NCBI GenBank assembly: GCA_020201435.1
Contig: JAIVGS010000189.1
Coordinates: 14,404-78,403 of the forward strand
Direction of reading: 5' to 3'
Length of the DNA stretch: 64,000 bases
Source: Myxococcales bacterium
GTDB lineage: Bacteria; Myxococcota; Myxococcia; Myxococcales; 40CM-4-68-19
The position numbers and the translations under genes are program-made. Positions 1 through 64,000 of the stretch are shown here, one piece after another (position 1 is the first letter of the stretch; every line of letters starts with the position of its first letter). The notes below the pieces were generated by a model, which was not told the origin of the DNA, did no database searches, and worked only from the letters and a program-made list of their open reading frames with translations.

Positions 1-120
1 CGGCAGGATCTGCCGGTCCATTCACCGCGACCGCGAGCCGCACCGAATCCTGGGCGCTGACCGCGCTGGTGGCGGTGAAGCGCTAGTACTGCGGCCGGGT
101 TCGGGCGTACGTAGTGCGGC

Positions 121-1215
121 ATGATCGCGCCGCTCACGATCGCCGTGCCCGACGAAGTGCTCTCGGACCTGCGGGCGCGGATTCGCAATACGCGCTGGCC
201 GCCGCCGGCGCCCGGCGTCCCGTGGGAGCAAGGCGCGGATGTCGAGTACTTGAAGGCGCTCCTCGACGACTGGGCGGCGTTCGACTGGCGCGCCCGCGAG
301 CGTGAGCTGAACCGGTTTCATCACTTTCGCGCCGAGATCGATTCGGTCTCGATCCATTTCGTCCATGCGCGTGCCCGCGGCGGCCACGGGATTCCGTTGC
401 TCCTCCAGCACGGCTGGCCGAGCGCGTTCGTGGAATATCTCCCGCTCGTTCCGCTGCTGGCCGAATTCGACCTCGTCATCCCGTCGCTGCCCGGATACGG
501 ATTCTCGCAGCGGCCACCGCGCGCCAACTACCGTTCGGTCGCGGCGCTGTGGCACGAGCTCATGTCCGAGCTCGGCTACACCCGCTACGGGGCCGGCGGC
601 GGAGATTTCGGCGCCGGCGTCGCGACGCTGCTCGCGATCGACCACCCTGAATCGGTGATCGGCGTCCACCTGAGCAATCTCGAGATCATGCCCGAGATCG
701 TCTCGCCGCCCAGCGAAGCCGAGCGGGTCTACCTCGCGCAAAAGCAGCGCTGGGACGAGGTCGAGCGGGGCTACAGCGCGATCCAGTCGACCCGGCCGCA
801 GACGGTCGGTTTCGGGCTGACCGATTCTCCCGCCGGCCTCGCGGCATATCTCGTCGAGAAGTGGCGTTCGTGGACCGACAGCGGCGGCAATCCCGACCGC
901 GTCGGCCGGGAGTTCCTGCTCACGCTCCTGACCATCTACTGGTGCACGCGATCGATCACGACCTCGATGCGCGACTATTTCGACAACCGCTGGCACGGCG
1001 TGAAGCTCGCGGCGGGTGACCGAGTGCGCGTCCCGACCGCGATCGCGAGCTTCGACCACCAGTTCGCGTTCGAGGGTTCGCCGCCGCGCGAGTTCGCCGA
1101 GCGGCTTTACGACATCGAGCGCTGGACCGAGATGGCCCGCGGCGGGCATTTCGCGCCCATCGAGGAGCCCGAGCTCCTCGCGCGCGACATCTCGGCGTTT
1201 TTCGGCGGCCGCTAG
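121..1215 (+). CDS. epoxide hydrolase-family alpha/beta hydrolase
   Basis: 364-aa ORF. N-terminal epoxide-hydrolase-type region 'FHHFRAEIDSVSIHFVH', 'HGWP' oxyanion motif and 'GGGDFGA' nucleophile elbow. Strong G/C-ending codon bias. Confidence 0.8.
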   Translation: MIAPLTIAVPDEVLSDLRARIRNTRWPPPAPGVPWEQGADVEYLKALLDDWAAFDWRARERELNRFHHFRAEIDSVSIHFVHARARGGHGIPLLLQHGWPSAFVEYLPLVPLLAEFDLVIPSLPGYGFSQRPPRANYRSVAALWHELMSELGYTRYGAGGGDFGAGVATLLAIDHPESVIGVHLSNLEIMPEIVSPPSEAERVYLAQKQRWDEVERGYSAIQSTRPQTVGFGLTDSPAGLAAYLVEKWRSWTDSGGNPDRVGREFLLTLLTIYWCTRSITTSMRDYFDNRWHGVKLAAGDRVRVPTAIASFDHQFAFEGSPPREFAERLYDIERWTEMARGGHFAPIEEPELLARDISAFFGGR

Positions 1216-1289
1216 CGAGTGTCGGCAGGGGAGCGCTTGTCCCGCGGTCGGCCTGCGATTTCACGGCGAGTGGAGTAGCCTCGGCGCCC

Positions 1290-2744
1290 ATGAGCGAACA
1301 GCGCGTAACCACGGGCATTTCCGGACTCGACGACATCCTCGCCGGCGGCCTCCCCGCGCGGCGGCTCCACCTCGTGCAAGGCGACCCCGGCGCGGGGAAG
1401 ACCACCATCGGACTCCAGTTCCTGCTCGAGGGCGTGCGGCGCGGAGAGCGCGGCCTTTACATCACGCTCTCCGAGACCCGCGAGGAGCTCACCGAGGTCG
1501 CTGCCTCGCACGGCTTCGACATCTCGAAACTGGCCCTCTTCGAGCTCGCCTCGACCGGGGCGCGGCTCGACATCGAGGAACAGAACACGCTCTTCGAGCC
1601 GTCCGAAGTCGAGCTCGCCGAGCTGACCCGCGCGCTGCTCGCCCAGATCGACGACGTGAGGCCGAAACGGGTGGTGTTCGACTCGCTGTCGGAGATGCGG
1701 CTGCTCGCCCAGAGCCCTCTTCGCTACCGTCGGCAAGTGCTCTCGCTCAAGCAGCACCTCGCCGAGCGCGGCTGTACCGTACTGATGCTCGACGACCAGA
1801 CCAGTGAGGTCGGGGACCTGCATCTCCAATCGCTGGCCCACGGCGTGATCGTCCTCCAGCACCTCTCGCCGCTCTACGGGGCCGAGCGGCGCCGGTTGCG
1901 GGTGGTCAAGATGCGCGGCGTCGCGGTCCGCGGCGGCTTCCACGACTTCCGCATCCGTTCCGGCGGCGTGCAGGTCTTTCCCCGGCTGGTGGCCGCCGAG
2001 CACCACGATACGTTCCCCGCCGGGTTGATCGAGAGCGGCCTGCAGCCGCTCGACGAGTTGCTCGGAGGCGGTCTCGACCGCGGGACCAGCGCGCTGTTCA
2101 TGGGGCCGGCAGGCACCGGAAAGTCGGCGCTCGCGATGCACTTCGCCGTCTCCGCGACCCGTCGCAACGAGGCCGCCGCGGTCTACGCGTTCGACGAGGG
2201 CCTCTACACGCTGGGGCTCCGCTGCGCCGCGCTGGGCATCGACCTCAAGGGGCCGATCGCCTCGGGCAAGCTGCGGATCCGGCAGGTCAATCCGGCCGAG
2301 CTGTCGCCGGGCGAGTTCGTCGCCCAGGTGTGCTCCGACGTGGAGCGCAACGGGGCCAAGGTCGTCGTCATCGACAGCCTCAACGGCTACATGACGGCGA
2401 TGCCGGAGGAGCAGTTCCTCACCATCCAGATGCACGAGCTGCTCACCTTTCTCCGCCAGCGTGGAGTGGTGATCATCCTGGTGGTGGCGCAGCAGGGTCT
2501 GATCGGCTCGATGAGCACGCCGGTCGAAGTGAGCTATCTCGCCGACACGGTCGTCCTCCTGCGCTTCTTCGAGACGGCCGGCGCGGTGCGCAAGGCGATC
2601 TCGGTGCTGAAGCGGCGCAGCGGCCGCCACGGCTCGAAGATCCACGAGCTCTCGATGGACGCGAACGGCATCCGGGTCGGTGCCGCCCTCGACAAGTTCG
2701 TCGGTGTCCTGACCGGTGTGCCTCACCCGGCGGCGGCTCCGTGA
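1290..2744 (+). CDS. KaiC-like double RecA-fold ATPase
   Basis: 484 aa with two KaiC/RecA-type halves, each carrying a Walker A motif (GDPGAGKTT; GPAGTGKSA). 'GISGLDDILAGGLP' N-terminus. Stop overlaps the next start (GTGA at 2741-2744). Confidence 0.8.
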   Translation: MSEQRVTTGISGLDDILAGGLPARRLHLVQGDPGAGKTTIGLQFLLEGVRRGERGLYITLSETREELTEVAASHGFDISKLALFELASTGARLDIEEQNTLFEPSEVELAELTRALLAQIDDVRPKRVVFDSLSEMRLLAQSPLRYRRQVLSLKQHLAERGCTVLMLDDQTSEVGDLHLQSLAHGVIVLQHLSPLYGAERRRLRVVKMRGVAVRGGFHDFRIRSGGVQVFPRLVAAEHHDTFPAGLIESGLQPLDELLGGGLDRGTSALFMGPAGTGKSALAMHFAVSATRRNEAAAVYAFDEGLYTLGLRCAALGIDLKGPIASGKLRIRQVNPAELSPGEFVAQVCSDVERNGAKVVVIDSLNGYMTAMPEEQFLTIQMHELLTFLRQRGVVIILVVAQQGLIGSMSTPVEVSYLADTVVLLRFFETAGAVRKAISVLKRRSGRHGSKIHELSMDANGIRVGAALDKFVGVLTGVPHPAAAP

Positions 2745-4231
2745 ACCTGGAGGACCGCATCCTGATCTTCGCGCCGGTCGGCCGCGACGGGCCGCTGGCG
2801 CTGACGGCGATCGAGGGAGCCGGGATGGAAGCGCAGCTGTGCCGCAACATGGGCGAGGTTTGCGAAGAGATCGCGGCTGGCGCGGGCGCGGCGCTGCTCA
2901 CCCAGGAGGCGCTCGATTCGGGCGGAGCGATCCAGCTCGCCGAGACGCTCGACGGCGAGCCTCCGTGGTCGGACTTTCCGGTCGTGCTCTGCGCCGGGAC
3001 GCTTCTGCCGGAGCTCGGGCGGCTGGCGAACTTCACCGTGCTCGAGCGGCCGGTGCGGATGCGCACGCTGCTCAGTACGCTGCGGTCGGCCCTGCGGTCG
3101 CGGCGCCGCCAGTACCATGCGCGGGCGATGATGGAAGAGCTGCGACAGTCGGTCCGCGACCGCGACCAGTTCCTCGCCATGCTCGGGCACGAGCTGCGCA
3201 ACCCGATCGCGGCGGTGCTGATCGCGAGCGAGGTCATGGAGCGCAGGGGTGGACAGGCCTTGGCGCAGGAGCGGCAGATCATCGCCCGGCAGGCGCGCCA
3301 GCTGGGCCGGCTGGTAGACGATCTGCTCGACGTCGCCCGGGTCACCTCGAACAAGATCACGCTGCGGCGTGCGCCGGTCGACCTCGAAGGGCTGCTGCGC
3401 CGTGCGCTTCCGCAGTGGGAAGCGCAGGCGGCCGAGCGCCGCCTGGCGCTGTCGCTTCGGATCGACTCGCCGGCGCGGGTGATGGGCGACTCGCTCCGCC
3501 TCGACCAGGTGCTGACCAACCTGGTGGGCAACGCCTTCAAGTACACGCCGGCCGGCGGTCGCGTCGAGATCTCGCTCGCAACAGGCCAGGCCGAGGCGCG
3601 GCTGCGCGTGACCGACACCGGGATCGGCATCGAGCCGCGGATGCTGCAACGGATCTTCGACCTGTTCATCCAGGCGGAGGGCGCGCTCGACCGTGCGCAG
3701 GGGGGCATGGGGATCGGCCTCACCGTGGCGAGGCGGCTGGTGGAGCTCCACGGAGGCACGCTCAGCGCCGCCAGCGAAGGCGCGGGTCGCGGCAGCACGT
3801 TCGAGATCCGCCTTCCCCTTTTCGTTGGCGTGGCGGATTCGCCGGCGCTGCCCGCCGCCACGGCCCCATCGCGGCGGCGGGTGCTGGTGGTCGAGGACAA
3901 CCCCGATACGCGCGAGGTGCTCCAGCTCGCCCTCGAACAGGCCGGCCACGAGGTCGTCGTTTCACCGGACGGCGCCGACGCTCTCGACCGCGCCCGCAGG
4001 CACCAGCCGGAGGTGATGCTGATCGACATCGGACTGCCGGGCGGCGACGGCTACGCTCTCGCCCGCGAATTGCGCAGCGTGTTGGGCGGGGGACCGATCC
4101 TGATCGCGCTCACCGGCTACGGCCAGGCCGACGATCGCCGCCGCGCGCTGGAGGCGGGGTTCGACTTCCACTTCACCAAGCCGGTCGATCTCGAAACGTT
4201 GCAGGACGCGATCGCTTCGCGCCGGAGCTAG
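2741..4231 (+). CDS. hybrid sensor histidine kinase (pseudo-receiver N-terminus, HisKA/HATPase core, C-terminal receiver)
   Basis: Start re-set to GTG 2741, in frame with track ORF 2330..4231. H-box 'HELRNPI', N/G boxes 'GNAFKYTP', 'DTGIGI', 'GGMGIGL'. Receiver 'VLVVEDNPD...MLIDIGLPGGDG...TKP'. Confidence 0.85.
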   Translation: MNLEDRILIFAPVGRDGPLALTAIEGAGMEAQLCRNMGEVCEEIAAGAGAALLTQEALDSGGAIQLAETLDGEPPWSDFPVVLCAGTLLPELGRLANFTVLERPVRMRTLLSTLRSALRSRRRQYHARAMMEELRQSVRDRDQFLAMLGHELRNPIAAVLIASEVMERRGGQALAQERQIIARQARQLGRLVDDLLDVARVTSNKITLRRAPVDLEGLLRRALPQWEAQAAERRLALSLRIDSPARVMGDSLRLDQVLTNLVGNAFKYTPAGGRVEISLATGQAEARLRVTDTGIGIEPRMLQRIFDLFIQAEGALDRAQGGMGIGLTVARRLVELHGGTLSAASEGAGRGSTFEIRLPLFVGVADSPALPAATAPSRRRVLVVEDNPDTREVLQLALEQAGHEVVVSPDGADALDRARRHQPEVMLIDIGLPGGDGYALARELRSVLGGGPILIALTGYGQADDRRRALEAGFDFHFTKPVDLETLQDAIASRRS

Positions 4232-4665
4232 CGCTGGTGCGCCTTGCGGGTGCGTGCGGCCTTGCGCGCTGCCGCCTTGCGCGCTGCCTTCGGCCGGCGG
4301 CGAGCGGCCGAGCGGGCCTGCCGCGACAGCGCCGCGCGCGACGCCGTGCGGTGAGGCTCGCGCTCGAGCGCCCGTTCGACTGCGCGCGATCTGCGCGGCG
4401 ACGGCCGCTTGTGGCTGTGAGACTTCGACAGATCGCGGCGAGCCTGCCGGCGGCTGCTCCGCGAGCCCCCCGGCGGCAGCTTCACGCCGGCGCGGCGGGC
4501 CTTGGACAGCCCGATCGCGATCGCCTGTTTCGTCGAGCGCGCGCCGTGCTTCCCGTGGCGGATGTGCTCGATCTCTTCGCGGACGAACTCGCCCGCCTGC
4601 GTCGAGGGCGACTTGCCTTGCGCCTTGTCGCGGCGAGCGCGCTCCAGTGTCTCTTTGTCTGGCAT
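4228..4665 (-). CDS. small basic protein, DUF6496-like N-terminus with Lys/Arg/Ala-rich tail
   Basis: 145 aa. 'KSPSTQAGEFVREEIEHIRHGKHGARSTKQAIAIGLSKARRAGVKLP' matches my memory of the DUF6496 family. The C-terminal half is histone-H1-like low complexity. Confidence 0.6.
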   Translation of the reverse strand: MPDKETLERARRDKAQGKSPSTQAGEFVREEIEHIRHGKHGARSTKQAIAIGLSKARRAGVKLPPGGSRSSRRQARRDLSKSHSHKRPSPRRSRAVERALEREPHRTASRAALSRQARSAARRRPKAARKAAARKAARTRKAHQR

Positions 4666-4678
4666 GGGGCGAAGCTAT

Positions 4679-5662
4679 TCATCCCGCCAGCCGTTGCACG
4701 AGCCAGAACGCGCCGAGCACCGCGACGATCGCCGACAGCGGCGCGGCGAATCGGTGCAGACGGCGAACCAGCGGCAGCGCGATCACCACGATGCAAACCT
4801 GTCCGACCTCGACGCCGAGGTTGAAGGAGACGAGCCCGGTGGCGAGGACGTTGCGCGGCAGGTCGAGCCCGCGCAGCACCGAGGCGAACCCGAACCCGTG
4901 CACGAGGCCGAAGCCGAGCGTGACCATCCAGCGGTGGCGCAGCGCCTTCTCGGCCGCGCGCTTGCGAAGCGCCCAGAGATTCTCGACGCCGATGAAGACG
5001 ATGCTGGCCGCGATCAGCGGCTCGACCACGCGCGGCGAGGGCGCGAAGACGTTCAGCGCGGCGAGGGCGAGAGTGATCGAGTGCGCGACGGTGAAAGCGG
5101 TGACGATCTTGACCAGCTCGCCGAGCCGGCCGCCGAGAAGCAATAGGCCGATCAGGAACGCGATGTGATCGTAGCCGGTGAAGATGTGCTCGATGCCGAG
5201 GCGCAAGAAGCGCCAGAACTCCTCGCCCACGCTGCGGCTGCGGCGGGCTTCGAAGGTCGGTTCCTCCACCTGCACCGCGCGCTGCGAGATCTCGTCCGGC
5301 CCGAAGCCGATGCGCGAGAGGTGCGTGGCGCCGATCGGAAACCAGTCGAGGAACTCGACGCGGACGCTGACTTCCTCGATCTCGGCCGGGCAGATCCAGG
5401 ATGCCTTGATCGAAATCCCGTCTTCTCCGTCGGGAGCCGCCCTCGCCCCCGGCTGCAGCGCGCAAGGCTGACCGGACGACTTCACCACGTATGAATCGAG
5501 AAGCACTCCGGCCGGCTGGTTGCGCACGTCGGCCAGCGCGAATCGCAATTCGCCCGTGATCTCGCGACCATGGACGTCGAGCTCGCTGTAGGAGACGGTC
5601 GCCTGATGTGCGACAGCCGCGATCGGCAGCAGCGCCGTCGCGAGCAGGGCCTCAGTGCGCAA
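4679..5662 (-). CDS. HupE/UreJ-family membrane protein
   Basis: 327 aa. Signal peptide, then 'GYDHIAFLIGLLLLG...FTVAHSITLALAAL...HGFGFA', typical of HupE/UreJ_2. Confidence 0.7.
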   Translation of the reverse strand: MRTEALLATALLPIAAVAHQATVSYSELDVHGREITGELRFALADVRNQPAGVLLDSYVVKSSGQPCALQPGARAAPDGEDGISIKASWICPAEIEEVSVRVEFLDWFPIGATHLSRIGFGPDEISQRAVQVEEPTFEARRSRSVGEEFWRFLRLGIEHIFTGYDHIAFLIGLLLLGGRLGELVKIVTAFTVAHSITLALAALNVFAPSPRVVEPLIAASIVFIGVENLWALRKRAAEKALRHRWMVTLGFGLVHGFGFASVLRGLDLPRNVLATGLVSFNLGVEVGQVCIVVIALPLVRRLHRFAAPLSAIVAVLGAFWLVQRLAG

Positions 5663-6194
5663 GCGGAAGGACGCCGGCGAGGAGGCGGTTGTTGCCGTCG
5701 TCGCGGCCGCGGCCGGGCGTGTTCAGCGTCAGCCGGTTGTCGCCCTGCGTGTAGAAGCCGAGAAAGAGGAACAGCGGATTGTGCCCGGGGATGAACCAGA
5801 ACGAATCCGCGATCACGTCACCGGGCTTCCACGCGTCGGTCGGGAAGCGGCCGCCGGCGGGATCGTGCTCCGCGTGGATGCGCTCGCCGGTCCCGGTCGC
5901 GTCGTCGAGGTGGACGAAGATGTGCCACGCCTCCATCTCGGCCTTGCATCGCCAGTAGAGGGTCAGCTTCGATCGCTGCCCGGGGACCAGCGAGGGCGGC
6001 TCGAGCTTGTACGCGACCAGCTCGGCGGAGTTGCCGAACAGCGCTCCGACCGGCGTCGCGTCGGCCGGCGGCGGGACCAGCACGTCCCGCAGCGCCGAGC
6101 GATCGACCTGCGCCCGCGCCGCCGGCGGGCCCTCCTCGAACGGCCGTTCGATGCAGGCAGCGCAAAGGACCACGAAAATGCCCAATCGTCGCAC
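5652..6194 (-). CDS. putative lipoprotein (domain resembling the C-terminal domain of family-39 glycosyltransferases)
   Basis: Track ORF 5652..6239. I prefer GTG 6194, which gives 'VRRLGIFVVLCAAC' (signal plus lipobox-like Cys). 'LTLYWRC...WHIFVHLDD...FPTDAWKPGDVIAD' pattern. Confidence 0.55.
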   Translation of the reverse strand: MRRLGIFVVLCAACIERPFEEGPPAARAQVDRSALRDVLVPPPADATPVGALFGNSAELVAYKLEPPSLVPGQRSKLTLYWRCKAEMEAWHIFVHLDDATGTGERIHAEHDPAGGRFPTDAWKPGDVIADSFWFIPGHNPLFLFLGFYTQGDNRLTLNTPGRGRDDGNNRLLAGVLPLAH

Positions 6195-6247
6195 GGGCGC
6201 ATAGTAGCAGTTGCGCAAGCCGCCAGCCGCAGGCCGCAAGCCGTGCT

Positions 6248-6673
6248 ATGTCGGCGAAAGTGGAACCGCTCGGCGCCTGGGAGCCGTACGTCGCGCATTC
6301 GCTGGCGCTCGGCATCGGCGTGCTGGCGGTGCTGGCGGCGGCGGTGCTGCTCGAGCTGTCGCGCACGCTCGCCGAGACCTACCGCGGCCGGTGGTTCGCG
6401 GGGAACGGCCGCGACGTCTTTCACGTCGGCGCGGCGGGCGTGCTCGCGGCGGCGCTCTTCGTCAACGGTCTGCCGCCCGCGCTCGCGTGCCTGGTCGCCG
6501 CGTCGCTGCTCCTGCTGCCGCTGGTGGTCCTCGATTCGCTTCCGCCGCGCCGTCCGGTGCGCCTCGCGCTGCTGCTCGCGCTGGTCGGCCTCGCCGCGGC
6601 GCCGCCGCTGATCGAGCCGCGGTCGATCGTCGGGACCGCGAACCTCGTCGCCCGCTACCTCTTTCCTCACTGA
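6248..6673 (+). CDS. hypothetical integral membrane protein
   Basis: 141 aa with about 4 hydrophobic helices and good GC3 bias. No recognisable motif. Confidence 0.5.
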   Translation: MSAKVEPLGAWEPYVAHSLALGIGVLAVLAAAVLLELSRTLAETYRGRWFAGNGRDVFHVGAAGVLAAALFVNGLPPALACLVAASLLLLPLVVLDSLPPRRPVRLALLLALVGLAAAPPLIEPRSIVGTANLVARYLFPH

Positions 6674-6918
6674 AGCAGCGGGTCGAGCTCGCCGCGCTCC
6701 TCGAGCGCGTAGAGATCGTCCGAGCCGCCGACGTGCTTCTCGCCGATGAAGATCTGCGGCACCGTCCGGCGGCCGGTTCGCTCCATGAGATTCATCCGCG
6801 CCTCGTCGTCGCCGGCGATGTCGATCTCCTCGTAGGGGACTTTCTTCCGCTCCAGGAGGCGCTTGGCGCGAACGCAGAAAGCGCAATACGGCGTGGTGTA
6901 GATTTTGACGGGCTTCAT
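6667..6918 (-). CDS. grxC: glutaredoxin (Grx3-like)
   Basis: 83 aa. 'KIYTTPYCAFCVRAKRLL...TVPQIFIGEKHVGGSDDL'. The active site reads CAFC rather than CPYC. Confidence 0.8.
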   Translation of the reverse strand: MKPVKIYTTPYCAFCVRAKRLLERKKVPYEEIDIAGDDEARMNLMERTGRRTVPQIFIGEKHVGGSDDLYALEERGELDPLLQ

Positions 6919-6927
6919 CCGTTGAAT

Positions 6928-7758
6928 CTAGAAACTCCGCGACTGCCCGCCATCGACGGTGACGCAGCAGCCGGCCATCCAGCTCGCTCGTGGGCTGAGC
7001 AGGAAGGCGATCACGTCGCCGATCTCTTCGGCGGTGCCGAAGCGGCCGAAGGGGATCTCCCGTTGCACGAACGCGACGGTGGTCGCCGGGTCGTTTTTCA
7101 GCCTGCGCTCCCACGAACCGCCCGGGTGCAGGATGCTGCCCGGTGCGAGGCTCAGAACGCGCACGCCGCGGGGAGCCAGCTCTCGCGCCTGCTCGTGGGC
7201 CAGCGCGATGAGCGCCGCCTTGGCCGTGTTATAGGCGAGCGGCCCGCCGCCCTCGCGTCCCCAGATGCTGGCGACGTGAAGGACGACGCTGGCGTCGCGC
7301 ACGGCCTGCGGCTCCTGCATCGCGGGAACCGGCTCTGAGAAGCCGCGCCGTGCGGCGCTGGCGATCAAATGAGGCAGCGCGTATCGGCTCGCGCGGATGG
7401 CCGGCCACAGGTTGCGCTCGTAGGCCGCTTCCCAATCCGCGCCAGAAAGCTCAGCCGTTCCGCCAGGTTGCGAGCCGCCAACGAGCGTGACCAGCGCGTC
7501 GAGCCCGCCGAACTCGGCGGCGGTCGCCTCGATCGCTTTTTTCAGGGAGGCCGGATCGGTCGCATCCGCCGCGATCCCGATCGTTTTTTCCGCGCCTGCC
7601 TTCAAGCATTCCGACGCTTTCGCTTCGACCGCCGCAGCCGTCCGCGCGACCACCGCGACCTTCGCTTTCTCCCGCGCCAGAGCAACGGCCGCCGCGCCAC
7701 CCAGCCCACGCCCCGCGCCGATGAGCAGGACCGATCTTCCGGCGAGTTGCAAGTCCAT
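6928..7758 (-). CDS. SDR-family oxidoreductase
   Basis: 276 aa. Gly-rich NAD(P) motif 'LIGAGRGLGGA', catalytic 'YNTAKAAL' (YxxxK), C-terminal 'VTVDGG'. Confidence 0.8.
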   Translation of the reverse strand: MDLQLAGRSVLLIGAGRGLGGAAAVALAREKAKVAVVARTAAAVEAKASECLKAGAEKTIGIAADATDPASLKKAIEATAAEFGGLDALVTLVGGSQPGGTAELSGADWEAAYERNLWPAIRASRYALPHLIASAARRGFSEPVPAMQEPQAVRDASVVLHVASIWGREGGGPLAYNTAKAALIALAHEQARELAPRGVRVLSLAPGSILHPGGSWERRLKNDPATTVAFVQREIPFGRFGTAEEIGDVIAFLLSPRASWMAGCCVTVDGGQSRSF

Positions 7759-7770
7759 GGAGCGACAGTA

Positions 7771-7809
7771 CCAAAATGCAAAGGCCCGCCGGTTTCCCCG
7801 ACGGGCCTT
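7771..7809 (-). terminator. intrinsic terminator downstream of groEL
   Basis: Minus strand reads AAGGCCCG-13 nt loop-CGGGCCTT, followed by TGCATTTTGG. It sits 38 nt after the groEL stop. Confidence 0.6.
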
Positions 7810-7846
7810 CGCTGAACGAACCGGTAGCCGGCAGCCGGTGGCCTGA

Positions 7847-9774
<1,928 letters not shown>

Positions 9775-9796
9775 GGTCTTTCTCTCCTTAGAGGTG

Positions 9797-9823
9797 TTGG
9801 CACTCAGCACAGGTGAGTGCCAA
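9797..9823. promoter_or_regulatory. CIRCE operator (HrcA binding site)
   Basis: TTGGCACTC-N9-GAGTGCCAA, a perfect 9-bp inverted repeat. Consensus is TTAGCACTC-N9-GAGTGCTAA. Located between the promoter and the groES start. Confidence 0.9.
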
Positions 9824-9832
9824 GGCGGGCGC

Positions 9833-9860
9833 AATGTAACCGGCTGGAAACCCATGTCAA
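9833..9860 (-). promoter_or_regulatory. sigma70-like groESL promoter
   Basis: Minus strand TTGACA (9860-9855) -N16- TACATT (9838-9833). CIRCE begins 9 nt downstream. Confidence 0.6.
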
Positions 9861-9909
9861 GGGGGTCGGCAACTTGCGGACCGGCCGGTCTAACGTACTA
9901 TTTTGAAGC

Positions 9910-10506
9910 ATGACCGACGACCCGGTTCTGTCGCCGCAGTCATTACGGGAGTTCTTTCGCGACCTCCTTCAGCGCGCTTTGGAGAACCAGCGCGCGCAGG
10001 TCCAGCCGTTCACCGAGCTCTACCTCGTGAACCTGCTGCACGAATTCCTCCTCTCCGAGGCGCTCTACGTGCAGGCAGACGACGGCACCTGGCAGCAGAA
10101 GCCGCTTGCCTTCCTGCTCAAGGAGGCGCTGGAGGAGGCGGGACCGTCCCGGGTGCATCTGCTGAGACGGCTGGGCGACACGTCGCTGTTCGTCTCCGGC
10201 TTTTTCCCTGATTCGCTCGCGCGCAGGTCGTCGCTGGTCGACGTCGACTACTACATCGCGATGGGCGGGCGGGCGTACGACGCGGTCGGCGTCCTCGGCG
10301 GCCACCGCGACCTCTGGGCGGAGCTGTCGTCGCGGTTCCGGCTTCTCGTCGACCTCCTGAACGAAGTGAGCGAGCGTACCCAGGCGTCGACCAACGCCGG
10401 CCTGGTCCGCCTTTACGAGCGTTGGAAGAAGACCGGGTCGGAGCGGCTCGCCTCGCTCCTCGTCCGACAGGGCGTGACGCTCTCGCTCAAGGGCTTCGTC
10501 CAGTGA
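9910..10506 (+). CDS. hypothetical protein
   Basis: 198 aa with good GC3 bias. Stop overlaps the next start (GTGA at 10503). No motif recognised. Confidence 0.55.
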   Translation: MTDDPVLSPQSLREFFRDLLQRALENQRAQVQPFTELYLVNLLHEFLLSEALYVQADDGTWQQKPLAFLLKEALEEAGPSRVHLLRRLGDTSLFVSGFFPDSLARRSSLVDVDYYIAMGGRAYDAVGVLGGHRDLWAELSSRFRLLVDLLNEVSERTQASTNAGLVRLYERWKKTGSERLASLLVRQGVTLSLKGFVQ

Positions 10507-11150
10507 GCGAACGCGCGCTGCTCGGGCTCGCGCAATTGCAGCGGTTGTTGTCGTCGGTGCACGGGGTTTCGGCCGCGCCGGTCGCCGAGTTCCTCGTCGA
10601 TCGCACGCCGTTCCCGGCGCCGGAAGCGTTGCTCATCTCGGAGCACGGCTCCGAGCTGCGCGTCGGACTTTTCCTGGAAGACTCGGTACTTGCGCAGCTG
10701 TCCCGCTCGGCTTCCGAGCCCTGGACGCACGAGCGGCTCTCCGGTTTCTGCGCGGCTGCCGAGGGCGTTTCGCACTTTTTGTACATTTCGCACCGAGCCG
10801 GAGAGGGTAGGCAGGTCTCCCACCTCGAGCTGGAGGCGCAAGCCGAGCTCGACAAGTACCTCGCGGTCCTGTTGCAGCTCTGGGCGACCGGCCGCCGCGC
10901 GGCTTCGCCCGCGCTTCGCCATCGTCTCTTCGATCGCTGGTCGCCGCGACCGGGGTTGAGCGGAGCCGAACGCGATCGGTATCGTCTCGCGAGCGCCCTG
11001 GCGGCAGCGTGTGCGCGCGCTCTGGAAGCCCGGTACGTGATCGCCGGCCGGCTGGAGGCGCTCCTGCGCGACGTTCGCCGCCTGTACCGTCTGTCGGGCG
11101 GCGAGAAGTTCTCCGCCCTCGCCGAGGGCGCGGTGGCCTGGGCGGCCTGA
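10503..11150 (+). CDS. hypothetical protein
   Basis: Start re-set to GTG 10503, in frame with track ORF 10422..11150. 215 aa. Translationally coupled to the upstream gene. Confidence 0.5.
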   Translation: MSERALLGLAQLQRLLSSVHGVSAAPVAEFLVDRTPFPAPEALLISEHGSELRVGLFLEDSVLAQLSRSASEPWTHERLSGFCAAAEGVSHFLYISHRAGEGRQVSHLELEAQAELDKYLAVLLQLWATGRRAASPALRHRLFDRWSPRPGLSGAERDRYRLASALAAACARALEARYVIAGRLEALLRDVRRLYRLSGGEKFSALAEGAVAWAA

Positions 11151-11205
11151 CTTGCCTTGAGGCGGTGTCGAGGGCAAAGTCGGGCTCGTTCTTTGGGGGA
11201 GCCCG

Positions 11206-11427
11206 ATGCCCAGGTACAAGCCCAGCGACGACGGCACCGTTGTCGAAGGCAAGGTCGTCGTCTACATGGGGAAAGGTCCCCAGTCGACCGCACTGCTCGA
11301 TCGGTCGGCGAAAGCCGCAGTGGCCAAGGCGACCGCGGCCGCCCTCGCCGCCGCCGCGAAGCGTGGCGCTCCCCTGTGCGAGGATTGCGAACGGGCCCGC
11401 CGTGAGCTGGAGGGGAAGCGCCGGTGA
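11206..11427 (+). CDS. small hypothetical protein (Ala-rich, C-terminal 'PLCEDCERA')
   Basis: 73 aa. Its stop overlaps the GTG start of the DUF4123 gene (GTGA at 11424-11427). Confidence 0.5.
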   Translation: MPRYKPSDDGTVVEGKVVVYMGKGPQSTALLDRSAKAAVAKATAAALAAAAKRGAPLCEDCERARRELEGKRR

Positions 11428-12350
11428 CAGCCGCGGCGCAAGTTCTGGCTACGCTCGGGAAGGGGCCGACGTACGCCGTCCTCGACGGGGCGCGCGACCC
11501 ACGGGTCGCCGGGCTGGCCAAAGGAGAGCTGGTCCGCTGCCTCTATCGCGGGACGCTCCCGAAAGAAGTCGCCGAGGCGGCGCCGTACCTGATGCGGGTT
11601 TGGCCGGGAAACGAGCCGACCGAACGATTCTTCAGTCAGGGGTGGCAACAGGCGTGGGGCGTGCTGCTCGCGTACGCCGGGCCGATCAAGGCGCTCTACC
11701 GGCACCTGCGGCAGTTCTTGCGTGTCCGCGGCGAGGACGGACGCGCGTTTGCCTTTCGCTGGTACGACCCGCGCGTCCTGCGCGTCTACCTGCCGACGTG
11801 CACTCCCGCGGAGATCGGGCGATTTTTCGGGCCGATCGAGGCATTCGCGGTAGAGGACGAGGCCCCGGACACGTTTCACGTCTTCCGCCGGGCGATGCGC
11901 GGGTTCGAGCAGCGGCGGGTCTCGCGGAACGATCCCTCACGGCTCTTGCGCACCTGGGATCACGCCGAGGCACCCGACCGGCGCGACCCGCTGATCCTCT
12001 TCCGCGCGCGGCAGCTGCGGGCGTTCCAGGAACGCATGGACGAGCGTTACCTGGATCAGTTGATCCGCATGCTGCGAAAGCAGCTGCCGCTCCAGTTGAC
12101 GGGCTTCCCGCACAGCCGGATCCGCGACCGATGCCGCGACGCGCTGACGCGGGCCGCCGCCTACGGCTTGCGCGGCGACGACGTGCTCTCGTTCATCGCC
12201 ATGACGTGGACCATCTCGCCGCACTTCGATTCCCATCCTTCTTTCCGGGAGATCTTCCGCGACTCCACCATCGCGGGCTCGCGAAAGCTGCCGGCGATCT
12301 TCGAGCGGGTGGGGTCGCGCCAATGGATCGAGGCGAGGCGGCTCGACTAG
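11424..12350 (+). CDS. DUF4123 domain protein (T6SS Tap/Tec-type adaptor family)
   Basis: 308 aa. 'YAVLDGARDPRV...LY...AAPYLMRV...AFRWYDPRVLRVYLPTCTPAEIGRFFGPI' matches the DUF4123 pattern as I remember it. Confidence 0.7.
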   Translation: MTAAAQVLATLGKGPTYAVLDGARDPRVAGLAKGELVRCLYRGTLPKEVAEAAPYLMRVWPGNEPTERFFSQGWQQAWGVLLAYAGPIKALYRHLRQFLRVRGEDGRAFAFRWYDPRVLRVYLPTCTPAEIGRFFGPIEAFAVEDEAPDTFHVFRRAMRGFEQRRVSRNDPSRLLRTWDHAEAPDRRDPLILFRARQLRAFQERMDERYLDQLIRMLRKQLPLQLTGFPHSRIRDRCRDALTRAAAYGLRGDDVLSFIAMTWTISPHFDSHPSFREIFRDSTIAGSRKLPAIFERVGSRQWIEARRLD

Positions 12351-12357
12351 ACCGGGG

Positions 12358-13680
12358 TTGCGCATGCTGGACGAAGTTCGCGAGCAGGTCGATCGGGCGG
12401 CGGAGCACCTCGGGCGCGGCCACGTCGCCGACGCGGCGGCGGCGTTCGAGGACGCGGTGCGCCTCGCCCCCGGCGAGATCACCCTGCGGCAGCGGCTGGC
12501 CGACGTCTATCTGCGCCTGGGGCATCGAGCCCACGCGCTCGCCGAGTACCAGCACATCGCCGGAAGGTACGCGGCCGAGGGCGAGCTGTTCAAGGCGATC
12601 GCCGTGTGCAAGCTGATCGGCGCGATCGAGCCCGGCCGCCGGCAGACGTTGCAGGCCATCACCGAGCTCTATGCGCTGCAGCGCGGCGGCAGCGCGACCG
12701 CGATGCTGCCGGCGAACATGAGCGGCGCCGTGGCGGCGCAGGAGCCCGCGCCGGATCTCGATCTCGAGTCGCTCGACGTTTTGCGCAATGGCCTGCCCCC
12801 GGCCTCCGACCAGGAAGCGGCGGCGCTGCCGCTGGAGGGCGCGGTCGAGATCGACCTCGGCCCGCTGCCGCAGTCGCCGCTCTTCTCCGCGCTCGACAAG
12901 GACGGATTCGCGGCGCTGGTGGACGCGGTCGAGCTGCGCTGGATGCGGTCCGGCGCGACGATCGTCGAGGAAGGCGCGCGCGGCGAATCGATGTTCGTCG
13001 TGGTCCAGGGCGCCGTCGACGTGCGGCGCGGCGAAAAGGCCGTGGCGGTCATCGGGGAGGGTTCGTTCTTCGGCGAGATGGCGCTGGTCACCGACTCGCC
13101 GCGGCTCGCGACGGTGGCGGCGGCGCGCGACGGATTGCTGTTCGAGCTCCACCGTTCGAAACTTGCGGAGATCGTCGCGCGGCACCCGGCGGTGGGAAAG
13201 GTCATCGACGACTTCTATCGCGACCGGTTGCTCGCGAACGTGATTCGGGCCAGCCCCGTGTTCCGGCCGTTCAGCGAGCACGAGACGGCGAGCATCAGCC
13301 AGCGTTTCGTGCGCCACAGCCTGCCGCCCTCGAACGTGGTGCTCCGGCAGGACGAGCCCGGACGCGGCTTTTTCGTCATCCTGCGCGGCAGGTGCGACGT
13401 CGTCCACGAGACCGCGCAGGGCGAGGTGCCGGTGCGGCAGATGCGGGAGGGCGACGTCTTCGGCGAGATCTCGCTGCTTCTCGACGGACCGTGCACCGCG
13501 ACGGTCCGCACCGCCTCGGCGTGCGAAGTGCTGGAGCTGCAGCGCGACGACTTCCGCGCCCTCGTGCTGCCCAATCGGCAAGTCCGCGAAATGATTGAGA
13601 AAATCGCGAACGAGCGGCTGGCGCGGACGGCCGACCTGTTGGAGCGCCAGCCGCGCGTCCTGCGCGACTACAACGTCTGA
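12358..13680 (+). CDS. TPR plus tandem cyclic-nucleotide-binding-domain protein
   Basis: 440 aa. N-terminal TPR-like helices, then two CAP-ED domains ('EGARGESMFVVVQGAV...FFGEMALVTDSPRLATV' and 'QDEPGRGFFVILRGRC...VFGEISLLLDGPCTATV'). Confidence 0.8.
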   Translation: MRMLDEVREQVDRAAEHLGRGHVADAAAAFEDAVRLAPGEITLRQRLADVYLRLGHRAHALAEYQHIAGRYAAEGELFKAIAVCKLIGAIEPGRRQTLQAITELYALQRGGSATAMLPANMSGAVAAQEPAPDLDLESLDVLRNGLPPASDQEAAALPLEGAVEIDLGPLPQSPLFSALDKDGFAALVDAVELRWMRSGATIVEEGARGESMFVVVQGAVDVRRGEKAVAVIGEGSFFGEMALVTDSPRLATVAAARDGLLFELHRSKLAEIVARHPAVGKVIDDFYRDRLLANVIRASPVFRPFSEHETASISQRFVRHSLPPSNVVLRQDEPGRGFFVILRGRCDVVHETAQGEVPVRQMREGDVFGEISLLLDGPCTATVRTASACEVLELQRDDFRALVLPNRQVREMIEKIANERLARTADLLERQPRVLRDYNV

Positions 13681-13944
13681 TTACTTGCCGCGGCCGTGCG
13701 GGACGGCGGCCGCCGGCAGCTTCTCGTTGTCGTACTGGCCCTCGAGGGCCGCGCGCACCGGGCGGTCGAACCGGACCTTGCCGGTCGCCACCTCGCGCAG
13801 CGCGAGCACGGGCGGCTTGTCCTTCGCCTCGATCAGCGGCCGCGCGCCGGCCATCAGCTGCCGCGCCCGCTTGGTGGCGAGCAGCACCAGCGCGAAGCGG
13901 TTGTCGACCAGCGGAAGGCAGTCCTCTACGGTGACGCGAGCCAT
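13681..13944 (-). CDS. rpoZ: DNA-directed RNA polymerase subunit omega
   Basis: 87 aa. '[30 protein letters not shown]'. Confidence 0.9.
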
Positions 13945-14001
13945 CTACGACTCCTGGAAAGGGACGGGCTGAATATTCGATTCGGCGCGAAATTGCAACG
14001 A

Positions 14002-15408
14002 TTACGGCTTGCTCGCCTGCACGCCCGCATCCGGGCTTCCGGGAGGCGGCTGGTCGAGCGCGTCTGCGAGCTTCCACGGCCAGTCGTCGACGGTCGCCTT
14101 CTCGACGCGCGCCAGCTTGTCGACGCCGTCGGCCAGCGCGTACCGCTTGCCGTCCTTCTCGGCGCCAAGCCGGATGCGGGCCAGCACCTTGTCGTTTTCG
14201 CCCAGTAAAGTCGCGGTCTTGTCGAAGCCGTACTTCTTGAGATCCCTGGGGACCGGGCCGTCGAACGCGGCGGCCTTCAAGGACGTCATCGAGTACGACG
14301 CCGACGACATCTTCCATTTCTTCGCCGGACCGTGTCCCACGACCTCGTACTTCTCGTCGGGGAACCCGCCGTCCGGCGGCGTCAGCTTCGTCCGCGTGAC
14401 CTCGACCTTTCCCGACGGCGACTCGAAGACGAACTTCCGGATCTGATCGCGCTCCGCCTTCACCAGCGTCTTGTCCTGCAGGTCGAACGGCTCTTTCTCG
14501 AGATCCTTCAGGATCGAAGCATCGACCTCGTAGATCACCGGGCTGTCGTCGCGCCTGGCCAGCGTCTTCGAGTCCTTCTGGCCGAATACGACGGTGCGCG
14601 TGAACGTGTCCTTGCCGGACGTAACCGAAAGCTTTGCCACCGCCTTCGGCTTGTCGAGACCGAACTGCGCAGCGGTCGCTGCGGTTTCCGCGGCAACGGC
14701 CGTCGCGCGAAGCTGTTTCACCGCGCTGACCACGCGGTCCGCCGCCGCGGAATCGGCAGCCGCGCCGCCCACTTTCCACCCCGACCCGTCCTTCTCCAGC
14801 ACGTACGGCGTCTTCACGCCGGTCACGTCGACGCGCTTCACGTCCGCGCTGTCGTCGAGGTGCGCGACCTTCTTGTCGCGCAGGTCGAGAAGCGACTTGT
14901 CGAACATGTTCTTGTTGTACCCGTCGACGATCCGGACGGTCGCGTCGCCGGTCTTCTTCACGTAGAGCGTGTTGTCGAACGAGTTGTCGACGCCGAGCAG
15001 CAGGCCCTGCTCCTTGCCGTCATCGAGCTCGACGGTGAGCGAGGACCGGGGCGCGTCCAGCCCATAGGCCTTCAGGTCCTTCTCTTCGCCGAGGTCTTTC
15101 TTCTGCTTGAGCGAAGTCAGCGAGCCCAGGAGCGAGTCGACCATCCCGTCGTCGGCTTCGGCCTTGATCGGCTCGTCGACCTTCCAGCCCTTGTCGTCCT
15201 TCGAGACCGCGGCGACGAGCTTGCCGTCCTTTTCCAGCCGCAGGCTGCGCGCGTGCGCCTTGTCGAACTCGAAGATCTTCTCGCTCTTCTCCTTGGCCTC
15301 GGTCTTCGCGGCCTCGTCCTTCCGGGTCCAGAAGGCGATCCCACCGACCGCGCCCGCCACCACCAGCAGCGCGAGCAACCCCAAGAGCGACTTCTTGATC
15401 TGGCTCAC
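14002..15408 (-). CDS. DUF4340 domain protein (accessory to the GldG-type ABC system)
   Basis: Carved from the 1113-aa read-through ORF. GTG 15408 gives 'VSQIKKSLLGLLALLVVAG' (TM anchor), then repeated 'DGxxWKV' beta-rich units. The start overlaps the GldG-like gene's stop (GTGA). Confidence 0.7.
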   Translation of the reverse strand: MSQIKKSLLGLLALLVVAGAVGGIAFWTRKDEAAKTEAKEKSEKIFEFDKAHARSLRLEKDGKLVAAVSKDDKGWKVDEPIKAEADDGMVDSLLGSLTSLKQKKDLGEEKDLKAYGLDAPRSSLTVELDDGKEQGLLLGVDNSFDNTLYVKKTGDATVRIVDGYNKNMFDKSLLDLRDKKVAHLDDSADVKRVDVTGVKTPYVLEKDGSGWKVGGAAADSAAADRVVSAVKQLRATAVAAETAATAAQFGLDKPKAVAKLSVTSGKDTFTRTVVFGQKDSKTLARRDDSPVIYEVDASILKDLEKEPFDLQDKTLVKAERDQIRKFVFESPSGKVEVTRTKLTPPDGGFPDEKYEVVGHGPAKKWKMSSASYSMTSLKAAAFDGPVPRDLKKYGFDKTATLLGENDKVLARIRLGAEKDGKRYALADGVDKLARVEKATVDDWPWKLADALDQPPPGSPDAGVQASKP

Positions 15409-16913
15409 CGGCTCTTCCTCGTCTGCCAGACCACGAGGCCGGCGAAAAGAAGCCCGAACGGCAGCAGGTCGAAGGCGAACAGCGTCATCCGATGCTTCTG
15501 CTCGGCCGAGAGGAACAGGTGGTTCGACTGGCGCTGCTTCGGCCGGATCGAGATCCGCGACTCCTCGTGCGCGCTCCAAGCCACTGAATTCAGGGCGAAA
15601 TCCTTGTTGCCCGACAGGCGCAAATACCCGTTGGCGGCGAACAGGGAGTTCCCGATCACCACCACCCGCGACTCGCCCTTCGAGGCCGAGGTCGCGAGCG
15701 TCACCGGCCCCTTCAGGTCCTGGCCGGGGTCGAACTTCACCTGCCCCGACGTGAGCGAGCTCGTCTCGCCCCAGGCCCGAGGCCCGGTCTTGGCGAGCTC
15801 GACCACCGTCCACCCCGCCGGCGGCGTGGAGAACTTCGACACCGAACGGGCGACCGGGAAGATGGTCGCGAGCTGGAACGCCGAATTGCGCGGCTGCGTG
15901 ATCGGGTGCTCGGTGTACTGCTGGGCGATGGCGATCTCCGGGTTCTGCGCCTCCGGATCGATCACCTCGTCCTTGCCGAGCTGGATGCCCCACGACTGGA
16001 ACGCGCCCTCGAATCCGGTGGTGACGCCCGGATCGATCATCGCGACGATCTTCCCACCTTTGTCCACCCAGTCCTTGACGAGCTTCACTTCGCCGTCGGT
16101 GAACTGGCCGACCGGACCGGCGACGACGAGCGCCGCGACGTCCGCGGGCATCTCCTTGTGCTCGGCGAGGACGATCTCGTCGGTCTGGTACCCCTCCGAC
16201 TTGAGGCTCTCGACCAGCAGCTTGAGGCCCCGCTCCGTCGAATCGGCGACGGCGTGCTCGCCGTGGCCCTTGGTGAAGTAGACCTTCTTGGCCGATCCGC
16301 GGGTCACGTCGATGAGCGCGTTGGTCAGCGCCTCCTCGGTGATCTCCTTGGCGCGCGATTCCTTCGACCCGCTCTTCACGATCACCCGCGGACCGGTCTG
16401 CGAGATGTTCATCTCCTTGACCATCGCCGGGTGCTTGAACGGGTCCACGTACTCGACCTTCAGCTTGTCGCTCTGCGCGCTGTACTGCCGCAGCCGCTGC
16501 TCGAGCTCGGGATACTCGGGCTCGCTCGCGGCGTAGAACGCGCTGACCTTGACCTCGTCCTTCAGGCCCTTGAGGACGCCGGTGGTCTGGTCGCTCAAGG
16601 TGAAGATCTTGTCCTTGGTGAGGTCCCAGGACTTGGGCTTCTTGACCGCGATGTAATTCACGCCGACGAGCGCCGCGACCAGCACCGCCGCGCTCACCGC
16701 GCTGATGGTGCCGTAGAACGCGCCGCGCCCGAGCGGATGCTCGCTGCGGTTGGTGATCAGCCAGAAGGCGACGCCGGCGACGCCGAGGACGAGCCGCGCG
16801 ATCACGCCCGCGCTCGCGATGCTGCCGGTGACGAACAGCCAGTTGAACACCGCGCTGAACAGGACGACCAGTCCGAACAGACCGCCGATGCGGCCCCAAG
16901 CTTTTGAATTCAT
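15405..16913 (-). CDS. GldG-family ABC transporter auxiliary protein
   Basis: 502 aa. N- and C-terminal TM helices flank a large periplasmic domain. Position downstream of the ABC-2 permease is typical of GldG. Confidence 0.7.
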   Translation of the reverse strand: MNSKAWGRIGGLFGLVVLFSAVFNWLFVTGSIASAGVIARLVLGVAGVAFWLITNRSEHPLGRGAFYGTISAVSAAVLVAALVGVNYIAVKKPKSWDLTKDKIFTLSDQTTGVLKGLKDEVKVSAFYAASEPEYPELEQRLRQYSAQSDKLKVEYVDPFKHPAMVKEMNISQTGPRVIVKSGSKESRAKEITEEALTNALIDVTRGSAKKVYFTKGHGEHAVADSTERGLKLLVESLKSEGYQTDEIVLAEHKEMPADVAALVVAGPVGQFTDGEVKLVKDWVDKGGKIVAMIDPGVTTGFEGAFQSWGIQLGKDEVIDPEAQNPEIAIAQQYTEHPITQPRNSAFQLATIFPVARSVSKFSTPPAGWTVVELAKTGPRAWGETSSLTSGQVKFDPGQDLKGPVTLATSASKGESRVVVIGNSLFAANGYLRLSGNKDFALNSVAWSAHEESRISIRPKQRQSNHLFLSAEQKHRMTLFAFDLLPFGLLFAGLVVWQTRKSR

Positions 16914-16919
16914 TGCGCT

Positions 16920-17705
16920 TTAGCTCCAGCGATGAGCCTCGACTGCGCGGTTCGTCGCGAACAGGCCGAGGACGATGATGGAAAGGAAGTAGACGACGTC
17001 CTTCACGTCGAGGGTGCCCTTGCTGAAGGAGTCGAGGTGGCTGACCGACGCGAGGTAGGTCACGAAGTCGCGCACCCAGCCCTCCGCCTCGCCCGCGGTC
17101 CAGCCGATGATCCACGTCATCAGAAGGACCACGAAGGTGATCAGCGCGGCGACCACCTGCGACTCGGTCAGCGAGGAGATGAAGAGCCCGATCGCCATGT
17201 ACGCCGCGCCCATCAGGAACAGGCCGCCGTAGCCGAGCAGCACCGAGCGCCACTCGACGCCGTTCGAGTCCCCGGCGTTGAACTGGACGAGCAGCGGGTA
17301 GGTGAGGGTGAGCGCCAGTGCGATGACGAGGATCGCGAGGCACGCCAGGTACTTGCCCCAGACGATCTGACCCGGCGTCACCGGCGTCGTGTAGAGCAGC
17401 TCGATGGTCTTCTGCCGCTTCTCCTCGGCGACCAGCCGCATGGTGAGGAAGGGCACGATGAAGATCAGGATCACGCCCAGGTTGCCGAAAAGGTTGCGGA
17501 AGATCGCGTCCTGGAAGTTCAGCCGGCTCATCATTTCCGGCGCCTGGAAGCGCATGTACGCGAGCGACGCCTGCTCGTACGCGCCGAGCAGCCGGAGGAA
17601 GAAGTACGACCCGATGACGACGAACAGCGTGAACATCACGTACGCGATCGGCGTCGCGAAATAGATGTTGAGTTCCTTCTTGGCGATTGCGATTGCGTTT
17701 TTCAT
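16920..17705 (-). CDS. ABC-2 type transporter permease (GldF-like)
   Basis: Start re-set to ATG 17705 ('MKNAIAIAKKELNIYFATPIAYV'), 261 aa, 6 predicted TM segments. Confidence 0.8.
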   Translation of the reverse strand: MKNAIAIAKKELNIYFATPIAYVMFTLFVVIGSYFFLRLLGAYEQASLAYMRFQAPEMMSRLNFQDAIFRNLFGNLGVILIFIVPFLTMRLVAEEKRQKTIELLYTTPVTPGQIVWGKYLACLAILVIALALTLTYPLLVQFNAGDSNGVEWRSVLLGYGGLFLMGAAYMAIGLFISSLTESQVVAALITFVVLLMTWIIGWTAGEAEGWVRDFVTYLASVSHLDSFSKGTLDVKDVVYFLSIIVLGLFATNRAVEAHRWS

Positions 17706-17803
17706 CCAGTGCACCACCTGTGAAGCAGTTGGGGGGTCCAGGGGGGAGCGAGCTCCACCCTGGTGGAGGCGCCGCAGGCGCCGGATCGAAAGGCGTCTCG
17801 GGG

Positions 17804-18550
17804 TCAGGCGGACGTCAATTTCAAGAAAATCTCCTCTAACGACGGAGCGGGACCGGCCTGGCCGTCGGCGGTGAGCGCCCCGGCGTGCGTGCGCTGCAGG
17901 CCTTCCAGGGTATCGTCGGCGACGACCTTTCCCTGGGAGATGATCAGCACCCGCTGGCAGGTCGCGACCACCTCGGGGAGGATGTGCGTCGAGAGCACGA
18001 TGGTGTGCTTGCCGGCGAGCGACTTGATCAGCTGGCGCACCTCGATGATCTGCGCCGGGTCGAGTCCGACGGTGGGCTCGTCGAGGATCAGCACTTCCGG
18101 ATCGTTGAGCAGCGCCTGCGCGAGCCCGACCCGCTGCCGCTGGCCTTTCGAGAGGTTGCCGATCACGCGGTGGATGAACTGCCTGCAGTTGGTCTGGGTG
18201 GCGACCTTCTCGACCTCGCCCTCGCGCTGGGAGCGGCGAACGCCCTTGATCTCGGCGACGAAGCGCAGGTACGCGCGCACCGTCATGTCGGTGTAGACGG
18301 GCGGCGTCTCGGGCAGATATCCGATCCGCCGCTTCACCTCCATCGGCCGCTCGAACACGTCGTAGCCGGAGACCTTCACGCTGCCGCTGGTGGGCGGGAG
18401 AACGCCGGTGATCATCCGCATCGTCGTGGTCTTGCCGGCGCCGTTGGGACCGAGAAAGCCGACGATCTCGCCCTTTTCGACCTTGAAGGTGACGTCCTGG
18501 ACCGCCTTGAGATCGCGATAGCTTTTCACCAGATGAGAGACTTCGATCAT
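17804..18550 (-). CDS. ABC transporter ATP-binding protein (GldA-like)
   Basis: Start re-set to ATG 18550 ('MIEVSHLVKSY'). Walker A 'GPNGAGKTT', signature 'LSKGQRQRV', Walker B 'LILDEP'. Confidence 0.9.
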   Translation of the reverse strand: MIEVSHLVKSYRDLKAVQDVTFKVEKGEIVGFLGPNGAGKTTTMRMITGVLPPTSGSVKVSGYDVFERPMEVKRRIGYLPETPPVYTDMTVRAYLRFVAEIKGVRRSQREGEVEKVATQTNCRQFIHRVIGNLSKGQRQRVGLAQALLNDPEVLILDEPTVGLDPAQIIEVRQLIKSLAGKHTIVLSTHILPEVVATCQRVLIISQGKVVADDTLEGLQRTHAGALTADGQAGPAPSLEEIFLKLTSA

Positions 18551-18682
18551 CGATTTTCCTCGCGGTTTGCGGCGGTGGAACAAAGGACGCTGCGACTCGC
18601 TTCCCTGGAAAAAACGGCGGCAATCTAGAGCAAGTCGGCGCTGTGTCAAGCAGGCAGGCGGGCGGTCGGGTAGACTTAAGTC

Positions 18683-19807
18683 GTGGGCGTGATCGTGCAG
18701 AAATACGGCGGCTCGTCGGTGGCCGACGTGCAGAAGATCCAGCGGGTGGCCGAGCGGGTGGCGGCGACGCGCGGTCGCGGTTCCCAGGTGTGCGTGGTCG
18801 TCAGCGCGATGGGCGACACCACCGACGAGCTCCTGAAGCTCGCGCAAAGAGTATCGGACGGGAATCCGCACCGGCGAGAGCTCGACATGCTCTTGACCGC
18901 CGGCGAGCGGATCTCGATGGCCCTCCTCGGCATGGCGCTGCACGCGCGCGGCGTCGAAGCGGTCAGCTTCACCGGGTCGCAGAGCGGCATCATCACCGAC
19001 GGCGCGCACACCAACGCGCGGATCCTCGAAGTGCGGCCGGTGCGGATCCTCGAAGAGCTGGGCCGCGGCAAGGTCGTGATCGTCGCGGGATACCAAGGCG
19101 TCTCGCGCGAGAAGGAGATCACCACTCTCGGCCGCGGCGGCAGCGACACGACCGCGGTCGCGCTCGCTGCCGCCCTGGAGGCGGAGGTCTGCGAGATCTG
19201 CTCCGACGTCGACGGCGTGTTCACCACCGATCCGCGGATCGCGCCGGGAGCGCGGCGGCTGTCGGAGCTGTCGCACGAAGAGATGCAGGAGCTGGCCCTC
19301 GCCGGCGCCAAGGTGCTGAACGCGCAGGCGGTGGAATTCGCGCGCGATCGCGGGATCACCATCCACGCGCGCAGCAGCTTTCAGAGCGGCCCGGGGACGG
19401 TGGTGCGGAAAAGTGCGACACGCGAGCTGCGCATCTCGGGAATCGCTCTCGACGCGGAAGTATTGGTCGTCCGCGGCGCTCCCCTCGAATTGCTGCAGAA
19501 GCACGGCGCCTGGCCGCGCGAGGCGTGGGACGATCGCGCGATCGTGCCGCTCGAGAACGTCCACGGCCTCCCGGCGCTGCTCGCGGATCTACGCGGGTAC
19601 GAAGTCTCGAACGACCTCGCCCAGGTCTCGATCGTGGGGACCGGCATCGGCGCGTCGAAGGAGCCGCTCGACCGCGCGCTCGCTGCGCTCGAGCTGACGC
19701 CGCGCTCGACGCTGGTCGCGCCGCTGCGCATCGCCTTCCTGGTTCCCCGCGACGCCGCCAAGGACTGCGTGCGCCGGCTGCATTCCGAATTCATCGAGAG
19801 GAGCTGA
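18683..19807 (+). CDS. lysC: aspartate kinase
   Basis: 374 aa. '[19 protein letters not shown]...[14 protein letters not shown]...[16 protein letters not shown]'. The C-terminal regulatory region is short. Confidence 0.85.
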
Positions 19808-19810
19808 CAC

Positions 19811-20329
19811 TTGCCGACCGCGAAGAGATCGTCGCCGAAGAAGTCCGCCGAGCCTTCGTTGAAAGCCCGCGTGGCCAAGGCGTTGGGCGTGAGCGAGGCC
19901 GAGGCCGAGGAGCGCGCGCTGCGCGAGCTGGCGGATTCACTGGGGTTGCTCGACAAGCCGAAGCCGGCAGCCTCTTCGAGCCCGCCGGAGGCGTTGGCGC
20001 ACGGTCAGCCGTCGGGCCATTACCTGCCGCAGCGCCTCTATCTTCTCCTCGACGGCCGCGGCCTCGACGGGCGCGGCATGCCGATCGAGGTGATCGACCT
20101 GCCCTGCATCATCGGCAGCGAGAAGAAATCGAACGTCTGGATCAACTCGCCGCAGATCGAGACGCACCACGCGCGCATCACGCACGGCGACGAGGGCTGG
20201 GTGATCGAAGACATGGGCAGCGAGCACGGCACCTTCTTCGGCGACCACAAGATCAAGCGGCGCGTGATCAAGAGCGGCGACGAATACCGGCTGGCGGGGT
20301 ATCTGCGCCTGCGGACCGAGTTGAGGTGA
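19811..20329 (+). CDS. FHA domain-containing protein
   Basis: 172 aa (TTG start in track). C-terminal FHA 'CIIGSEKKSNVWINSPQIETHHARITHGDEGWVIEDMGSEHGTFF'. Confidence 0.7.
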   Translation: MPTAKRSSPKKSAEPSLKARVAKALGVSEAEAEERALRELADSLGLLDKPKPAASSSPPEALAHGQPSGHYLPQRLYLLLDGRGLDGRGMPIEVIDLPCIIGSEKKSNVWINSPQIETHHARITHGDEGWVIEDMGSEHGTFFGDHKIKRRVIKSGDEYRLAGYLRLRTELR

Positions 20330-20708
20330 GTCGCGGCCGTTCCCGCTTTTGGTTCAACTGGGAAAACGACGGCTACGCGCAGGGCCAGTGATCGTGTATC
20401 GAAAAAGTCAGGATCTCTCCCTGGACACCGGTTGGTTGAATTCCTGCTTTCGGGACGCATTGCAGCAGGGCAGAGCGATTCAGAACGAATTGTACGACAG
20501 GATCTGCTCACACTGCGGGCCTCTGCCGCAGTTGAATGACGTCAAGGAAGAGGCCATTCGCACGTCTCATTGCGATTCTCAACTGGAGCCCTGACTTCTT
20601 CGCGAGCCGCCACGCGCGGTCGGTTTGGCGGGAAAGGTCGCGCAGAGCGCGACTGTGGTCATCGGCATCGCGCGCTCGTCTCGGGCGGTCGACTGCCGTG
20701 AGCAACTC

Positions 20709-20737
20709 TTGACCTGGATGAAAACATACGCTATTCA
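20709..20737 (+). promoter_or_regulatory. candidate sigma70-like promoter of the RAYT-like gene
   Basis: TTGACC (20709-20714) -N17- TATTCA (20732-20737). The GTG start lies only 6 nt downstream, implying a near-leaderless mRNA. Confidence 0.35.
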
Positions 20738-20743
20738 AATTAT

Positions 20744-21328
20744 GTGAAGCAAACGAGCTTCCCTTTTCCAAAGCCCAAGACCTGGGGCGGCAAGCGCAAA
20801 GGCGCGGGGCGGCCGCGGAAGCGATCACATCCGGGCCTGGTCGGCCCCGGAGTGCCGCACGCCAGGAGGCCCGAGCACAAAGCGCGGCACCCGGTGCATT
20901 TGACGTTGCGGGTGCGGCCGGGTGTCCGCTATTTGCGCGCGCAGCGTCAGGCGAGCTTGATCGTCAACGTCATCAACGCCGTGCAGTCGGACGACTTCCA
21001 GGTGGTCGACTACGTGATCCTCGGAAACCACCTGCACCTGATCGCCGAGGCGGAAGACGCAAAGGCCCTGTCACGGGGGATGCGGCGGTTGGAAATCAGA
21101 ATCGCGAAACGTCTGAATTCATTACAGAATCGTCGGGGGCCGGTGTTCGTCGACCGCTACCACGCGCATGCGCTCGAGACGCCGCGCGAAGTGGCGCATG
21201 CGACGCGCTACCTCCGTACGAATTATCGCAGGCACGCGCACGAGTACTTGCCGCCGCGGTGGCTCGATCCGCTCGCGACGCGCGTCGCGAAGCCGCGCAC
21301 GTGGCTGCTCGCGACCTCGCCGCCATGA
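20744..21328 (+). CDS. IS200-like / REP-associated tyrosine transposase (RAYT)-family protein
   Basis: 194 aa. 'HPVHLTLRVRPG...DYVILGNHLHLIAEAEDAKALSRGMRRLEIRIAKRLN...VFVDRYHAHAL...ATRYLRTNYRRH' (HuH 'HLH' plus C-terminal Tyr region). Confidence 0.75.
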   Translation: MKQTSFPFPKPKTWGGKRKGAGRPRKRSHPGLVGPGVPHARRPEHKARHPVHLTLRVRPGVRYLRAQRQASLIVNVINAVQSDDFQVVDYVILGNHLHLIAEAEDAKALSRGMRRLEIRIAKRLNSLQNRRGPVFVDRYHAHALETPREVAHATRYLRTNYRRHAHEYLPPRWLDPLATRVAKPRTWLLATSPP

Positions 21329-21329
21329 G

Positions 21330-21638
21330 TCACTTCTCGACGAACATCTTCAGCCGCTGCAGCGCTTCGTCCCACTGCTTCGACTTCAACTCGAGGAACG
21401 CCTGCGCCTGCCTCAGCCGTTCGGCGTCGAGCTCCCACACGTTCTCACGGCCCTGCCAGGTGTTGCGGACGAGGCCCGCGTCCTCGAGCACGCGGAGGTG
21501 CTTGGTGATCGCCTGGCGCGTCACCCGCGTGCCCCGGGTGAGCTTCGCGATCGAGAGCCGGCCGCGCTCGCCGAGCCGGTTCACGATCCGCAGCCGCGTC
21601 TCGTCCCCGAGCGCGGCGAAGACCCGTTCAGGACGCAA
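21330..21638 (-). CDS. ArsR/SmtB-family transcriptional regulator
   Basis: 102 aa. 'FAALGDETRLRIVNRLGERGRLSIAKLTRGTRVTRQAITKHLRVLEDAGLV' winged helix-turn-helix. Confidence 0.85.
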   Translation of the reverse strand: MRPERVFAALGDETRLRIVNRLGERGRLSIAKLTRGTRVTRQAITKHLRVLEDAGLVRNTWQGRENVWELDAERLRQAQAFLELKSKQWDEALQRLKMFVEK

Positions 21639-22116
21639 CGTACTTCCCGAGCAGCCGGATCTGCGCCGCCCAGCCGCCCTCGTTCATCTCGAACGCCTTG
21701 GCTCGGCGCGACGGCGGGAGCTTGTCGAAGCCCGTCTCGGTGACCGTCAGCTGCGTTCCGCCGGAGACTTCCTCGAGCGTGAAGACGACCAGCGTCATCG
21801 GCTCCCGCGAATAGTCGAAATCCGGCTCGATCGCGTACGGATGCCAGCGAAAGGAGAACAGCCTTTCCGGCTCGATCTGGTCGACCACGAAGTCGAAGGC
21901 GAACCCTTCGTACTGCTTCTGCATCTTCGCGACCTCGGGGTCGACGGTGGTCGGCGTCATCTTGCCGCGGATCTGCGCGCCGGGGCTGAAGGCGCCGTCG
22001 AGGCGGACGCCGAACCAGCTGCCGAATTCGCGCGCGTCGCTGATCGCTTTCCAGACCCGGCTGCGCGGCGCTTTGAGGAAGACCTTCTTCTCGATCCGGT
22101 CGGTGCTCGAGGGCAT
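21628..22116 (-). CDS. SRPBCC/AHSA1-family protein
   Basis: Carved from track ORF 21628..23598. ATG 22116 ('MPSSTDRIEKKVFLKAPRSRVWKAISDAREFGSWF'), 162 aa. Overlaps the arsR start by 11 nt. Confidence 0.8.
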   Translation of the reverse strand: MPSSTDRIEKKVFLKAPRSRVWKAISDAREFGSWFGVRLDGAFSPGAQIRGKMTPTTVDPEVAKMQKQYEGFAFDFVVDQIEPERLFSFRWHPYAIEPDFDYSREPMTLVVFTLEEVSGGTQLTVTETGFDKLPPSRRAKAFEMNEGGWAAQIRLLGKYVAS

Positions 22117-22138
22117 ATGCAACCTCCGGGTTGCATAT
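22115..22138. promoter_or_regulatory. operator palindrome 1 (putative ArsR-family site)
   Basis: ATATGCAACC-TCCG-GGTTGCATAT, perfect 10-bp arms. It overlaps the SD (GGAGG), a -10-like TATATG (minus strand, 22139-22134), and 2 nt of the ATG of the SRPBCC gene. Confidence 0.55.
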
Positions 22139-22156
22139 ATCAACGGCTGAAAAGAC

Positions 22157-22178
22157 ATGCAACCAAAAGGTTGCGCAT
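22157..22178. promoter_or_regulatory. operator palindrome 2 (putative ArsR-family site)
   Basis: ATGCAACC-AAAA-GGTTGCGCAT, core TGCAACC-N4-GGTTGC. Centred 40 bp from palindrome 1. It overlaps a -35-like TTGCAT (minus strand, 22162-22157). Confidence 0.5.
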
Positions 22179-23077
22179 TCAGATCTCCCGCAGATCGGCC
22201 GCGGCGGCGATGCTCGGGTGGATCGACCGGGCTTCCTCGGCGACCGTCTCGCCGATCACGCTCGGCGAGAAGTGCGTCAAGACCAGCGTCCCGGCGCGCG
22301 CGTCGGCGGCGATCCGCGCGGCTTCCACGCCGGTCGAGTGTCCGCGCTGGCGCGCCAGCTCGGCGCGGGCGTGCTCGTACGTCGCTTCGTGAACCAGCGC
22401 ATCGACGTCGCGGCCGAGCTCGACGGCCTGCGCGCAAGGCACGGTGTCGAGCACGTACGCCATCGACATGCCGCGCTTCGAAGGGCCGATCAGACCCCCC
22501 GGATCGACGACGCGCCCGTCCGCGAGGGTCACCGCGCGGCCGGCCTTGAGCTCGCCGAGCAGCGGCCCTTTCGGCACGCCGGCCGAGAGCGCGGCCTGCA
22601 CGTCGAGCGAGCCCGGCCGGTCGGGCAGCGCCACGCGATATCCGAAGGTCGCGACCCGATGCTCGAGCGGCCGGCTCTCGACGTGAAAGCCGTCGAGGGA
22701 GATCTGGCCGCCCGCGCCGCGCTGCTCGAAGACGCGCACTTCCATGTCGCCGGTGCCGAGCGAACCGGCGCGCGCGAGATGCTGCAACAGGTCGGCGATG
22801 CCGGCCGGCCCGGCGACGATCAGCGGCCGCTGGCGCCCTTCGAGGCCGAGCGTGCCGAGCAGCCCGGGCAATCCGTTGAAGTGGTCGCCGTGGAGGTGCG
22901 TGATCAGCACCGCGTCGAGGCGCGACAACGAAAGCCCGACCCGCTGCGCCGCGATCTGCGCGCCCTCTCCGCAGTCGCAGAGGACCCACGAGCCCTCGGC
23001 GGCGACCGCGAGCGCGGAAGCGCCGCGGGTCAGCGTCGGCCGACCCGCCGACGTTCCCAGCGGAATCAGGCGCAATT

Positions 23078-23081
<4 letters not shown>
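22179..23081 (-). CDS. rnz: ribonuclease Z / MBL-fold hydrolase
   Basis: Carved from the 1302-aa read-through ORF. GTG 23081 ('VKLRLIPLGTSAGRPT'), 'ITHLHGDHFNGLPGLL' motif. The start overlaps the treZ stop (GTGA). Confidence 0.8.
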
Positions 23082-24727
<1,646 letters not shown>

Positions 24728-24739
24728 TGCGGCAATCTA

Positions 24740-25192
24740 TCAACGGGCGGGCTGCGGTTCGAACTTGAACGGGTACGCGACGCGCAGCTTCCCGCCCGAC
24801 TGCGGCTTCTCGAACTCCCACTTCCGCACCGCGGTCACCACGCAGAGGATGAGCTCCTTGTCCGACATCCCGTCCGCGGTCGCGCCGATCACTTTCCCGT
24901 TCGGCCCGATGTCGAACCGCGCCACCAGCTTGCCCATCAGCGTCGGGCGCTCCTGCAGGCGCCGCGCGTAGCAGTCGCGGATCTCCGCGCTGTTGTCGCG
25001 GATGTAGTCGCCGATCGCCTTGCGCTCCTCGCCCTGCGGCACCGGCGGCGGCGCCTCGTCGCCCGGCTCCTCCGACTCGATGATCATCTGCGCCGTCTTC
25101 GGCTTGGCATTGTCGCCGCCCGCGCCCTGGGGCTTCCCGCCCGGCGGTTTCGGCGGATCGGCTGCGAGAGCCAGGAGGAGGAAGAAGATCAT
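24740..25192 (-). CDS. secreted AgmX/PglI-C-terminal (TonB-C-like) domain protein
   Basis: 150 aa. Pro/Gly-rich linker, then 'IRDCYARRLQERPTLMGKLVARFDIGPNGKVIGA...VRKWEFEKP'. Confidence 0.6.
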   Translation of the reverse strand: MIFFLLLALAADPPKPPGGKPQGAGGDNAKPKTAQMIIESEEPGDEAPPPVPQGEERKAIGDYIRDNSAEIRDCYARRLQERPTLMGKLVARFDIGPNGKVIGATADGMSDKELILCVVTAVRKWEFEKPQSGGKLRVAYPFKFEPQPAR

Positions 25193-25195
25193 CGT

Positions 25196-26272
25196 CTACT
25201 CGAAGGAGAGCGCACGCTCGAAATCGCTCGGGTTGGACGCCGCCGCCTTGGCGACGTCCAACGTCACCGCGCCCGCCTTGTAGAGCTCGGAGAGGTGCTG
25301 GTCGAAGCTCTGCGTGCCGTACACGTCGCGGTTCTTCGCCAGGTAGTCGGTGATCTCGTGCGTCCGCTCCGGGTCGGTGATGTACTCCTTGATGGCTTCG
25401 GTGGAGACCATGATCTCCGCGGCCACGACCCGTCCCTTGCCCTGGGCCTTGGGCAAAAGTCGCTGTGAAATCGTGCCCTTGAGGTTCTCGGCCAGCCGGT
25501 GTCGCAGGGGGCCCTGCGCGTCGGCGGGGAACGCGTCGCACAACCGGCCGATCGTCTTCGCCGCGTCGGTCGTGTGAACGGTCGAGAGCACCAGGTGACC
25601 GGTCTCGGACGCCTTCAGGGCGATGTCGATCGTCTCCGGGTCGCGCATCTCGCCGACCAGGATCACGTCCGGGTCCTGCCGCAACGCAGCGCGCAGCGCC
25701 TGCGCGAACGTTCCGGTATCCGGCCCGATCTCGCGCTGCGTCACCCGCGAGAGCTTGTCCTCGTGCAAAAACTCGATCGGGTCTTCGATGGTGAGGATAT
25801 GTGCGCGCGTCGTCTCGTTGATCTGCCGCACGATCGCGGCGAGGGTCGACGACTTCCCCGATCCGGTCACACCGGTCAGCAGCACCAGCCCGCGCTCGTA
25901 CTCGGCCATCGATTTCACGACCGGCGGCAGGCCGAGCGTCTCGACGGTCGGCACCTCGAACGGGATCGCGCGCAGGACCAGCGCCACGTTTCCCTTCTGC
26001 CGGAAGATGTTGACGCGAAACCGGCCCACGTCCTGGACGGCGTAGGAGGTGTCCCAGTCGCGCAGATCGTCGATCTCGCCCTTCCACCGCGCCGCGGCGA
26101 GGACGAATTGCGCGATCGCCAGCGTGTCCTCCGGCATCAGCGCCGGCACCTTGACGGGGAGGAGCGATCCCGAGATCCGCAGCGCCGGCGGGGCGCCCGA
26201 TTTGAGGTGGATGTCGGAAGCCCCGTTCTTCACCGCCGCCGCGAGGAGCTGGTTGAACGTTCGTTGTTCCAT
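25196..26272 (-). CDS. pilT: type IV pilus retraction ATPase PilT
   Basis: Carved from track ORF 25196..27811. ATG 26272 ('MEQRTFNQLL'), 358 aa. Walker A 'GVTGSGKSS', 'ILTIEDPIEF', 'ILVGEMRDPETI', 'GHLVLSTVHT'. Confidence 0.92.
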   Translation of the reverse strand: MEQRTFNQLLAAAVKNGASDIHLKSGAPPALRISGSLLPVKVPALMPEDTLAIAQFVLAAARWKGEIDDLRDWDTSYAVQDVGRFRVNIFRQKGNVALVLRAIPFEVPTVETLGLPPVVKSMAEYERGLVLLTGVTGSGKSSTLAAIVRQINETTRAHILTIEDPIEFLHEDKLSRVTQREIGPDTGTFAQALRAALRQDPDVILVGEMRDPETIDIALKASETGHLVLSTVHTTDAAKTIGRLCDAFPADAQGPLRHRLAENLKGTISQRLLPKAQGKGRVVAAEIMVSTEAIKEYITDPERTHEITDYLAKNRDVYGTQSFDQHLSELYKAGAVTLDVAKAAASNPSDFERALSFE

Positions 26273-26766
26273 TATCCCCCCGCCTTGGCGCGCGCTTCGG
26301 CGAGCTTGGCGTTCGCTTTCCGCAGGCGGTCGGAAAGGGCCCCGCAGAAGCACTTGTAGACCTTGATCGCCAGCTTGTCGTTCGAGGCGATCAGCTTCTC
26401 GAACTCGCGCCGGGGGATGACCAGCACCTCGAGCGGACCCTTGGTGACGACGTCGGCCGAGACCAGCTGGTCGTCGATCAGGCTCATTTCGCCGAACAGC
26501 TCGCCGGGAGCGAGCGTCGCCAGCTCCTTCTCGACGCCGGTGATCGGGTCCCGCCGCCGAACGATCGCCGCCCCCTCCTTGAGGATGTAGAGCGCCTGCC
26601 CCAGCGAATCCTGGTGGAGGACGACCGCGCCGTCGGGCTTCGACTCGATCCGGCAGATGCCTGAGAGCGCCATCGTCTCGCTGAAACCGAGCGTGCGGAA
26701 CAGCGGCACGCGCTGCAGGAGATCGACTCCCGGCGTCATCGGAAGGTCGAGGCTGATCTCGTCCAT
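26272..26766 (-). CDS. single-domain cyclic-nucleotide-binding protein
   Basis: 164 aa. 'HQDSLGQALYILKEGAA...GELFGEMSLIDDQLVSADV'. Its stop overlaps the pilT start by 1 nt (TAATG). Confidence 0.8.
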   Translation of the reverse strand: MDEISLDLPMTPGVDLLQRVPLFRTLGFSETMALSGICRIESKPDGAVVLHQDSLGQALYILKEGAAIVRRRDPITGVEKELATLAPGELFGEMSLIDDQLVSADVVTKGPLEVLVIPRREFEKLIASNDKLAIKVYKCFCGALSDRLRKANAKLAEARAKAGG

Positions 26767-26860
26767 GAGAGCTTGAGACTAGGTGGATCCGCCTCTCGGG
26801 GTCAACGAAACGGCCGCAAGGAATGCGTGGCCGGGCGCGGCGCGTTAACGTCTGAAGGAT

Positions 26861-28012
26861 ATGCGGCGCTGGCGCTTCTACATCGTGATCCTCGGCTTCA
26901 CGCTGCTGCCCCAATTGCTGGCGGCGGGGGACCTCGTCCGCTGGCTGGCGGACGAGGGTCAGCTCGCGCTCGGCCTCTCGGTTCCGGGGGTGCTGCTGCT
27001 GCTCAACCTGCCGATGATCGGCGAGGTCCTGCGCCGCAAGCAGAAGGCGCGGCTGCCGCGCGTCCTGGCGGCTGCGTTCCAGACGCCATGGACGGTCTGG
27101 TGGCTGGGTAGCCTTTTCTACGCGCTTCTCCTCCTCGTCTGGACAATTGTCCACCTCGGTCCGGCGCCGATGCCGGTGCCGGTCGCGCTCGCTCCGTACG
27201 CGCTCGCGCTCTACGGGTGCAGCTTCGGCGCGCACGTGCTGCGACGCGAGCGGGTGACGGTCCCGGTCGAGGGGCTGCCGCCCGGCTGGCGCGGCGCGCG
27301 CATCGTGCAGCTCTCCGACCTGCACTCGGGCCGCCACGTGACTGCCCAGAGGCTGCAGCGGATCGCGCGTCGGGCGGCCCGGCTCAAGCCGGACGTGCTG
27401 GTGATCACCGGCGACATCGTCCACAACTCGCCGGCGTTCGCGCGCCAGGCCGCGGAAGCGATCGCCGCCATTCCGACCAGGCACGGCGCTTTCGCCTGCC
27501 TCGGCAATCACGATTTCTGGGCCGGCGCCGACGCGGTCGAGCGCGAGCTGGAACGGGCCGGAATCCGTGTCCTTCGCAACCGCGGCGTTCTCCTCGACCG
27601 CCACGGCGACGGCCTCTGGCTCTGCGGGGTCGACGATCCGTGGAACGGCCGGTTCGATCTGCCGGCGGCGCTCAAAGGCCGTCCCGACGGCGCGGCCACG
27701 GTCCTGCTTTCGCACCAACCCAACACCTGGCGGCGCGCCCAGAAGCTGGGCGTCGAGCTGCAGCTCTCGGGTCACACCCACGGCGGCCAGGTCGCGATGC
27801 TCTGGCTGCACCGCAGCCTCTCGCTCGCGCGCCTCGTCACCCCGTTCGTGGCCGGCCTGTACCGGGCGGGAAAGAGCTTCCTCTACGTCAACCGCGGCGC
27901 CGGCGCCGTGATGCCGATGGTCCGCATCGGCGCGCGTCCGGAAGTGACCGAGCTGACCCTGGTCGATTCCACCGCGGAGGACGTCGCGATCCCTGCGGAA
28001 ACCGTCGCGTAA
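26861..28012 (+). CDS. membrane-anchored metallophosphoesterase (YaeI-like)
   Basis: 383 aa. N-terminal TM helices, then 'IVQLSDLHSG', 'ITGDIVHN', 'LGNHDFW', 'LSGHTHGGQ'. Confidence 0.85.
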   Translation: MRRWRFYIVILGFTLLPQLLAAGDLVRWLADEGQLALGLSVPGVLLLLNLPMIGEVLRRKQKARLPRVLAAAFQTPWTVWWLGSLFYALLLLVWTIVHLGPAPMPVPVALAPYALALYGCSFGAHVLRRERVTVPVEGLPPGWRGARIVQLSDLHSGRHVTAQRLQRIARRAARLKPDVLVITGDIVHNSPAFARQAAEAIAAIPTRHGAFACLGNHDFWAGADAVERELERAGIRVLRNRGVLLDRHGDGLWLCGVDDPWNGRFDLPAALKGRPDGAATVLLSHQPNTWRRAQKLGVELQLSGHTHGGQVAMLWLHRSLSLARLVTPFVAGLYRAGKSFLYVNRGAGAVMPMVRIGARPEVTELTLVDSTAEDVAIPAETVA

Positions 28013-28029
28013 GTTAGACTGCGCGCGGG

Positions 28030-29331
28030 ATGCGCGTCCACCTCTTCGACCTCACCGACGCTGCGTGGCGCGCGGACGAGATGCTCGTCGCGATGGAGCA
28101 GCCCGCTCGCGACGAGCTCGCTCGCGAGGCGCAAAGGCGCGCGTCGGCGCTCGGCCTCATGCGCGGCCCTGCGCCGATTCCCCTCGTACTTTCGCCATGT
28201 TCGCTGCCGCGCGAGGAGCTGGCCGCGCTCGGACGGGGAGCGCAGAAAATCACCAGCGCGCTGGTCGAGGTCGCGCGCGAGTTGATCGAGAAGCGGCCCG
28301 ACAAAGCGCGGCTCCTCTTTCATCACCTCTCGCCGCTCGAGACCGAAGCGCTCGCGACCCGATGGCGCGAGGCCGAAGATCTCCTGCACTCGCGCATCGA
28401 CTGGTTCGTCGACGCGCAGGGGAGCGTGAAAGCGCTGGAAGTCAACGCGACCATCCCGGCGATGCAGGTCTACTCCGACGCAGCCGTCCGCGGCTGGGTC
28501 CAGGCCGTGCGCCCGGGACGTGAACCCGCAGTCTCGTCGAATCCGAGCAACGCCGAGTGGCTCCTCGACGCGCTGCTGAAAGCCGCTCGCAACCGGGTCC
28601 AGCCGCTGAAAGTCCAGCTGCTCCATCGCGAGGGAGATCCGCAGGTCACCGAGCTGACCGCGCTGGCCGAGATGCTCACGGCCCGCGGCGTCGAGGCGCG
28701 CACGTGCACGCCCGCCGACGTCGCCCTCGACGGCGACCCGCACCGTGTCCTCTACCGGCATCTCTTCGCTCGCTACGTGGAGCCCAACAGCGCGCTGGGA
28801 CAGGCATTTCTCGACCCTGACAGGCACGGCATCTGGAACCGCGTCGACGGCTGGCTGGAGACGAAAGGGCTCTTCGCCGAGCTCTCGGCCCAAGCGAAGG
28901 AGTACGGCATCGACGATCTCGTGCCGTGGACGCGCCTGCTCGACGACATCGAGGACGCGGCGCTGAGGGACGGCGACGGGTTCGTCCTCAAGAAATCGCA
29001 CGATTACGGCGGAAAGAGCGTCGTCATCGGCCGCGAGGCCGGCCCCTCGGCCTTCCGCCAGGCGCTCGCCCGCGCGCGCACCGACGAGCCGGGCAGCTGG
29101 GTGGCGCAGGAGCTCATCGACGCCCCGGCGATCGACCGTTTCCTCTGCACCGCGACGGGCGCCCGCCGCGCGCCGATGCATCTCGACGTCAGCACGTATG
29201 CTTCGTCGATCCCCCGCGTCCCCGACGGCGGCAGCGTCGTCCGCGCCGCTCCCGGCCGCATCGTCAACATCGTCGGCGGCGGCGGAGTCGCGCCGCTATT
29301 TGCCGACGACGTCCTGCTTCAGCTGGTTTGA
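28030..29331 (+). CDS. ATP-grasp-like protein (glutathionylspermidine-synthase-like fold, weak call)
   Basis: 433 aa. 'VKALEVNATIPAM', 'FVLKKSHDYGGKSVVIG', 'WVAQELI', 'IVNIVGGGGVAP' resemble ATP-grasp blocks. No search was done. Confidence 0.45.
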   Translation: MRVHLFDLTDAAWRADEMLVAMEQPARDELAREAQRRASALGLMRGPAPIPLVLSPCSLPREELAALGRGAQKITSALVEVARELIEKRPDKARLLFHHLSPLETEALATRWREAEDLLHSRIDWFVDAQGSVKALEVNATIPAMQVYSDAAVRGWVQAVRPGREPAVSSNPSNAEWLLDALLKAARNRVQPLKVQLLHREGDPQVTELTALAEMLTARGVEARTCTPADVALDGDPHRVLYRHLFARYVEPNSALGQAFLDPDRHGIWNRVDGWLETKGLFAELSAQAKEYGIDDLVPWTRLLDDIEDAALRDGDGFVLKKSHDYGGKSVVIGREAGPSAFRQALARARTDEPGSWVAQELIDAPAIDRFLCTATGARRAPMHLDVSTYASSIPRVPDGGSVVRAAPGRIVNIVGGGGVAPLFADDVLLQLV

Positions 29332-29586
29332 CCGCCGCTCGGCGATCTCCTCGAGAAAGCTGACCGCGAGCGCATGGCGCAACAAATCGATGCACGGATA
29401 ATGCGGGGCGTGACAATACTGCTCGTGGAACCGGCACAGCTGGCCGTGGCGATCGCGGCAGAACGCGTCGTAGCCGCCCTCGTCGCAGGGATCGTCGATG
29501 AAGGAGGCGACTTTCGCGGTGCGCTCGGCCGTGAGCAGAGGCTCGTCGTCGTCGTTTGCTGCGTGACCGAGCATCTTTTCGGGCAT
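29296..29586 (-). CDS. small Cys/His-rich hypothetical protein
   Basis: Start re-set to ATG 29586 ('MPEKMLGH'), 96 aa. 'CDEGGYDAFCRDRHGQLCRFHEQYCHAPHYPC'. The 3' end overlaps the convergent ATP-grasp-like gene by 36 nt. Confidence 0.5.
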   Translation of the reverse strand: MPEKMLGHAANDDDEPLLTAERTAKVASFIDDPCDEGGYDAFCRDRHGQLCRFHEQYCHAPHYPCIDLLRHALAVSFLEEIAERRSNQLKQDVVGK

Positions 29587-29620
29587 CCGAGCCTCCAAAC
29601 GACCGTGGGAGTGTAACAGG

Positions 29621-30616
29621 ATGAGTCCGCAGGTCACGTTCAAGAGCAGCGAAGAGAAGACGCCGGAAGCGGCCGGCGGTCAGGCTGCGCCGCGGTTGTG
29701 CGATACGGTGGCTGCGCCGTATACCCCCAGCCATGGGAGGGCGCCCCGCGAGCTGCCACAGCGGCCGGTGGGTCTGCAGGACCTCGGGCCGGCTCCGGCG
29801 CTGCGCGTCACGGGGCCCGACCGCGAGAAGTGGCTGCAGGGGATGCAGAGCAACGATCTCTCGGCGGCGCCGTTTGGCGGTGCGGTCGCGGGCCTGTTCC
29901 TCGGCGGCAAGGGCCGCCTCGTCGCGCAGGGGCTTCTCTGGCGGCGGCCGGAAGAGGTGATCGTCACCAGCGAGCGAATCGACGTGCTGCGGCCGCACCT
30001 CGACAAGCTGCTGATCATGGAAGACTGCGAGCTTTCCGAGCTCGACGGCTTGCGCCGGCTGCGCTGGTGGCCCTCGTCGACGCCGCCGCGCGCGCCGGAA
30101 CCGGTCACCGGAAGCTGGCAGCCGCTCGGGTTCGAGATGCTGCTGCCGGAAGCCGAGGCTCAGCAGCTTCTCGAGGCGCTGCGCGAGCGGCCGCGGCCGG
30201 ATCAGATGGAAGCGTGGCGGATCGCGACGGGCGTTCCTGCCTGGGGCGCGGAGCTGACCGAAGAGACGACGCCGATCGAAGCCGGCCTCGACCCGCTGCT
30301 CTCGTTTTCCAAGGGGTGCTACGTCGGCCAGGAAGTGGTCGCGATGGCCACGTATCGTGGCCGGGTGGCGTGGAACCTCGTCCGCCTCGAGGTCGACGGC
30401 GAGGCGCCGAAAAGCGGCGCGCTCATCGACCCTGCCCGCGGCGCTCGCGGAAAAGTGACCTCCTCGACGCAGATCGGCGCGAGCGGCGTCTTTCTCGGCT
30501 GGGTCCACAAGGAGCTGATCGTGCCCGGCTCGCGGGTCGAGCTGGAAGACGGCCGCGAGGCGACCGTCCTCGGCCTCCCCTACGGCTCGCTTCCGGGCGC
30601 AGGAGTGTGCGCGTGA
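29621..30616 (+). CDS. ygfZ: YgfZ/GcvT-type folate-binding protein
   Basis: 331 aa. Signature 'SFSKGCYVGQEVVAMATYRG'. Confidence 0.8.
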   Translation: MSPQVTFKSSEEKTPEAAGGQAAPRLCDTVAAPYTPSHGRAPRELPQRPVGLQDLGPAPALRVTGPDREKWLQGMQSNDLSAAPFGGAVAGLFLGGKGRLVAQGLLWRRPEEVIVTSERIDVLRPHLDKLLIMEDCELSELDGLRRLRWWPSSTPPRAPEPVTGSWQPLGFEMLLPEAEAQQLLEALRERPRPDQMEAWRIATGVPAWGAELTEETTPIEAGLDPLLSFSKGCYVGQEVVAMATYRGRVAWNLVRLEVDGEAPKSGALIDPARGARGKVTSSTQIGASGVFLGWVHKELIVPGSRVELEDGREATVLGLPYGSLPGAGVCA

Positions 30617-30957
30617 AAATCCTCGCCGCGATCCACGACCTGATGTTCTCGTCGAAAGTGAACGCCGCCGCGCGCGGCAAGTCGATCGAGTGGCTCAAGC
30701 GCGGCACCAAAGTGACCGAGCAGGTGCGGGCGTCGAAGCCCGACGTGCTGCTCATCGATCTGGCTGCGCCGCAGCTCGACGCGGTCAACGCGATCCGCGA
30801 GATCAAGAGCGGCGAGAACAAGTCCGTCACCGTGATCGGGTACGTCGATCACACGCGGGAAGACGTGATCGAGGCCGCCCGCGCCGCGGGGTGCGATCAG
30901 GTCCTGTCCAAGGGCGAGTTCGCGCGCCGGTTGCCCGAGCTTCTCGAAGGCATCTAG
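30613..30957 (+). CDS. receiver-like (possibly pseudo-receiver) single-domain protein
   Basis: GTG 30613 overlaps the ygfZ stop (GTGA), 114 aa. 'DVLLIDLAAPQLDAVNAIREIK...VIGYVDH' is CheY-like, but the N-terminal acidic pair is absent. Confidence 0.55.
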   Translation: MKILAAIHDLMFSSKVNAAARGKSIEWLKRGTKVTEQVRASKPDVLLIDLAAPQLDAVNAIREIKSGENKSVTVIGYVDHTREDVIEAARAAGCDQVLSKGEFARRLPELLEGI

Positions 30958-31595
30958 AAGAGCGACGCGGCCACGACGCGAGGGCCGTCGTCCAACCCGA
31001 CCTCCGGCCCGGCGAGGATCAGACGCGCCTTCGGCGCCCGTCCGGCGACTGCGCGGGCGGCATCGTCGACCTCACGCAGCGACGCGTTCGGCCTCAACCG
31101 GCAGGTGACGAGCACGTCGCGCGCCTGCGGTACGGCGTCCGCGACCGAGCGATGGAGCAGCGCCGCGCGCGGGCTGATGAGCTGGTGGATCTCGCGCGGC
31201 TCGACGCCGATCAGGCCGAAGACCGCGAGGGGCTCGACGAAACAGCGCACCGCGTCGGACCACGTCGCCGGCTCGATCGGCCGCACCACGCACGCCTGCG
31301 TCAACCGCGCCGCGCGCTCGAGCCGGGCCGTCGCCTGCGGACCAGGGTTCACGGGGAGCGCGGGCAGCACGACCAGAGGCATCTGCCGGAAGATCCGGGC
31401 GACCTTCGCGGCCGCGGCGAGCGCCGGGTCGTCCGCCTCGGCGCAGAGCACGACCAACACCGAGCCGCCCGGCGTCCGCTTGATCTCCCGGAAGTCGTTG
31501 GCGACCAGCACGCACGAGAGCGCCGTCGCGTCGAGGGTTGCCGCGTCGCGAAAGGGGGCATCGCCGAGAGCGACCACGGTGCCGGCGTACTGCAT
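30954..31595 (-). CDS. hypothetical protein with degenerate FtsZ/tubulin-like layout
   Basis: Start re-set to ATG 31595; codons upstream of it lose GC3 bias. 213 aa. Its order of blocks parallels FtsZ (see findings), but no GGGTGS/TG loop is present. Confidence 0.45.
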   Translation of the reverse strand: MQYAGTVVALGDAPFRDAATLDATALSCVLVANDFREIKRTPGGSVLVVLCAEADDPALAAAAKVARIFRQMPLVVLPALPVNPGPQATARLERAARLTQACVVRPIEPATWSDAVRCFVEPLAVFGLIGVEPREIHQLISPRAALLHRSVADAVPQARDVLVTCRLRPNASLREVDDAARAVAGRAPKARLILAGPEVGLDDGPRVVAASLF

Positions 31596-31751
31596 GTACT
31601 TAGAGGTAACACCAGCTCCTACCCGCCGAAAGCCCACCGCTGTGCGGGACTGTCGGGATGCAGATCGAGCGCGAAGATCTTCCTCGTCTGCGGCGATCGG
31701 CTGGCGATCGATACCTGGATCCGTCGCTGGTGCCCGAGCCGCTGCGCACGT

Positions 31752-32123
31752 TCATGCCCCAGGCGCGAGCACACTGATCGGCAATTCCCGCCGCGCGCAG
31801 GCCACCACCAGCGCGGGCGGCAGGACGATCGAGCCGCGTCCCTCGTCGGCATGCATGACGATCTCGAGGTCGAGCTGCAGCCCGCCGACCCGCATCTTCT
31901 CGAACGACTCCGCGCGCTGATCCATCAGCCAGATCGCGGCCTTCCGCAGGCTGGGCGCGGCGTCTCCGTACGCCACCTCGAGGCGCGCCGAGGCGAGCGG
32001 CGGATCCTCGCTCACCGCGGCGACCCGCTCTTCGAGGCCGAGCGGCCCGAGGATCTCCTCCTTGCGCACCGGCTCGCCCTTCGGCTTGCGCGCGCGGAGC
32101 GAGATGGAGACGCGGTCCGCCAT
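31752..32123 (-). CDS. hypothetical protein
   Basis: ATG 32123 ('MADRVSISLRARKPKG'), 123 aa. Overlaps the hbd stop by 1 nt (TGATG). Confidence 0.5.
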   Translation of the reverse strand: MADRVSISLRARKPKGEPVRKEEILGPLGLEERVAAVSEDPPLASARLEVAYGDAAPSLRKAAIWLMDQRAESFEKMRVGGLQLDLEIVMHADEGRGSIVLPPALVVACARRELPISVLAPGA

Positions 32124-32977
32124 CAGTACTTGTAGAAACCCTCGCCCGATTTCTTTCCGAGCTTGCCCGCGCGCACCAACCGCCGCAGCAGCTGCGGCGG
32201 CCGGAACCGCTCGCCCAGCTCCTTCAGGAGGTGCTCCGCGATCGCCAGCCGCACGTCGAGGCCGACCTGATCGGTCAGCTTCAAGGGACCCATCGGATGG
32301 CCATAGCCGAGCTCGATCGCGCGATCGATCTCTTCGGCGGTCGCCACGCCCTCCTCGAGCATCCGGATCGCTTCCATCGCCAGCGCGATCCCGAGCCGGC
32401 TGGTGGCGAAACCGGGCGCATCGCGGACCACCACCACTTCCTTGCCCATCCGCGCCCCGACCGCGCGCGCCGCGGTGACGACCAGCGGATGCGTCCGCTC
32501 CCCCTGCACGATCTCGAGCAGCTTCATCGCCGGGACCGGATTGAAGAAGTGGAGCCCGATCACCCGCTCGGGATGCGTCGCCGCGGCCGCGATGGCCGTG
32601 ATCGGCAGCGAGGACGTATTCGTCGCGAGGATCGCGTCGGCGCGCGCCGACTTCGACAGGCGGGCGAATAAATCCCTTTTCAATTCGAGATCTTCCGGCG
32701 CCGCCTCGATGATCAGGTCGGCTTCGGCCGGCATCTGGGCGGCGACCGAGAGCCGCGCCAGCGCTTGATCGCGTTCGGCGGCCGTGCAACGGCCCTTTTC
32801 GACGGCCCGGCCGAGCGAGTCGCCGATCCGTTCGAGCGACTTCTGCGCCGCGCCCGGCACGACGTCGAAGAGCTCGACCCGGTAACCGGCGCGCGCCGCA
32901 ACCTGCGCGATCCCGGTCCCCATGGTCCCCGCGCCGATCACCGCGACGCGCTGCACGTCGAGCACGGTGATGGCCAT
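32123..32977 (-). CDS. hbd: 3-hydroxyacyl/3-hydroxybutyryl-CoA dehydrogenase
   Basis: ATG 32977 ('MAITVLDVQRVAVIGAGTMGTGIA'), 284 aa. 'TNTSSLPIT', 'GLHFFNPVPAMKLLEIV', 'DAPGFATSRL', 'GYGHPMGPLKLTD'. Confidence 0.9.
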   Translation of the reverse strand: MAITVLDVQRVAVIGAGTMGTGIAQVAARAGYRVELFDVVPGAAQKSLERIGDSLGRAVEKGRCTAAERDQALARLSVAAQMPAEADLIIEAAPEDLELKRDLFARLSKSARADAILATNTSSLPITAIAAAATHPERVIGLHFFNPVPAMKLLEIVQGERTHPLVVTAARAVGARMGKEVVVVRDAPGFATSRLGIALAMEAIRMLEEGVATAEEIDRAIELGYGHPMGPLKLTDQVGLDVRLAIAEHLLKELGERFRPPQLLRRLVRAGKLGKKSGEGFYKY

Positions 32978-33459
32978 CAGACGTTTCCGAAGTAGACGCC
33001 GCGCTTCTGCTCGAGGGCGTGGTCGAGCACCTTCTGGACCTGCTCGAAGACTTCGGCCCATACGTCGCCGAGGGTCGGCTCTTTTCCGAGGCGCGAGCGG
33101 GCCGCGGTGATCATCGCCTCGATGTCCTCGGGGCTCGCGAAATCGCCCTGGCCGCTCTTCATCGCGTCGGCGGGCTTCTTGCCGAGCTCGTCGCGGGCGA
33201 CGTCGAGCGCTTGGCGCAGGTCCTCCGCCTGCTGCCTCGTCAGCGGCCGTTCGTTGACCAGCTGCTCGAGCACCGGCTCGATCGCGGCCTTTCCCTTCGG
33301 CGCGTGCAGCCGCAGCTGGTAGAGGAAGATCGCCCAGTCGCCGCGCGAGCAGACCCGCTCCGCGGCCTCCCACGGGTGGTCCTTGAGCCACTGCTCCCAC
33401 TCGGCGTCGCCCCACTTTCCGAAGCCGTCGGGGGGCGCCACGCTCAGGTAGACGGACAC
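32977..33459 (-). CDS. hypothetical protein
   Basis: 160 aa, Trp/Glu-rich, good GC3 bias. Its stop overlaps the hbd start (TGATG). Confidence 0.5.
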   Translation of the reverse strand: MSVYLSVAPPDGFGKWGDAEWEQWLKDHPWEAAERVCSRGDWAIFLYQLRLHAPKGKAAIEPVLEQLVNERPLTRQQAEDLRQALDVARDELGKKPADAMKSGQGDFASPEDIEAMITAARSRLGKEPTLGDVWAEVFEQVQKVLDHALEQKRGVYFGNV

Positions 33460-33487
33460 GGCGGATCGTCTATCACGAGTTTCACCG

Positions 33488-33916
33488 CTACTGCACGCCG
33501 CCGTCGGAGAGCGTGAAGCGGCAGGACGATTCGCCGCCGGCCTTGACCAGCATCGTCCGCGACGGGCCGCCGGGGACGGTGAGCGTGTAGCGGCCCTCGT
33601 TGAGCGCCGGCAGCGTGCAGTGCATCACCCGCTGGATGCAGCCCTGGTCGAGGCACGCCCCGCTGAGGAAGCTGATGCACTGGTCCTGCGTCACGTCGAG
33701 CGCGACCGAGGCGTTGCGCAGGAGCGCGGTGCAGCTCGGCATGTCGCTGCAGCCGTTTCCGCACAGCTCGCGGACCTCGATCACCGAGGGGATGCCGGGG
33801 GCGATCGACGCCGGCAGGCAGACGTCGCCGACGTCGGCGGTCTTGTTGTCGCAGCTGTCGCCGTTGTCGGTGCACGCGCAGGTCAGAAGGATCGCGCCGG
33901 CGGCGAGAAAGCGCAT
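33488..33916 (-). CDS. secreted Cys-rich protein (12 Cys)
   Basis: 142 aa. Signal 'MRFLAAGAILLTCAC', with 12 cysteines spread through the mature part. Lies 9 nt downstream of the preceding membrane-protein gene. Confidence 0.6.
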   Translation of the reverse strand: MRFLAAGAILLTCACTDNGDSCDNKTADVGDVCLPASIAPGIPSVIEVRELCGNGCSDMPSCTALLRNASVALDVTQDQCISFLSGACLDQGCIQRVMHCTLPALNEGRYTLTVPGGPSRTMLVKAGGESSCRFTLSDGGVQ

Positions 33917-33925
33917 CGCCGTTCC

Positions 33926-34243
33926 TTACATCGCGGCGAGCAGGCGGGAAAGGTAGAAGAGGACGTCGAGCGCGACCAGCGACAATGCGGTGGCGGCGGC
34001 GATCGTCAGCGGGGTGCGGCGAGGTGGGAGCTTCCAGGCGATGGCCGCGGCCGCGAGCGAGGCGATGGAGGCGACGATCAGGTCGCCGTAGTAGCGCATC
34101 TGCACGGCGTTGGTGACGCGGCCGAAATGAGCGCCGCGCGCGACCGGGTCGTAGATCAGGACCGGCAGTTGGAGCGTCCCGGGCAACAGGTATCCGACGG
34201 CGAACGCGCCCACCGCCGCGAGCGCTGTCCGCAGCTCTCTCAT
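33926..34243 (-). CDS. small 3-TM membrane protein
   Basis: Start re-set to ATG 34243 ('MRELRTALAAVGAFAV'), 105 aa. Overlaps the upstream stop (ATGA). Confidence 0.55.
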   Translation of the reverse strand: MRELRTALAAVGAFAVGYLLPGTLQLPVLIYDPVARGAHFGRVTNAVQMRYYGDLIVASIASLAAAAIAWKLPPRRTPLTIAAATALSLVALDVLFYLSRLLAAM

Positions 34244-34674
34244 ACCGAATGGCGCGCGGTGACGTAGAGGCCGATCGCCGCCGCCGTCCAGAGGAAGGCG
34301 GCGCCGGTGCAGGAGAGGGCGGCGACCGGCCATGGCGTTTCTTCGTCCGCCTTGCGGCCGGCGAAGGCCGCGCCGATCACGAGCGCAAGGGCGAGCGCGG
34401 CGAGGTGCTCCTTGAGATCGAAGAGCTGCACCGCGATCGGGGCGCTGCGCTCGAGGTCGGCCGCGCGCACGTTGACGCGGTATGCCGGATAGATGGCGAG
34501 CCCGGTCACGGCCTGGGCGAGGATCGAGGCGGGGGCGATCCAGCCGAACCGGCGCAGCGCGCGCGCCTGCGGTTTCCCGAGCGCGGCGAGCACCGCGTGC
34601 GCGGCGTGGTGGGTGGCCGCGAAGACGGCGGTGAAGCCGAGGATCGCGTGCGAGATGAGCAGCGCCTTGATCAC
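34240..34674 (-). CDS. 4-TM membrane protein with His cluster in TM1
   Basis: 144 aa. 'ISHAILGFTAVFAATHHAAHAVLAAL'. Its GTG start overlaps the rSAM stop (GTGA at 34671-34674). Confidence 0.6.
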   Translation of the reverse strand: MIKALLISHAILGFTAVFAATHHAAHAVLAALGKPQARALRRFGWIAPASILAQAVTGLAIYPAYRVNVRAADLERSAPIAVQLFDLKEHLAALALALVIGAAFAGRKADEETPWPVAALSCTGAAFLWTAAAIGLYVTARHSV

Positions 34675-35876
34675 AGGACGTGCAACTTCCTGGGGACGCG
34701 AAGGCGCGGCTGCGCCGCGGCCATCATCTCCCCGGCACGGTATTCCTGCACGCGCGGGCAGCCGGGATCGGGAGCGGCGAACGCGCCGTGCGCGGCGGAC
34801 ACCGCCCGGCAGCCGCCGCGGCAGAGGCGAAGGTAGTCACAGGACGCACACGGCTCGGGCGCGGCCGCGACGTAATCGCGAAATTCGCGAAATGCGCCCG
34901 GCCACGCGGTTTTCATCGAGCCTTCGACTCGCGCGTCGGCCGCGGCCTGCGCGGTGAAGGAGCAGCCGGTGAACGCGCCTTCGGGCTGCACGGCCGCGAG
35001 CACGTCGCCGCCGACGCAGCCTTGCACGCCGAAGAACGCGGCGGCTGTTCTGGACGGCTTGTGCCAGAAGACCATCGGGGCGAACGAGCAGTCGAGCTTG
35101 ACGCGGATTCGATGGCGAAAGACGAGCCGGCGCGCCATCGGGAACAGCTCTCGAGCCTGCTCCTGCGTCAGCTCCTCGTCGAGCCGCGCGCCGCGGCCGA
35201 CCGGCTTGAAGCGCAACAGCTCGAGCTCGTTGAGCCGCAGGTTTCGCACCAGCCGCGCGACCTCCGGCACCTGGTCGAACGAGCTGCGGCTGACGACGCA
35301 GTTGACGCCGACCTCGGGTTTGACTGCGCGCAGCAGCCGGAGCGCCCGCTCCGCGTGACGGAAACCATCGAATCCACGGGCTTTTTCATACGCGGGCCCG
35401 ACGCCGTCGACGCTGACGTTGATCTGGCCGAAGACCGCGCACTTGCGCGCGGCGGCCTCGTCGACGCCGAGGCCGCTGGTGGTCAGGTTTGGCGTGATGC
35501 CTTTCGAGCGGGCGTGGGCCGCGACCGCGAACAGATAGTCGAGCTCGAGCGCCTCGCCGCCGCCGAGCGCGACGTGGAAGACGCCCATCGCAGCGAGCTC
35601 GTCGAGGATCCGGCAGGCATCCTCGAACGGGAGCGCCGCGCCTTGGGGAGTGGCGTCGACGTAGCAGCCCTTGCATCCGGCGGCGCAGCGGCGCGACAGC
35701 ACGACGTGCACCTCGGTCGGAGCGCTCAAGGGCCCTTCTTCCGGCAGGTCCCAGAGCGGCGACTCCGGCTCACCCAGCTCGCGCATCATCTCGCGGTCGA
35801 CGTGCAGCAGCGCGCGCGGCCGCTGCAGCTCGACGATGCCGCCGAACCGCTCGGCGCGGACCCGCGCGACCTTCAC
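34671..35876 (-). CDS. radical SAM / SPASM-domain enzyme (peptide-maturase type)
   Basis: Carved from the 720-aa read-through ORF. GTG 35876, 401 aa. CX3CX2C 'CAAGCKGC', 'GGGEAL', and a SPASM Cys pattern 'GCVGG...GAFTGC...CASCDYLRLCRGGC...GCP'. Confidence 0.85.
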   Translation of the reverse strand: MKVARVRAERFGGIVELQRPRALLHVDREMMRELGEPESPLWDLPEEGPLSAPTEVHVVLSRRCAAGCKGCYVDATPQGAALPFEDACRILDELAAMGVFHVALGGGEALELDYLFAVAAHARSKGITPNLTTSGLGVDEAAARKCAVFGQINVSVDGVGPAYEKARGFDGFRHAERALRLLRAVKPEVGVNCVVSRSSFDQVPEVARLVRNLRLNELELLRFKPVGRGARLDEELTQEQARELFPMARRLVFRHRIRVKLDCSFAPMVFWHKPSRTAAAFFGVQGCVGGDVLAAVQPEGAFTGCSFTAQAAADARVEGSMKTAWPGAFREFRDYVAAAPEPCASCDYLRLCRGGCRAVSAAHGAFAAPDPGCPRVQEYRAGEMMAAAQPRLRVPRKLHVL

Positions 35877-36034
35877 CGCCGATCCCGCCGCAGAAGCGAG
35901 CCGAGCAGCACCGCCATCGCGCTGGCGAAGACGGCGCCGAACAGCAGGAACGTGACGTCGACTCCCAGCGAGCTGGAGTTCGGGTTGCAGCCGAACGTGG
36001 CCTGCAGCACGCGGCCGCGGCGGAAGAGCTTCAT
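35873..36034 (-). CDS. unlisted 53-aa ORF: Gly-Cys / TM helix / Arg-cluster mini-protein (candidate rSAM substrate)
   Basis: Manual translation gives MKLFRRGRVLQATFGCNPNSSSLGVDVTFLLFGAVFASAMAVLLGSLLRRDRR*. 50 of 53 codons end in G/C. Its TGA overlaps the rSAM GTG (GTGA). It starts 9 nt after the upstream stop. Confidence 0.65.
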   Translation of the reverse strand: MKLFRRGRVLQATFGCNPNSSSLGVDVTFLLFGAVFASAMAVLLGSLLRRDRR

Positions 36035-36043
36035 TCCGCCATG

Positions 36044-37117
36044 CTACTTCTTGTTGTCGCTCGCGTGTGGATGGGGCGCGGGTCGGGAAGCGGGCGGGGC
36101 GGCGGGTGCGGCTCGGGCCGGAGGAGGCGGCGCGTAATAACGCATGCCGCCGCCGCCGCGGGGCCCGCTCGGACGTGCACCCGGGCCCGGCCCGCTCGGA
36201 CGTGCACCCGCACCCGGCCCGCTCGAACGAGGCGCCCCGGTGTACGGCCGCGGGGCTGCGCCGGGCCGTCCGACGGGGGCCGGCGCGGCCTCGGCGCGGG
36301 GCCTCGCCTGGACCGGAGAGCGCATCGGATCGCCGGCCGTCCGCATCGGCGCCGGAGAGGACGTCGCGCGCGGCCGGATCACGTTCGCCGCCGCGACGCG
36401 CGGGACCGGCTGGCCGACCGCGCGCTGGATGCCCGCGACCGGCGGTCCGAACGAACCGGTTCGCATCGGCCGCGCGCTCGGCCCGCCCAGCGGCCGCGCG
36501 GTGGTCACGATCGGCGCGGTCTGCTGCGTCGGCACCGCGGCGCGCGGGATCGGCTGCGTGAAGTGACGCTCGGGGACTGCGACCCACGCCGGATGGCGGT
36601 AGCCGAAGACGACCCCGTCCGGTCCGAGCGGACACCACGCGGCGTACCCGCCGCCGTAGCGCCAGCTCACCCAGGCCGGAGCCCAGACGCGGCCGGGGAT
36701 CCAGTACCAGCCGACGCCGATCCCGAAGTTCCAGCGGCCGTAGTGGTACGCGGCCCAGCCCCACGGATCGTCCGAGACGAAAGTCCAGCCCCAGTCGGTC
36801 AGGACCCAGCGCCCGTAATAGTAGGGGCGCCAACCGTACCCGACGGCGGGGATCCAGACCCGGCCGTATGGGGCGACATACGTCCAGGTGCCGTACGGCG
36901 AGAGGCCGCCGTAAAAGACGTCCTCGTCGGCGATCTCGCTGCCGGCGGGCGGCGGCGGCTCCTGCGTCTGATAGCTGGAATCGGGCGGGACGGTGTCAGG
37001 CCCCGGGGGAGGCGGCGCAGCCACGGTCGGCTCGGGTTCGCGCTCGTACGGGCGTTCGACGATGCAGCCGAACGACGCGGTGAGAGCCAGAGTCAGGATG
37101 GTGCCCAATGAACGCAT
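36044..37117 (-). CDS. YXWGXW-repeat lipoprotein with Pro/Arg/Gly-rich C-terminal tail
   Basis: Start re-set to ATG 37117 ('MRSLGTILTLALTASFGC', lipobox). Repeats 'YGRVWIP', 'YYGRWVLTDWGWTF', 'PWGWAAYHYGRWNF', 'GWYWIPGRVWAPAWV'. Confidence 0.7.
   Translation of the reverse strand: MRSLGTILTLALTASFGCIVERPYEREPEPTVAAPPPPGPDTVPPDSSYQTQEPPPPAGSEIADEDVFYGGLSPYGTWTYVAPYGRVWIPAVGYGWRPYYYGRWVLTDWGWTFVSDDPWGWAAYHYGRWNFGIGVGWYWIPGRVWAPAWVSWRYGGGYAAWCPLGPDGVVFGYRHPAWVAVPERHFTQPIPRAAVPTQQTAPIVTTARPLGGPSARPMRTGSFGPPVAGIQRAVGQPVPRVAAANVIRPRATSSPAPMRTAGDPMRSPVQARPRAEAAPAPVGRPGAAPRPYTGAPRSSGPGAGARPSGPGPGARPSGPRGGGGMRYYAPPPPARAAPAAPPASRPAPHPHASDNKK
36163..36233. repeat. 27-bp tandem repeat (about 2.6 copies) inside the YXWGXW gene tail
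   Basis: GCCCGCTCGGACGTGCACCCGGGCCCG / GCCCGCTCGGACGTGCACCCGCACCCG / GCCCGCTCGAACGAGGC... It encodes GARPSGPG units on the minus strand. Confidence 0.85.
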
Positions 37118-37144
37118 GCGGTTCTCCTCGGCTTTTTGACGGCC

Positions 37145-37174
37145 GGAAAACCCCTGCGATTCAAGACCCGCAGG
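37145..37174 (-). terminator. weak intrinsic terminator between the SDR-aminotransferase gene and the YXWGXW/rSAM operon
   Basis: Minus strand reads CCTGCG-10 nt-CGCAGG, followed by GGTTTTCC. Confidence 0.35.
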
Positions 37175-37202
37175 TCGTTGTTTCGCCCACATTGTAATGC
37201 GT

Positions 37203-38864
37203 TCAGGGGCTGAGCGCCCGTCTGGCAGCGGACACCGCCCGGTCGTTCTGGGCGCGGCGGCCGAGGGGGACGACGACGGCCGAGGGGTCCCAGTGCGCCT
37301 CCTGGACGGGCAAGCCGGCAGCCTGCAGGGCGAAGAGCAGGCGGGCCGCCGCCGGATGTCTGACGAGCAGGACGGGGGCTGGACTCTCGGAGACCGCGCA
37401 GCCGAGCTCGCGAAGGGCGGCGGCGATTCTTGCCCGCTCGCGGACGAGCAGCAGCCCGGCGCGCCGGGTGCGCTCCGGACGATCGAGGACGGCGTCCGCC
37501 GCGGCGATCTGCGGCGCGCCGAGAGGAAACGGCAGCTCGAGCTTGCGCAGCAGGGCGATCTGCTCCGGCGGGCCGATCGCGTACGCGACGCGCATCGCGG
37601 CGAGACCCTGCAGCTTGCTGAACGAGCGAATCCGGATCGCGCCAGACGGCTTCGGCGGTTCGAACGACCACGCTTCGTCGAGGACGAGAGGAATTCCGGT
37701 GCGCTCCAGGAGCGATCCCTCGCCTGCGGGCAGGGTCGCGCCGGTCGGGTTGTCGGGCGAGGCCACGTAGAGCAGCCGCGTCCGCGGGCCGATGGCGGAG
37801 AGGAGCGGAGCGGCGGAGTGGGCCGGCTCGAACAGACCGTCCGGCCTGCGGCGCGCGGGCACGGCGCGGTGGCGGACGCCTTCCCGCGAGCAGAGCGCGG
37901 AGAGAACTTCGAAGGTCGGGAAGGGGCTGACGATCTCGTCCCCCCGCGAGCAGAAGACGCGGATCGCGCGCTCGATCAATTCGGTCGCGCCGCCGCCGGA
38001 GAGCGCGACGCAGCTTTCGTCGACGCCGTGCAATGAGGCGATGCGCGCGGCGAGGCGGGCGGCGCCGCGAGGGTAGGCCTGCAGTGGAATCGATTTCAGC
38101 GCGGCGCGGACCCGTGGCGACGGTCCGCGGCCAGGCTCGGCCTCGAGCGGCGGCTCGCGGAACGGCTCGACGTCGGCGAGCCGGCCGTCGCCCGCGAGCG
38201 CAGCGGCGGGATCCAGTTGCAGCGCCTCGGCGTCGAGGATCCGGCCCGTCCCCGGGAGCGCGGCGGCCGTGATCACGAGCGGTGCGATCTCCTCGGCCGA
38301 GGGGAATTTCTCGAGCCATTCCGCTGGTGTACCGGCGTCGACGTGCAGCTGCGTACGGACCGGGCCGAGGCAGAGCGCGTTGGCGCGGGCGCGGGGCCAG
38401 CACTCCTCCGCGAACGTGCGCACCATCGATTCCAGCGCCGCTTTGGCGGCGGTGTACGGGCCAGCACCCGGCATCGGCGGCCGCCGCGTGGCGAGGCTCG
38501 AGAGAAAGAAGACATGCTTCGCGCCCCTCCGAAGGAGCGCACCGGCCGCCACCGCCGGGGCCACCGCGTTGGAAAAAAAATGTTTTTTCATTTTTTCTGC
38601 GCCGGCGTCCTCGAGGGCCACCGCCCGGTGGGCCGAGCCGACGCAGATCAGCGCCAGGTCGACCGCGCCGGCCGCCGCCGCGAACTCCTCCGCGCCTGCA
38701 TCGGTCGACACGTCCGCCACGATCGCCCGCGCGCCGGTCTCGGCCGCGACGGCGCGGATCTCGTCCGCCGTCCGCGCGCAGATCGTCAGCTCGGCGAGCC
38801 CCCGCAGCGCGCGGGCGCACGCGGCGCCAATTCCGCGCCCGGCGCCCGCGATGGCGACTTTCAA
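37203..38864 (-). CDS. fusion protein: N-terminal SDR plus C-terminal class I/II (HisC-like) aminotransferase
   Basis: 553 aa. SDR part: 'IAGAGRGIGAA', 'YTAAKAALESM'. Aminotransferase part: 'SPDNPTG', 'VLDEAW', 'RSFSKLQGLAAMRVAY' (PLP Lys). Confidence 0.75.
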   Translation of the reverse strand: MKVAIAGAGRGIGAACARALRGLAELTICARTADEIRAVAAETGARAIVADVSTDAGAEEFAAAAGAVDLALICVGSAHRAVALEDAGAEKMKKHFFSNAVAPAVAAGALLRRGAKHVFFLSSLATRRPPMPGAGPYTAAKAALESMVRTFAEECWPRARANALCLGPVRTQLHVDAGTPAEWLEKFPSAEEIAPLVITAAALPGTGRILDAEALQLDPAAALAGDGRLADVEPFREPPLEAEPGRGPSPRVRAALKSIPLQAYPRGAARLAARIASLHGVDESCVALSGGGATELIERAIRVFCSRGDEIVSPFPTFEVLSALCSREGVRHRAVPARRRPDGLFEPAHSAAPLLSAIGPRTRLLYVASPDNPTGATLPAGEGSLLERTGIPLVLDEAWSFEPPKPSGAIRIRSFSKLQGLAAMRVAYAIGPPEQIALLRKLELPFPLGAPQIAAADAVLDRPERTRRAGLLLVRERARIAAALRELGCAVSESPAPVLLVRHPAAARLLFALQAAGLPVQEAHWDPSAVVVPLGRRAQNDRAVSAARRALSP

Positions 38865-40615
38865 TGCCGGTACCCGTGCGCGATCGGAAAGCGCCAGCCC
38901 TCCCCGAACGCCCGCGCCGTCACCCGCAGCGCCGGGGCTGCCTGCCGCCGCTTGTACTCGCTCTGGACCACGAGCTTGAGCACGCGCCGGACGAGATCCT
39001 CACTGAATCCGCGCTCTTTCAGCGCCTCCGCGCCGAGATGCTCCTCGACGTGTCCGCGCAGGACGCGATCGAGCTGGTCGTACGGCGGCAGCGTGTCCTG
39101 GTCGGTCTGATTCTCGCGCAGCTCGGCTGTCGGCGGCCGCTCGATGATGCGCGCCGGGATGATCTCGCGCTCCCGATTGAACCACCGGGCGAGCGCGTAG
39201 ACCGCCGTCTTCGACAGGTCCCCGATCGCCGCCAGCCCGCCGGCCATGTCGCCGTACAGCGTGCAGAAGCCGGTGGCGAGCTCGCTCTTGTTGCCGGTCG
39301 AGAGAAGCAGGGCGCCGGTCTTGTTCGAGAACGCCATCAGGAGCGTCCCGCGGATGCGCGCCTGGAGGTTCTCCTCGGTCACGTCCGGCTTGCGGCCGGC
39401 GAAGATCGGCGCCAGCGCCTGGAGGTACGCCTGGAAGATCGGCTCGATGGCGATCGTACGGTGGTGCACGTCCAGCCTTCGGGCGAGCAGCTCGGCGTCG
39501 TCGTTGCTCATCGACGCGGTGTAGCGGGAAGGCATCGCGAAGGTCGTGACGTTGGCCGATCCGAGCGCGCGCGCCGCTAGGACTGCGGTCACGGCCGAAT
39601 CGATCCCGCCGGAGAGTCCGAGCACGGCGGTCTTGAAGCCGGTCTTGAGCGTGTAGTCGCGGATTCCGAGGGTCAGCGCGTCGGCCAGGTCGCTGCAGGA
39701 TTCGTCAGTGAATTCGGACTCATACGCGGCCACGACGGCGAGCGCGCCCGGGGTCGGTTCGGCGATCTCGTCGCAGATGATCGACGAGCCGCCCTCCTGC
39801 ATCGGCCTCGCCGATCGCGCCGTCTGCGCCGGCGAAGGCGCGAGCTCGTCGACGACGAGGTCCTCGGCGAATGCCTTCAGCTCGCGCCGCACCTCGCCTC
39901 CGGCGCTGACCAGCAGCGATCGGCCGTCGAAGATGAGCGAGTCGTTTCCGCCGACGAGATTGCAGAGCGCGATCGGCAGCCGGTGGCGCCGCGCCGCCGC
40001 TGCCACCATGTCGCGTCGCACCTGCGGCTTTCCCACCGCGTACGGAGAGGCCGAGAGGTTCACGATCGCCTCCGCGCCGCGCCCCGCGAGCTCTTCGATC
40101 GGATCGCGCAGGTACCGCTGCTGCCGCCAGAATTGCTTGTCGTTCCAAAGGTCTTCGCAGATGGTCACGCCGATCCGCGCGCCCGCGATCTCCATCACGG
40201 TCGGGTGCGCCCCGGCGTCGAAATAGCGGCCCTCGTCGAAGACGTCGTAGGTGGGCAAGAGGCACTTGCGCACGATTCCGGCGATGCCGCCGCCCTGCAG
40301 CAGCGCGACCGCGTTGAACAGGCCGGCGCCGGGCCCGCCGTGGCGCTCGGGAAATCCGACCAGCGCCGGGGTCTTCCGGAACACGGCGTTCTCGGCCAGC
40401 TGGTCGAGCGCCGACCGGCAGCGGGCGACGAACTCGTCGAGCTCGAGGAGGTCCTTGGGCGGGTAACCGCACAGCGTCAGCTCGGGAAAGACGACGAGCT
40501 GCGCACCCTGCTCGGCCGCTTTCGCCGTCTGCGCGACGACCTTCGCGGCGTTGCCGGCGAAGTCGCCGACCGTGGTATCGATCTGTGCAAGTCCGATCCG
40601 CACGCCTGGTGCCAT
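38861..40615 (-). CDS. nadE: glutamine-dependent NAD+ synthetase
   Basis: Nitrilase-like N-domain ('VVFPELTLCGYP') plus synthetase domain ('VLGLSGGIDSAV'). ATG 40615 is preferred; the track start at 40639 is a TTG directly after the upstream TGA. Confidence 0.88.
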   Translation of the reverse strand: MAPGVRIGLAQIDTTVGDFAGNAAKVVAQTAKAAEQGAQLVVFPELTLCGYPPKDLLELDEFVARCRSALDQLAENAVFRKTPALVGFPERHGGPGAGLFNAVALLQGGGIAGIVRKCLLPTYDVFDEGRYFDAGAHPTVMEIAGARIGVTICEDLWNDKQFWRQQRYLRDPIEELAGRGAEAIVNLSASPYAVGKPQVRRDMVAAAARRHRLPIALCNLVGGNDSLIFDGRSLLVSAGGEVRRELKAFAEDLVVDELAPSPAQTARSARPMQEGGSSIICDEIAEPTPGALAVVAAYESEFTDESCSDLADALTLGIRDYTLKTGFKTAVLGLSGGIDSAVTAVLAARALGSANVTTFAMPSRYTASMSNDDAELLARRLDVHHRTIAIEPIFQAYLQALAPIFAGRKPDVTEENLQARIRGTLLMAFSNKTGALLLSTGNKSELATGFCTLYGDMAGGLAAIGDLSKTAVYALARWFNREREIIPARIIERPPTAELRENQTDQDTLPPYDQLDRVLRGHVEEHLGAEALKERGFSEDLVRRVLKLVVQSEYKRRQAAPALRVTARAFGEGWRFPIAHGYRH

Positions 40616-40639
40616 AACGGGCGCGCTGGCGCAGGTCAA

Positions 40640-43600
40640 TCAGGGACGGACCTGCACCGTTCCGGTTCGTGCGAGCTTGCCCCAGCCGACCGCGAATCCC
40701 GCGAGCGCGTTCCAGAGCGAGCGAATCAGCGCGACCCAGAGGAGTTGCCGGTAGGCGATTCGCTGGACGAACAGGCCCGCGAGCAAGCCGAGATCCTCTC
40801 CTTCGAGCAGCACCGCGACCGCCGAGAGCAGCAGGTCGAGCGCGAAGAAGAGCAGGTAGTAACCCGCAGTCGCCAGCGCGCGACCCCGCAGGAGCGAAAC
40901 GAGCAGGAGGATGTCCACCACCGGGGCCACGAACGGTACGATGAATTGATAGATGGCGAACGCGGGCAGGATCGCCCACCCGAGGACGCCGCCGCCGCGC
41001 CGGAACAGCCGCGACTTGTGCTTCCAGCACGCCTGGAGGACGCCGTACGTCCAGCGGAACCGTTGTTTCAAGAGCGATTCCGCCGTCTCCGGCGCCTCGG
41101 TATACGCGAGCGCCTGATCGGCGTAGACGACGCGGAATCCGGCCGCGATCAACCGCAGGGTCAGATCGGTGTCCTCGGCGAGCGTGTCCTCGTGGAATCC
41201 GCCGGCGTCGAGGACGGCCTTTCGCCGCCAGGCGCCGACCGCGCCGGGAACGACCGGCACCGCGCCGGCCAGGTCCCACGCGCGCCGCTCGAGGTTCTGC
41301 GCGGTCACGTACTCGAGGGCCTGCCACCGCGTCAGCCGGTTGACGCGATTGCCGACTTTCGCGTTGCCCGCGACCGCTCCGACGCGCGCGTCGGCGAACG
41401 GCGCGGTCAGGCGGGCGACGGTCTCCGGCGTGAAAATCGTGTCGCTGTCCAATGCGACGACGACCTCGCCCCGGGCTTCCGCAAATCCGAGATTGAGCGC
41501 GCTTGCTTTGCCTCCGTTCGGCTTGCCGAAGATGCGCACCCGCGGATTGCCGTCGAATTTCTCGTGTAAGACCGCAAGAGTACGGTCCTTGGAGCCGTCG
41601 TCGACGCAGACCACTTCCGCTACTTGAGGCTCCTGCGCGAGCAGAGAATCGACGGTGCGCGCGATCACCGCTTCCTCGTTGTAGGCCGGCACGACGACCG
41701 AAACCGTCAGCCCCGGCGGCGGCCGCTGCAGCCCGTTGCGGCGCGCCCGCCGCGCCTGCAGCGGCGCGAGCACCGCGAGGATGACGGCGCGCAGCGCGAG
41801 CAGCGCGATGGCGAACGCGAACAGCGGTCCGAGCGCGCGCGCGATCCCGCCGAGGATGCCGAAGACGACGCTGTCCGCGCTCGCCACCAGCGCCGACGCC
41901 GGCGCACGCGGAGCGGGCGGCAGCAGCTGATCGCGCGTGAACCCGGTCATCTCTTCCGGAGTGGCCAGCGCCAGACCCTTCGCCGCGAGCCCGTCGAGGA
42001 TCAGGGGCAAGGCCGCGAGGGTCGCCGACCGATCGCCGCCGCCGTCGTGCAGCAGGATCACCGATCCCTTGTCGACCTGCGCCAGCACGCGCGACGCGAT
42101 CACTTGCGGATCGCGCTCGGCGAAGTCCTCCGGATCGATGTCCTGGCCGAGCGTCAGGTACCCCATCTGTGACGCGCGTGCGATCACCTGCGCGTTCTGC
42201 GCTTCGTCGAGCGCCTCGTCGGAGTGATACGGCGGCCGGAACAGGCGCGGCTGCCGTCCGGTGATCCACTCCAGCAGCCGCTCGTTGACGTTGAGCTCGA
42301 CCTCCAGCCGCAGCGGCGAGACGCGCGAGAGATCCGGGTGGGTATAGGTGTGATTCCCGATCTCGTGTCCCTCCACATACTCGCGCCGCACCAGGTCCGG
42401 GCGTGCCTGCGCGTTCTCGCCGATGAGGAAGAACGCGGCTTTCGCACCCCGTGCCTTCAGGAAATCGAGGATCTCCGGCGTCCACTTCGGGTCCGGCCCG
42501 TCGTCGAACGTGAGCAGCACTTTTCCCGCCGGCTTCGCGCCGTGGCGCTCGAGGATCCATCCCGACGGGTACTGCTGATAATCGACCCGCGCGACGTGCC
42601 CGGCCGGATCCCACGCCACCGTCCGCCGCCCCGACTGCGGCCGCGCTTTGAGCGAGAAGACCTCGCCCTCACCGACCAGCGCGACGTCGTCGGGATCGTG
42701 CGCGGTGATGACGCCGTCGAGGCGCTGCCGCGCCAGGCTCTCGTCGAACCGGCGCTGCTCGGGAGGCCTGGCGAAGAGATCGAACACCCGCGGGTCCTCG
42801 GCACCGAGCCGCCAGATGGCGACGCCGCGGACGTGGAGCGGCTCGAGCGCCTCGAGCTGCGCGGCCATCGCCGGCGCGTCGAGGAAACGCACCTCGTGCT
42901 TCTCGTGCGCCTGGTCGTCGTCGTACTCGAAGTACGAGGTCTTCGAGTCCTGGTCCCACTCGATCGGGACCTCGTTCTCCCGCGCCAGAGCCAGCGCCTG
43001 GCCGAACGCGAGCTCGTCCGCCGGCCGCGCCGTGTCCCCGTCGGAATCGAGCGGCCAGTCGTAGCCATAGGCGCCGAGGGCGACGACGATCCTGTCGGCG
43101 GGCGCGCGCCGAAGGTATGCCGCCGCGCTCTCGGCGACGTAGTCCGGCGTCGCGATCGGCCCCGGATTGTCGGTCGAAGCGTGCTGGTCGTACGCCATCA
43201 CCACCAGAAAATCGGTCGCGGCCGCGAGCCGTTCGACCGGAACGCCGCGCAATTCGGCCGGCACGTCGACGCTCAGCAGGAAGCCGCGCGGATGCAGCTC
43301 CGTCCACGCCTGCTCGACGAACGCGGCGAGCTCCTGCCACAGCCTCGGATCGAGGTCCTCGAAGTCGAGGTTGACCCCGGCGAACCCGCGCTCCTCGCAG
43401 AGCCGCGCGAGCCGCTGGGCGCCGTCTTTTCGGGAGAGGAACGTCTTCACCAGCTCGCGCCGGAACTGCCCGTCCGCATAGTTCGAGACCGTCGGCGTCA
43501 ATTCCAGCCGCGCCGCCGCCTGCGCCAGGCGAGGATCCTCCTCGATCAGGAAGCTGCCGTCGCGATCGAGCCGGATCCACTCCGGCATCGCGTGCGTGAG

Positions 43601-43978
43601 CTGGTCGGCATGCGCCTGCAGCGAGGTCAGGCTCTGCGGATCCCAGTTGACCGCGAATCCCGCCAGCACCGGCTCCCGCGCATCGGCCGGTTTGCGCCGC
43701 CGCTGCGCGGCCTGTGCCTCGGTCAGTAGCGTTTTGAGACGGGCAGCCTCGTTTCGATACGCCCGTTCCCGCGCCTTGCTCTCCAGCGGATGGCCGGCCG
43801 GCAAGACGCCGCGGCCCACCGGCGCAGGCTCGGGCTCCGCCGCGCTCCTGCTCCACGGCGCAGGAAAGATCGAGACGAGAAACACGCCGAGCGCCGCCAC
43901 GGCTCCCGCCGCGCCGAGCACCGACGCGGCGCGAACCGCGCGTCCGCGCACTCCCGATTCATCACGAAACACGCTCAT
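40640..43978 (-). CDS. triple-domain exopolysaccharide enzyme: GH18-like, CE4 polysaccharide deacetylase and family-2 glycosyltransferase (PgaC/NodC-like)
   Basis: About 1112 aa from ATG 43978 (track start 44017). GH18-like 'GVNLDFEDL'. NodB 'LLTFDDGPDPKWTPEILD...GNHTYTHPDL'. GT2 'VSVVVPAYNEE...VCVDDGS...ALDSDT...QRFRWTYG'. Multiple TM helices. Confidence 0.8.
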   Translation of the reverse strand: MSVFRDESGVRGRAVRAASVLGAAGAVAALGVFLVSIFPAPWSRSAAEPEPAPVGRGVLPAGHPLESKARERAYRNEAARLKTLLTEAQAAQRRRKPADAREPVLAGFAVNWDPQSLTSLQAHADQLTHAMPEWIRLDRDGSFLIEEDPRLAQAAARLELTPTVSNYADGQFRRELVKTFLSRKDGAQRLARLCEERGFAGVNLDFEDLDPRLWQELAAFVEQAWTELHPRGFLLSVDVPAELRGVPVERLAAATDFLVVMAYDQHASTDNPGPIATPDYVAESAAAYLRRAPADRIVVALGAYGYDWPLDSDGDTARPADELAFGQALALARENEVPIEWDQDSKTSYFEYDDDQAHEKHEVRFLDAPAMAAQLEALEPLHVRGVAIWRLGAEDPRVFDLFARPPEQRRFDESLARQRLDGVITAHDPDDVALVGEGEVFSLKARPQSGRRTVAWDPAGHVARVDYQQYPSGWILERHGAKPAGKVLLTFDDGPDPKWTPEILDFLKARGAKAAFFLIGENAQARPDLVRREYVEGHEIGNHTYTHPDLSRVSPLRLEVELNVNERLLEWITGRQPRLFRPPYHSDEALDEAQNAQVIARASQMGYLTLGQDIDPEDFAERDPQVIASRVLAQVDKGSVILLHDGGGDRSATLAALPLILDGLAAKGLALATPEEMTGFTRDQLLPPAPRAPASALVASADSVVFGILGGIARALGPLFAFAIALLALRAVILAVLAPLQARRARRNGLQRPPPGLTVSVVVPAYNEEAVIARTVDSLLAQEPQVAEVVCVDDGSKDRTLAVLHEKFDGNPRVRIFGKPNGGKASALNLGFAEARGEVVVALDSDTIFTPETVARLTAPFADARVGAVAGNAKVGNRVNRLTRWQALEYVTAQNLERRAWDLAGAVPVVPGAVGAWRRKAVLDAGGFHEDTLAEDTDLTLRLIAAGFRVVYADQALAYTEAPETAESLLKQRFRWTYGVLQACWKHKSRLFRRGGGVLGWAILPAFAIYQFIVPFVAPVVDILLLVSLLRGRALATAGYYLLFFALDLLLSAVAVLLEGEDLGLLAGLFVQRIAYRQLLWVALIRSLWNALAGFAVGWGKLARTGTVQVRP

Positions 43979-44049
43979 TTCGAGACCCTTTGACGCACGC
44001 GCAGCCGCTTCATGCAACGGGTGTGCCGGCCTGTGTTACACACCCACCC

Positions 44050-45099
44050 GTGCACGACGATCTCGAGCAACGCAAGTCGCAACATCTCGATCTGGTCCAG
44101 CGATCCGAGGTCGAGCCGGAGGGCTCCGATCCTCTCTTCGACTGCGTCAAGCTCGTGCACCGCGCGCTGCCCGAGCTTGCGCTCGACGGGGTCGATCTCT
44201 CGACCGAGCTCTGTGGCCGCCCGCTGAAAGCGCCGCTCATGGTCACAGGCATGACCGGCGGGACCGAGCGGGCGGGGCAGATCAACCGCGATCTGGCGGC
44301 GCTGGCGCAGGAGGCAGGGATCGCGTTCGGCGTCGGGTCGATGCGGATCCTGCTCGATCAGCCGGAGCTGTTGCCGACGTTCGCGGTGCAGTCGCGGCCG
44401 CCGCTGCTCTTCGCCAACCTCGGCGCGCAGCAGCTCGTCCAGCGCGGGACCGACGCGGCCCTCAAGCTCGTCGATCTGATCAAGGCCGACGGCATCGCCA
44501 TCCACTTGAACGCCGCGCAGGAGCTGGTCCAGGAGGGCGGCGATCGCGACTTTCGCGGCCAGATCGATGCCATCGCCCGGCTCGTTCCGCAGGCGAACGT
44601 GATCGTCAAGGAGACCGGCTGCGGAATCTCGCCCGCGGTCGTCGCCGACCTGTGGGATGCCGGAGTTCGCGCGCTCGACGTCAGCGGGCAGGGCGGCACG
44701 AGCTGGCCGCGCGTCGAGCAGCTTCGGGCGAAAACGCCTGAATCCCGCGCACTTGGCGGGCTGCTCAGCGACTGGGGCATTCCTGCCGCGGCCTGCATCG
44801 CGGCAGCGCGTGAGGCGAGTCCGCAGATGCAGATCGTCGGTTCCGGCGGCATCCGGTCGGGCCTCGACGCGGCCAGGGCGATCGCGCTCGGCGCCGACGT
44901 CGCCGGCTTCGCGCTGCCGATCGTCCGCGCGCACCAGCAGGGCGGCGTCGCGGCTGCGCGCGAGACGCTCCGCGGCAGCATCGCGGCGCTGAAGGCCGCG
45001 TTCCTGCTCTGCGGCGCGCGAAATGCCGTCGCGCTCCGGGCGTCGCGGCCGGTCATCCTCGAGCCGTTGAAGACCTGGATCGAGGGGCTCGCGGAATGA
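44050..45099 (+). CDS. fni: type 2 isopentenyl-diphosphate delta-isomerase
   Basis: 'RKSQHLDL...PLMVTGMTGG...GVGSMR...VKETGCGIS...SGGIRSGLD'. GTG 44050 is preferred; the track start at 43990 would overlap the divergent gene. Confidence 0.85.
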   Translation: MHDDLEQRKSQHLDLVQRSEVEPEGSDPLFDCVKLVHRALPELALDGVDLSTELCGRPLKAPLMVTGMTGGTERAGQINRDLAALAQEAGIAFGVGSMRILLDQPELLPTFAVQSRPPLLFANLGAQQLVQRGTDAALKLVDLIKADGIAIHLNAAQELVQEGGDRDFRGQIDAIARLVPQANVIVKETGCGISPAVVADLWDAGVRALDVSGQGGTSWPRVEQLRAKTPESRALGGLLSDWGIPAAACIAAAREASPQMQIVGSGGIRSGLDAARAIALGADVAGFALPIVRAHQQGGVAAARETLRGSIAALKAAFLLCGARNAVALRASRPVILEPLKTWIEGLAE

Positions 45100-45914
45100 G
45101 CGTCGGGCGCGCGCCGGGAAAGGTGATCCTTCTCGGCGAGCACGCGGTCGTCTACGGCGAACCGGCGCTGGCCGCGGCGATCGACCGGCACATCCAGGTG
45201 TCTGTCGAGCCCGCCGATGCGGCCGACGCTCCCGACGCGTTCATCGCCATCGCCCGCGAAGCGGGCTGGACGGGCGGGTTCAGCGTTCGAATCGAGAGTC
45301 AGATCCCGTACGGCAATGGACTCGGAAGCTCGGCGGCGCTGGGCGTCGCGCTCGCCCGCGCGTTCAAGCCGGGCTGTTCGGTGGAGGAGGCGGCGAGGCT
45401 CGCGATGCACCTCGAGCGGGCGGTCCACGGCAAGCCGTCCGGCGTCGATCCGGCGGTTTCGGCTCACGGCGGCGTCATTTTTTTCCTGAAGGGCGCCGTC
45501 GAACGCGTCGGCGGGTCGGCCTGGCTCTGCGTCCTGCAAAGCGGAATCGAGCGCGGGACGAAAACCACCGTGCTCGGCCTCGCCGAGCGGCGCAAGACCG
45601 ATCCGGTGATCGATCGCAGCATCCGATCCCTCGGCGAGCTGGCCCGCCAGGGGCGCAGCTTTCTCGAGCTCGGCGATCTCCGCGGCCTGGGCAAGGCCTT
45701 CGACACCGCGCACTCGTATCTGCGCGACGGCCTCGGCGTGTCTTGCCTCGAGCTCGAACGCGCGGCCGACGCGCTGCGGGCCGCCGGCGCGCTCGGCGCG
45801 AAGTTGACCGGCGCAGGCGGCGGCGGCGCCGCGATCGGCCTCGCGCGCGACCAGGCCCATGCAGGCGAAATCGCTGAAAAAACCGGCGGTTTCGCGGTAG
45901 GAATCGGGTCGTGA
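45096..45914 (+). CDS. mvk: mevalonate kinase (GHMP kinase)
   Basis: 272 aa. 'APGKVILLGEHAVVYGEPALA', 'IPYGNGLGSSAAL', 'GAKLTGAGGGG'. ATGA overlap with fni. Confidence 0.8.
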   Translation: MSVGRAPGKVILLGEHAVVYGEPALAAAIDRHIQVSVEPADAADAPDAFIAIAREAGWTGGFSVRIESQIPYGNGLGSSAALGVALARAFKPGCSVEEAARLAMHLERAVHGKPSGVDPAVSAHGGVIFFLKGAVERVGGSAWLCVLQSGIERGTKTTVLGLAERRKTDPVIDRSIRSLGELARQGRSFLELGDLRGLGKAFDTAHSYLRDGLGVSCLELERAADALRAAGALGAKLTGAGGGGAAIGLARDQAHAGEIAEKTGGFAVGIGS

Positions 45915-46846
45915 AAGCGACCGCCGTCGCCCACGCGAACATCGCGCTCGTCAAGTACTGGGGAAAGCGCGACGACGCCTTGCATCTGCCGCAGGCGGCC
46001 TCGCTCGCCGTCGCGCTCGACCGCCTGCGCACCGAGACCAGCGTCGACCTGGGCGGAGCCGAGGACATCCTCGAGCTCGACGGCAAGCCGGCGTCGCCGG
46101 AGCAAGTGCAGCGGGCGCGGGCACTGCTCGATGCCGCCGGAATTCGCGAGAAAGCGCGGATCGTCTCGCGCAACGACTTTCCCACCGCTGCCGGGCTCGC
46201 CTCCAGCGCTTCGGGCTTCGCCGCCCTCGCCGTCGCCGCCTGCGCGGCCGCGGGAAAGAAGCGATCGCTCGAAGAGCTGTCCGCGCTCGCGCGGCTGGGC
46301 AGCGGCTCGGCGGCGCGCAGCGTCCCGGGCGGCTGGGCGGTGTGGGAAAACGAGAGCGCGCGGCAGGTCTTTTCTCCCTCGCACTGGGACCTCCGCTTCT
46401 GCGTCGCGATCTGCGCGCTGGGACCCAAAGCGACCGGCTCGCGCGACGGGATGCGGGCGACCCGCGAGAGCTCGCCGTACCACGCCGCGTGGATCGAGCA
46501 GTGCCGGCGCGATCTTCCCCGCGCGCTGCACCTCCTGGCCGGCAAGAACCTGGACGGTCTTGGCGCTCTCGCCGAATCGAACGCACTGCGGATGCACGCC
46601 GACGCGCTCGCCGCCGAGCCGCCGCTGTTGTACTGGGAACCGGCCACCGTCGGATGTCTCCAGGCGTTGCGGTCGCTGCGCGAGGAACGCGTCCAGGCCT
46701 GGGCGACGATCGACGCCGGGCCGCACGTCGTCGCCATCTGCGCGCCCGAGACGGCGAAACAAGTCGAAACGCGGCTGCGCGCGGTTTCCGGTGTACTCGA
46801 CGTGTTGGTCTGCTCGCCGGCGGAGGGCGCGCGGGTCGTCTCATGA
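45911..46846 (+). CDS. mvaD: diphosphomevalonate decarboxylase
   Basis: 311 aa. 'AHANIALVKYWGKRD', 'NDFPTAAGLASSASGFAAL'. Overlaps the mvk stop. Confidence 0.88.
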   Translation: MKATAVAHANIALVKYWGKRDDALHLPQAASLAVALDRLRTETSVDLGGAEDILELDGKPASPEQVQRARALLDAAGIREKARIVSRNDFPTAAGLASSASGFAALAVAACAAAGKKRSLEELSALARLGSGSAARSVPGGWAVWENESARQVFSPSHWDLRFCVAICALGPKATGSRDGMRATRESSPYHAAWIEQCRRDLPRALHLLAGKNLDGLGALAESNALRMHADALAAEPPLLYWEPATVGCLQALRSLREERVQAWATIDAGPHVVAICAPETAKQVETRLRAVSGVLDVLVCSPAEGARVVS

Positions 46847-47865
46847 CGCAGCATCTGTCAGCACCGGGAAAGGTCTTTCTCGCCGGCGAGTACGCGGTGC
46901 TCGACGGGCGGCCGGCGCTCGTCGCCGGTATCGATCGGGCGCTGCACGCCTCCTGGCAATCTGTAAAAAATGTACAGATCGTCCATGCCCCGTCGGGGAT
47001 CATCTGGGATGGCGGCCGGCCGCCGGAAGAGCTGCGGTTCGCCGTCCGCGCAGCCGAGCTCGCGCTCCGGCTGTGCGAAGAGGAGGACCTGCAACACCGC
47101 GGTTTTCGTCTCGTTTTCGAGGATGATTTCGTTTCCGAGGAAGGCGTCAAGCTCGGCCTCGGCGGCAGCGCGGCGGCCTCGGTGATCGCGGCGCGGGCCG
47201 CCTGCGCCGCGCAGGGACGGCTCCTGCCCGAGAAAGAGGCGCTCGCGCTCGCTCTCGCCGCGCATTTCATCGAGCAGGGCGGCTCCGGCAGCGGCGCCGA
47301 CGTGGCCGCCTGCGCTCTCGGCGGGGTCCTGCGGGTCCGGGCGCGGATTCCCTGGCGCTCGGCAGAGGAAGCGATGGCCGCTCCGGCGCGCGAATTGCTC
47401 CATGCCCACGCGATCGAAGCCGAGCGCGTCCGGGTCCCTGCCGATCTGCGGCTCCTGCTCGCCTTCACCGGAACAGCGGCGGACTCCCGCATCCTCGTCC
47501 GCAAGGTCAGCGCGTTCATCCGTGGCGATCCGCGCAAGTGGGCGAGGACGGCCGACGAGATCGGCGCCCAATCCGAATCGCTGCGCGAAGCTCTCGAATC
47601 GGGCGCCCGCGACGAAGCTCTCGCCGCCGTCCGGGCCGGAGCCGCGGCGATGGCGAGGCTCGGCGAGGAAGCCGGCGCCGGGATCATCACCGCCGACCTT
47701 GCCCTCGCGTGCGCGCTCGCGGCCTCGGCGGGCGCGGCCGGCAAGCCGAGCGGCGCGGGCGGCGGAGATTCGGCGGTCGTGCTCGCCTTCGGCGACGAGG
47801 TCCGCGATCGCGCCGAAGCCGCGTTGCGACAGCACTTTTCCGTCTTTCGCGTCGTCCCGGCATGA
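46843..47865 (+). CDS. phosphomevalonate kinase (GHMP kinase)
   Basis: ATG 46843 overlaps the mvaD stop (ATGA), 340 aa. 'APGKVFLAGEYAVLDGRPAL', 'GLGGSAAAS', 'GKPSGAGGGD'. Confidence 0.75.
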   Translation: MTQHLSAPGKVFLAGEYAVLDGRPALVAGIDRALHASWQSVKNVQIVHAPSGIIWDGGRPPEELRFAVRAAELALRLCEEEDLQHRGFRLVFEDDFVSEEGVKLGLGGSAAASVIAARAACAAQGRLLPEKEALALALAAHFIEQGGSGSGADVAACALGGVLRVRARIPWRSAEEAMAAPARELLHAHAIEAERVRVPADLRLLLAFTGTAADSRILVRKVSAFIRGDPRKWARTADEIGAQSESLREALESGARDEALAAVRAGAAAMARLGEEAGAGIITADLALACALAASAGAAGKPSGAGGGDSAVVLAFGDEVRDRAEAALRQHFSVFRVVPA

Positions 47866-50429
47866 TCCTCGCGCTGGTTTTCAGCCTGCTCGCGACCGGC
47901 GAGAACGTGCGCGAGCCCGTGGCGCAGCCGCAGCCGGCAGCGCCGCAGATCGCGCAGTTTCCCGAGGTGGTCGAGTCGGTCACCCCTGACTACCCGCCCG
48001 CTCGCCTCGAGCGCGGCGAGACCGCGGTGGTTGTGCTGACCATCGACATCGACGAGCAGGGCAACGTCGTCCGCGCCGAGGTGGCGAAGGGCGCCGGGGC
48101 GGATTTCGACCAGAGCGCCCTTGCCGCGATCCGGAAGTTCCACTTCTCGCCGGCGAAAGACACGACCGGCAAGCCGCTGCTCGTGCGCGTCCCGTTCACG
48201 ATGCGCTTCGTGGTCGCGAAGAAGGCCGTGCAACATGAGATTTTGACCGGCGTCGTGCGCGGCATCGTGCGCGAGGCAGGCACGCGAAGGCCGATCGCCG
48301 GCGCCGACGTGATCTCCGACGCCGGCCGCTCGGCGATCACCAACGCCGAGGGCCGCTACCAGATCGACCTCAACCCCGGCGAGCGCGTGCTCACCATCTC
48401 CGCCCCCGGCTACGAGCAGCGCGAGGTCAAGGTCACCGCCGCGCTCGATTCGATCGTCGAAGCGCCGGCGACGTGGCTTCACCGCACGGTCGTCGGGGGC
48501 CTCGAGGCGACCGTCCCCGGCGAGAAGCCGAAGGACGCCCCGACGCGCCGCACGCTCACCCACGACGAGCTCGTCAACGTGCCGGGATCATTGAACGATC
48601 CGATCCGCGCCGTGCAGAACCTGCCGGGGCTCGCGCGCTCGCCGTTCCTCGGTGGCCAGCTCCTCGTCCGCGGCTCGCCGCCGGCGGATACCGGCACCTA
48701 CCTCGATGGACACCGGATTCCCCAGCTCTACCACTTCCTCGGCGGGCCGTCGGTGATCAACGAGCAGCTCCTCGACCGGATCGATTTCTTCCCCGGCGGC
48801 TACGGCGCGTACTACGGCCGCAACCTCACCGGCGCGATCGACGTCGGCACTCGCAAGGGAGACCAGCAGGGACTGCACGGCCAGGCGTCGCTCGATCTGA
48901 TCGAAGCGGTCGGATTCGTCGAAGGCCCGGTCGACTCGAGCACGCAGGTCGCGGTCGCGGCCCGGCGCAGCCACATCGATCTCTTCCTGCCGCTCTTCAT
49001 CCCCAACGATCCGAACCGCGGCGTCACCAGCATCGTCCCGATCTATTGGGACTACCAGGCGCGGGTCGATCACGAGAACCTCTCGCTGCTGGTCTTCGGC
49101 AGCAGCGACGCGCTCACCGTCATCGAGAAAGGCGGGCGGAGGACGCTGCCGCTCTCGATCGACACCCGCCTCGGCTTCCACCGCGCCGTCATGACCTGGA
49201 AGCACGACCTCTCCGAGACTCTGTCGCTGAACCTCTCGCCCGCGCTCGGCTGGACCAGGCAGTCGTTCAGCGCCGAAGGCGCCGGGCCGGGCGCATTCGC
49301 CCAGCCGCAGACCGGGGACGTCACCATCCTCACCGGCGAATTCCGCGCTGACCTGCGCTGGAAGGCGCGCAACTGGATCGAGGTGCGCGCGGGAACCGAC
49401 GTCGAATTCGACCGGGCCGCGTACAGCTTCGACATCCAGTCCTCCCTGCAGCTTCGCAACCTCGGCATCCTGATCACCCAGCGCGACGTCTTCTCGCGCG
49501 TGCAACCGGCTCAATTGTGGGGAGAATTTGCCGAAGCCAAGATGACGCTCGGCAAGCTCGAGCTGACGCCGGGCCTGCGGTTCGACCAGTATCACTGGCG
49601 AGAGCATGCGCGGTGGTCGATCGATCCGCGGCTGTGGGGCCGGTACGCGCTCTCCGACACCTGGGCGGTCAAGTCGTACGTCGGGCTGTACCACGAGCCG
49701 CCCAACGGGCAGCAGATCGACATCGACGTCGGCAATCCCGACCTCGGCCTGGAGTGGGCGCTGCAGGTCGGCGCCGGCGTCGAGCACCGGATCTCCGATG
49801 TCTGGAACGTGAGCGCGGAGGTCTTCTACAACCGGCGCGGCTCGCTGATCGTCCGCGTCGACCCGGTCCTGCAGCCCGACCAGACGGTCTACAACCCGCG
49901 CCTGCTCAACAACGGCATCGGCCGCTCGTACGGGCTCGAGCTGTGGATCCGGCGCGAGATCACGGCCAGGCTCTACGGCTGGCTCGCGTACACACTGTCG
50001 AAGAGCGAGATCCTGCCGAATCCGGGCGACCAGTGGCGGGCGTTCCAGTTCGATCAGACGCACATCCTCACGCTCGTGGTCGGGTATCGGCCGACGCCGG
50101 GATGGGAGCTCTCGACCCGGTACCGCCTCGTGTCGGGCAATCCGATCGCGCCGGTCGACTACGCGACGTTCGACGCCGATACCGGCAGCTTCATCCCGAC
50201 CCGGGGCACGTTCGGCGATGCGCGCGAGCCGCTCTTCAGCCAGCTCGACGGGCGCGCGCAGTACACCTGGACGTGGACGTACTGGCAGCTCTCGCTCTAC
50301 CTCGACGTGCAGAACGTGACCAACCGGACCAACGAGGAGTTCCACGTCTACGACTACCGGTATCGCGATCAGGGCAGCATTTCGGGGCTGCCGATCCTGC
50401 CGACCTTCGGCGTAAAGGGAAAGTTCTGA
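47862..50429 (+). CDS. TonB-dependent-receptor-like outer-membrane protein with N-terminal TonB-C and carboxypeptidase-regulatory-like domains
   Basis: ATG 47862 overlaps the pmk stop (ATGA), 855 aa. 'VTPDYPPARLERGETAVVVLTIDIDEQGNV', 'GVVRGIVRE...TNAEGRYQI', plug 'PGSLNDPIRAVQNLPG', terminal '...LPTFGVKGKF'. Confidence 0.8.
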   Translation: MILALVFSLLATGENVREPVAQPQPAAPQIAQFPEVVESVTPDYPPARLERGETAVVVLTIDIDEQGNVVRAEVAKGAGADFDQSALAAIRKFHFSPAKDTTGKPLLVRVPFTMRFVVAKKAVQHEILTGVVRGIVREAGTRRPIAGADVISDAGRSAITNAEGRYQIDLNPGERVLTISAPGYEQREVKVTAALDSIVEAPATWLHRTVVGGLEATVPGEKPKDAPTRRTLTHDELVNVPGSLNDPIRAVQNLPGLARSPFLGGQLLVRGSPPADTGTYLDGHRIPQLYHFLGGPSVINEQLLDRIDFFPGGYGAYYGRNLTGAIDVGTRKGDQQGLHGQASLDLIEAVGFVEGPVDSSTQVAVAARRSHIDLFLPLFIPNDPNRGVTSIVPIYWDYQARVDHENLSLLVFGSSDALTVIEKGGRRTLPLSIDTRLGFHRAVMTWKHDLSETLSLNLSPALGWTRQSFSAEGAGPGAFAQPQTGDVTILTGEFRADLRWKARNWIEVRAGTDVEFDRAAYSFDIQSSLQLRNLGILITQRDVFSRVQPAQLWGEFAEAKMTLGKLELTPGLRFDQYHWREHARWSIDPRLWGRYALSDTWAVKSYVGLYHEPPNGQQIDIDVGNPDLGLEWALQVGAGVEHRISDVWNVSAEVFYNRRGSLIVRVDPVLQPDQTVYNPRLLNNGIGRSYGLELWIRREITARLYGWLAYTLSKSEILPNPGDQWRAFQFDQTHILTLVVGYRPTPGWELSTRYRLVSGNPIAPVDYATFDADTGSFIPTRGTFGDAREPLFSQLDGRAQYTWTWTYWQLSLYLDVQNVTNRTNEEFHVYDYRYRDQGSISGLPILPTFGVKGKF

Positions 50430-50446
50430 TGCAAAAGCAAAGGCAT

Positions 50447-50523
50447 ACCACTGAGACACGGAGGGCACAGAGGTCGGGTCTACAAGACCGAATCATCTCC
50501 GTGTCCTCTGTGCCTCGGTGGTG
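50447..50523. repeat. REP-like imperfect palindrome of the 'CACGGAG' family
   Basis: ACCACTGAGACACGGAGGGCACAGAGG...CTCCGTGTCCTCTGTGCCTCGGTGGTG. It starts 17 nt after the receptor gene's stop. It is related to the perfect copy at 63597..63683. Confidence 0.7.
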
Positions 50524-51385
50524 TGCGGTTGCCTTTGTCGCTGCCGCCGCCGCGTGCACGCCGAGCTTCCAGGCCCCGAGCGACGTGAACGACCTGCGCA
50601 TTCTCGCGGTCCAGGCCGAGCCTCCCGAAGCGCAGTACGACGACACCAGCGCCGACCCCGTCCACCTTCGCATCCTCGCCGTCGATCCGCCCAACGAGGG
50701 CGCCTTCGCGCTGATGAAGTGGGACATCTGCGCGCCCACCGACTCCCGCCGTTGCCTGGACGGCCCGATCATCCCGCAGGCGGCCGGGTCGCAGACCCGC
50801 CACGGCGGCCACGAGTTCTCGGCCGACATCGTGATCCCGTCCGGCCTCGTCTCCCTCCTCGTCGGCAACGACAAGCTCGGGGGCTACCTGGGGACCTTCT
50901 TCGCCCAGTTCTCCTTCTCGGTCGACGACGGCGACCCCCACTCGCCGATCTACGCCGACAAGTCCCTCGTCTACTCGCGCCGCGGCAGCCCTCCGAACCA
51001 CAACCCGCTGCTGACCGGCCTCGCACTGACCATCAACGGCGCTCCCGACCGCACGCTGTCGCCCGGCGAAATCCTGACCCTCAAGATCGGCGTCGAGTAC
51101 GGCATCCGCCCGCTCCTCGCCGCTGACGCGCGCGAGACGTACGACACGACCGATCTCACCGGCAAACCGGTGCACTTGACGGAGCAGCCGGGCTACTCGT
51201 TCTTCACCACGCCCGGCGCCGAGTTCGACCGCGACACCGCCGACGAGCCGTTCGACGGCGTCGCCCCGCCCGACGGCCTCACCCGCATCGACGCCTTCCG
51301 CGCTGGATCGGGGACGATGTGGGTGGTGGTGCGCGACGGGCGCGGCGGCGAGTCGTGGATCGAGGTTCCCTGGACGTCGAGCTAA
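50510..51385 (+). CDS. hypothetical lipoprotein
   Basis: I prefer GTG 50510 ('VPRWCAVAFVAAAAAC'). The track ORF would otherwise read through the palindrome. 291 aa with no recognised motif. Confidence 0.55.
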   Translation: MPRWCAVAFVAAAAACTPSFQAPSDVNDLRILAVQAEPPEAQYDDTSADPVHLRILAVDPPNEGAFALMKWDICAPTDSRRCLDGPIIPQAAGSQTRHGGHEFSADIVIPSGLVSLLVGNDKLGGYLGTFFAQFSFSVDDGDPHSPIYADKSLVYSRRGSPPNHNPLLTGLALTINGAPDRTLSPGEILTLKIGVEYGIRPLLAADARETYDTTDLTGKPVHLTEQPGYSFFTTPGAEFDRDTADEPFDGVAPPDGLTRIDAFRAGSGTMWVVVRDGRGGESWIEVPWTSS

Positions 51386-51774
51386 CCGGTGCGCCGGTGC
51401 GGATGTCCGTTTGGACCGCCGGTCAGGTTGTGGACCTTGCCGAGCAGCTCGTCGAGATCGAACGGCTTGGCGAGATAATCGTTGGCGTGCAGCTTCACCG
51501 CGTGGCCCTGGACCGAGCGATCGGCGCTGAGGATCAAGAGGGGCGCGTGCCGCATTCCACGCTTTTCCAGCTCGGCCACGAACTGCCACCCGTCCATCAC
51601 CGGCATCATCAGATCGAGCAGGATGCAGGCCGGCTGTTCCTTCGACAGGATGTCGAGCGCTTCCTGGCCGTTCGATGCCATCAACACGCGATACCCTTCG
51701 GTGGAAAGGCAGAGCGCCAGGGTCTGTAGGATGTCGGGATCGTCGTCGACAACGAGGATCAGTCGCTCCGCCAT
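51382..51774 (-). CDS. single-domain response regulator (CheY-like)
   Basis: 130 aa. 'ILVVDDDPD...ILLDLMMPVMDG...ILSAD...YLAKPFDLDEL'. Confidence 0.88.
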   Translation of the reverse strand: MAERLILVVDDDPDILQTLALCLSTEGYRVLMASNGQEALDILSKEQPACILLDLMMPVMDGWQFVAELEKRGMRHAPLLILSADRSVQGHAVKLHANDYLAKPFDLDELLGKVHNLTGGPNGHPHRRTG

Positions 51775-51883
51775 CGTAACCTGTCATAGAGGTGTCCGTC
51801 GGCCGGGTCAATCGGAGGATCACCCGAGTTCTCGCTTTTCAACTCATTGAAAACCCAGAGCGTTTGACTTACACACACCCAGA

Positions 51884-52066
51884 ATGACCCACCGCTGTCC
51901 AACCTGCCGCGGAGCCGTGAAGTCGAGAGAAGAGAACGCCGCCTACCCGTTCTGCTCGCCGCGTTGCCGGGCCGTCGATCTCGGCAAGTGGTTCACGGGG
52001 AGCTATCGCGTTGCGGGGAAACCGGCGCCGGGCTCGCCGCCGCAGCGGGACGAAGACGAGCAGTAG
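51884..52066 (+). CDS. yacG: DNA gyrase inhibitor YacG (zinc finger)
   Basis: 60 aa. 'CPTCRG...PFCSPRCRAVDLGKW'. Confidence 0.8.
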   Translation: MTHRCPTCRGAVKSREENAAYPFCSPRCRAVDLGKWFTGSYRVAGKPAPGSPPQRDEDEQ

Positions 52067-52102
52067 ACCGCCGCTCCAAGGCGTGTTACGCGGCGGGCCC
52101 CG

Positions 52103-53152
52103 ATGGCCAAAATCGTCCTGCGCACGGTGCTTTCGCTGGCGATGAGTGCGCTCTTCGTCTGGCTCTCGCTGCGCCACACCGACGTGCGTGCGGTGCTCGC
52201 CGCGATGGCCGCGGCGGACCCTTTGCGCATCGCTCTCTACATCGTCGTACTGCTCGCGATTCACCTGGTTCGGACGGTGCGCTGGGGCATCCTGCTCGAG
52301 CCCCTCGGCAAGGTCTCGTTCAAGCGGCTCAATTCGGCGAGCGCGGTCGGCTGGATGCTCTTGATGGTGCTGCCGCTCCGACTCGGCGAGTTCGCCCGGC
52401 CGCTGCTCATCGCCCGGCCCCCGGACGGCGGCGGCGCGCCGCTGCGCCGGAGCGGGGCGCTGGCCTCGATCGTCGTCGAGCGGATCGTCGACGGCATCTT
52501 CATCGGCATGCTCGGCATCGTCTCGCTGCGGATGTTGGGCAACTCCGCGTCGGGCAAGTATCTCGAGTTCGCGCGGAGCGCGTCGGTGCTGGTGGCGGTC
52601 GGATTCTTCGCGCTCTGCGTCGGGCTGGTGCTGGCGGTCCTCTTCCGCGAGCGAGCGCTGCGGCTGTCGCAGCGGGTGCTGCGGCCGTTCCCGCCGCGGA
52701 TCGCGGAGCGCGTGGCCGGCATGCTCGACGCGTTCATCTCGGCGGTGCACGTCGGGTCGGGGTGGAAGCTGCTCGGGTTTTTCATCCTCACCGGGACGTA
52801 CTGGACGCTCAACGCGATCGGGCTCGGCATCGTCGCGCCCGCCTTCGGCTTCACCGCGCTGACGCCGTTGATGCTGGCGGTTATACTTACTATACAAGTT
52901 GTCGGCGTGATGGTCCCGGCGGGCCCCGGGATGGTCGGAACCATGCAGTTCTTCACGCAGGCAGGGCTGTCGCTGTTCGTCGTCGACGGCTTCTCGGCTC
53001 GCGGCGCGGGTTACGCCAACACCGTCTGGCTGCTGCAGTTCGGCGAGCAGGTCGCGCTCGGCCTCGTCTTCCTCGTCGCCGGCCACGTCTCGTTGAAAGG
53101 CCTTCTCGGCCCGGCCGCGATGCAGGACGAAGCGGCTCCGGCCGCGCCTTGA
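52103..53152 (+). CDS. flippase-like / lysylphosphatidylglycerol-synthase TM-region (UPF0104) membrane protein
   Basis: 349 aa, about 8 TM segments. 'VRWGILLEPLG...LPLRLGEFARP' pattern. Confidence 0.65.
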   Translation: MAKIVLRTVLSLAMSALFVWLSLRHTDVRAVLAAMAAADPLRIALYIVVLLAIHLVRTVRWGILLEPLGKVSFKRLNSASAVGWMLLMVLPLRLGEFARPLLIARPPDGGGAPLRRSGALASIVVERIVDGIFIGMLGIVSLRMLGNSASGKYLEFARSASVLVAVGFFALCVGLVLAVLFRERALRLSQRVLRPFPPRIAERVAGMLDAFISAVHVGSGWKLLGFFILTGTYWTLNAIGLGIVAPAFGFTALTPLMLAVILTIQVVGVMVPAGPGMVGTMQFFTQAGLSLFVVDGFSARGAGYANTVWLLQFGEQVALGLVFLVAGHVSLKGLLGPAAMQDEAAPAAP

Positions 53153-53189
53153 CTGCATCTGAGGCCGCCGCTATCTTCCGCGCCCTTTC

Positions 53190-53266
53190 GGTGGCGTAGC
53201 TCATCCGGTTAGAGCGGCGGTCTCATAATCCGCAGGTAGGTGGTTCGAGTCCACCCGCCACCACCA
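53190..53266 (+). tRNA. tRNA with CAU anticodon (elongator Met; Ile2/lysidine type not excluded)
   Basis: Hand-folded cloverleaf. Acceptor GGTGGCG/CGCCACC, D arm GCTC/GAGC, anticodon loop CTCATAA, T arm GGTGG-TTCGAGT-CCACC, encoded CCA. The G1:C72 pair argues against an initiator. Confidence 0.9.
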
Positions 53267-53269
53267 CCT

Positions 53270-53887
53270 TCACGGCATCCCGTCGAAGAATTCGACCTCG
53301 CCGGTGGCGAGCTCGTACACGCCGCCGACCACGGCGAGGCCGCGCTCGAGGACCATCCGCTCGATGATCTCGGAGCCGTGCCGCAGTTGATTCGCGCTGG
53401 CGCGGACGTTGGCGCGGGTGGCCACGCGGGCCAGCGCGTCCGGATCGCGCGCGAGGTCGGTCTGCAACAGGGGCTCGATCGCCGGGCGGATGCGGTCGAC
53501 GATCGCCATCAGTCCGCGCGACCCCGCCTTGGCCCGTCCCTGAAGCACGTCGAGCGTCGCGCCCACGCCGCCGCAGAAGGTGTGACCGAGGACCACCACC
53601 AGCGGCGTCTGGAACCGCTCGACCGCGAACTCCACGCTTCCGACCTGCGAGGGCGCGACGATGTTGCCCGCCACGCGGATGACGAACAGGTCGCCGAGAC
53701 CCTGGTCGAAGACGATCTCGGCGGGGACGCGCGAATCGGAACAGCCGAGCACGACCGCGAACGGGTTCTGCCCGTGGACGAAATCGGCCCGCCGCACCTG
53801 GCTCAGAATCGGCTCCGCTCCACGCACGTTGGCGATGAAGCGCGCGTTGCCCTGCTTCAGCTTTTCCAATGCCTCGGGCGCGTTCAT
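53270..53887 (-). CDS. beta-class carbonic anhydrase
   Basis: ATG 53887 ('MNAPEALEKLKQGNARF'), 205 aa. 'LGCSDSRVP', 'FVIRVAGN', 'VLGHTFCGG'. Confidence 0.88.
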   Translation of the reverse strand: MNAPEALEKLKQGNARFIANVRGAEPILSQVRRADFVHGQNPFAVVLGCSDSRVPAEIVFDQGLGDLFVIRVAGNIVAPSQVGSVEFAVERFQTPLVVVLGHTFCGGVGATLDVLQGRAKAGSRGLMAIVDRIRPAIEPLLQTDLARDPDALARVATRANVRASANQLRHGSEIIERMVLERGLAVVGGVYELATGEVEFFDGMP

Positions 53888-53911
53888 GCGCGAGGTTATA
53901 CAATCGCCCGC

Positions 53912-54742
53912 ATGAGAATACCGGCTGTCGTCTCCAGCTTTGTCCACCGCGGACTGCGCATCTCGTTTCGCGAGTACGGCCACGGGCCCCGCGCGATCGT
54001 GCTGGTCCACGGCCTCTTGATGGACGGCAGCATGTTCGAGAAGGTCGCGCCCCCGCTCGCCGAGCGGGGACATCGCGTGATCGTCGTCGATCTGCCCGGC
54101 CACGGCGCGTCCGATCAGCCGCACGACATGGGCGCGTATTCGATGACCGCGTACGGCCGGGACGTGATCGCGCTGCTCGATCACCTCGGGCTCGAGACGG
54201 CCGTCATCGGCGGGACGTCTCTGGGCGCGAACGTCGGTCTCGAAGCCGCGGTCGCCGCTCCCGAGCGGGTGCGCGCGCTGGTCCTCGAGATGCCGGTCCT
54301 CGAGAAGGGCATCACCGGCGCCGGCGTCCTCTTCGTGCCGCTCGCGTTCGTGCTGCGCTTGAGCCAGCGCGGCATGCGCGCGGTCTCGCGGGCGACGCGG
54401 AAGATCCCGCGGACGCTCTTCCTCCTCGATCTTCTGATCGATTTCGCCCGGCGCGATCCGGCTTCGTCTCTGGCGGTCCTCGACGGAATCACCTTTGGAC
54501 GCGTCGCGCCGCCCCTCGAGGATCGGCGTCGCATCGCGCATCCGACGCTGGTGATCGGCCACCCCTCGGATCCGATCCACCCGTTCAGCGACGCCGACCG
54601 GACCGCCCGCGAGCTGCCCCGCGCGCGGATGATCGAAGCGCGATCGATCTACGAATGGCGCGTCCGTCCGGCGCGGCTGAACGCGGAGCTCGCGTCATTT
54701 CTGGACGGCGTCTGGGCCGAGCCCGCAGCGCGCGTCGGCTGA
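53912..54742 (+). CDS. alpha/beta hydrolase
   Basis: ATG 53912, 276 aa. 'IVLVHGLLMDGSMF', nucleophile elbow 'GGTSLGA'. Confidence 0.8.
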   Translation: MRIPAVVSSFVHRGLRISFREYGHGPRAIVLVHGLLMDGSMFEKVAPPLAERGHRVIVVDLPGHGASDQPHDMGAYSMTAYGRDVIALLDHLGLETAVIGGTSLGANVGLEAAVAAPERVRALVLEMPVLEKGITGAGVLFVPLAFVLRLSQRGMRAVSRATRKIPRTLFLLDLLIDFARRDPASSLAVLDGITFGRVAPPLEDRRRIAHPTLVIGHPSDPIHPFSDADRTARELPRARMIEARSIYEWRVRPARLNAELASFLDGVWAEPAARVG

Positions 54743-54833
54743 CCGCCGCTGGGACGGGCGATCCCACTTCCGGACGATCATCCGCACGGCTTCGTCTCAC
54801 GCCGGTGGCATGCATTTCGCTGCCGATCGAGCC

Positions 54834-57203
54834 ATGAACGACCTCCGCGCGGCATTCCGTCTGTTGCGGCGCAGCCCGGCCTTCGCCGGAGTCGTGATCC
54901 TCACGCTCGCGGTCGCGATCGGCGCGACCACCAGCGTCTTCAGCGTCGTCCGCGGCCTGTTGCTCAAGCCGCTGCCGTTCCGCGAGCCGCAGAAGCTGGT
55001 CCGTTTCTACGGTTCCTGGACGCTGTTCGGGCGCGGCACCATTTCCGCCTCCGAATTCCGCAACGATTACGAGCAATTGAAGACGATGAGCGGCGTCGCC
55101 GGGTGGGCCTGGGGCAGCGCCGCGCTCGCGGGCGAGGGTCCGCCGGAGCACATCGGCCTCGGCCGCGCCACCGCTTCGCTGCTGCCGGTGCTCGGCGTGC
55201 AACCGTCGATCGGCCGCTGGTTCACGAGCGACGAGGAGCAGCCCGGGCACAGCCGGGTGATCGTCCTCGGCCAAAAGCTCTGGCAGCGGCGATTCGCGAG
55301 CGATCCCGGCATCGTCGGGCAGACGGTCCAGATCTCGGGCGTGCCGTTCCGCGTCGTCGGCGTTCTCGCGGAAGAGCTCGAATTGCCGGAGAATTTCGAC
55401 GCCTGGCGGCCGTTCGAATTCAGTCCCGACCAGCTCACGCCCCAGGCGCGCCCGCGCCGCGGCATGCGCGTCATCGGCCGGATCGCGCGGACCGCGTCGC
55501 TCGCCGATCTGCGCGCGGAAATGGCCGTCGTCTCCGCGCGGCTGCGGGCGTCGTATCCGGCGGTCTATCCCGCCGACGCGGGCTTCTCGATGGTCGCCGT
55601 CCCGCTCCTCGACCAGATGGTCGGCAATGTCCGCGCGACCCTGTGGATGCTCTTCGGCGCTGTCGTCCTCGTGCTGCTCATGGCCTGCGCGAACATCGGA
55701 AATCTCATGCTCGCGCGCGCGACCGCCCGGGAGCGGGAGCTGGCGGTCCGGGCTGCGCTCGGCGCCGGCCGCGCGGTGCTCGCGCGCCAGATGCTGGTCG
55801 AGAGCGTCTTTCTCGCGCTCCTCGGCGGCGCGCTCGGAGTCGTGATCGCCGTGTGGGGCGTCGATCTGTTGCTGGCGGCGGGTCCTGCCGATCTCCCTCG
55901 CGCCCGGGAGGTCCACGTCGACGGCGCGGTGCTCGCGTTCGCTCTCGGCGCGTCGGCCCTGAGCGGGATCCTCTTCGGCCTCCTGCCGGCCTTGACCGCG
56001 ACGCAGGCCAACCTGCACGACGTGCTGCGCGGTGGCAACGCATCGGCAGCGCCGAGCCCGCGGCGGCTGCGTCGCGCGCTGGTCGCCGCCGATGTCGCGC
56101 TGGCGCTGGTGCTGGTCTCGGGCGCGGCGCTACTCTTGCGCAGCTTCGGGCGCATCGTCGACGTCGACCCCGGATTCCAGCCGAACGGAGCGGTCGCGTT
56201 CACGGTGGGCGTCAACAAGAATTGGGAGACCACTTTTCCGGCCGCCCTGCAGCGGCTGCGTGAGCTGCCCGGCGTCAGCGCTGCGGGCGGCGTCGACTAC
56301 GCGCCCCTCAGCGGGGTGGCGAACGACCAGAACTTCGAGATCGAGGGCAAACCGGTCCCGGTCGGGACCCAGCCGCCCGACGAGGAGATCCGTATCGTCA
56401 CGCCCGGCTGGTTCGAGGCGATGGGCATCCCGCTGCGCGACGGCCGCACGCCGAACGAGTCCGACTTGAAGGACAGGGCGCCGATCGTCGTGGTCAACGA
56501 ATCGTTCGCCCGCAAATACCGGATGTCGCTCGGAAGCCGCCTGCGCATCGCCGGCGACGAGCGTTGGTGGTCCCTGGCGGGGATCACCGGCGACGTCCGC
56601 GAGTTCGGCCTCGACGCCGACGTCAAACCGACGATGTACTTTCCCTTCGCGCAGATGCCCAACAACACGCTGACGCTCGTCGTCCGGTCGAAGGCGCCGG
56701 CGCGGGAGGTGGTTCGGCAGGCGCAGGAGGTCTTCGCCGGGATCGATCCGCTGGCGGCGGCGTACCAGCCGCACCCGTTGAACGAGATGCTCTCGGCGTC
56801 GCTGGCCCAGCGGTCGTTCTCGCTCGAGATCCTGCACGGGTTTGCCGCGCTGGCGCTGTTGCTGGCGGGACTCGGCCTCTACGGCGTGCTCGCGTACGCC
56901 GTGACGCAGCGCACGCGCGAGATCGGCGTCCGCATGGCGCTGGGGGCGCGACCGGCACAGGCGCTCGCGCTGGTCGCGCGCGAAAGCGCGGCGGTCGTCG
57001 GCGCCGGCCTCGCGCTCGGGTGTGCCGGGGCGCTGGCGTCGGCCCGCTCCTTCTCCGGTCTGCTCTTCGGCGTCGGACCGGCCGACCCGATCGCCCTCGC
57101 CGCGGCAGTGCTCGTCCTCGGCGCGGTGGCCGCGCTCGCGACCCTCCTTCCGGCGCGACGCGCGGCGCACGTCGACCCGGCCATCGCGCTGCGCGCCGAA
57201 TGA
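54834..57203 (+). CDS. duplicated FtsX/MacB-type ABC permease (ADOP family)
   Basis: 'MNDLRAAFRLLRRSPAFAGVVILTLAVAIGATTSVFSVV' N-terminus. Two FtsX-type 4-TM modules, with the terminus 'AAHVDPAIALRAE'. Confidence 0.8.
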   Translation: MNDLRAAFRLLRRSPAFAGVVILTLAVAIGATTSVFSVVRGLLLKPLPFREPQKLVRFYGSWTLFGRGTISASEFRNDYEQLKTMSGVAGWAWGSAALAGEGPPEHIGLGRATASLLPVLGVQPSIGRWFTSDEEQPGHSRVIVLGQKLWQRRFASDPGIVGQTVQISGVPFRVVGVLAEELELPENFDAWRPFEFSPDQLTPQARPRRGMRVIGRIARTASLADLRAEMAVVSARLRASYPAVYPADAGFSMVAVPLLDQMVGNVRATLWMLFGAVVLVLLMACANIGNLMLARATARERELAVRAALGAGRAVLARQMLVESVFLALLGGALGVVIAVWGVDLLLAAGPADLPRAREVHVDGAVLAFALGASALSGILFGLLPALTATQANLHDVLRGGNASAAPSPRRLRRALVAADVALALVLVSGAALLLRSFGRIVDVDPGFQPNGAVAFTVGVNKNWETTFPAALQRLRELPGVSAAGGVDYAPLSGVANDQNFEIEGKPVPVGTQPPDEEIRIVTPGWFEAMGIPLRDGRTPNESDLKDRAPIVVVNESFARKYRMSLGSRLRIAGDERWWSLAGITGDVREFGLDADVKPTMYFPFAQMPNNTLTLVVRSKAPAREVVRQAQEVFAGIDPLAAAYQPHPLNEMLSASLAQRSFSLEILHGFAALALLLAGLGLYGVLAYAVTQRTREIGVRMALGARPAQALALVARESAAVVGAGLALGCAGALASARSFSGLLFGVGPADPIALAAAVLVLGAVAALATLLPARRAAHVDPAIALRAE

Positions 57204-57207
57204 CGGC

Positions 57208-57912
57208 TCAAGTCCGCGTCTTCATGTGCGGCAGCGGCGGCTCGAGGACGTGGCCGTTCTGACAGCACTGCACCGGGTGCTGCACCTCGGGCGCCCTCGT
57301 CCAGGCCTGCTGAACGGCCGTGTAGAGCTTGCTCGACGCGACCCGCGCGATCACGTCGCTTCGCACGAACGTGACGCCGACATCGCCGCCCGGGTCCGCG
57401 CGCACGACCTTCACCCGGCCGAGCACACCCGGCATCGGCGGCTCGGCGCCCATGATCCGCATCTCGGCATCGGTCCCCGCCCTCATCCCCGCCGCGCCGG
57501 TCACGCGGGCGCCGTTCATGGCGACGTCGATCATCCGGCCCAGGTACGGCATGCCGCGGACCTTGATCTCGACCATCATGTCGCACCCGATCCGCCGCTG
57601 GTGCCGGCCGACGAAGGCCTTCATGCCCTGGTCGAGCTTGCGGGCGAGCTTGGCGTCGGGAAACTCGATCCAGGCTCCGGTCTGGCCGCCTTCGCCGTCG
57701 AGGCGCGAGAGCACCGCGCCGCGCATCGTGGTCGCCTGCTCGCTGTCGGCGAAGGAGAATTCCATCACCACGCGCGAGGCGCCGGTGAAGCTCGCCATGC
57801 GCGGGTCGCGGTAGAAGAACAGCGTCCGCCCTTCGACCACGTGCAGATGCCTCTGCATCTGCAGGAAAGTCCCGAAGCGGTACTTGAGCAGGGCCGCCGC
57901 ACGCGAATCCAC
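57208..57912 (-). CDS. PilZ-domain protein
   Basis: 234 aa. 'GRHQRRIGCDMMVEIKV...GRMIDVAMNGARV' approximates the RxxxR...D/NxSxxG c-di-GMP motif. Starts 15 nt after the BMC-T stop. Confidence 0.55.
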   Translation of the reverse strand: MDSRAAALLKYRFGTFLQMQRHLHVVEGRTLFFYRDPRMASFTGASRVVMEFSFADSEQATTMRGAVLSRLDGEGGQTGAWIEFPDAKLARKLDQGMKAFVGRHQRRIGCDMMVEIKVRGMPYLGRMIDVAMNGARVTGAAGMRAGTDAEMRIMGAEPPMPGVLGRVKVVRADPGGDVGVTFVRSDVIARVASSKLYTAVQQAWTRAPEVQHPVQCCQNGHVLEPPLPHMKTRT

Positions 57913-57927
57913 CGCATTTGTCTAGGG

Positions 57928-58485
57928 CTAGAGCGCGACTCCGCGCAAGTCGCGGTGGGGACGCGCGATGATCTCAGCCCCGGCCAGCAGGCCGTCGCCG
58001 GCCGCTTGCGTGGCGGCCGCGACCGAGGCTTCGACGGAATGGAGATCGCCGCGCACGATGAACCAGGCTTTCCCGCCGATTCCGCGGGCGAGATGGAGCA
58101 GCTGGAGCCGCACCTGGGCGGCCTTGCAGGCGGCGTCCGCCGAGCGCAGCGCGGCCGCGACCGAATGCACCTCGATTAGACCCGCGGTCTCCTCGGCGGC
58201 GTCGTGGACGAAGCCTTTCGCGCCGGCGCGGATGGCAGGCAGGAGCTGCTCGTGCGCTTGTGGCAAAAACAGCCGATCGACGAGGGCTTCGGCAGCGGCA
58301 GCCGCGCCGGCGGCCTGCGACTCGTCGACCTCGGCGACGCCGCCCGCGAAAAGGATCAGGTACTTCCCGGGGCTGACCGGCTCGCACTGGATCAGCTCGA
58401 TCGACGCGCGCTTCGCGACCGCGTCCGCCACCACCACGCCGCGGGCGAGCGAGGCCACTTCGAGGAGGGCCAGTGCTTCAGACAA
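57928..58485 (-). CDS. BMC-T shell protein (tandem BMC domains, PduT-like)
   Basis: 185 aa. Two BMC repeats: 'LALLEVASLARGVVVADAVAKRASIELI...PGKYLILFAGGVAEVDES' and 'GLIEVHSVAAALRSADAACKAAQVRL...GGKAWFIVRGDLHSVEAS'. Confidence 0.85.
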   Translation of the reverse strand: MSEALALLEVASLARGVVVADAVAKRASIELIQCEPVSPGKYLILFAGGVAEVDESQAAGAAAAAEALVDRLFLPQAHEQLLPAIRAGAKGFVHDAAEETAGLIEVHSVAAALRSADAACKAAQVRLQLLHLARGIGGKAWFIVRGDLHSVEASVAAATQAAGDGLLAGAEIIARPHRDLRGVAL

Positions 58486-59932
58486 TGCGGAACTTGTCCT
58501 TGAGCGTGCAGCGGCGCTCGCGGGTGTAGGTGCGGGCGGTGGTCAGGCCGTCGCCGGAGGAGCCGGCGATGGTCCACGCCGTATATCCCTCGCCGCCGAC
58601 GCCCAACCCAGCGTAAGAAGGCGCGTTTTTGACGAAGAGTGAAGTGTTCACCGCGCGCGCCATGTTGTGCAGGTTGTCGATGCTCTTCGAGTGCATCACG
58701 GCGGTGTGGAAGAAGCCGTGCTCGGCCTTGACCGCTTCGCGGATGGCGACGTCGACGTCCTGCACGCGCACCATCGGGAAGACGGGCATCAGCATCTCGA
58801 GCTGGACGAACGGGTGACCGGCGTCGACTTCGGCGAGGAGGATCTTCGGATCCCCCTCGACGCGGATGCCGGCGGCGTCGGCGATCTTGCGCGCGTCCTT
58901 GCCGATGAAGTCCCGGTTGACGTGGCCGTCCTTGGTGACGACGGTCCGTTCGAGCCTGCTCAAAGCAGCGCCGTCGACCGCCCAGGCGCCGTTCCGGATC
59001 ATCTCGCGCTTCAAGGCGTCGGCGATGCTCCGCACCGCGAACAATTCCTTCTCGACGATGCAGATGATGTTGTTGTCCATCGCCGCGCCGAGGACGACGT
59101 CGCGGCCGGCCTGCTCGAGGTTGGCGGTCTCGTCGACGACGACCGGCGGATTTCCCGGTCCGGCGCAGATCGCGCGCTTGCCGGAGGCCATCGCCTGCTT
59201 CACGACCGCGCCGCCGCCGGTGACGACCACGACCTTGATGCCGGGATGCTTCATGAGAGCCTGGGCGCTCTCGATGGTCGGCTCGGCGATGCAGGCGACG
59301 AGATCCTGCGGCCCGCCGTTGGCGAGGATCGCCTCGTTGATCCAGGTGATCACGGTCCGCGAGATGTTCTTCGCGCCGGGGTGGACGTTGAAGACGACCG
59401 AGTTCCCGCCGGCGATCATGCTGATCGCGTTGTTGACGATGGTCTCGGTCGGGTTCGTCGACGGCGTGATGCTCAAAAGGGTTCCGAACGGCGCCCGCTC
59501 GTGCAGCGTGAGGCCGTCGTCGCCGGTGAAGGCGAGGGTGTCGAGGATTTCGAGCCCCGGCGTCTTCTCGATCGCGACGCGGTTCTTGATGATCTTGTGA
59601 TCGACCCGGCCGAGGCCCGTCTCGGCGACGGCCTTCTCGGCGATCTCCTCGACGCGATCGAGGCAGACCCTGCGGATCGCGGCGATGCACTTCGCCCGCG
59701 TCTCGACTCGGATTTCCTTCCAGATCTCGAATGCTTTGCCGGCCGCGGCGACGGCCTGATCGAGGTCGTCGAAGACCCCGGGCTGCGCGCTGCGCACGTA
59801 TGCCGGGCTGCGGCCCTCGCGGACGGCAAACCCGCGGCCCGCGCCGTCAGCGCCCGCGCCCTCCTGCGGCAAGCCGCGCAGCTTCTCGACGACTTTCTCG
59901 ACGAGCTTGTCGATCTGGTCCGGTGGCAGCAC
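58478..59932 (-). CDS. acylating aldehyde dehydrogenase (PduP/EutE family) with N-terminal encapsulation-peptide-like helix
   Basis: 484 aa. N-terminal amphipathic 'PDQIDKLVEKVVEKL', catalytic region 'MDNNIICIVEKE', 'PFGTLLSITPSTNPTET'. Overlaps the BMC-T start by 8 nt. Confidence 0.85.
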   Translation of the reverse strand: MLPPDQIDKLVEKVVEKLRGLPQEGAGADGAGRGFAVREGRSPAYVRSAQPGVFDDLDQAVAAAGKAFEIWKEIRVETRAKCIAAIRRVCLDRVEEIAEKAVAETGLGRVDHKIIKNRVAIEKTPGLEILDTLAFTGDDGLTLHERAPFGTLLSITPSTNPTETIVNNAISMIAGGNSVVFNVHPGAKNISRTVITWINEAILANGGPQDLVACIAEPTIESAQALMKHPGIKVVVVTGGGAVVKQAMASGKRAICAGPGNPPVVVDETANLEQAGRDVVLGAAMDNNIICIVEKELFAVRSIADALKREMIRNGAWAVDGAALSRLERTVVTKDGHVNRDFIGKDARKIADAAGIRVEGDPKILLAEVDAGHPFVQLEMLMPVFPMVRVQDVDVAIREAVKAEHGFFHTAVMHSKSIDNLHNMARAVNTSLFVKNAPSYAGLGVGGEGYTAWTIAGSSGDGLTTARTYTRERRCTLKDKFRIV

Positions 59933-59944
59933 GGCTGACGCCCC

Positions 59945-60232
59945 TTACTTGGTGTAGGTCTGGCGGCCCTCGAGCTCGATCGCGTCGACGATCGCCATGA
60001 TCGTCGCGTCCACCGGCCGGTCCTTGGTGACGCGGGTCTGCCGCGCCGACGAGCCGCTGGCGTAGAGGACGACTTCGCCGAGGCCCGCGCCGACGGCGTC
60101 GATGGCGACCACCAGCGGCCCGGTCGCGTTGCCTTCCACGTCGGCGCCGCGCACGAGCAGGAGCTTGAGCCCGTTGAGCTCCTGCTCCTTGGTGGTGGAG
60201 ACGATGGTCCCGATGACGCGCCCGAGCAGCAT
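59945..60232 (-). CDS. BMC-P pentameric vertex protein (EutN/CcmL family)
   Basis: 95 aa. '[27 protein letters not shown]...[23 protein letters not shown]'. Confidence 0.88.
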
Positions 60233-60235
60233 CGG

Positions 60236-60406
60236 CTATCTCCGCGATCCGACGAGCAAAAAGAGCGCGCCCACGGCGATCAGCCCGTAGCTCAGGATGT
60301 GCTTCACGTAATGGTGGTTGCCCCAGGTCACGCCGGTCGGCGTGGTGAAGAGGAAGTACCCGCCCGCGACGAGCAGCACGATCCCGATGACGGCGGGCCC
60401 CTTCAT
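60236..60406 (-). CDS. unlisted 56-aa two-TM membrane protein inside the BMC operon
   Basis: Manual translation gives [56 protein letters not shown]. 52 of 56 codons end in G/C. Its ATG overlaps the BMC-H stop (TAATG). Its stop lies 3 nt before the BMC-P ATG. Confidence 0.6.
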
Positions 60407-60735
60407 TACTTCTTCGTGCCGGAAGCGTTCCCGCCGCCGAGCTCGCGGCGGGCGTCGTCGCTGCGGCCGAGCGGCAGCGCGAGGTCGATGTTCGCGTGCG
60501 GCCGGGGAATGACGTGCACGCTGACCAGCTGTCCGACGCGTTCGGCGCCCCGGGCGCCGGCTTCGGTGGCGGCCTTCACCGCCGCGACGTCGCCGCGGAC
60601 GATCGCCGTCACGTACCCGCCGCCGATCTTCTCGTACCCGATCAGCTCGACCTTGGCGGCCTTGACCATCGCGTCGGCGGCTTCGACCATGCCGACGAAG
60701 CCCTTGGTCTCGATCATCCCCAGCGCGTCTGCCAT
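60406..60735 (-). CDS. BMC-H hexameric shell protein (PduA/EutM-like)
   Basis: Start re-set to ATG 60735 ('[56 protein letters not shown]'), 109 aa, with a charged C-terminal extension. Confidence 0.9.
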
Positions 60736-60804
60736 GAAGTGTTCTCTCCGTCCGGTGAGGGCTGGACTGCTAGCACGTAAGACCAAAGGCGTGCAATGCG
60801 TCAG

Positions 60805-61455
60805 CTACATCCGATAGCCGACCACGATCTCGGTCGTGAACGCGAAATCGGTCGGCGAGTTCGCGTACGAGTAGAACTGGGGGCCGAACTTCACGTTGAG
60901 GCCGACCAGCAGGTTGCGATCGACGTTGTATTCGGCGGCAAATCCGAACTGCGGGCCGATCTCGAAGTACGCCGTATGCGACCAGTTGATCGCCATCGTC
61001 AGATCGGCGCTGGCGCTGATGCGCAGGTCGGGGGTGGCCTGGATGCCGAGCGTGCCCCCGACTGGAAACCGGGTGAAGAAATTCGAAGTATTGTTCTTGG
61101 TGTACAGCCGCACGCCGGGTTCGATGTGCAGCCCGATCAGCACTTTTTCGTGCCGGTTGACGACCAGCCGCAGCGGCACATCCGCGCCCGCGCCGAACGT
61201 GGAATTGTTCGTGTTTTCGGCGGCGTAGAGCAGGGCGATCCTGAACCCGAAGTCGGAGCGGTCGGAGAGCCCGTGCAGGTAGCCGAAGGTGAGGCCCGGC
61301 CAACCCATCTCGAACGAGATCGCGTCGCGATCGGGGCTCACCGTCTCGCCGGTCGCGATCGACCAGTGGCCGGCCGCGCCGGGCGCGACGGCGGTGACGG
61401 GAACGCTGGCGGGAGCGGCGGCGGCGAGGACGAGGCTAAGACTTGCTATCACCAC
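60805..61455 (-). CDS. signal-peptide-bearing beta-barrel (OMP-like) protein
   Basis: Natural composition and alternating beta-strand pattern ('[12 protein letters not shown]','[15 protein letters not shown]','[13 protein letters not shown]','[13 protein letters not shown]'). GTG 61455/61452 follows AAGGAAG. The signal would be '[15 protein letters not shown]'. Start is uncertain (track start 61551). Confidence 0.6.
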
Positions 61456-62077
61456 GGACTTCCTTGCCGCTGACCCCCTGAATCGCGGCGGTTGCGGCAG
61501 CGGCAGCGCTGTCGATCTCGGCTTCGTCGCCCGACATGTAGAGGCGACCAAACGCGCCGAACGGCGTCACGTCAATCAGCCGCACGTCTGCGGCCTTTTC
61601 GGCCTCGTTGGCGGCGAGGACCGCGTACGCGGCCGGCTCGGTCTCCATGATGAACAGGCTGCGTCCCGGCTCGATCATCGAGCCGAAGCGGATCTTGTCG
61701 ATGATCATCGCGTGCATCGGCTCGATGGCGCGGATGATGGTGTTGGAGACGACCTTCGGCCTGGCCCGGTCCTCTTCCTTCGCGCCGAGGTGCTTCAGGA
61801 TCGCGTCGCCCGCGCTGCGGACTTCGCCCTTGTCCTCGTGATGCACTTCGAGCATCCCGAACGCGCGCTCGACGACCAGGGTGGCCGGATGCACGCCGGT
61901 GTTCTTGAGCGCGGTGTCGATCACCTGGTGGATGGCCATCCCCGGCGCGATCTCGACGAACAGCGAGGCGACGTACGGGACCGGAAAGTAGCCGCGGCAG
62001 GTGGTGCAGATGTGCGCGGCCAGCTGCGGCTGGAGCGAGTCGAGGAAGACGTACGCGCGAAGGTTGGTCTGGGCCAT
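61436..62077 (-). CDS. BMC-T shell protein (CsoS1D-like tandem type)
   Basis: ATG 62077 ('[23 protein letters not shown]'), 213 aa. '[46 protein letters not shown]' is a BMC domain. The N-half '[20 protein letters not shown]...FGMLEVHH' is a second one. Confidence 0.8.
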
Positions 62078-62133
62078 TGGCGCCCGCGCAAGTAGCACGG
62101 GCGACCTTGGCCGGCAACCGGCAACGGAACCGC

Positions 62134-62251
62134 GGAACGGAACGGAACGGAACGTTCACGGTGAGGGGTGAGGGGTTTGGGGTTGCGGGTTGGGGTCCCT
62201 GAACCTACACCCTCACCCCGATCCCCTGAACGTTCCGTTCCGTTCCGTTCC
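62134..62251. repeat. 118-nt palindromic element with (GGAAC)4 arms and a G-rich centre
   Basis: Arms GGAACGGAACGGAACGGAACGTTCA (62134-62158) and TGAACGTTCCGTTCCGTTCCGTTCC (62227-62251) are perfect 25-nt reverse complements. Partial pairing continues inward. Confidence 0.9.
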
Positions 62252-62278
62252 TTTGCCTTCTCCGTTACAGTGAGGGCG

Positions 62279-63583
62279 ATGCCCGTCATCAAGAGTTGGG
62301 CCCGCACCGACGTCGGGCACAAGCGGAAGCACAACGAAGACGCGTACTTGATCGACAAGGAGCTCGGTCTCTACGCGGTCGCCGACGGGATGGGCGGGCA
62401 CGCCGCCGGCGAGGTCGCGTCGGGGCAGGCGGTCAAGTCGATCCGCGACGCGCTCGCCGAGGGAAAGCCGATCCTCGAGGCCTTCGCGAAATCGCCGACC
62501 GTCGAATCGCGCGAGCAGATCGCGTCGCTGATGGAGCGCGCCATCCACAAGGCGTGCTCGGACATCCACTCGCTGGCGACCAGCGATCTGGGAAAGCGCG
62601 GCATGGGAACCACCGTCGTCGCGCTGCTCGCGGCGGGCCGGAAAGCCGTGGTCGGCCACGTCGGCGACAGCCGGGTTTATTTGTTTCGCAACGGAAGGGC
62701 GCACCAGCTCACCGAGGATCACACCATCATCCAGGAGCAGCTCAAGCGCGGGTTGATCACCAAGGAGCAGGTTCCGACCGCGGACAACAAGAACGTCATC
62801 ACCCGCGCGGTCGGCATCCAGCCGTCGGTCGCGGTCGACACCCTCGTCACCGACCTGCTGCCGGGCGATCTCTTCGTCCTTTGTTCGGACGGGCTTCACG
62901 GTTACCTGCAGGACGACGAGCTGCCCGGGCTGCTCGCGCAGGATCGCGAGAAGCTGCCGGATGTACTCGTGGATCTCGCATTGCAGCGGGGCGGCAAGGA
63001 CAACGTCACCGCGGTCTGCCTCTCGATCGAGGCCGACGAGGACGAAGAGACCAGCGACGTCGAGGGCAAGACCGAGATCCTCCGCCGCATCCCGCTCTTC
63101 CAGCACATGACCTACAAGGAGCTGCTCGCCATCCTCGGCATCGCCCGCGGCCGGCAGTTCGAGAAGGGCCAGAGCATCATCAAGGAAGGGGAGCAGGGCG
63201 ACGAGCTGTACGTCCTCTTCCGCGGCAAGGTCGACGTGCTCAAGGGCGGGCTCAAGATCGCGCAGCTCAAGGCCGGCGGGCACTTCGGCGAGATGGGCCT
63301 CGTCGACCAGGCCCCGCGCTCGGCGACGGTGACGGCGGCCGAGGACACCTCGGCGATCTCGATCGACCGCGACAGCCTGCTCAAGCTGATGCGCCGCGAT
63401 TCGCTTCTCGCGGTCAAGTTGCTGTGGAGCTTCGTGCAGGTCCTGTCCGAGCGGCTGCGCAACACCAACGACGCGCTGACGGCGCTCAACGCCGAGCTCG
63501 ACCAGGTCCGCGCCAAGAACACCGCGCCCGCTCTCGAAGCCGCCCCTCCAAAAAAATCCGGCCCGCCACCTTTTGGGCAATGA
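62279..63583 (+). CDS. PP2C-family Ser/Thr phosphatase fused to a cyclic-nucleotide-binding domain
   Basis: ATG 62279 ('MPVIKSWARTDVGHKRKHNEDAY...AVADGMGGHAAGEVAS...LCSDGLHG...GGKDNVTAV'). C-terminal CAP-ED 'GEQGDELYVLFRGKV...HFGEMGLVDQAPRSATV'. Confidence 0.88.
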   Translation: MPVIKSWARTDVGHKRKHNEDAYLIDKELGLYAVADGMGGHAAGEVASGQAVKSIRDALAEGKPILEAFAKSPTVESREQIASLMERAIHKACSDIHSLATSDLGKRGMGTTVVALLAAGRKAVVGHVGDSRVYLFRNGRAHQLTEDHTIIQEQLKRGLITKEQVPTADNKNVITRAVGIQPSVAVDTLVTDLLPGDLFVLCSDGLHGYLQDDELPGLLAQDREKLPDVLVDLALQRGGKDNVTAVCLSIEADEDEETSDVEGKTEILRRIPLFQHMTYKELLAILGIARGRQFEKGQSIIKEGEQGDELYVLFRGKVDVLKGGLKIAQLKAGGHFGEMGLVDQAPRSATVTAAEDTSAISIDRDSLLKLMRRDSLLAVKLLWSFVQVLSERLRNTNDALTALNAELDQVRAKNTAPALEAAPPKKSGPPPFGQ

Positions 63584-63596
63584 GCAACTGCAACTG

Positions 63597-63683
63597 CTCA
63601 CCACGGAGGCACGGAGGGCACGGAGTCTTGTTCTCAAAAAAATATGTTTTGTTTCTCCGTGCCCTCCGTGCCTCCGTGGTGAG
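63597..63683. repeat. REP-like perfect palindrome ('CACGGAG' family), likely also a bidirectional terminator
   Basis: CTCACCACGGAGGCACGGAGGGCACGGAG (63597-63625), a 29-nt A/T-rich loop, then CTCCGTGCCCTCCGTGCCTCCGTGGTGAG (63655-63683). It starts 13 nt after the PP2C stop and is followed by TTTTTGCTTTTT. Confidence 0.9.
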
Positions 63684-64000
63684 TTTTTGCTTTTTGGAGA
63701 GCGCCGCGTGTCCGAAGCCGCAGACGATTGCCGGGCCGATGCCGGAAGCGAGCGCGTTGTATGCGCAGGCGCAGGCCGCTCATCGAGCGCCCGAGTCCTT
63801 GACGTGCGACGCGAAGGCGATCGTCGATGCGCCGGAAAATGCCGGACGATACGCGCTGCATCTGTCGGTCAAGCGGCCGGCTTCGGTCCGGATCGAGGCG
63901 CTGACCCCGCTGGGCGATCCGGCGGCGGTGCTGGTCGCCGACCAAGGCAAGTTCGCCCTCCTCGATCTGCGCAACGGCGTCTTCTACCGGGGCCCGGCGA
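63628..64000 (+). CDS. partial LolB-like / DUF4292-like outer-membrane lipoprotein (runs off the window; start unresolved)
   Basis: Open frame to the window end reads '...SAACPKPQTIAGPMPEASALYAQAQAAHRAPESLTCDAKAIVDAPENAGRYALHLSVKRPASVRIEALTPLGDPAAVLVADQGKFALLDL'. Possible TTG/GTG starts lie at 63628-63694, inside the palindrome. Confidence 0.45.
   Translation, partial: MFSKKYVLFLRALRASVVSFCFLESAACPKPQTIAGPMPEASALYAQAQAAHRAPESLTCDAKAIVDAPENAGRYALHLSVKRPASVRIEALTPLGDPAAVLVADQGKFALLDLRNGVFYRGPA

What the first reader, a model, noticed from the sequence alone, without database searches (positions are those of the whole stretch)
60236..60406. Unlisted 56-codon two-TM ORF wedged between the BMC-H and BMC-P genes
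This ORF is absent from the track because it is under 60 aa. Minus-strand translation from ATG 60406 gives [56 protein letters not shown]. 52 of its 56 codons end in G/C. Its ATG overlaps the BMC-H stop (TAATG), and its stop lies 3 nt before the BMC-P ATG, so it sits fully inside the shell-gene transcription unit. It has two hydrophobic helices joined by a His-rich loop (NHHYVKH). BMC shells are proteinaceous and cytoplasmic. An integral-membrane mini-protein encoded between shell genes is not a standard locus component. It could tether or position the compartment, or it could be unrelated cargo.
Basis: seen in the sequence. Interest (0 to 1): 0.6.

Follow-up and report, generated by a model that had tools for sequence, protein, structure and literature searches.

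The report
Mini membrane protein in microcompartment operon
A real, conserved 56-residue gene for a predicted two-helix inner-membrane protein sits between two shell genes of a Haliangium-type bacterial microcompartment operon in uncultured myxobacteria, where it is an optional, lineage-specific add-on of unknown role, not a shell part.

Summary
The ORF at 60236-60406 (-) is exactly as described and is a genuine gene. GenBank already lists it as a hypothetical protein of a Myxococcales MAG. About 45 homologue clusters (35-88% identity, 50-67 aa) exist. Every homologue whose flanks are visible lies between BMC-H and BMC-P of an HO-type (Haliangium ochraceum-like) shell operon. The family appears nowhere else among 1.84 billion representative proteins.

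The protein is a hydrophobic helical hairpin (AF2 pLDDT 90). Its loop motif [15 protein letters not shown] is under strong purifying selection (dN/dS 0.18), whereas the helices drift (about 0.8). Charge bias predicts both termini in the cytoplasm and the motif in the periplasm.

It is not a core component. Only 3 of 80 HO-like loci retrieved through BMC-P carry it. It was gained once in a sub-lineage and then lost at least three times by different internal deletions, while the shell operon stayed intact.

Best reading: an accessory inner-membrane mini-protein, translationally coupled to the shell genes, that probably binds a ligand or metal, or forms a channel, at the membrane. A shell tether is disfavoured by the predicted topology and by the unconserved cytoplasmic ends. 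Function is unproven. It is a new small-protein family and a new variant of a known locus type, of moderate interest.

The parts
60236..60406 (-). Mini-gene: 56 codons plus TAG. Deposited as hypothetical protein ABR567_17310.
   Evidence: Homologues.
60344..60400 (-). Helix 1 (residues 3-21), hydrophobic and Gly-containing (G8 and G15 invariant).
   Evidence: AF2 helix 3-21. KD 1.95. Hydrophobic moment 0.06. dN/dS 0.83, with hydrophobicity kept.
60299..60343 (-). Conserved connecting motif [15 protein letters not shown] (residues 22-36). W28, G29, H31 and H32 are invariant. H32 and H36 are spaced i,i+4 on the first turns of helix 2. Predicted to face the periplasm.
   Evidence: Alignment A1. 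dN/dS 0.18 with dS 0.75. AF2. Charge bias.
60248..60298 (-). Hydrophobic core of helix 2 (residues 37-53). G46, F49 and L50 are invariant.
60240..60243 (-). GGAG inside codons 55-56 (CGG AGA), 7 nt upstream of the BMC-P ATG. It is the likely ribosome-binding site of BMC-P, so R55 is under a double constraint.
   Evidence: Read from the sequence. CGGAG is conserved in all 8 codon-aligned homologues and is retained in the deletion remnants.
60406..60735 (-). BMC-H shell hexamer gene, closest to H. ochraceum HO-5815. Its stop overlaps the mini-gene ATG.
   Evidence: Pfam. PDB 5djb E 6e-47.
59945..60232 (-). BMC-P shell pentamer gene, 64% identical to the H. ochraceum BMC-P chain of shell structure 5V74.
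58478..59932 (-). Aldehyde dehydrogenase with an encapsulation-peptide-like amphipathic N-terminus.
57928..58485 (-). Tandem-domain BMC-T (PduT-like).
60805..61452 (-). Outer-membrane beta-barrel protein (signal peptide, C-terminal VVGYRM) inserted between BMC-T and BMC-H. It is present in every mini-gene locus but also occurs without it and without any BMC gene.
61436..62077 (-). CsoS1D/CcmP-like double BMC-T, first gene of the shell unit. The open frame extends to 62098.
57208..57912 (-). PilZ-domain protein directly after the last shell gene. Conserved in this sub-lineage.

Best explanation
The ORF is a genuine, translated gene for a 56-residue inner-membrane helical hairpin.

Shown:
- It belongs to a small, previously undescribed protein family.
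- The family is found only between BMC-H and BMC-P of HO-type microcompartment operons, in one sub-lineage of uncultured Myxococcota.
- It was gained once and has been deleted repeatedly, so it is an accessory and not a core part.
- Selection acts mainly on the connecting motif [15 protein letters not shown].
- The two helices only need to stay hydrophobic.

Inferred:
- Translation is coupled to BMC-H, because stop and start overlap or lie 2-3 nt apart.
- The gene's last codons supply the ribosome-binding site of BMC-P.
- Both termini stay in the cytoplasm, and the Trp/His/Tyr motif sits at the periplasmic membrane interface.
- The Gly-rich helices let it oligomerise or dock onto another membrane protein.
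- The motif, including His32/His36 on one helix face, binds a small ligand, metal ion or proton.
- The protein therefore serves as a mini-facilitator, or as a sensor or modulator, that couples something outside the cytoplasm to microcompartment expression.
- That role would match in kind the EutH/PduF membrane proteins of other BMC operons, but it is optional.

It is neither a shell subunit nor cargo.
For: Real gene:
- 37 homologue clusters, E down to 8e-26.
- A profile search of 1.84 billion representatives finds only 10 clusters.
- The loop has dN/dS 0.18 with dS 0.75, and synonymous changes occur inside VTWGNHHY. So the constraint is on the protein and not on the DNA.
- GC3 is 0.93, like the neighbours.
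- It is called and deposited as a hypothetical protein.

Position:
- All homologues with visible flanks sit between BMC-H and BMC-P. This includes the most divergent ones, P0047 and P0044.
- The start is 0-3 nt from the BMC-H stop in all of them.

Membrane hairpin:
- KD 1.95 for both segments.
- AF2 gives helices 3-21 and 29-53 with pLDDT 89.6.
- Hydrophobic moments are 0.06-0.15.
- The only sub-threshold Pfam hits are transmembrane families.
- The best, non-significant, fold matches are 2-TM accessory subunits of membrane complexes.

Topology: K/R count is about 4 on the termini against about 1 in the loop in 43 of 43 sequences.

Accessory status:
- 3 of 80 BMC-P-anchored loci carry it.
- Carriers form one clade, with non-carriers nested inside it.
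- Remnants with three different breakpoints are seen in L009, L016 and L011.

Tied to the BMC genes rather than to the neighbouring porin: loci that kept the OMP-like and PilZ genes but lost all BMC genes also lack it.
Against: - No experiment shows translation, membrane insertion or topology.
- A simple sum with the Hessa biological scale (values from memory) is marginal, at +1 to +3 kcal/mol per helix.
- Overall dN/dS is 0.63 and loss is frequent, which shows weak or conditional selection.
- The proposed ligand, metal or channel role rests only on motif chemistry and on analogy.
- No transporter-like or metal-related partner gene is conserved next to it.
- A 56-residue hairpin is far smaller than EutH or PduF.
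- Part of the C-terminal conservation (R55) may reflect the embedded ribosome-binding site and not the protein.
Confidence: 0.5

Rival explanations
1. Membrane tether. The hairpin anchors or positions the microcompartment at the inner membrane by binding BMC-H or BMC-P. It would bind either through its short cytoplasmic ends or, if the topology is inverted, through the conserved loop.
For: It is strictly co-located and translationally coupled with the two shell genes and is never found without them. The conserved loop would be a plausible docking surface if it faced the cytoplasm.
Against: Charge bias places the loop outside the cytoplasm in 43 of 43 sequences. The predicted cytoplasmic ends are 3-6 residues and variable: MKGP, MNPR or MKPQ at the N-terminus and SRR, RSN or RRS at the C-terminus. 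Shell-protein tails do not differ between carriers and non-carriers. The gene was lost at least three times with the shell operon intact.
Confidence: 0.12
2. Passenger or orphan gene. It is a young lineage-specific membrane peptide that landed at a permissive junction of the operon and has a function unrelated to the microcompartment, or only a marginal one.
For: The same H-P junction holds unrelated small lipoprotein-like ORFs in other HO loci: L030, L044 and L064. Loss is frequent. The helix sequences are under relaxed constraint. The operon in this lineage is a mosaic that also contains an outer-membrane barrel gene able to live without BMC genes.
Against: The loop motif has been under strong purifying selection over a divergence that reaches about 35% identity. 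The family is never seen anywhere else among 1.84 billion representatives. It disappears together with the BMC genes, whereas the barrel and PilZ genes stay.
Confidence: 0.15
3. Expression device. The ORF mainly acts in cis. An extra termination-reinitiation step lowers BMC-P output relative to BMC-H, and co-translational membrane insertion may drag the mRNA to the membrane. The peptide itself would be secondary.
For: Start and stop are tightly coupled to both neighbours, and the ORF's last codons carry the BMC-P GGAG. Pentamers are needed in far smaller numbers than hexamers (established BMC knowledge). Deletion derivatives keep the GGAG or fuse the start contexts.
Against: A pure spacer would not keep an invariant W-G-x-H-H motif with dN/dS 0.18. 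It would also not keep two hydrophobic helices across the family. Most HO loci manage with a 2-21 nt H-P gap.
Confidence: 0.1
4. Non-membrane hydrophobic hairpin that associates with the shell or lumen, for example by plugging a pore or binding a hydrophobic substrate.
For: Its location between shell genes. Marginal insertion energy on the crude Hessa sum.
Against: The helices are uniformly hydrophobic with no amphipathic face. The termini carry positive charge, typical of membrane hairpins. No resemblance to any BMC domain or encapsulation peptide.
Confidence: 0.05
5. Not a gene: a chance open frame in GC-rich DNA.
For: GC-rich genomes have many long spurious frames.
Against: Homologues down to E 8e-26, positional conservation, codon-position GC pattern, and loop dN/dS 0.18 with synonymous variation.
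Confidence: 0.02

Closest known systems
HO-type (Haliangium ochraceum) bacterial microcompartment, type I main locus (Sutter et al. 2021, PMC8217296)
   Same: Same gene order: BMC-T(dp), BMC-H, BMC-P, AldDH with N-terminal encapsulation peptide, BMC-T(s). BMC-H matches HO-5815 (E 6e-47). BMC-P is 64% identical to the HO pentamer. Found in myxobacteria/Deltaproteobacteria.
   Different: The published type I main locus holds only shell genes plus AldDH. This sub-lineage has three extra genes in the unit: an outer-membrane beta-barrel, the 56-aa membrane hairpin, and a PilZ protein.
Membrane proteins encoded in BMC operons for substrate entry (EutH, PduF)
   Same: Inner-membrane proteins co-transcribed with shell genes and dispensable for shell assembly (established knowledge of the eut and pdu operons). 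This is what the mini-protein most plausibly works like.
   Different: EutH and PduF are multi-pass proteins of known transporter or channel families. The mini-protein is a 2-helix, 56-residue protein with no family match. A transport role is inferred and not shown.
Bacterial small membrane proteins that act as accessory subunits or modulators (AcrZ, KdpF, CydX, MgtS; cf. PMC7267776)
   Same: Under 60 residues, essentially only transmembrane helix, encoded inside the operon it serves, often missed by annotation, helices tolerant of substitution. The nearest fold matches are 2-TM accessory subunits of V-ATPase, bcc-aa3 and OST, but these matches are not significant.
   Different: Those proteins sit in operons for membrane complexes. 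Here the operon encodes a cytoplasmic protein shell, and no membrane partner is identified. There are two helices with a conserved extracytoplasmic motif, not one helix.
Two-helix metal importers of mer operons (MerF/MerE), and the ATP-synthase c-subunit as the archetypal Gly-rich hairpin
   Same: Helical hairpins of 55-80 residues with ligand-binding residues at the membrane interface, or with a functional loop. They function as oligomers or together with partners (established knowledge).
   Different: No sequence similarity. The motif uses His/Trp and not Cys pairs. No metal-resistance or metal-enzyme genes are nearby. The predicted orientation is opposite to that of the c-subunit.

Membership tests
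HO-type BMC locus (type I main locus) | BMC-H of the HO-5815 type and a BMC-P of the HO type | tested here: met
   PDB 5djb E 6e-47. 5v74 BMC-P E 6e-33, 64% identity.
HO-type BMC locus (type I main locus) | AldDH with an N-terminal encapsulation peptide as the only enzyme, flanked by BMC-T(dp) and BMC-T(s) | tested here: met
   Pfam Aldedh. Amphipathic N-terminus (hydrophobic moment 0.63-0.67) followed by a Gly/Ala linker. CcmP/CsoS1D-like and PduT-like BMC-T.
HO-type BMC locus (type I main locus) | BMC-P triplet (two further BMC-P, usually on a satellite locus with an aldolase) | tested here: inconclusive
   No second BMC-P within the 64-kb window. The rest of the genome was not available.
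HO-type BMC locus (type I main locus) | Main locus contains only shell genes plus AldDH | tested here: not met
   An extra OM barrel, the mini-gene and PilZ lie inside or at the end of the unit. It is therefore a variant of the type.
Integral inner-membrane helical hairpin (2-TM small protein) | Two hydrophobic segments long enough to span a bilayer | tested here: met
   KD 1.95 over 19 residues for both. AF2 helices 3-21 and 29-53. The crude Hessa sum is marginal.
Integral inner-membrane helical hairpin (2-TM small protein) | Positive-inside charge distribution that defines a topology | tested here: met
   Termini about 4 against loop about 1 K/R in 43 of 43 sequences.
Integral inner-membrane helical hairpin (2-TM small protein) | Experimentally shown membrane localisation | not testable with these tools
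   Needs fractionation or reporter fusions.
BMC cargo / encapsulation peptide | Amphipathic helix of about 18 residues joined by a flexible linker to a soluble domain | tested here: not met
   Hydrophobic moment is 0.06-0.15, against 0.63-0.67 for the AldDH N-terminus. There is no soluble domain.
BMC shell protein (PF00936 / PF03319) | BMC or EutN/CcmL domain | tested here: not met
   No Pfam or NCBIfam hit.
DUF202 / YidH (name given by JGI to homologue P0037) | Score above the Pfam gathering threshold (23.4 bits) | tested here: not met
   12.7 bits for the window protein. Best E among the 38 members is 0.003, which is compositional transmembrane similarity.
Secreted protein or lipoprotein with a cleavable signal peptide | Lipobox Cys, or an AxA-type cleavage site after helix 1 | tested here: not met
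   No Cys. Helix 1 is followed by T-T-P-x-x-V.

The most novel reading that the evidence does not exclude
The mini-protein is a dedicated membrane docking or gating element. Co-translational insertion of the hairpin from the shell mRNA, followed by oligomerisation, would place nascent HO-type compartments at the inner membrane, beneath the locus-encoded outer-membrane barrel. This would create a trans-envelope route that feeds an external substrate, or a metal, straight to a protein organelle. It would be the first membrane-linked bacterial microcompartment.
Probability: 0.08. Interest if true: 0.8.

Novelty: new variant of a known kind. Interest (0 to 1): 0.42.

Why it matters
The HO shell is the main structural and engineering model for bacterial microcompartments, yet its native function is still called enigmatic (PMC8217296). 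A strictly locus-bound membrane mini-protein with a conserved His/Trp motif facing outward is an unexpected accessory. If it handles a ligand or metal, it could point to the substrate or signal of this organelle. It also gives a clean natural experiment: sister lineages with the gene, with deletion remnants, and without any BMC genes. More generally, it shows that sub-60-aa genes inside well-studied operon types are still overlooked.

Tried and rejected
- Family searches gave nothing above threshold. Pfam (single protein and all 38 members) and NCBIfam returned only transmembrane-type compositional noise.
- Foldseek of the AF2 hairpin against the PDB had a best E of 0.9 and is uninformative beyond 'helical hairpin'.
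- Rfam and promoter/terminator scans of 56.5-63 kb found no RNA family. Terminator and promoter counts were within the range of the shuffles. The single 'terminator' inside the ORF (60357-60375) is not above background.
- Literature searches for membrane proteins in HO loci found nothing.
- An 'envelope module' of the mini-gene plus the neighbouring outer-membrane barrel was considered and downgraded. The barrel occurs without the mini-gene, and in L095-L100 it occurs without any BMC gene, while the mini-gene never occurs without BMC-H and BMC-P.
- The apparent non-BMC homologue P0043 (110 aa) is a probable chimeric 1.6-kb contig.
- The 461-aa 'cluster member' P0290 is an unrelated NtrC-type regulator and a clustering artefact.
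- An M2-like HxxxW proton-gate analogy was rejected. The order is W-x3-H, and the residues lie at the interface and not in the membrane core.
Its state is therefore indirect, resting on two lines of evidence:
  - the catalog text;
  - about 60 metagenomic loci with comparable BMC-P identity (64-74%), in which BMC-H directly abuts BMC-P.

Full report
OBSERVATION. 52 of its 56 codons end in G/C. The GC profile by codon position (0.59/0.43/0.93) matches that of the flanking genes. Its ATG overlaps the TAA of the upstream gene (TAATG). Its TAG lies 3 nt before the ATG of the downstream gene. No alternative in-frame start exists upstream. Pfam identifies the neighbours as BMC-H (PF00936) and BMC-P (PF03319). 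These are followed by an aldehyde dehydrogenase and a tandem BMC-T, and preceded by a weak OMP_b-brl hit and a CsoS1D-like BMC-T. The window comes from a Myxococcales MAG (GCA_046262975.1, contig JBHELR010000173.1). There the 56-aa gene is called and deposited as a hypothetical protein. So 'unlisted' reflects only the first stage's 60-aa threshold.

WHAT LOCUS THIS IS. BMC-H is nearly identical to H. ochraceum HO-5815 (PDB 5djb, E 6e-47). BMC-P is 64% identical to the pentamer of the HO shell structure 5V74. The locus is therefore an HO-type microcompartment main locus. The published catalog describes the function of this organelle as enigmatic. [quoted passage not shown]

IS THE ORF A GENE? 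Yes.
- A search of 5.8 billion proteins gives 37 clusters of 51-67 residues at 53-88% identity, with E from 8e-26 to 3.6e-10.
- The alignment shows invariant G8, G15, P23, V26, W28, G29, H31, H32, G46, F49, L50 and R55, and the motif [12 protein letters not shown][LV]KH.
- In a codon alignment of eight loci, the loop (codons 22-36) has dN/dS 0.18 at dS 0.75. Synonymous changes occur inside the motif (CAC/CAT, GTG/GTC, GGC/GGA, AAC/AAT, TAC/TAT). The constraint is therefore on the peptide and not on the DNA or RNA.
- The two helices have dN/dS 0.83 and 0.75 but remain hydrophobic.
- The whole-gene dN/dS is 0.63, against 0.12 for BMC-H and 0.22 for BMC-P.

WHERE THE FAMILY OCCURS.
- An exhaustive HMMER profile search of 1.84 billion representative proteins finds only 10 clusters.
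- A scan of one genome per GTDB species finds three loci, all Myxococcales/Deltaproteobacteria MAGs.
- Every homologue whose flanks can be seen lies between BMC-H and BMC-P. This includes the most divergent ones, P0047 (motif TPGHATWGSNH) and P0044.
- The one apparent exception (P0043) is a 1.6-kb contig. It joins low-GC DNA to the 3' half of a mini-gene followed by a BMC-P start, and is most likely a chimera.

HOW GENERAL IT IS. I retrieved 80 metagenomic loci through BMC-P alone (64-91% identity), so the sample is blind to the mini-gene. I then scanned them with the family HMM. Only 3 carry it (L012, L014, L015). In nearly all others BMC-H is followed directly by BMC-P, with a 2-21 nt gap. 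Mapping the other locus genes shows three tiers:
- The broad HO arrangement is T-H-P-AldDH-T.
- A sub-lineage (AldDH at least 71% identical) has an extra outer-membrane-barrel gene between BMC-T and BMC-H, and a PilZ gene after the last BMC-T.
- The mini-gene occurs only inside this sub-lineage.

GAIN AND LOSS. An NJ tree of BMC-H + BMC-P + AldDH puts all carriers in one clade. L017/L018/L019 (barrel present, no mini-gene) are the sister group. The non-carriers L009/L010/L011/L013 and L016 are nested inside the carrier clade (internal supports are low). Independent of the tree, the junction sequences show deletion scars with different breakpoints:
- L009 keeps ATGAAC...ATCGCCGTGGGCGCG...GTCGGGTCGCGGAGA, that is codons 1-3 fused to about codons 43-56.
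- L016 keeps the first six codons fused to CGGAGGTAG.
- L011 keeps only the 3' GCGCGGAGG.
- L010 and L013 read TAG-CC/CG-ATG. This is the mini-gene's own start context now serving BMC-P. Short direct repeats (TAGCC..ATG) flank the gene in carriers.

The gene was thus gained once and lost at least three times while the shell operon stayed intact.

THE PROTEIN.
- Both hydrophobic segments reach Kyte-Doolittle 1.95 over 19 residues.
- AlphaFold2 with the family alignment gives a hairpin of helices 3-21 and 29-53 at pLDDT 89.6. This puts H32 and H36 one turn apart on the first turns of helix 2, next to W28 and Y33.
- The helices have almost no hydrophobic moment (0.06-0.15). By contrast, the AldDH N-terminus, an encapsulation-peptide-like helix, scores 0.63-0.67.
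- K/R counts are about 4 on the two termini and about 1 in the loop, in 43 of 43 sequences. By the positive-inside rule this predicts N-in/C-in with the conserved motif on the periplasmic side.
- The cytoplasmic ends are 3-6 residues and variable.
- A crude sum with the Hessa scale (values from memory) is only marginal, so insertion is predicted and not proven.
- No Pfam or NCBIfam family reaches threshold, and the JGI label 'YidH/DUF202' for one homologue is not supported.
- Foldseek finds nothing significant. The nearest shapes are 2-TM accessory subunits of membrane complexes.

TRANSLATION SIGNALS. In all carriers the start lies 0-3 nt after the BMC-H stop, behind the conserved AAGAAG (Lys-Lys) codons. 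This suggests termination-reinitiation coupling. Codons 55-56 (CGG AGR) contain a GGAG 7 nt upstream of the BMC-P ATG. This motif is conserved and is kept in the deletion remnants. No promoter or terminator signal above shuffled background, and no Rfam family, lies in the unit.

THE NEIGHBOURING BARREL GENE.
- The 215-aa protein upstream of BMC-H has a signal peptide and a C-terminal VVGYRM/L.
- It folds as an all-beta protein (pLDDT 80.5).
- It matches only outer-membrane beta-barrels in the PDB: Pla/OmpT, OmpA, OmpG, NanC and KdgM, with E down to 2e-5.
- I first considered it the mini-protein's partner. However, it persists where the mini-gene was deleted.
- In L095-L100 it sits directly next to the PilZ gene, in the same MshEN-MshEN-X neighbourhood, with no BMC gene at all.
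- In the barrel-protein tree these BMC-less loci group with the window's closest relatives (90% bootstrap). This implies secondary loss of the whole BMC set.
- The mini-gene is absent from those loci.
- So its fate is tied to the BMC genes and not to the barrel.

INTERPRETATION.
Shown: a real protein-coding gene; a new, very narrow family; a strict position inside the HO shell operon; selection focused on a Trp/His/Tyr motif between two hydrophobic helices; accessory status with repeated loss.
Inferred: membrane insertion, N-in/C-in topology, translational coupling, oligomerisation through the Gly-rich helices, and a role in binding a ligand, metal or proton at the outer face of the inner membrane.

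The role would be comparable in kind to the optional membrane proteins EutH and PduF of other BMC operons. It could also resemble small accessory subunits such as AcrZ or KdpF.

The tether idea is disfavoured by the predicted topology, the unconserved cytoplasmic stubs and the gene's dispensability. It is not excluded. A passenger-gene reading gains some weight from unrelated lipoprotein-like ORFs at the same junction in other HO loci. It is countered by the strong loop constraint and the exclusive BMC association. A pure expression-spacer role does not explain the invariant motif.

NOVELTY AND SCORE. The family is undescribed: there is no Pfam or NCBIfam model, databases list it only as 'hypothetical protein', and the HO literature searched does not mention it. 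It defines a variant of a known locus type and not a new kind of system. Interest is moderate (0.42). A membrane mini-protein wired into a shell operon is unexpected and could give a handle on the unknown function of HO compartments. However, it is optional, confined to uncultured lineages, and its mechanism is unproven.

Noticed in passing
L030:2703-2939, L044:2483-2971, L064:2745-2981: Other HO-type loci carry unrelated small ORFs at the same BMC-H/BMC-P junction. Each has a lipoprotein-type signal (lipobox AFAC, LGAC, LALGC). Two are 78 aa and Cys-rich. GC3 is 0.81-0.92, there is no Pfam hit, and they are not significantly similar to each other. The junction seems to recruit exported small proteins repeatedly.
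   Followed up: partly
L095-L100 (for example L095:3001-4437): The outer-membrane-barrel gene and the PilZ gene are directly adjacent, in the same MshEN-MshEN-X neighbourhood, with no BMC gene present. In the barrel tree these loci nest with the window's closest relatives (90% bootstrap). This suggests the whole microcompartment gene set was lost in two blocks while the barrel and PilZ were kept.
   Followed up: partly
window 62134-62251: A nested inverted repeat lies in the 201-nt divergent intergenic region between the first shell gene and the PP2C/cNMP-binding gene. Its outer arms are (GGAAC)x4-GTTCA, 28 nt, 96% complementary and 62 nt apart. The inner arms are GGGGTGAGGG/CCCTCACCCC. (GGAAC)3 occurs nowhere else in the window (0 expected) and, among the fetched loci, only in L001. 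It may be a regulator-binding site or a small repeat element.
   Followed up: partly
window 57208-57912 and 62279-63583; L001-L008: The shell operon in this sub-lineage is bracketed by signalling genes. A PilZ-domain protein comes directly after the last BMC-T. A PP2C phosphatase with a cyclic-nucleotide-binding domain is divergently transcribed. Two MshEN-domain proteins lie beyond that. This hints at second-messenger (c-di-GMP/cNMP) control.
   Followed up: no
L017:108-665 and 755-1303; L006:3877-5199: L017 has two tandem copies of the outer-membrane-barrel gene upstream of BMC-H. L006 has an additional 440-aa gene with no Pfam match between the barrel gene and BMC-H.
   Followed up: no
L093:1255-1587 (protein P0043): A 110-aa predicted protein fuses an unrelated low-GC N-terminal part to the C-terminal half of a mini-protein, followed by a BMC-P start at the contig end. 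It is most likely a chimeric metagenome assembly and not a second genomic context.
   Followed up: yes
window 58478-59932 (N-terminal codons): AldDH residues 3-20 form a strongly amphipathic helix (hydrophobic moment 0.63-0.67) followed by a Gly/Ala-rich linker. This fits the N-terminal encapsulation peptide reported for HO AldDH.
   Followed up: yes
window 53270-53900 (-): A beta-carbonic-anhydrase-like sequence (Pro_CA motif, read by eye) lies a few kb from the locus. In L001 a Pro_CA gene directly follows the PilZ gene. I did not examine it further.
   Followed up: no
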